Positions 1 to 64,000 of a stretch of 64,000 bases of DNA are shown here, one piece after another. Position numbers and translations under genes: made by a program. Under the pieces are notes generated by a model, which searched no databases, was not told where the DNA came from, and saw nothing but the letters and a program-made list of their open reading frames with translations. Every line of letters starts with the position of its first letter. Position 1 is the first letter of the stretch. The DNA is from Rhynchobatus australiae (lineage: Eukaryota), in assembly GCA_034780895.1 (NCBI GenBank), contig JAUZTB010000069.1, forward strand, positions 5,825,870 to 5,889,869, written 5' to 3'.

Positions 1-28390
<28,390 letters not shown>

Positions 28391-30900
28391 TGCAGAACAC
28401 CACCTGCATGACAGACTGTTAGGAAAAGTGAAAAGATTTGCACCAACTGTTTGTGGGAGGGGAGCTGAAGACTGAATCTTCTCCTCTTGTATAATACATG
28501 TACATACTGTGGAGACATTTAAATGAAAAAGAACAACTAGATTCAGTGGATCTTTACCAAAATTAACAATCAGATTTACTAACAGGTCTTTATATTACTG
28601 TCAGCAATGCGAAAAGGGACCACACTTTTTCAGGTATTTCAGAATTTGAAACTGTACTGTAAGCAAATGACACCCTTTCCCTTCTGTTATTCTGGTCTGC
28701 ATGAATTCTCAACTGAGGCCTTAAACAAGTGTTGATTTGATTTCATTTCATTTACCACACCCACCCCAACCCCTCAACAATTTTATAAAAGAATCAGCAA
28801 CTTGTGGCTTAATTTTTTTTTCATGAGGAGGTGGTTCTTTTTCTAGAGTATCCAGTCCAAACTTTCAGGGAAACTTGCATTTGACTGAACAAATTAAGTT
28901 TCCTTGAAAGTATTACACTGCAGAAATGCAACATGCCTGAACTGGAGGTAAAGAACCAACAAGTCTATCATTCTATCTGAAGAAGTCACCTTTTTGCGTT
29001 GCTTCAAAATGTTTTTGGGCCTTCCAATAAATTATTTCCAAAGTCTGGGCTTTTCTTTAAGCAAGCTGATATACCTGACATTGTAACCTTTATTGGCATC
29101 TGTTTTAAGTGTTAACATTTAACCAACCTGTTAGTAAAGCAGCATAGGACTCTACTGTTTTGTTGCTGGGGTCTTTATAAACCTAATTCATACAATGAAG
29201 CTTTTTGGAGATAATTTTACAAGGTTGTCTGTTTCACAGTTTGAGGAAGAGCAAAATCGAAGTGCTGGTTCTCAGTATTTCCAGTTCTTAAACTAGTTTC
29301 CTTATTGTGTGGCAAATTGTAGATTCAGAAACAAAAATGAATCTGAGACTCTGGCCTCTGAATAAGGGATCCAGTTTTAGTCAGGGAGTACAGAGGCTGC
29401 TCTCCCACAGTCCAAACTTGGCAAGGTATGTAGTAAAAGCAGCAATGAAATGTTGAACTCTCACCTGCAATTGAATTTCAACCTTGACTGCTGTTTGAAC
29501 TCCCTTATTCTCATGAAGGTTTTTTCCCTCTGTATAATCGACTGGGGTGCAAGGACCATTCATGCCTCACAGAAGCACACCTCTTCATCTCCTGGAGTAC
29601 ACGAGGAAATTTGCAACCATGACTGCCGTGGCTGAGAGAGATGAAAATTTGAGTGGAAGACCAGCAAAAATCACTTCAATCCCTTACAGCAGCTGAGACT
29701 TCCAGTTGACAGCAGTGCCTTTGTCGACAGTGAGAGTTAACATTTAACGGCCAACGTGAATGGACAGCCATACATGACTTGAGCTTCACCTTTACAAAGC
29801 CGGTTCTAATAAATAGTCAGAAGGCATTGGGACTTGTCCAGAACAGTTTCCAGATCAAACTTCAAAACTGCAGTGAGTCAGATGTTGATTGTTAGGATAT
29901 ATAAATGGCAAGGTATGATAAGAATTTAAATTATTGAATTTTAGGTTGCATTATAAATGGCTCATGTGGTAGGATTAAATAATGGCAGCTCCAATAAGTT
30001 AAGACTGATTTGTTGTTTTATTTCTTATATATATTAAAAAAAAAGGGATCATTACTCAATGGGTGGATGAATAGTAATATTAATGTAAGTTCATCTGATT
30101 TTGCATATTTTTAGAAAATAAAGTAACTTAAGAGAAGATGGTCTCCATTGTGCTGATCCAAAACCAGCCTAATGTAAACCTGCCATCATATCAGGTCCAC
30201 AGGCCAGCAAAGACCTTGGATGATTATGTGAGTCTGTCCATTGCCGGCTGTTGTGAATTATTGAATGGCATCCTTCCTAATCTTGGATACCTGTCCTCAC
30301 TTGAGACTTGTTCCTAGCACATCTGCAATGATACTGTTTCAGTCTGGGTCAAGGATTTGGAATGGTGAATACCATAGGGATAGGCTGTTTCATACCTCAA
30401 CATACCTGCTCCCAAGGAGGAAAGACCTAAAGAGTAAGTACTTTCCCTCCAACCCTTGCAACTCACCATTTTCTTAGACTGAAAATGTTGGACTCCTCCA
30501 TGTTTAATTGTTAATTATCTGAATTTAGTTTGGGGGGGGGGGGGGTGAGATTGCAAAATCTATAATGTTNNNNNNNNNNNNNNNNNNNNNNNNNNNNNNN
30601 NNNNNNNNNNNNNNNNNNNNNNNNNNNNNNNNNNNNNNNNNNNNNNNNNNNNNNNNNNNNNNNNNNNNNAGAGCAAAATCTATAATGTTCTAACTGTATG
30701 TATATTCGATGTGGGAATAGATATTTTAGTGTGTCAGTCTGGAGTAAAACAACATCCTGAATATTCACCATTATAGTCTTGAAGAAATGGAACGCTTCAT
30801 ATCAACACAACTAGGATCCGTGTGACAAAATCTTAGCTAGCTCCTACAATCTTTTTAAATCTTTGCAATAAAAAGAAATTCCTGGAATGAATCTTAACGT
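28391..30900 (+). other. GAPVD1: GAPVD1 3' UTR (end uncertain) with several candidate polyA signals
   Basis: Repeat-poor AT-rich sequence after the stop; AATAAA at about 29025, 29808, 30117 and 30867. Which one is used cannot be determined from sequence. Confidence 0.55.
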
Positions 30901-33478
30901 GCATCTGCACACTTTAGTTAACCAGTTGACATGTTGAAAGATTTGATGTTGGATATAGTCAACGGTATTAAAGCCATATACCTGAGTGATTTAAAAAAAA
31001 ATAAAACAAAGTCTATTCACCTGATTATAGCCATGAGTTATTCATTTTTCTCTGCTTATTATAAGAAAAACTTTCAGCCAACCCTACACAGGTAATCACT
31101 GTTCAAGTTGAGTTGAAATGACTTACCAAAAACAAGTTCTATCTTAACTTTATATTTATTTGGTGTAATTAAGTTTGCGTGTTAAGTGTCCAGCTATAAT
31201 GTACTAGTTAACACCAATAGAAGGCTACATGATCAAATGGCATTTCTGAATATTTCTAATCTTGGGTTACTCATCGGGGAGTCTGAATTCCTGCCACTGG
31301 TGGTGTTCAGCCTGATGGTGTTAGAAAACTGGAAAAAGTAATTTACGTATACTCCCAGCCGTGGAGTATTAATGCAGTTGGTATTATATGTAGGCATGGG
31401 GCGTCTGAATTGATAACCTGAACAAAATTGCTAGCAGTACCTAATTTGGCACAAAAATGCTTTACAGATCAGTTAATTGGAGAAACTGGGATGCAGAAGG
31501 GAATAGCTTTTCTCAAAAACAAGCTCCTTTTGGCTTAGTCAGTGTTACGTTTCCCTGGTGTTGCCGACCATAGTCTCGGCATCATTGGGGTACACTGCAG
31601 GATAGTGTATGGATTATGTATCGTCATGCTGGGTTCTTAATGGGTATAGAGGGAAGGTGCAGTTGAAGGGGTGCTTGCTTCCACTAAAGACTAATTGGCT
31701 GAAACAACGATGTGTTTTGCAGTTGCACTTTGAAATAATTGTAAGACATTAATGTTTTTATGTTTTCCTCACCGTAAAGAAACTTTGAGGAAAGAAATTT
31801 AAGTATAAACAATGGTGTTTAGGGATTGGAATTTATTTATTTTACAATTAAACTTTATGAAAACTGAATTGTCAACTATTTATTTTTAATGTGCTTTCTC
31901 TGCGGGTTCATTCTGAGTTACCTTTTTATGTTTTAAATTTTGAAGTATGATCTTAAAGATTTGAAGCCTTTCACATCATTTGCTTAGATAACTTGTATTT
32001 GAGGCATTAATTGTATCCATGGAGATTTTGAAATGTATGGAAGCTACCACTTGCATATAATGTAAATTATTTGAAAAAGAAGAAAAATCACAACTGCTTT
32101 AATCAAACACAATCTTATACTGACAAGCGCATAGACCCAGAAAATACGCAAGTGAGGACCAAACATCACATCATTAATGTTCTGAAACATCGGGAATGGA
32201 CAAATGATTTTCTGCAGTTAGCAGCTAGGAACTTAGAAGGGACTGTTATATTGAGAAGTTAACCTATGCTAACTAATACTGTGTTTTGTTTGTTAACTGC
32301 ATCACCTGTATTACTGCCTCTTTGAAACTGTTAGAGATTTTACAAAGCTTAAGTTAATGAGCTTGCACAATCTTGCACACAGGAAAAATGTATACTGTCT
32401 TTAAGGAGATTAATGTAATATATCAATCCATAATGCTAATTAAAGGGAGCCGTTTATCCCATTGTTTGTGTCTGCTGGTGAATTTGGTTCTTGCCATTCT
32501 GAAGAATTCAGTTTTAATTCTCTCTATGCAATGTAAGTGGTCTTCAAATTGTACAGCACATNNNNNNNNNNNNNNNNNNNNNNNNNNNNNNNNNNNNNNN
32601 NNNNNNNNNNNNNNNNNNNNNNNNNNNNNNNNNNNNNNNNNNNNNNNNNNNNNNNNNNNNNNNNNNNNNNNNNNNNNNNNNNNNNNNNNNNNNNNNNNNN
32701 NNNNNNNNNNNNNNNNNNNNNNNNNNNNNNNNNNNNNNNNNNNNNNNNNNNNNNNNNNNNNNNNNNNNNNNNNNNNNNNNNNNNNNNNNNNNNNNNNNNN
32801 NNNNNNNNNNNNNNNNNNNNNNNNNNNNNNNNNNNNNNNNNNNNNNNNNNNNNNNNNNNNNNNNNNNNNNNNNNNNNNNNNNNNNNNNNNNNNNNNNNNN
32901 NNNNNNNNNNNNNNNNNNNNNNNNNNNNNNNNNNNNNNNNNNNNNNNNNNNNNNNNNNNNNNNNNNNNNNNNNNNNNNNNNNNNNNNNNNNNNNNNNNNN
33001 NNNNNNNNNNNNNNNNNNNNNNNNNNNNNNNNNNNNNNNNNNNNNNNNNNNNNNNNNNNNNNNNNNNNNNNNNNNNNNNNNNNNNNNNNNNNNNNNNNNN
33101 NNNNNNNNNNNNNNNNNNNNNNNNNNNNNNNNNNNNNNNNNNNNNNNNNNNNNNNNNNNNNNNNNNNNNNNNNNNNNNNNNNNNNNNNNNNNNNNNNNNN
33201 NNNNNNNNNNNNNNNNNNNNNNNNNNNNNNNNNNNNNNNNNNNNNNNNNNNNNNNNNNNNNNNNNNNNNNNNNNNNNNNNNNNNNNNNNNNNNNNNNNNN
33301 NNNNNNNNNNNNNNNNNNNNNNNNNNNNNNNNNNNNNNNNNNNNNNNNNNNNNNNNNNNNNNNNNNNNNNNNNNNNNNNNNNNNNNNNNNNNNNNNNNNN
33401 NNNNNNNNNNNNNNNNNNNNNNNNNNNNNNNNNNNNNNNNNNNNNNNNNNNNNNNNNNNNNNNNNNNNNNNNNNNNNN

Positions 33479-33835
33479 CACAGGTGCAATGAAAAACTTA
33501 CTTGCAGCAGCATCACAGGCACATAGCATCAGATAAGTGGCATTCACAAGAAAAAGAACATAATTTTTACAAGAAAGAACACAATTTAGAACAAAAAAGT
33601 CCAACCTAGTGCAAAGTGGTCATGGCGTTGTTATTACTGAGGTAGTGATTAGGGTTGTGCCGGTTGGTTCAAGACCCAGATGGTTAAGGTGGAATAGCTG
33701 TTCTTGAACCTGGTGGTATGGGACTAGAGGCTTCTGTACCTTCTGCCTGATGATAGCTGCAGGAAGATGGCATGGCCCAGATGGTGGGGACCTTTCTTTA
33801 TAGATGTTCCCTTCTTGAGGCAGCACCTTGTAGCA
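33479..33835 (-). mobile_element. Rex1/Babar-type LINE 3' fragment
   Basis: The minus strand decodes to ...PHHLGHAIFLQLSSGRRYRSL*SHTTRFKNSY..., a Rex1-like ORF C-terminus; related copies at 43700-43975, 56310-56830 and 60889-61205. Confidence 0.7.
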
Positions 33836-34890
33836 TTCATATTCAGCATTCTGAAGGGACAGTTCCTTCTGCAACATCCTGTTCTTCGCCTCCATAACAT
33901 TAGCTAGAGACAATGTACCACCCTCAGGACTCTGCATTGGATTCAAACATTTCAGAGAACGAGCCTTTTCCATCTATATCTGAACTGGTGAATTCTGATG
34001 AAACATCAGAGTGAAATGTTAACTTTTTCTCCACAGGTGCTGCCTGACCTGAGTATTTCCAGCATTTACCAGCCATTGTGGGTGTGATTCTTTTACGGGC
34101 TCCTCTCAGCCTCAGAACATTGCTAAATTCAGGACAGATGCATGCTCTTTTGTCAGCATCTGTCTCATCTCTTCACTCAATGGTGCCTTGTTACTGAAAT
34201 CGAATTTTCATGTAGATTGTGGACTCTGGCCTGTGTTTACCTTCTGAAGCAGACCAGTGTTGTCCATTCATGCCGGGGATTAAACCTGTGAGCTACCTAG
34301 TCTAATATTGAAAGCAGAAAATGCTTAACACTCAACAGGTCAGGAAGCATCTACAGGGTGCAGATCAGTTGACATTCCAGGTTGATGACCTTTCATTAGA
34401 AATGGGAGTTGTAACAATTTCTTCAAGGAAGCAGAGATTTCTGGTCTGCTTATCATGCAGCTTAACAGGAAGCTGCCCTCAACACCCGTGGGGTGAAAAC
34501 TCCGATGTAGTTCAGCCTGTGTTTTCTCCCCTCCTGTTGAGACAGCTGGTTTTTGGCTATATAGACACCTACTAAATCAAAGACTGATAGAGATCAAGAA
34601 CTGAGTTTACACAATGCCCTGCCCTATAACTCTTTTGAGAGTCTGTTTGAGCACCTGTGGGCTGTTCTTAAAATAATGCCGAATTCCAAAGCAAAATACA
34701 CAAAGCATTATGGATCATAAATAATCCAGCTGAAACCAACTGGATTTCCTTTTTTTCAGAGACTAGGCTTAAATTGTCTGTCTACATAAAGGTTGACAAA
34801 TTTTATCATCATTTGACTGAATATTCCCAATCAGTTTAAACCAAAATACTTGCATTTCAGCTCATTCACGTAGCCACAAAAACTTCACTT

Positions 34891-35245
34891 AGCATAGTGG
34901 TTAGCACGATGCTATTACAGCGCCAGCGACCCGGGTTCGATTCCCGCCGCTGCCTGTAAGGAGTTCGTACGTTCTCCCGTGTCTGTGTGGGTTTCCTCCG
35001 GGTGCTCCGGTTTCCTCCCACATTCCAAAGACGTACAGGTAGNNNNNNNNNNNNNNNNNNNNNNNNNNNNNNNNNNNNNNNNNNNNNNNNNNNNNNNNNN
35101 NNNNNNNNNNNNNNNNNNNNNNNNNNNNNNNNNNNNNNNNNNTCCTCCCACATTCCAAAGACGTACAGGTAGGTTAATTTGGGATTTAAAAAATGGGCAG
35201 TGTGGACTCGTTGGGCTGGAAGGGCCTGTTACCATGCTGTAAGTA
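34891..35245 (+). mobile_element. Young HE1/V-SINE-type SINE
   Basis: A-box/B-box head (tagtggttagc...ggttcgattccc), core gtgggtttcctccgggtgctccggtttcctcccaca, CR1-like 3' end (gaagggcctgtt) and A/T-rich tail; CpGs preserved. Confidence 0.88.
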
Positions 35246-37744
35246 AAATTTTAAAAAAAATTAATTTTTAAAAAAAATAGGATTTTAAATTTTTTTTGTA
35301 TGTTGCTTTCCTGGAATAAAATTGCAGTTCAGCTCTATCACCATAAGATGGCAGGTTTGGCCTGCTCAATGATACTCTGGTCACTCATGGACTTAATTTT
35401 ACTTGGACATTTTTTTCATGTTTTCATGGAACAAGATCTGTCGAACTGGAGGCTTTCCAAGTATTTTCTTGCTTTCCTGGGCATGCAGTGTGATTGCTTC
35501 AGACAAACATTAAACAAAGATTCGTTATGCAGCTGGATATTCGTGAGCATAGGCTGGAGAGATTGATGGGCTTCCTGTGGTTCTGTTGATATGCTTGAAG
35601 TAATTTTGTGAATGGCACAGGGTTACACTACCCTCTCAATGTAAACATTTGGCGAACTACAAAGATCCATTTAAGGCAAAGTCAGATAAACATAAGGCAG
35701 AAAGAAATAGAAGGATATGCAGATAAGGTGAGGTGGGGGAAGGAGGGGTGAGGAAGCTTTTGTGGAGCACAATCCAGCTGTCCTAAATGTCTTGCATGTG
35801 TGTGTGTAGTACCTGAAGGTCAAATACAACTTCATTACACGCTCCACCTTGTAATGGCTTTTAATCGCAGCAGTGCTGTTGAGGGAAGCCAGAATTGTAG
35901 GATCCCTACCTACAACAGTGTGGATTTGCACACCATATTTTTAATGTTGCAAGCATCCATCCGTAGGAGGTGATTAAGGTGCAGCTGGATCAATAGGAAA
36001 AATTTTAAAGTTTCTTTAAGATTATGTGATGTTGTGGTTTACAAAGTTTTGGTCAGAAAGATCAGGATTGCAAAAGAAAACCTGGATCTGGAGGTCAATG
36101 GATGCAGGACTGGGGACAATGGTGGCAATGGACTGAACTGAGGATTTAAAATTTATTGCATAAGAGACAGGAGATGGGTGAGCTGGGAGGTTCAGGTACG
36201 GGCTACAGGTATCCAGTTGGCTAAATTGGAGTTTGAGTGGTTAGGTGAGCAAGGATTAAAAAAAAGATAATGGAACCTGACTGGGGTGGGGTATGGGAGG
36301 AGGGTGCAGTGAGTAGCTGGTGAAGGTGGCTGCTGTTCCAAAACAATTGCTTCAGTCTTGCTGATCAGCTGCAGGAGCCATTGACTCACCTATGACCAGA
36401 TGATGGTTCAACAGGATGTGATTTCCCCGTAGCTGGTTCATGTGGTGAATTGAAGCAACATGTGAGAGTTCAATGTGGAGTTGTTGCAGAGCCAGAAAGG
36501 CAGAAACATAAAATTATGTTGATTTTGCACCTTTTGTTGGTAAAGTATAAGATGCTTCATATTTTGCACAAATCTTAAAACCTTCAATCGACATGTATTT
36601 TTAACATTTGATTATAAGGNNNNNNNNNNNNNNATCTTTCTTTAAAATTCCTTTAGACACACTAGCTCCCCTGCTCAACCCAGAGTGGGGCTGGTATCTC
36701 TGGACCTCGTTCTGTCATGGTAGGGCTGAGCTTTCTCCAAATTGTTGGACAGGACTTTAGTGGTGTGGGTGAGGGATGAGATGGTATATATTTTGAGAAC
36801 TGGCAAATCAAGTTATTTCTATAAGCAGGAGATCACTGAAGCTAGCCACCTCTGGTTCAGTTTATTTCTTTTTCTCTTGCAATTGGCTCGAGTAAACCTG
36901 TCCAGCACTCGTGAAGTGATACTGACGCCTGGGTAAGTGAGATTTCTTGGAGCAAGAAATGGAGTGCTCATCTCCCAAGCAAAGAGTCAAAGGTTTGCAG
37001 CCGGGAGCTCAGATTTGTCTGCCTCGGGTGGTTGAGTTTAATCAGTTCTTGGCTGGGTCACCACCCAGTAGCCAGGCATTTCACTTCATGGGGCAGACTT
37101 GGAAAAACAGACACTCGTTTAGATTCCTTCATGAATAATCAGTGCTGATCAGAAAATTGCATAAATTAAGAGTTATGGAGAAGCTCGGATGCTGCTGGTT
37201 GAAGGAAGTTGTAAAGTATAGCCTGCAAACCAGGACCAGAGAGAGAATAAATGGGAACCAATTAAATACACAGCAGCGAATACAGAATTTTTATGTTAGT
37301 GGATGTCTAATCAGATCAGCTAGATATTAATCTTGACAGGAGACAGTAATGTGCACGAACACATTTGAAAAGCAACAAACTTGTGGAAGGGCCTTCAAGC
37401 TGTCACTTTTAAACCATGCAATATTTAAATTCTGGTCAGTGCTACATTTTGAGTCTTTAATCCATGTCCAGCTGTTGGCATCAAACAGCTGAAGGCTTTA
37501 CAAAAATAGGAGCTGTGGTGATCTTTGTCCGTCAGACTGAAACACAAACCAAGTGGTTGTGCTACCTGTGCACAAGTGCTTCAATCACATTTGCTCCACA
37601 CTAACGAAGATTTAAATACCTAATAAGGGGGCTGTCTTTGCAAGCTATCGGAAACCGTACTTTCTCACCTGTGGTATGAATATTATTAATTACAACTCCT
37701 TGTTTAAGATTCTGTCGTCAGAGTCACTAACTTGATGTGAAATT

Positions 37745-38020
37745 ATTGGTTTATTATTGTCACTTGTACTGAGGTACAGTGAAAAACTTGTCTTGCGTAC
37801 TGTTCATACAGATCAGTTCACTACACAGTGCAGATACACTGAGTTAGTACAGAGAGCATTGAGGTAGTTCAGGTAAAAACAAACTAACAAAGTGTCACAG
37901 CTACGGGGCAGTGCAGTGCATGTAGACAATAAGGTGCAAAGTCACAACAAGGTAGATTGTGAGGTCAAGAGTCCATCTCAATGTATAAGGATGGACTCTG
38001 GCCTCACAATCTACCTTGTG
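37745..38020 (-). mobile_element. Dispersed LINE-tail/SINE-like repeat (attggtttattattgtcac... family, probably a Rex1-related 3' UTR)
   Basis: A closely similar block of about 200-250 nt recurs at 23888, 39050, 58898 and 59455, and inverted at 47790-48005. Confidence 0.75.
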
Positions 38021-40422
38021 CAATGGGTGGTTGGGGCAGTGCTGCCACACTTCCGGGTGTGAAGAGGAGAAAGAGGGAGCCTGTTACCTCCACTCAATTT
38101 TGTCTGGCTTCACCATGGCAAAAAAGGAAATTTTACAACAGAAAATGCTGGNNNNNNNNNNNNNNNNNNNNNNNNNNNGTGGAGAGAGAAATGGCCAACA
38201 TTTCAGGTTGAATTTTCCCAACATTTCCTATTTTTATTTCCGATTTCCAGCACTGGCAGTTTTTAAACTTTTATTTACAGGCATTAACTGATTTTGAAAT
38301 GTGTCCTTAATGACCATTTTCTTCCAGGGATATACGCGAGTAGCACCTCTGGAAGTAAAACGCGCATCTATTGTAGCAGATAAATATTTAATCCTTTATC
38401 CAGACCCAATAAAAAGGTTCGGCTTAAAAATAAAATGTGACTTTCACTCAGTGACCCACGAGAAAGCGTGTCAATTTCAACAAATTTTACAACTTTTCCT
38501 GTTTGTTTAAAATAAAAATTGCACGAAATGTTTCTCTGGTGAAATCCTCTTGCTCTTTTCAGGCTCCTTGCTGCTTTATGATCAATTGTCAGGAGGTGTC
38601 ATTCGAGCAGATGTCAATGTGCCCCATCCTCACAAGCTATTGCAGCTTTAACATCTGGACAAATTCACCCAACTGAGACAGGTGAGTTAACAAGCACTGC
38701 TCGTAGGTCATCTATTTAATTTTAAGAGCCCAAGTTATTATGGCAGCTAATTACTGCTGCTACACTAAGCACCGTTGACATTCATTGATTTTTTTTTACT
38801 CATTTATGGGATGTAGGAGTCACTGGCAAGGCCAGCGTTTATTATCCATCCCCACTTAGACTCGGTGGTGTTGAGCTGCTGCAGTCAGGGCAGTGCTGTT
38901 GGGTAGGGAGCTTGTGTTAAGAACTGATGTGTTTCTGAGCCAGAGCTGTCTTGAGGAATTTGCAGTTGGTTCAGATTCAGATCAGCTTATTGTCATATAC
39001 ACCAGGGTGCAATGAAAGTCCTTGCGTGAAGCTCACAGAGTAAACAGTAAATTGGTTTATTATTGTCACATGTACAGAGGTCCGGTGAAAAACTTTGTTC
39101 TGCATGCCATCCATACAGATCACTTCATTACATCAGTGCATTGAGGTAGTACAAGGGAAAGCAATAACAGAATGCAGAATATGGTGTTACAGTTACTGAA
39201 AGTGTTACAGTATGTATGGTATTAATACAACAAATACAGCGATGAGTGCAAAGAGACATGGTAAAGTGGTAACATTTCCAATGTGTACGCTGCCCTTGTC
39301 CTTTGTGGTAGAAGATGAGGTTTTGAAAGCCTGAATAATAGTTTTGAAACTTTTATATTCTGCGAAAACTTAGGTCTGAACCCCAAATTAATTTTGTTCC
39401 ACACAAACACCAAGCCCCTGCAAGCTTTTGGTGCTGGTATGTCTTTAATCCAGCAGGTGGAGCTGGACTGAGGCTCCCACTGGATGTATGACCCACTCCG
39501 AATGTCGAGGTCTTTTACTCAGTAACCTCTGCAGTCATTTTCTTGTGTGGAAGTTCACGATTGTGGCCCTGTGGTTGGCAGTGGAAGTCGAGGCAAATCT
39601 GCTTCCTTTTATTCATTGAACCAGCAGAACAGTACAGCGCAGGAACAGGCCCTTCGGCCCAAGAACTCTATACTGTCTATCATATTGTGCATAATAAGTA
39701 AAATACACGGGCTGTGGTCACACCTAGTGGTTAAAATGGGATTAAATATTAATAGCCCGCTTGTTGCTGTCATTGTGTGTCCCAGCATTTCAAGTGCTTA
39801 GTGTTGGTGACCAGCCCTCAACAGATTGGAGGCAAAAAGGAACTAATCTGGTGGCAAGGTTCCAGTTTAAATCACTGCTGCTTCCAATCTGCTGTTTTGT
39901 ATCAGAATATTTAGATCCTTCACTTGGGAGGGTGTCAGAATGTCATTCATCTCTGATGCAATCTTTAATTGTTGCCACAATGCAGAGCACTAGTCAACAC
40001 CCCTGCAGATAAATGAGAGAGGAGAGCTGTGACCCTTTAATGAGGATTGTTGTACCACGAGCTCGCATCTTCTCTTCCAGCGATGAAATATTAAAGTATT
40101 GATTGTGCACATTCTTCCCCTCCTAAAAGCAGCTGATAGGCACTTGGGTAGTTGCATTTTTTATAAAAAACTTAGCAGGTTTGACGTACGAGCTCTGACC
40201 CACTGGCCCCTATCAGAATAAAAAAGGATGCAGTGATTAGATACATTTTATTCCTGTTGCTACCTGATGCCACTGCACTCTAAACTTAGAATAAGAAATT
40301 TGTCTTCTCTAGTTTAAAAGANNNNNNNNNNNNNNNNNNNNNNNNNNNNNNNNNNNNNNNNNNNNNNNNNNNNNNNNNNNNNNNNNNNNNNNNNNNNNNN
40401 NNNNNNNNNNNNNNNNNNNNNA

Positions 40423-40940
40423 GTTGGTCCCATTTGGCCCATATCCCTCTAGACCTTTCCTATCCAACTACCTGTTCAAATGTCTTCTAAATGTTATTGT
40501 ACCTGCCTCAACCACATCCTCTGGCAACTCATTCCGTCTAGGTATCACCCTCCGTGTGAAGACCCTCAAGTCCCTTCTAAATCTTTCCCTTCTCACCATC
40601 AACCTATGCCCTCTAGTTCTTGGTTCCCTCTCCCTGGGGAGAAAACTGTACATTCATCCTATCTCTGCCCCTCGTGAGGTTATACACCCTCAGTCTCCAA
40701 GGGCCAAAGTCCTACCCTGCCTAACGTCTCCCTATAACTCAGGCCTTCGAGTCCTGGCAACACCTCGTAAATCTCCTCTGCACTCTTTCCAGCTTAATGA
40801 TCCTTTCTTATGACAGGGTGACTAAACTGTGCATAAGATAACAAGTGTGGCCCCACCAACATCTTGTACAACTGCCACGTAATGTCCCAACTCCTGTACT
40901 CCGTGCCCTGAGTGATGCAGGCCCGTGTGTCAAACACCAC
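40423..40940 (-). mobile_element. CR1-type LINE 3' fragment
   Basis: ORF 40468..40653 reads ...PRTRGHRLMVRRERFRRDLRVFTRRVI...NELPEDVVEAGTITFRRHL. Confidence 0.85.
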
Positions 40941-40984
40941 CTTCACCACCCTGACTGCCTAAGGAGAGAGAAAACAGAGGGACA

Positions 40985-42450
40985 TGGTAACACTCCCCCC
41001 CCCCGTAGCCTCTGGTAAACGATGTTAAGAGTTCTTGATCACATCTCGTCTATTTCCAGCTCTCAACCTTTATGTCCTTGGCCAGAACAGAGGTGGAGTT
41101 TCCCTAATTCTCACCTCTCACCCCCTTTTAGACTTCATGGATCATCCTTTGCAATTTCTGCCACTTTCAACAAGTCTCTACCACCAGACGCACCTCCCCC
41201 TGGTCTCCCTTTCACCAACCTGAAGGGACCATTCTTTTTGTGACCCCCTCCAGTCCGCTCTCTCACCTCCACCAGGTACTCTCCACAAAGGACTTCCCCG
41301 TGGAACCACCAGTAAAGCAACAGTTGCTCCTTTACCTTCTCCCACCCCACCATCGATCCAAACAGTCCTTCCGGGTGAGGCAATGATTTGTGGACTTCTT
41401 TCAATCTAGAATGTTGCACGTGCTGCTCACGATACGGTTCCTCCACCGGACTGGGTCACCACTGAGCTTCCAAGTTGCCTTCACTGTGATGCTCCATCCA
41501 GCTCCCACTCTGATCTCTCCTTCTCCTGCATCATCCCCAATTAAGCTTGAACAGCACCACGTCTTTCACCTGGGTAAGTTCCAGCCTTCTGGACTCTATT
41601 GAATTCAACTATTTAAGGTGACTGTGTGTGTGAGATAGTTGTACAGTATGGACAAAGGCCTTTCAGCCCATTCGTGTCCATGTCGACCAAGATGTATATT
41701 CAAGCTAATCCCATTTCCCAGCACATGGCCCATATCTGAACCCTTGTCATCCACGTACTGTCCATATACTAAAGTGTATCTCGTGTACCTGTCTCAACCA
41801 CTTCCTCTGGCAGCTGGTTCTATATGTCTATCGCCCTCTGTGTTTGTGAATATATCAATGTATTTAAAAAAAAATTAGTTGCCCCTCAGTTTCTTATTAA
41901 ACCTTTCACCTCTAACCTTAAACCGATGTCCTCTAGTTTGATTCCCCAACCCTGGGGATAAAAGACCACTTAACCTATCTATGTCCCTCATGGTTTCATA
42001 TACCTCTATGAGATCACCCCTCAACCTCGTACGCTATAAGGAGTAAAGGCCGATCCTTTCTGACTTCTCCCTATAACAGTCCCTCAAGGCCTGACAAATT
42101 CCTAGTAAACTTTTTTGTATTCTTTCCAGTTTAATCACTTCCTTCCTATAACATGGTAACCAAAACTGATTTCAGTACTCCGAGTGTGGCCTCACCAATG
42201 TCTTGTATAAGTGTGTGTGAACCTATCCATCTATTAACCAAATGACCAGCGATATTTCCTTTATCTTAATCATCTTCCTCCCACCCTCTCTACAACTTAA
42301 AACTGGCTTTTTTTTCCCCCATTTTCCCAATTCAAGTGAAGAGTCTTTGACCTGAAACATGAACCCTTTCTCTTTCCCCAGGNNNNNNNNNNTGTGGCCT
42401 GACCTGCTCTTTGATTTTGTTTCAGAGTCCAGTATCTGCTTTTTTTTTTT
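40985..42450 (+). mobile_element. Penelope-like element remnant (GIY-YIG C-terminus plus terminal repeat) interrupted by a CR1 insertion
   Basis: ...KLEQHHVFHLGKFQPSGL...IEF at 41540-41610; terminal-repeat-like sequence resumes at 42221. Confidence 0.7.
41634..42210 (-). mobile_element. CR1-type LINE 3' fragment with 10-bp flanking direct repeat GTGTGTGTGA
   Basis: Similar to the CR1 copies at 40423 and 48756; GTGTGTGTGA at 41624-41633 and 42211-42220. Confidence 0.8.
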
Positions 42451-45400
42451 GCCTTTTGTTTCTCCTTGTGATATCACACTGTGATCATGTTAAAATTTTA
42501 AGGATTTAAAACCCAAGGAATGCTCCCCAAACCAGACAGTGGAGTCTGCATCGATGCATGAAATTGAACTTCACAGCATCATGAAAACCTGTTTTACTTC
42601 CAAACATCCCGTACATGTTTGAATGACGTGGGGGGGAAGAATATTGTTGGAAATGTTTTAAACCCCTTTGACTTGTGTCTGTTTTCTACTCATTGTACCT
42701 CCAATGGTTCATATTTTCTGTAATGTCCTGTCTGTAATGAAATCTCACCGACTACAAGCCTGTGCTTCCTCTAATCGGCCATATTCAGTGGTTTTCAAGC
42801 AATGGTGCAGAAATAAAATGTTGCAGATGTTGGAAATGTGAAATAAAAATAGGGAAGGTTGGAAGTACTTTGCACACAACACTACACACCTGTTTAAGCA
42901 TTGCAATTTGCTGCTCTCTAACTTAAATTTACATTTTTATGGTGGGGAAAGTCAGGTCATCAACTTGAAGTGTTAAGTCTGCATCTCACTCACTCTTGAC
43001 CGTCTGAGCATCTCCAGTATATTCTGTTTAATCAGTCTGCTTTCCCCATTCTGAAGGTATTAATCTTTTCGTGACTCCCAAGTCCATTCTTGCCCCTTCA
43101 CAATCCAGTCCCCTTCTCATGGGACTTTCCAATGGAAACTTCTATTCCTTGCCACCATCCAGGTGAACCAAACTTCCTTAGTGAAGGAAGTGATTCATGT
43201 GTCATTCCTCTCTAACAGCTTACCCACCACAGACGTGAGACTCACTGGCCTGTAATTCCTTGGACTATCCCTACTGCCTTTTTTGAACAAGGGGACAACA
43301 ATCCTCCAGCACCATCCCTGTCGATGACGAGGACTCAAAGATCCTTACCAGCGGTTCAACAATCTCCTCCCTCGCCTCTCGAAGCAGCCTGGGGAATATT
43401 CCGNNNNNNNNNNNNNGTCTTTTATCGGACCCACCTTTCCCCTAGCCATCCTTCTACCCTTTGTGTTCTCATAATTCAGCTAGAGCTAGTGAATCTCCTA
43501 AAATATTTAAGAATGGTGAAATCAGATCCCAGGTTAATGAGGAGAAAATAATTTGTCAAGGCTCCTGCTTGTTATCTCAGCCTGACTCCACACAAGGCCA
43601 CTGGGTAAGGAGCGGATCACATTTAGTTACAATGCTGTGGAGAGTGTCAGTCTTGCCTTTTAATGCCTTCGTTGAAACCTTCGAGGGAACTTGTGGTCAA
43701 GTCGAATTTATTGTCAGGTACATAAGTACAGTGAGGTGCAGATACTCTCTCTCTATATTTTATATAGAACCATCACAGCCATGTGGATTTGGCCAGCACC
43801 TGAATTATTCATGGCGTTGTACATAAATTATACCAGACGGCGAAGAAAAAAAACGCAAGTCCATGAGAGTGCAAGAGGTGGTGTGTAGTGTTGCATCGCT
43901 GAGGTGGGGGTTAAAGTTGTGCAAGAACCTGATGGTTGTGGGGCAGTAGCTGTTCCTGAAGCTGGTGGGGTGTCATTCCCTTCAAGTATCCCCTTTGGTC
44001 CCAGGTCCACTTCCTGAGTCTGGACACCTGCTGTCTGATGTCTCTCTATGATAAATGTTGGTGCATGGTCTTGTGGAGGGTGAAATGGTGTTAGTGGTGT
44101 GTACTGAGGGAAAAGTACATTGAATGATTGTACAAGTTTAATTCTACCCCTTCACTCAATAAAAAATAAAGATTATGGGTAAAAGTTCTTCATACAAAGA
44201 GTGATAGCTCTTTGACCTAAAAGAAAATTAGAAACACTTTGGTGCAGTGGATGAATTCTGAATGTCACTTCATTTCTTTTTGCCCTTCCTGTCCATGTTC
44301 TTGGGTAGATATTCTTCACCAACCTTGGTCTATTCCTTGAACCTACTATTACTAAAGCAATGGGCAGGCTTCCACAATTCCAACACTGGCTCTCCTCGCT
44401 GTTTCAGGCTTTGAAGTAGTTTTCATTTTATTACAATTGCAGCAAACCGTGAAGATAATTATAGACTTGGGAAGGTTCTGGGCCATCACATGGCAGATGA
44501 AATTTAACAGTGATTAATTTTAGTTGCAAGTATAAGCCTTCCCCCATCACCATCCTGTGATATGAGGGCGACCAAGAAATACAAAGAGGTTATTGGATGA
44601 GGGAGATTGACTCCGGAGCCCCACGCCCAACCAGCAGAATAACCAACATCAAAGTAGATGCTGGAAATTGGAAATAAATGTGTTGGATGGACTTGGTGAA
44701 TCAGTTGCAATATTAAGGCAATAATGTAATTGCTAATCTTTGAAAGGTGGAAACATTAACTTCCCATACTCCCCCATTCTCCACCCCACCCCCCCAGTAC
44801 ATGGATTTGTGAGACGATTTGCAGCTTCCTGCTTGTAACTTGCCCTTCATCACAACCTGCACCATTGAGCTTTACCCGCACACTAAGACCCATGCCCCCT
44901 TCTGCACTCCTCGGTAAGTGAAGCATGCGGCAAGACCTAGATCCAGACACCTAACCACCTACTCTTGACGTTCTCTACAGGGGCCCTGGTCATCAGAATC
45001 AAACCAGTGAACATCTCAGGGTGTCTGTGTAGTTTTTATTGTGACTTTGAGTCTGTTTTGGAGTAGAATGTGTGCAAAGATTTGGTGCCTAAGGGAGTTT
45101 AATCCCCCAGGTCCACCTTCCCATGCTTCATCCAAAGACCGTCCGTCCATCATAAGGTCAGAAGTGGGGATGATTAGACCATGTTCAATTCTATTTGCAG
45201 CAACTCAGGAGATGAGGTAGTCCATACCCGCCGTGCAGTAAAACTGAGGAGATACTCTGCCAATGGCTGATGAGTTGCAGGTGATTTAACCCAGGAAATA
45301 ACCACTCTCAGGAGAATGTCTAACCACCTACCCTTGACGATTCAATGGCACTGCCACCTCATCGTGCCCCACCATCAACATCCTGGCGAATCACCATTAG

Positions 45401-48400
45401 CCAGAAACTTAACTGGACCAGCCACACAAATACTGTGGCCACTGGAGTGATATCACCAGTGCTGTCTCTGGGGAAAATCCTCCAATCTACAGGCGGGTTA
45501 AGAGAACCAATGTCAGTGTCCTCTCCTGGGCCACGACCTCAGCATTGAGGCCCAGTTTACACTCAGCTAGCTCTGGTGGGCGGAAGGAGCGTAGAACATC
45601 CCAAACAGCTCCCCTGGCCCAGGTGGCAGAGTGTAGGGATTCAGCCATCTCAGAGCCTACTACACTGGTGTGGAAGCAAATCACCCTTGACCTAAGAAGA
45701 AAATATAAAAGCATTGAAACGTAGAAAAATAGAAGCAGGAACAGGCCACTTGGCACTTCAAGCCTGCTTCTTCATTCAATATGGCTGGTCCTCTCTCTCA
45801 ATACCATATCTCTGCACTCTCCCTATACTCCTTGATGCCTGTTTTGCCTTTGATAGATTTCTGTCTTAACATTCAGCAACGTGGCCTGCACAGCTTCTGA
45901 GCGAGAGAATTCCACTAATTGTGAATTTTGCGTTTGCAAAGTTAAATATCAGGTTGTTACTCAGTACTCAGTTTACTTTGCAAGTACGTCGGTAATGATA
46001 AACTGCAACAGTCCGGGAACTGGACAGTGGGACTTGCCTGAACGGGTCTTGACTGGCATCAACATGATTTACCAAAAGGTCCCCTCTGGTTCCATAAGCA
46101 GGTTTGCAATACCTGCAACCTTTGAAGAGATCTTTTGTCTTTATGGAACATTTTTTTTCTGTTCAGTGAATCTCAGCCAAGAACTAACCCTGTTGAAGTT
46201 TAGATATTCACTGTCACATTGTCTTGCACAGCAACGTCCAGTTAACCTGGTTAGGTGTTGCTGGCTAGCGGAGTATCTATTGGTTGTGGATAAATTTTTG
46301 AAAGATCTGGGAACTGAGGGCTGTGGGGAACTGGCACAGCAGAGGAGATGAGACCTGGGACAGATTGGCCGTGACTATAATGAATGGGGCAACAGGTCTA
46401 CAGCTCCTATTTTCATATGTCGGGTTATCCTCTGGCTCGATGACCAAACCTTGGAATGACAACTCCAACAGAGGAAGTGGTTGAGGCAGCTACAATGGTA
46501 TCATTTAAGCAGCACTTGGATAGGTACGTGGAGGGGCAGGGCTTGGAGGGATATGGGCCAAACGCAGGACATTGGGATGAGCTGGGTGGGCACCGTAGTC
46601 GACGTGGACTGGTTGGGCCGAAGGGCCTGTAGCCATGCTGTTGCTCTATGACACTGACACTATGGCTGAAGGGTAACCCCTTCACAGCACAGCCCTCCCC
46701 TGCACTCTGCCCAGGAGTCAGGTGGGATTCTCAGGAGGACAGTGGTGCTGGTGTCACCGGACCAGCAGCCAGACCTCTGGGTCACTGATCCAGTCACATG
46801 AGTTCAAATCCCAGCAGGGCAGCTGGAGATTTTAAATTCACTTGATTAAACAAAAACTGAAATTGTCCATCCTTACCCGACTCTGCTCCCACTGATAGAT
46901 TTCTATCTTAAGAATGTTCAGCAGCTTGGCCTCCATGGCATTTTGGGGAGAAGATTCCATTAATTTTGTGTTTGCAAAGTTAGATTTCAGAGTTTGGTTG
47001 TTACTTTAACAGCCTCTAGAGGGGTAATTCAGAATGGAGAATGATCGTTGATGTTCCTGATGTTCTTCGCCTCTCATCAAGAGTGCGTAAATTAAAATAA
47101 GATCCATAAACTTCCATTACAAAACAAGGCAGCGTAATGTTTCAGCTGCAAGTCGTCTTCATACAGCAGACTCTTGCTCATCACCAGAAGGTCCCAGCAA
47201 GACAACCGGAGGTCCCAGTTAGCTGTATCTACTCGTTACCTGATTTAGTGTCAAACAACATCACACACAGTTTCTCTAATGAGTGATGCTGCCCACGGTG
47301 CTCTGTGTGGACTGACACTGGTTTCAAAGGCAACAGTTATTTTTAACAAAAGTTATATCATTTGCTTTTTAATCAATTTAGATTTACTATTGGAATGACA
47401 GCAAACATTGCTATTCCTGACACTAAAAGAATATGATTAAGCTTTGCTAAATTTAATCAAATGTCACATTGCTTTAACGGTTTACACAATCAGTGGCACT
47501 GTTGAAGTTCCCCCTGCTTATAATGGCAAGCCACTTCACAGTACCCAGGCTGTTGATTGGTAAATCACCCTCAGAAGCAGACAACTCCAGCAGTAAAACC
47601 TTTCAGGGATTAATGCAGAGGCAGCAACAGTGTAATTAATCCATTGAAATCACTTTGTTGCAACCGCAATTGTCTGCATTTTTAATGTCACAAAATATGC
47701 TACTTGCATTTGAAAGCAATCGATTAAAACTTTTAAACACTCTTCCCCAATCCCCACTTCTAATTCCACGAGCAGCAGATGAAATGGAATCTTGACCTCA
47801 CAATCTACCTTGTTATGACCTTGCACCTTATTGTCGACCTGCACTGCACTTTCTCTGTAGTTGTAACACTTTCACTCTGCATTCTGTTATCGTTTTTACC
47901 CTGTACTTCCTCAATGCACTGTGTGATGAATTGATCTGCACAAACAGTATGCAAGACAAGTTTTCCACTGTACTTCAGTACATGTGACAATAATAAACCG
48001 ATTTACCAAGCCATCAGTCCTACACTTCTGCTCTGCTTCACAGTTGGATCATGGCTGATCTCTTACCTTAGTCCCACCCTCCTGCACTGACCCCCATATC
48101 CCTTGACCTCCTTGGTAGATTTTTAGACATTAATCTCCGTGTTGAATACACTCAGCATCTGAGCTTTCTCAGGTGGACCGTTACTCTCACTGCTCTCTGG
48201 GTGAAGAGATTTTTCTTTCTCATCTCAGTTCTGAGTAGTTGACCCTTTATTTTGAGACTCTGATCTCTGGTTATAGGCACCCCAGATAGGCAAAACATCA
48301 GCGCTTCATCTACCCCGTCAAGGACCTTGAGAATCTTGTACCTTTTCATTTGTCTAAACTTGGGAGTATAGGCACAGACTGCTTAACCTCTCCCCATCTG

Positions 48401-48755
48401 AGAAGCCTGGTATCCCTGGAATCAATCTGGTGAACCTTCACTGTGCTCCCATTGTTCAAATGTACCCTTCCCTAGGGTGGCGGAACAGCCCTGCAGACTA
48501 TATTTCCACATGTGGTCATGACTGTAAATAATTGGCCTTGTATTCGGAACTCATCCTTTCTTTCCTTTATTCATCTGGATGTTGACAGTGAGGCCAGCGT
48601 TTATCACGTGCCGTACCGCCATGAGAAGGTGATCCCACATTGCTGTTGGGCAGACAGTTCCAGGACTGGTGATATAAGATCAGGCTTGCGCACAACTTCA
48701 AGCAAGGTGAGCAGGTGGTGATCTTCCATGCGTCTGCTTCCCTTGTTCCTGGTCG

Positions 48756-49545
48756 TAGAGCACTACAGCACAGAAACAGGCCCTTTGGCCCATCTAGTCC
48801 ATGCCGACCTGATCTGCCTAGTTCCATCTCCCTGCACCCAGACCCTATCCCTCCAAACCCCTCCCATCCATGCACCTATCCAAACCTCTCTTATAACTGT
48901 TACCAGTGAACCCACGTCCACCACTTTCATTGGCAGCTCGTTCCACACTCGCATCGCCCTCTGAGTGAAGAAGTTCCCCGTCAGATTCCCCTTGTATATT
49001 TCACCTTTCACCCTAAACCCATGTCCTCTAGCTCTTGTCTCACCCAACCCGAGGGGGGAGAAAGCCTGCATGCATTCACCCTACCTGTACCCCTCATAAT
49101 TTTGTATATCTCTAAGATCTCCCCTCATTCTCCTGCACTCCAGGGAATAAAGTCCTAACCTATTCAACTTATAACTCAGGTCCTCAAGTCCCAACAGCAT
49201 CTGTGCAAATTTTCTCTGCACTCTTTCAAGCTTATTGATATCTTTGCTATAGGTGGGTGACCAGAACTGCACACGATTCTCTAAATTCGGCCTCACCAAC
49301 ATCTTGTACAACTTCAACGTAACATCCCAACTCCTGTACTCAGTGCCCTGATTTATGAAGGCCAAAGTGCCAAAAGCTCTCTTTACAACCCTATCTGCCT
49401 CTGACACCACTTTCAAGGAACTATGGATCTGTATTCCCAGGTCCCTCTGTTCTACTGCACACCTCAGTGCCCTACCATTGCATACCCTACCATACCAGTG
49501 TAGGTCTTACCCTGGTTTGTCCTCCCAAAGTGCATCACCTCACAC
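48756..49545 (-). mobile_element. CR1-type LINE 3' fragment
   Basis: ORFs 49081..49416 (LKLYKMLVRPNLENRVQFWSP...ERVQRKFAQML) and 48763..49071 (RARGHGFRVKGE...FFTQRAMRVWNELP). Confidence 0.9.
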
Positions 49546-49852
49546 CATCAGATTTGGAACTGTCGGAATTTCTGAACAATGGGATGATGGATTATCGGAG
49601 TTTTATTGATCTCCTTATGTGGTTTAGGACTAAATCATGTTTGATAACTTTCCTGTGAAGCACCTTGGGGAGTTTTAAGACACTTTATGAATGAAGTTAG
49701 TTGCTGAAACTTCACTTCAAACATTATTCACTTTGTTTTTGACTGCATGAAGTTTCTTAAACATGCAATAGTAACTTAGTACAAAATAGTTTCTCATTCA
49801 TAATTTTCAAAAATTTTGCAATTTCTTTTTGTTTTGAATTACACCATTGCAG

Positions 49853-50033
49853 AGATAACAAGACATACCTGTATATACAAATGAAGTTGTACGAGAACAA
49901 CTTAAAAGAATGGATAGAAGAGTACCAAACTGGTCAGCCGCAGCAGAAAGAAGTTTCCTTGGACATAATGCGTCAATTATTAGATGGAGTTGAATACATT
50001 CATCAGCAGGAAATGATTCATCGAGACCTGAAG
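49853..50033 (+). CDS. Orphan eIF2-alpha kinase (PKR/EIF2AK2-like) exon, kinase subdomains V-VIb
   Basis: T-rich tract then cattgcAG; 181 nt, phase 2 to 0, stop-free: DNKTYLYIQMKLYENNLKEWIEEYQTGQPQQKEVSLDIMRQLLDGVEYIHQQEMIHRDLK; donor GTCAGA. LYIQM and IHRDLK are eIF2-alpha kinase hallmarks. Not called in the ORF track. Confidence 0.85.
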
Positions 50034-51199
50034 GTCAGACCACTGAGATTGTGATTCATGGTTGATTATGGTCAAGTTTAGATTACAGGAAGGTTTGTCC
50101 ACTCCTTTCTGAGTACTCACTCCCCATTCCTCCCACACCACCAATGGTGGCTGTGCCCTCATCAGTTTAGGCTAACGTTTCACTTTTGCAAACTCACAGC
50201 AAGTTAATCCCATCAATACCTTCCCTCTGCAACACTCTTACACACACACTCTCTTACACACACTCTTACACACACATACACCTTAACTCAGGGGGGTGAC
50301 AGGCTTTACCCTAACGCGCGCATCTTTGGGATGTGGAACAGAGAGAACATGCAACCTCCACACTGACAGCAGCTGAGGCCAGGATCAAACCCACATCTCT
50401 AGAGCTGTGAGGCAGCATCAAAACCTACTGTGCCACTGTGTGGTGCTCCATAGTCTTGGCTGTCCCTTCCTCTCTGTGTCAGCGCTCCCAGCCTGCAACA
50501 CTCGGCAGTCTCTGCATCTCTCTAACTCTGGCCTTGGCACCAAGCTCTGGAACTCCCTCACTAAACCTCTGCCTCAATATCTTACTGCTCCACTCCTCGA
50601 AACCAAAGCCAACCTTTCCTAATGTCCCCCTTCTCTGTAACCATCTGCAAGTCTACAATCCCCCTCACCCCTACAACCTCTTCAGTCCCTCCAATTCTGG
50701 CCTAAGCACATCCCGATTTCCCTAAATCTCCAGCTTTCCCATCTCTTTCCTCCTGTAACAACATTCCTAACTCTGAAGAAGCCTGGTTATCTAGCTAATA
50801 TCAATCTATATGCAGCTTGGGTTAAAGTTCATCTGTTAATGCAGTCTGGAGAAATGATGTGCTATATAAATGCAAACTGCTGTTGTTACACAGCAGGGCA
50901 CAGGGAAGACCCTCGCTCTTCACAGCCCTGTTCCTGTCTCTTGATTAGATTTGAAGGGTTCAGTGAGAGTAATTCACAGCTCTCACGGCTTGTAGTTCCC
51001 CCCAGTCCAGTCAGAGTTTGTTCCCCAGGGTTCAGTCAGAGGTTCACCTGTTGCCCAGAGGGTGGGGCAGTTCCCGGGTTCAGTAAGTTTGTCTGTACTG
51101 GAGCACAATACTGGTGGGGACGAGTCTGTCGCTGTAGAGCGCTGGGGTACAGCACTGCTGGACTGATGGAGTGGGTTAGATTATCCAGGCTTTTGTGAA

Positions 51200-52612
51200 C
51201 AGAGTCACAGTGTTATACAGCATAGAGACAGGCCCTTTGGCTCAACTCATCCATGCCCACTTAAGCTAGTCCCACTTGCCTGTGTTTGGCCCGTATCCTC
51301 CCGAACCGTTCCTGTCCACATACTTATCCAAGCGTCTTTTAAATGTTGTTATCGTACCCACCTCAACCACTTCCTCTGGCAGTTTGTTCCATACACTCAC
51401 CACCCTCTGCGTGAAGAAGTTGCTCCTCAGGTCCCTCTTAAATCTTTCCCCTCACCTCCTAGTTTTTGGTTCCCTTCCCCTGGGAAAATGACAATGTGTG
51501 TTCACCCTACCTATGCCCCAAATGATTTTATACACCTCTCTAAGGTCATCCCTGGGTCTCCTATGCACCACAGAATAAAGTCCCAGCCTGCCCAACCTCT
51601 CCCTATATCTCCAACCTTTGAGTCTTGGCAGCATTCGTGTAAATCTTCTTTGCACTCTTTCCAGGTTAGTGACATTCTCCCTATTAGAAGGTGACCAAGA
51701 CTGTACACTGTACTCCAAGTGCGGTCTCACTAAACATCTGGTACAACTGCAACATAACATCCCAGCTTCTGCACCCAGTGCCCTGCCTGATGAGGGCCAG
51801 TGTGCCAAAAGCCTCCTTCACCGCCCTGTCCACCCGTGGTGCCACTTTCAGTGAACTATCTCGGACAGCACGGCGGTGCGGCGGTTCGTGTGACGATATT
51901 ACAGCGCCAGTGACCCGGGTTCAATTCCGGCCGCTGTCTGTAAGGAGTTTGTACGTTCTCCCCGTGTCTGCGCGGGTTTCCTCCGGGTGCTCCGGTTTCC
52001 TCCCACNNNNNNNNNNNNNNNNNNNNNNNNNNNNNNNNNNNNNNNNNNNNNNNNNNNNNNNNNNNNNNNNNNNNNNNNNNNNNNNNNNNNNNNNNNNNNN
52101 NNNNNNATGGATCCGTATTCCCAGGTCCCTCTGTTCTACCGCACACCTCAGAGCCCTACAATTCACTGAACAAGTCTTACCCTGGTTTGTCCTCCCAAAG
52201 TGCACCACCTCACACTTGTCTGCATTAAATTCCATCTGCCATTTTTCAGCCCATTGTCCCAGCTGGTCAAAATCTTGCTGCAAGCTTTGATAGTCTTCCT
52301 CGCTATCTACTGTGCCCCCAATCTTGGAGTCATCCACAGATTTGCTGATCCAGTTTACCACATTATCATGAGCAACAACAGACTCAGCATTGATCCCGGA
52401 GGTGCACCACTAGTCACAGGCCTCCAGTCGGAGAGAACCATCTACCACCACTCTCTGGCTTCTTCTGCTAAGCCGATGTTGAATCCAATTGGCTACTTCA
52501 TCCTGAATGCCAAGCGACTTAACCTTCTGGCGCAGCCTCATGTGCAGGACTCTGTCTGCACGGACTTTGGCAAGGCCTTTGACAATGTCCACTGTCTCTC
52601 CTTCATCAACAG
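51200..52612 (-). mobile_element. CR1-type LINE (RT to 3' end) with nested SINE
   Basis: ORFs read LVRPHLEYSVQSWSP...ERVQRRFTRMLP and WAEKWQMEFNADKCEVVHFGRTN. Confidence 0.9.
51863..52006 (+). mobile_element. Young HE1/V-SINE inserted into the CR1 copy (3' part lies in the gap)
   Basis: Near-identical to the 34891 copy; it splits the CR1 sequence gaactat^ggatc, which is intact at about 49419-49430. Confidence 0.85.
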
Positions 52613-52614
52613 AA

Positions 52615-53750
52615 GGTCGTGGTACGGGAGGTGAGGGTTGTCTGGGTGAGTAACTAGAATGCATTTTGTAAACGGTACCCACTGCAGTCACTGTGTGTCT
52701 GGTGGAGGGAATGGATATTTAGGGTGCCGATCAAGGAGGCTGCTTTGGTTTCCAACGTCTTGAGCATTGTTGGCTCTGTACTCATCCAGGCAATTGAAAA
52801 GGATTCTATTGCACTTTAGACTTGTTCCTTGTAGATGGCAGAAAGAACCTGAGGTGGCAGAAGGTGAGTTACTCGCCATTGGATACCCAACCTTTGGACC
52901 TGGTTTTGAGGCCTTGGTATTTATGTGGTTGATCCAATTGAGTTTCTGGTCGACATGGTGATGCCATTGAATGTCAAGGATCAGTAGTTAGATTTTGTCG
53001 TCTGGTGCTCTTGTAGCATGAATGCCACTGGCTGATTATCAGCCAGGCTTGGATTTTCCTTCATATGCTGAGGTGTTGTGAATGGAATTGAACATTGTGC
53101 AGTCATCAATGAACACCTCCACTTCTTACCTCGTAAGGGAAGGAAGGTCATTGGAGAAACAGCTGAAGATGGTTGGGCTTGGACCCTCCCTGAGAAACTC
53201 CTGCAGTGATATCCTAGGGCTGTATGATGGACCTCCAACATGCCTGACCATCTGCCTTGTGCAAGATATGACTCCAGTCATTGGATGTCAAAAGGAAAAC
53301 ACTTCAATGACTTCAGTTTTACCAGGGCTCCTTGATGCTAGACTTGGTCAAGTGCTGCCTTAATGTCATGGGGATTTGCTCTTGCCTCACTTCTGGAATT
53401 CAGCTAGGCCCATATGTGCACCAAGGCTCTGATGTGGTCTGCAGCCCAGTGATCCTGGCAAGTCCTAAATTGGGCCTTGGTGAGTAGGTTTTCAGTGAGT
53501 GAACGCCACTTGATAGCACCGTCGACAACTCTTAAATCATTTTGTTGATGACTTTGAGTAGACTCATTAGACAGTAATTAGCTGGATTGGATTTGTCTTC
53601 CTTTCTGTGAATGGGATGTCCCTGGGTAATTTTCCAAGTTGCTGGATACTTGCCAGTGTTATTACTGAACACCTTGGTTAGAGGTGTAACTAGTTCTGGG
53701 GCACAGGTCTTCAATACTACAGCTGGGATATAATGTGGTCCCATCACCTT
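52615..53750 (-). mobile_element. Old non-LTR retrotransposon RT fragment (CR1/L2 group)
   Basis: ORF 53532..53888 reads ...IPAVVLKTCAPELVTPLTKVF...WKITQGHPIHRKEDKSNPANYCLMSLL, the LINE RT N-terminal motif; a related piece lies at 45140-45440 (+). Confidence 0.8.
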
Positions 53751-54935
53751 ATATCCCATAGAGGGAACGGCCTGGAGACTGAGCTGTGACCGTGGGGATC
53801 TCAGGGGGGAGCTGAGATGGAGCATTTCCTCCTTCACATTAGGGGCCAATGTACCATGTGCCTTCCTAATCAAACTCTGAAGCTGCATGATAACTTCCAG
53901 TGGTTTGTGTACAGGGGGACACTACTGGACAGCCACATCTCTCAATATCCGACCATCTTAAAATAAAAATACCTCTGCCTTTCTGCGTTTTCCACTGAAG
54001 TGGAAGACCTCACATTTTTCCACATTAGCTTTTATCGTTCACACCCACCCTGTCCCTGCCCCCGTGGAGAAACCAGACACTGCAGATGCTGGAATCTGGA
54101 GCAGAAGATGAGCTGCTGTTCTTATCAGAGTCCATAACCTGCAGCCTTGGTCTCCACTTATCACCTCCCAGAATCAGCCGTTACTTCCACCCCTGTAGTT
54201 TAGGTCAGGAAACTTGCCACGCTATCTGAGCCTATATGTGACTACAGTCCCACACTAATGTGGTTAACATGTAACCCTTCTTATTAAACCACGGGGTTGT
54301 CTCCAAGGCTGATATTTATTTCCCCTCCGTTAGATCTTCTTGAGAAGACGGTGGTGAGGCACTTTCTAGAACAGCTGCTGTCTTTCCGGTGAATATCCTC
54401 CTGCACTGCTGTTGGGCAGAGAGTTCCAGGATTTAGACCCAACAACAATGAAGGACGGTGATATATTTCCAAGTCAGGATGGTGTCTGACTTGGAAATGT
54501 ATCACCAGTCCTCCATCGTTGCTGAGTTTGTATCCTGGAACTCCCAGGTGTAGCGATGGCATTCCTCCACACCCGCCACTTGCTGGGAAATCATTCTACA
54601 CAACTGGTTGCTCATTAAACTCTTGAGTTTTGCCTCTTGTTGTATTCACCGGTCAGATTTCTTTCATGTAGTGGTAAAGGACACAACTGGGGAAACTACA
54701 TCTGCGAATTTAAAGTTTGTTTTCTTTTATACTTGTCTCTTCAGGGGTTGTGGACGTTGCAAACNNNNNNNNNNNNNNNNNNNNNNNNNNNNNNNNNNNN
54801 NNNNNNNNNNNNNNNNNNNNNNNNNNNNNNNNNNNNNNNNNNNNNNNNNNNNNNNNNNNNNNNNTTGTGGACGTTGCAAACGTTCATTGTTGGTCTCTAC
54901 TCGTTCCTGAACCAATGAAGCAGTTCATCGTTGGA

Positions 54936-54983
54936 AGCCCTGGAGTCACATATAGACCAGCCCTGGAGTCACATATAGACCAG
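54936..54983 (+). repeat. Exact 23-bp tandem duplication (AGCCCTGGAGTCACATATAGACC x2)
   Basis: Seen directly in the sequence. Confidence 0.9.
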
Positions 54984-57109
54984 ATTGGTAAGAACTGCCT
55001 ACCTTGAGGTAGTTGGAAATGAAAAGGGTAAAAGGCCAGAAGGGAGTGTCTGAGAGAGAGGAGTGTTGGAGGTGAGAGGTAGGTAAGTACAGCAGATTTC
55101 CTTCCCTGAGGGACAATAGTGGACCTCCTGGGGTTTACAGCAGCCTAGTATCATGGTTACTGTCACTGAGACCTTTTTCTTAAATCGCATTTGACAATCT
55201 GGAGCTGATGAATATATTCTGGTGATGCGTGGTTAGTATCATTGTGTTTTTATTTCTTTATAACAACTTTGAAATCATCAAGTTTTGCAGTCTAGTGAAA
55301 TTTCCTGTGTTTACTCTCATTTCAGTTTAATTTTATTTAATAAACCCGAATAATACTTTTATTGCCTGAGGGATGAAATCTGTCAAAAATATCAGTACAA
55401 GATGTTTCGCAGTGGGATTTTAAAGGCTTCTTCGTTTACCTCAGGAATACTCTGTGCATCAGACACCTTAAGTGTTTGTGCTTCTGGTTGTAGGACGCCA
55501 GGGGCTACTTGTGGATGGTGACTTTTATGTTGAGTACCAGGGATACAACAAGTTGCAAGCTTGCAATGCAGTGCTGGAGAAACTGTGAATTATTCTTGTT
55601 GACTTTGGCAGCCACTTTGGAGAGACTTGGAATTTAGTCACTAGACTCTGCAAAAATCTGTTGGAGATTGAGAGGATTTTCAAGCAAGCATAGAAAGAGG
55701 CTGGAAGGGATCTGAAAGAGGGTGTTGACAGGACAATAAATTAACCAGCATCTGTTTGCATTACATTTTCATTTCAATTACCGATCAGTCATTGAAAAAT
55801 CAGCAGACCAAGTAAGCTTTGAAAAGATCGGTTTATCTGTTTTTTATGATTATTTAAAGCATTAACATTTAAGATGAACGAAACTGCTTTACAAACACAC
55901 CCACACACATTCACAGACATCAGTGTAGATATATTAAATGGTTGCAAACACATTTTCAATGCAATATTATTAATGAGCACAGTTTGGGCCAATTGCATGT
56001 GTTAGAGCGCACAATTTTTTGCTGAAAATTTTGGTGCACTTCTGATTAACTTTCATGTATCACCTTCTGCATTACAGCTGGGCAGTGGTTACTCAGTGAA
56101 CTGGGTCTGGGAGGAATCTGGTCAGGATTGATTATGGTGGCGGAGTGCTGCTGCGGGTAGTACAGCTGTCTCACAGCTGCAGCGAATCTGGTTCCATCCT
56201 GCCCTCATGCTGTTCGTGTGGAGCTTGCATGTTCTCCCTGTGACCAGGTGGGTGTCTACCACATTCCAAATATGTGCTGGTTGATTGGTTAATCGGCTAC
56301 TGTAGTGTCAAAGTCAAGTTTAATGTCAAATGCACAAGTCCATGTGTGCACAGGTACAATGAAAAACTTACCTGTAGCAGCATCACAGGCACATAGCATC
56401 AGCTAAGCAGCATTCACAAGGAAAACACATTATACGCCTGTTATATGAAAGAACACAAGAAGTCCNNNNNNNNNNNNNNNNNNNNNNNNNNNNNNNNNNN
56501 NNNNNNNNNNNNNNNNNNNNNNNNNNNNNNNNNNNNNNNNNNNNNNNNNNNNNNNNNNNNNNNNNNNNNNNNNNNNNNNNNNNNNNNNNNNNNNNNNNNN
56601 NNNNNNNNNNNNNNNNNNNNNNGAGAAGATGGCACGGCCCGGATGGTGGGGATCTTTGATGGATGTTGCCTTCTTGAGGCAGCGCCTCCTGTAGATACTA
56701 CCGGTGGTGGGGAGGGATGTGCCCGTGATGTATTTGGGCAGAGTCCACTACTCTCTGCAGCTTCTTACATCCCTGTACATTTGTATTGCTGGACCAGACC
56801 CTGATGCAACCAGTCAGGACACTTTCAACAGTAGGTGGGTTGTAGGAGAATCAATGGGTGTTAACAGGCATGTGAAAGGACAGGTAACACGTGATACTTG
56901 GCATGGTTGTTTCCACCCTCCCTCCCCCACCCCCAGCAGGCCCACTCTCTCATCATTCCACTTCCATCTGTTCCTGTGCTGTAAACTGCGTCCATTTTAT
57001 TCTTGACAGGTCTGGAGACGTTGGATGCATTTAGCACCCCCTTGTTATTGGTGCTGGCTGTGGCCTGGCCCCATGGGTGAATATTATTGCCTTTCAGCTC
57101 TGCATCAGA

Positions 57110-57410
57110 TACAGGCTCCAAGACCCACACAAGTCTTGAGCACAAGAATCCGGGCTAACACTCCAGTGCTGTGCCCCTGGAGTGCTGTTCTGTCAGATGA
57201 CAGGTTAAACTATGGTGCTGTCTTGCAGCTTGACTAATTTGGAAAAGAGCTGGGGAGTTATCCGTTGTTTCCTGTCTGATATTTCTCAGAGATTATCCAA
57301 CCTTTACAGCTCTGCCTATGGGATCTCACTGTGCACACAGACTGCCATATTTCCTATATTACAACTGTGACAATGCTTCAAAGTATTTAATTGTCTATGA
57401 AGGTGTTTTA
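57110..57410 (+). mobile_element. DeuSINE-superfamily (SacSINE1/AmnSINE-like) ancient SINE, diverged
   Basis: ttgagcacaa...ctaacactccagtgc...gaaaagagctggggagtt...tttcctatattacaactgtgacaatgcttcaaagta matches my recollection of the Deu domain and L2-like tail; partial copies near 21600-21770 and 61400-61565. Confidence 0.6.
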
Positions 57411-57619
57411 TTTTAATCAACAGGCGAATCGATCTCTCTTTGGAAGAGGTCTTTCCAGTATTCAACAGAAGGAAACTCTTTAACTGTACCATGGAGAAAA
57501 GATTTGCATTTCACAAAAACTAAAGCTTAAGAAATGGGAACAAATGTACTGGCATTGCCTCTGTTGAGGTGGTTTACCTTTTGCTCTTTGTATTGCCGGA
57601 TCTGAGTGCTGAGGTATTC

Positions 57620-57945
57620 AGTAGAGTCACACAGCTCAGAGACAGGCCCTTCGGCCCAGTGACTCTGTGCTGACCATCAAGCATCCATTTTACACTAATT
57701 CTGTTCTTTTCCCCCCATTCCCATCAGCTCCCACCAGATTCTCCCTCTCACCTACATTCTGTTTATGGCAGACGATTTACCTACCAGCCCGCACGGCTTT
57801 GGGACGTGGGAGGGAACCTGAGCACGCAGGGGAAACCCACGAGGTCGTTGAGAATGTGCAAACTCCGCACAGACAGCACCTGAGGTCAAGATTGAACCCA
57901 GGTCACTGAAGGCAGCTGAACAAACCGCTGTGCCACAGCGCCACT
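57620..57945 (-). mobile_element. HE1/V-SINE-type SINE, minus strand
   Basis: Reverse complement of the V-SINE core (ggaaacccac...gcaaactccgcacagacagcacc); further copies at 50300-50445 (-), 56135-56305 (+) and 60119-60192 (+, running into the gap). Confidence 0.75.
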
Positions 57946-59039
57946 CCATAACTTATTCACAAGCTTAGGGGAGTTAAGGGCAAGATCAGATCAGTCTGCT
58001 TATTGAATGGTAGAGCAATCTCAATTGGCTGAACAACAACTCGTATTTCCTCTGTGAGGGATATTCTAAGATGTGAATTTGTTACTTGATGGATGGAGAA
58101 AAATGTTCATGCAAAACAGCCCGGCAAATCGGCTTTACTCAGGTAACACTTTACTTAAAGGAATAAACTCCAAATTCTGGCAATTCTCTTAATAGTTTTA
58201 TTCAGTTAACAGAGACAGCTACCACTGGAAGAGATGGAAAAAGAGCTTCCATTCTCTCAAACATTTTATTCCATCAGTTATTCACTTAAGTGGCTTTGAC
58301 TACTCTCCACTTGATGCCAGTGATATTGAAGAGATACCTACCAACTGTTCAACTGATGGTGTGCTTTGATCTCTGACTTTCAGATGTGAATGCATCAAAT
58401 GCACACACAACAACCAGAGTATCCATTAATATAAATCATGTTCTTTGAAATAATCATACCACAAAGTTCCTGATGCCATTAATGAATCCTCAGAGTGGGA
58501 ATCGGAGTAGGACCAGAATATTGGACAAAGCCCTTACTCACATCCATAAATAAGTATTAATATTTTTTAAATATGGGAAAATAACCACAATTCTCTTGCT
58601 TTTTACACTTGTTCAGATGAAATTACAAAGTGATAAAACCTAATGCGGTTGAACATGGATCTGTTGGAGCACTGGAGCCGTTTTGCGATCACAATTGGAG
58701 CTTTGCTGTTTCATTGCACTGGAAGTTCCATTTGCTAATCACTGGAATTCAGCAGCACTGGACAGAGATGGTTCAGTTCATGTGTGGAGACCAAGGTAAA
58801 GGTTGCAAGTGACAAAACAAATTCACTTCATCAAAGCTACGAGCCTATGCAAGGAACGGATTGGTGTGGTGTGCATGTGATAATTAGCGGAGCTATAATT
58901 GGTTTATTATTGTCACGTACTGAGATACAGTGAAAATCTTTGTTTGCGTGCCATCCAGACAGATCCTCCCATATCTGTAAGATAACAGAGGGGCTTATTT
59001 CAAATAACAGGGAGGAGCTTGTAAAAATCCCAGTCACGA

Positions 59040-59455
59040 GGAATGAAATGTTGTAGAAACTCTCAGGGATAGATCACCAGCACCCAATGGCCTGCCCCAA
59101 AGAGTTTAAAAAAAAGTGACTGCAGAAACGATGGACCCATCGGTTGTATTTATTCAAAACTTGCTAAATTCCTGGAGGATACAAGAACATTGGAAAATAG
59201 TCAATGTACCTCCCCACTCAAAAACAGGAGGAAGGCAGGAGGGAAATTATAGCCCAGTTAGTTTAACATCTATCATTAGCAAGGTGCTAAAGTCAATAAT
59301 CAAAAAGGAAATAACTAATCATTTAGGAAAGCTAAATATATTCAAACTGAGTCAATATGATCTTATGAAAGGCAAGTTCTGATTGACAAATTTGCTCAAA
59401 TTCTTTGCGATGTGACAAGGTGAGTTGATAGAGGGGGAACTGTAGATGCAATTGT
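59040..59455 (+). mobile_element. Old CR1-type LINE RT fragment
   Basis: ORF 59116..59382 reads WKIVNVPPHSKTGGRQEGNYSPVSLTSIISKVLKSIIK...SQYDLMKGK. Confidence 0.85.
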
Positions 59456-62400
59456 GAATTGGTTTATTATTGCCACGTGTACTGAGATACTTTTGTGGAA
59501 AGCTTTTGTTTGTGTGCCATCCAGACAGATCATTCCGTACAGCAGTACATCAAGGTGGCAAAAGGTAAACAGAATGCAGAATAAAGTGTTACAGAGAGAG
59601 TGCATGCAGGTAGGCAAAGTGCAAGGGCCGCGATGAGGTAGATTGAGAGATGAGAGTTCATCTTTACCATATGAGAAGTCCTTTCAAGAGACTTGCTGAA
59701 AGATACTTTGAAGTATTAGCTGTGCTTCTCTCTCCCCAGGCACTGCCTGACCTGCTGAGGATTTCCAAGATTTGCAGCATTTTACTTTTGAGTCACGATA
59801 CACTTCAAAGTGCTGGGTAAACACCAACAATTCCTGAAGGTGCAAACATCCAACTTCAGGTAACCTCAGTCCCTTCCCTTTCTCCTCCTGATCTACCCAG
59901 TTCCTCCTCCATCTGCCCTCTCCACCCCCCTTATTTGGTTCCATGCTCCACCTTCCTGTCCTATCAGATTCCAGCATCTGCAGCCCCCGTCACCTCCACC
60001 TCTCACCTCCCAGCCTCTGTCACTACTCCCACTCTCCCCTCCTCCATCTGCCTATCCCCCCTCCTCACCTGGATCCAGCTCTTGCCCCACCCCTACAGGT
60101 TACCTCCCTCTATCTTTCCGCCGCTGTCTGTAAGGAGTTTGTACGTTCTCCCCGTGTCTGCGTGGGTTTCCTCCGGGTGCTCCGGTTTCCTCNNNNNNNN
60201 NNNNNNNNNNNNNNNNNNNNNNNNNNNNNNNNNNNNNNNNNNNNNNNNNNNNNNNNNNNNNNNNNNNNNNNNNNNNNNNNNNNNNNNNNNNNNNNNNNNN
60301 NNNNNNNNNNNNNNNNNNNNNNNNNNNNNNNNNNNNNNNNNNNNNNNNNNNNNNNNNNNNNNNNNNNNNNNNNNNNNNNNNNNNNNNNNNNNNNNNNNNN
60401 NNNNNNNNNNNNNNNNNNNNNNNNNNNNNNNNNNNNNNNNNNNNNNNNNNNNNNNNNNNNNNNNNNNNNNNNNNNNNNNNNNNNNNNNNNNNNNNNNNNN
60501 NNNNNNNNNNNNNNNNNNNNNNNNNNNNNNNNNNNNNNNNNNNNNNNNNNNNNNNNNNNNNNNNNNNNNNNNNNNNNNNNNNNNNNNNNNNNNNNNNNNN
60601 NNNNNNNNNNNNNNNNNNNNNNNNNNNNNNNNNNNNNNNNNNNNNNNNNNNNNNNNNNNNNNNNNNNNNNNNNNNNNNNNNNNNNNNNNNNNNNNNNNNN
60701 NNNNNNNNNNNNNNNNNNNNNNNNNNNNNNNNNNNNNNNNNNNNNNNNNNNNNNNNNNNNNNNNNNNNNNNNNNNNNNNNNNNNNNNNNNNNNNNNNNNN
60801 NNNNNNNNNNNNNNNNNNNNNNNNNNNNNNNNNNNNNNNNNNNNNNNNNNNNNNNNNNNNNNNNNNNNNNNNNNNNNNNNNNNNNNNNTCGAAAGCGCAG
60901 ACGTCCAGACTTAAGAATAGCTTCTGCCCCACAGACTTCAGAACCAATCACCTCTTTCACACACCCTTCCCAGTGGTGCTGCCCTGTTCTCAGACTCTTA
61001 ATTTTACCTCACGCGGTTATTCCGTTATTGTCACTTCAGCATTTCTTTTTGCCCTACTTCAGAGCGCACTGCAGTCTCCGCACCATTCCACTGTTTTGCA
61101 TTCATTGTTGTATTTATTATTACCATGTACACTGTTTACTCAGAGCGTCATGTGAGCAAGGAATGTCATTGTACCTTCATGTATGTGACAATAAACCAAT
61201 CTGATTGGACACTGATGGAAAGTTCATGCTCCATTCTAGCGAGGATGGTCAGAGAGCACGTCACATCTTACACAGGCTCATGGAGACACAAGTGACTGCA
61301 GATGCTGGAATCTGGAGCAATAAGTGAGATGCTGGAGGAACTCAATAGGTCAGGCAGCATCTGTGGAGGGAACTAAGACTCAGATGGACACTCAGGAGTA
61401 ATTCATCTTTGGTACAAGACTATCGGCCACCACAGACACTTAATTCCTGGTATTCAATTATTGAGTTGTGTGTGTGCTGATTGGCTGCCTAGTGTTCTAC
61501 ATCACAATGGCGAGTACACTAAAGCATTTGATTGGCTGTAAAGTGCGTTTGGACATCTTGAGAGAGACGTGGGGGTTACTGTGGAGATTGCCAGAAAACG
61601 GCATTGGGAGAGTGCTGTAGGACAGCTCGATAGGATGGTAAGAGTCTGTCTGTAGTAGGCAGAGGTCTCACTGAATTACAAGCACTTACTCCATGCTTTT
61701 GACACGAGGGTAGCCAATAGCTTTGCACCAAAGATGAATTACTCCCATGTGTAATAACTGATTGTGGTTTCTACACACAAAGGCACGGCAAAAAGAAATC
61801 AATTATAAACTGACTTCCATGAGGTAATTCTTTTAATGTGCAGGTTCTTTGGAATTACAGGTGACACAGTTGTTTTGCCACAGAGGAACTGGAATAGATG
61901 CAAGATTGAGAACATTTATAAGATGAGTAATTTTTTCACCGATTTAAAAGTGAAGGCAAAAATCACCCTCCACTTCAACCTGGTGTTGTCACTGAAAGTG
62001 ATGTGGTGGGATGGTGGACGAGGTTGGTGGGGCTGCTCGAGGCACTGGAAAGTTGTATCATAGTTCTGAAAGCTGCCTTAAAAAGATAAAAATCTAATGC
62101 AAGTTACTGGCTTGCAGCTGTGTGCTTCAATAACAACGTAGTGGATTATTCTTTGGATTAGGGGTTGGTGGAGTGAGTGAGGCAGTGTGACTCTGTGACC
62201 AGGCCAAGAAATGAAGAATAAGGTATGTACTTTTATTAATTACTTGTAACTTGTGTAATAGGATTAGATATTTAGAAGAGTTTTAATAGTCTTTTTATTC
62301 TTAAAAATTGTTAATAATTTCTAAAAATCTATCAATTACCTTGTCAAATATTTCTGAACATCAGAGGCATTTAAGACCTCTGTTTGATAGCCATCAAAGC

Positions 62401-62806
62401 TGAAACCTGTGCTTTGCTGGCTACCAAAGACTTTCAGAAGAAATTCAGAGGCAAGTCTTGTTCCACCTGACCACATGTCTCCATTATATTGCTACCTCTT
62501 GGGCCTGTCTCCTTGACTCTGATTTTTCAGGTGGGTAATATTGGCTTCTGTCTCTGGAAGTTTAAGTGTACAGCAACAGTGGTTGGTGAAAATCCAGGCC
62601 AACGTGAATGGGACCTAAGGCCTCAGATGGTCGGCGTTACTTGTGCAATGAATGCAACTGTTAAGTGCTTTGGACTGCAGAGGCATACATTGTAGGTTGA
62701 TTCATTGGTCCATCTGCTGAAATGTACACAGCTGATCACTCCACTCCACCCCTCCCACACATATACACAATCACACAACTACAAGCAATCACACATGCAA
62801 CCATGT

Positions 62807-62869
62807 ACTCGCGCACCATCTCACTCTCGCGCACCATCTCACTCTCGCGCACCATCTCACTCTCGCGCA
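62807..62869 (+). repeat. 18-bp minisatellite (TCTCGCGCACCATCTCAC), about 3.5 copies
   Basis: Seen directly; it appears as SRTISL x3 in ORF 62722..62955. Confidence 0.9.
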
Positions 62870-64000
62870 ACCACTCTCTAAGGTATGAACCCACCCTCTC
62901 ATTTAAAGCACCATTAATTTATCAAATAGCCCAGTTCAGAATAGTGATCATGTAGATATGGTCAAATACTGAGGTTTAGTAAATTTAGAATTAAAATTAA
63001 ATACAATGATACAGATAATTTTTAATTAAAAATCACTTCAAAGTATTTAGTAAGAAGGTGATAACAGTTTTCTTTAAAAAAATAATTACAAATGTTCAGG
63101 GATGGAACCCTAGAAGCCAAAGAAAAACTGGAAAGAGACAACAATTTCTGAATCCTGGTCTGATTTAGGTGATGCAAATAAAGCGGTTTCATTAAATCTT
63201 TAATCAAATCACTTTTACATATCTGCTGAAACATGGAAAATTACCCCTTTTTTCCGTGTCCTCAGAAATACTTTGCTCTCAATCTTGAAGTGGATTTTCT
63301 ATCGGTCTAAAGTGGGACAAATTAATATGCAGAAGAGGCAGTGCCACATTCTGTGCTGGGTAGGAGAGATCTGCAACCCTGGGTTTGTTATTACACTTAA
63401 TATAAAAACACTGCTGGAAGAAGTGGAGAGACATTACTTAAATTAAAGTCAACACCTTGACTGGGTCACCCAGCATGGCCTTCCTATTTATCAGTCCCTG
63501 TTGAGATTGTCACAAGCAATCACTGATGGACGAAGTGCACATTAAAATTAACTTCACATTTATCTTGGAGACATCTAAAATATTATCCTTGAATGTTATT
63601 GATGGATCAAATGTAAACAGATTTCAATGGAAACTCGCAGAATATATAAAATACATACGACTGCACATTGGTAATATCGTTACCAGAATGGTGTAAGTAT
63701 AATAAAAATACATCTCTTATTCCTAAATTCTGTCACNNNNNNNNNNNNNNNNNNNNNNNNNNNNNNNNNNNNNNNNNNNNNNNNNNNNNNNNNNNNNNNN
63801 NNNNNNNNNNNNNNNNNNNNNNNNNNNNNNNNNNNNAAATTCTGTCACCTCTAATGGTGTCACATGGGATTGAAACAGAGAACATTATTTCTGAATGTAA
63901 ACTACGAACGATACAAGAAATGCCATAAGCTGATAAATTGCAGATTAAATGACTGCCACACTTCACTTCACTTCCCCCACTGTTAATTTCACACGTTCTG

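Follow-up and report, generated by a model that had tools for sequence, protein, structure and literature searches.

The gene encoding the eIF2-alpha kinase PKR (EIF2AK2) carries its kinase domain on seven exons in all PKR genes examined in one report, whose accessible part gives the first, fifth and sixth of them as 120, 102 and 63 bp in zebrafish and notes for the zebrafish, pufferfish and macaque drafts that PKR exons were distributed among several contigs or were missing from them (PMC2291453). According to the available portion of a second report, whale shark PKR is active in yeast and phosphorylates eIF2-alpha (PMC11305385), and in the accessible text of a third GPATCH11 and HEATR5B accompany EIF2AK2 at human 2p22.2 (PMC12953482). 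Genes that are split over scaffolds constitute a defined class of assembly artefact in the part of the literature available on this subject (PMC9516821). Word searches of the open-access literature found no account of a ray PKR that was displaced or split.

The window analyzed here is a stretch of 64,000 nucleotides from the ray Rhynchobatus australiae (assembly GCA_034780895.1, contig JAUZTB010000069.1, positions 5,825,870 to 5,889,869 of the forward strand; scaffold C69 below), in which a sequence-only reading had noticed a solitary PKR-like exon downstream of GAPVD1 and had offered four origins for it: a duplicated or captured exon, a relic of a lineage-specific paralogue, part of a long-intron gene, or a misplaced contig. 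We consider it highly probable that the solitary position reflects a mis-joined or misplaced contig and not a relic or a paralogue.

Results

A single PKR exon downstream of GAPVD1 in the assembly

The 181-nt stop-free exon that had been described, with its AG and GT boundaries, holds in coordinates, length and features (Table 1). Its first base completes an upstream codon (phase 2), 60 stop-free codons follow, and the exon exits in phase 0; the acceptor region is T-rich, as had been noted, with pyrimidines at 27 of 45 positions and a terminal CAG whose AG is the sole one within 45 nt upstream. The encoded peptide scored 38.9 bits against Pfam Pkinase (cut-off 31.7). When 14 shark and ray PKR proteins were searched against the window by tblastn, this exon was the sole match, at E-values of 1e-16 to 1e-21, with the runner-up at 0.38. 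As judged from sequence, 49853-50033 is a genuine PKR exon, far above chance.

Table 1. Coordinates of the features discussed, counted from the first nucleotide of the window.
Feature	Position	Strand	Basis
Last GAPVD1 coding exon (unrelated upstream neighbour in the assembly)	about 28238..28387	+	Protein matches
High-copy repeat, candidate left mis-join 1	47783..48009		C2 contig before the gap ends in a same-orientation copy
Largest piece proposed for the C2 PKR intron gap	47875..51951	+	Inferred; 4,077 nt versus 3,883 N
High-copy fragment, presumably LINE-like, candidate left mis-join 2	48760..49545		Repeat register, contig breaks
T-rich acceptor region, final CAG	49808..49852	+	Sequence inspection
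Predicted third of seven PKR (EIF2AK2) kinase-domain exons	49853..50033	+	Kinase insert end through catalytic-loop HRDLK, phase 2 to phase 0
GT splice donor	50034..50039	+	Sequence inspection
Repeat at contig end, presumably SINE-like	51870..52006 (start approximate)	+	Overlap with C2 contig

The gene upstream of the exon is 98% identical over 66 aa to named GAPVD1 proteins and is complete and in order (window 1-28387, C69:5781354-5854256), with 24 exon matches at 80-98% identity to Hypanus GAPVD1. The position downstream of GAPVD1 stands with respect to the identity of that gene and the order in the assembly, whereas the true chromosomal place of the exon was not confirmed. As a control, GAPVD1 placed 24/25 matches collinearly on C69, the remaining one being a 39% paralogue; since all 24 orthologous matches are in order, the assembly does not scatter exons in general. 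The earlier failure to see companion kinase exons nearby was borne out: tblastn with shark and ray PKR revealed no other PKR exon in the window, and a search at E<=0.05 over the 184 kb of C69 that run from the start of the window to 120 kb beyond it (5.7% N) found none either. A long-intron gene on the window's own scaffold was rejected on this search.

Assignment of the exon to PKR

A protein search with the 60-aa peptide returned 356 matches, and the most similar among the 120 listed were ray PKRs. Identity over the whole exon among these listed matches was 73% for Mobula, 72% for Hypanus and Hemitrygon, 70% for Amblyraja and 64% for Narcine, and the matched PKRs from all five carry dsRNA-binding domains (PF00035); the best E-values among the protein matches listed belonged to long teleost PKR models of ~50% identity. 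Searched against its own genome, the peptide gave two matches among 51 candidates scored, namely the exon itself and a 38% match on scaffold C64 that was called PERK-like by its likeness to a solved-structure PERK alignment. PERK (EIF2AK3) also came top in the solved-structure search, at 39.2 bits with human PKR at 37.2, scores by which this search alone cannot separate the two. The attribution to PKR rather than to PERK, HRI or GCN2 proved right, the peptide being 70-73% identical to four ray PKRs in the protein search versus 38% to the ray's own PERK-like exon. Orthology to PERK was rejected on the existence of that separate C64 exon. By orthology, from which its function is read, the exon is an ordinary member of jawed-vertebrate PKR.

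The best 120 of the 356 protein matches included no PKR of a very close relative with this exon. Pristis pectinata GPATCH11 is 99% identical to the ray's own GPATCH11 exon, yet the Pristis PKR is not among the matches listed; the Pristis PKR model may lack the exon or be missing.

The remainder of the PKR gene on scaffold C2

Mobula PKR gave 61 matches in the assembly (68 of 233 candidates scored), which were refined on extracted stretches. Ten PKR exons lie collinearly on the minus strand of scaffold C2, from 10576146 to 10524315, and comprise five N-terminal exons, in which two dsRNA-binding domains are encoded, and five exons for the kinase, the last of which includes the stop. Exactly two kinase exons are absent from this gene, both at N gaps, with N runs of 3,883, 1,259 and 488 between the C2 exons on either side of the absent pair; the PKR region on C2 is 37% N versus 6% for the window region. 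Residues 457-515 of Mobula PKR match the window alone, and residues 515-562 match C66:31631055-31631186 alone.

Joined in order, the seven kinase exons, all AG/GT-bounded and of 120, 84, 181, 132, 105, 63 and 102 nt, yield a single 262-codon frame that is free of internal stops, through which the glycine loop, the catalytic lysine, HRDLKPAN, DFG and SPEQ follow one another; with the window exon left out, the frame contains 7 stops. The upstream C2 exon, which ends in phase 2, forms an arginine codon with the first base of the window exon, as in other rays. In their matched frames, all 12 PKR exons found are free of stops and of frame breaks.

The C2 PKR has a GPATCH11 exon at a distance of 35 kb upstream (Pfam G-patch; 99% identical to Pristis pectinata GPATCH11), and beyond that exon stands a HEAT-repeat gene (weak HEAT matches) that we take to be HEATR5B. 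C2 is, by homology and gene order, the orthologous PKR locus, and this synteny holds for C2 and not for the window position. NDUFAF7, presumably a neighbour of EIF2AK2 in human, lends no synteny support, because NDUFAF7-family exons occur at C76:123007196-123025904 and not beside the C2 PKR; the human order on that side is not kept, be it in the animal or in the assembly. A search for MAPKAP1 (SIN1_PH) returned no match anywhere, controls included.

Nothing of ortholog quality was found anywhere in the assembly for the third dsRNA-binding domain and linker (about residues 211-388), for which the interval C2:10539435-10563800 consists of N at 15,081/24,365 nt (62%). Either this domain is unassembled or the lineage has two domains, like the Narcine models. 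Through the C2 link, dsRNA-binding domains 1 and 2 would lie in cis with the window exon.

A companion stray exon on scaffold C66

The kinase exon that comes after the window exon in PKR, 132 nt long and encoding the DFG motif, stands by itself at C66:31631055-31631186 on the minus strand, and no further PKR exon was found at E<=0.05 in 120 kb of C66 (22% N). Its contig, which says more about the displacement than the window contig does, looks chimeric and anchored on C66 by its non-PKR half. The PKR half, of 2,000 nt, has a GC content of 0.533, and the other half, with a Ras-family exon, one of 0.42; C2 contigs between kinase exons have 0.48-0.54. The two halves meet at a SINE in register with the start of the next C2 contig. 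At 2,000 nt the PKR piece exceeds the 1,259-N gap on C2.

The Ras-family exon is the first coding exon of a small GTPase (C66:31628596-31628811, minus), which we take to be RASL10-like; it shares its strand with the stray PKR exon, lies 2.2 kb downstream of that exon and has one paralogue, at 51%, on C57. An annotator could falsely fuse the two.

Repeats at the contig edges

The window stretch 43417-52006 contains no N run, and its final 55 nt (51952-52006) recur without a difference, in gene orientation, at the start of the C2 contig that comes after the 3,883-N gap. This exact 55-mer is repeat sequence, present at 3/8 distinct core copies in 305 kb, and just 11/326 contig ends examined fall within the SINE core. 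On the left, the end of the C2 contig before the gap aligns to 47793-47874 in the same orientation, at 85% likeness (15% different), and the stretch after the next gap in the window (52107 on) starts at the register of 49423 in the LINE-like repeat. The displaced piece would span about 49420-51951 if the left join lies in that LINE-like repeat. A comparison of repeat variants, with 6/82 and 15/131 positions off the column majority in the window and 9/79 on C2, picked out no left join, and the GC content in the window contig, 0.437 versus 0.458, has no clear step. For both stray exons, the contig ends or shifts in character where a repeat matches the edges of the C2 gaps.

Four sequencing runs were compared with 46700-52000, among them X1, which bears the same species label, and X3, from a related organism. 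Contigs from X1 match the window with 0 differences at 46789-47811, 47980-48781, 49517-50063 and 50044-51290; X1 may be the assembly's own sample and is thus perhaps not independent of it. The corresponding X3 pieces are about 3% diverged, with 16 differences over 538 nt in the exon contig. Among the contigs listed, coverage breaks off between 47811 and 47980, and none spans 48781-49517; because no listed contig bridges either repeat to the left of the exon, the window joins are unconfirmed, although repeats of this kind interrupt short-read contigs in any case. The runs compared with this interval showed neither a read or read pair nor a contig that would join the exon to C2. Among the runs listed as containing the exon there was no RNA run, an outcome that speaks neither for nor against expression.

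The X3 exon contig begins with 49 letters that depart from the window at 49546-49548, where the LINE-like fragment ends. This insertion may differ or be absent in the related organism.

Discussion

A misplaced contig as the best explanation

The other PKR exons lie on another scaffold, around gaps that the window exon fits exactly, and its lonely position is therefore most likely an assembly error. The misplaced contig that the sequence-only reading had listed last thus becomes the strongly favoured origin, on the fit of phase, the single copy, the gaps on C2 and the repeats at the edges. We propose that the exon would be the third kinase exon, the one lacking from the ray's single PKR on C2, and that assembly would have mis-joined or misplaced its contig at a high-copy repeat and so carried it onto C69. 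In the living ray, the exon would reside in the intron gap C2:10534079-10537961 and would be spliced in cis, from the exon ending at C2:10538498 to the window exon and onward to the 132-nt exon now on C66, giving as product an ordinary dsRNA-activated eIF2-alpha kinase. We infer that the exon is physically linked to C2, where the left join lies, the splicing and the kinase activity.

A real recent copy of a PKR segment as an unlikely origin

A PKR segment of 2.5-4 kb might recently have been inserted downstream of GAPVD1 by repeat-mediated duplication or transduction, with its parent hidden in the C2 gap; we regard this as unlikely. PKR duplications have reportedly occurred in bats and in tarsiers. 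They are described also for fishes in the accessible part of PMC2291453, the piece in the window is flanked by repeats, and the parent position is unsequenced on C2, where the N runs are perhaps withheld sequence and not gaps, so that a second copy could hide there. Raw-read depth gives a further hint, with 3.8 and 4.8 in two exon bins versus a mean of 1.7 over 11 unique flank bins; this is ~2.5-fold the flank mean on ~10 reads, from two runs summed by hand that represent 1% and 4% of their reads, with one flank bin itself at 4.8, and it leaves a duplicate weakly open.

Contig depth, on the other hand, is single-copy-like over the exon in both runs, at 5.8 in X1 versus flanks of 7.1, 9.9 and 6.6, and at 4.7 in X3 versus flanks of 5.6, 10.4, 7.0, 6.5 and 4.6, and no second allele is seen there in the X1 contig. 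The genome copy count that had been proposed for the exon region came to one copy in the assembly, by peptide and DNA searches alike; the DNA search with 49510-50200 gave 40 matches, in which the exon was covered by the window alone and the others were short repeat matches in the first 169 nt. A duplicated or captured exon, as first suggested, must derive from a parent, of which the assembly contains no copy. The next exon, moreover, would have had to be duplicated separately to a third chromosome, with its parent likewise hidden, and the window exon is present, without decay, in the ~3% diverged related organism. No second PKR was found in 290 kb of C2 (37% N).

Dispersal or a relic as improbable readings

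A true rearrangement, in which two exons lie on other chromosomes and PKR is either dead or trans-spliced, would account for two stray exons that are both single-copy with splice sites kept, and for the lack of a close-relative PKR with the exon among the best 120 of 356 matches despite the 99% identical sawfish GPATCH11. It would, however, demand that two consecutive exons moved to two chromosomes. N gaps of suitable size stand exactly where the exons are missing, all 12/12 exons found are free of stops and frame breaks, and five other rays have contiguous PKR protein models that include the exon. We judge such a dispersal very unlikely. Vertebrate trans-splicing between chromosomes is uncommon and prone to artefacts, and the special case in which the ray's only PKR is split over three chromosomes, with two consecutive kinase exons trans-spliced into an intact antiviral kinase, is hardly credible.

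The probability is slight, too, and below that of a dispersed gene, that the exon is what remains of a second PKR paralogue, of PKR-sis or of PKZ. PKR-sis kinases, which have no dsRNA-binding domains, occur in cartilaginous fishes according to the available portion of PMC11305385, and a tree of the 60-aa peptide, with 1/15 inner branches well supported, gives the exon no firm place among the rays. In the same tree the path distance from the exon to Mobula PKR is 0.36, and teleost PKR/PKZ form another group. When the two stray exons (window and C66) were taken together, they grouped with ray PKR against shark PKR with support of 100/99, and five C2 exons likewise separated rays from sharks (99/98), both trees having their resolution limited to rays versus sharks. 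The nearest proteins among the matches listed, at 70-76% identity, all bear dsRNA-binding domains (PF00035); no partner exons occur in 184 kb of C69, nor a second PKR in 290 kb of C2.

The exon matches Mobula at 44/58 positions, where skate matches Mobula at 41/58, and the five C2 exons are identical to Mobula at 103/155 positions, compared with 91/155 for skate. No marks of a pseudogene (stops, frameshifts, lost splice sites, faster divergence) were seen in the exon, which by these measures is conserved at ortholog level, without decay. A relic would be expected to have diverged or to have partner exons, and the lineage-specific paralogue thus finds no support in an exon that is conserved like the orthologous exons and completes the frame of the C2 PKR. 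Membership in PKR-sis or PKZ is improbable, given the PF00035 domains of the nearest relatives and the separate group formed by teleost PKR/PKZ, PKR-sis being represented here by its published description.

Implications and comparison with known systems

If the misplaced contig is the true explanation, there is no new biology here, and the outcome is a correction to a gene model. Users of this assembly would score the ray PKR as a pseudogene or as lost, though its seven kinase exons are all present, on three scaffolds, and share an open frame. When a vertebrate draft is rich in gaps, a solitary intact exon calls first for comparison with the remaining parts of its gene. A real extra copy or a really split gene, both unlikely, are the sole readings of interest to immunologists.

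Among described genes, the PKRs of Mobula hypostoma, Hypanus sabinus, Hemitrygon akajei and Amblyraja radiata come closest, with junction sequence alike on both sides of the exon, and the likeness to ray PKR extends to the seven-exon kinase domain and, on C2, to the upstream dsRNA-binding exons and the GPATCH11 neighbour; the window exon differs from ray PKR solely in its placement in the assembly. PERK (EIF2AK3) has a kinase-subfamily motif in common with the exon, and the PERK-like exon of the same genome is just 38% identical to it. True PKR duplications, as in fish and reportedly in bats and tarsiers, resemble this locus in that they concern a duplication-prone gene, whereas 290 kb of C2 hold no tandem paralogue. 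The fish tandem PKRs and PKZ, as far as the accessible part of PMC2291453 describes them, are whole tandem genes, whereas here there is one exon and no parent copy. The 'fragmented gene' artefact, in the available text of PMC9516821, resembles the present case in having the exons of one gene on several scaffolds, a gap-rich draft, repeats at the breaks and raised GC; it was proven there against long-read assemblies, whereas here it is proposed from the draft assembly itself.
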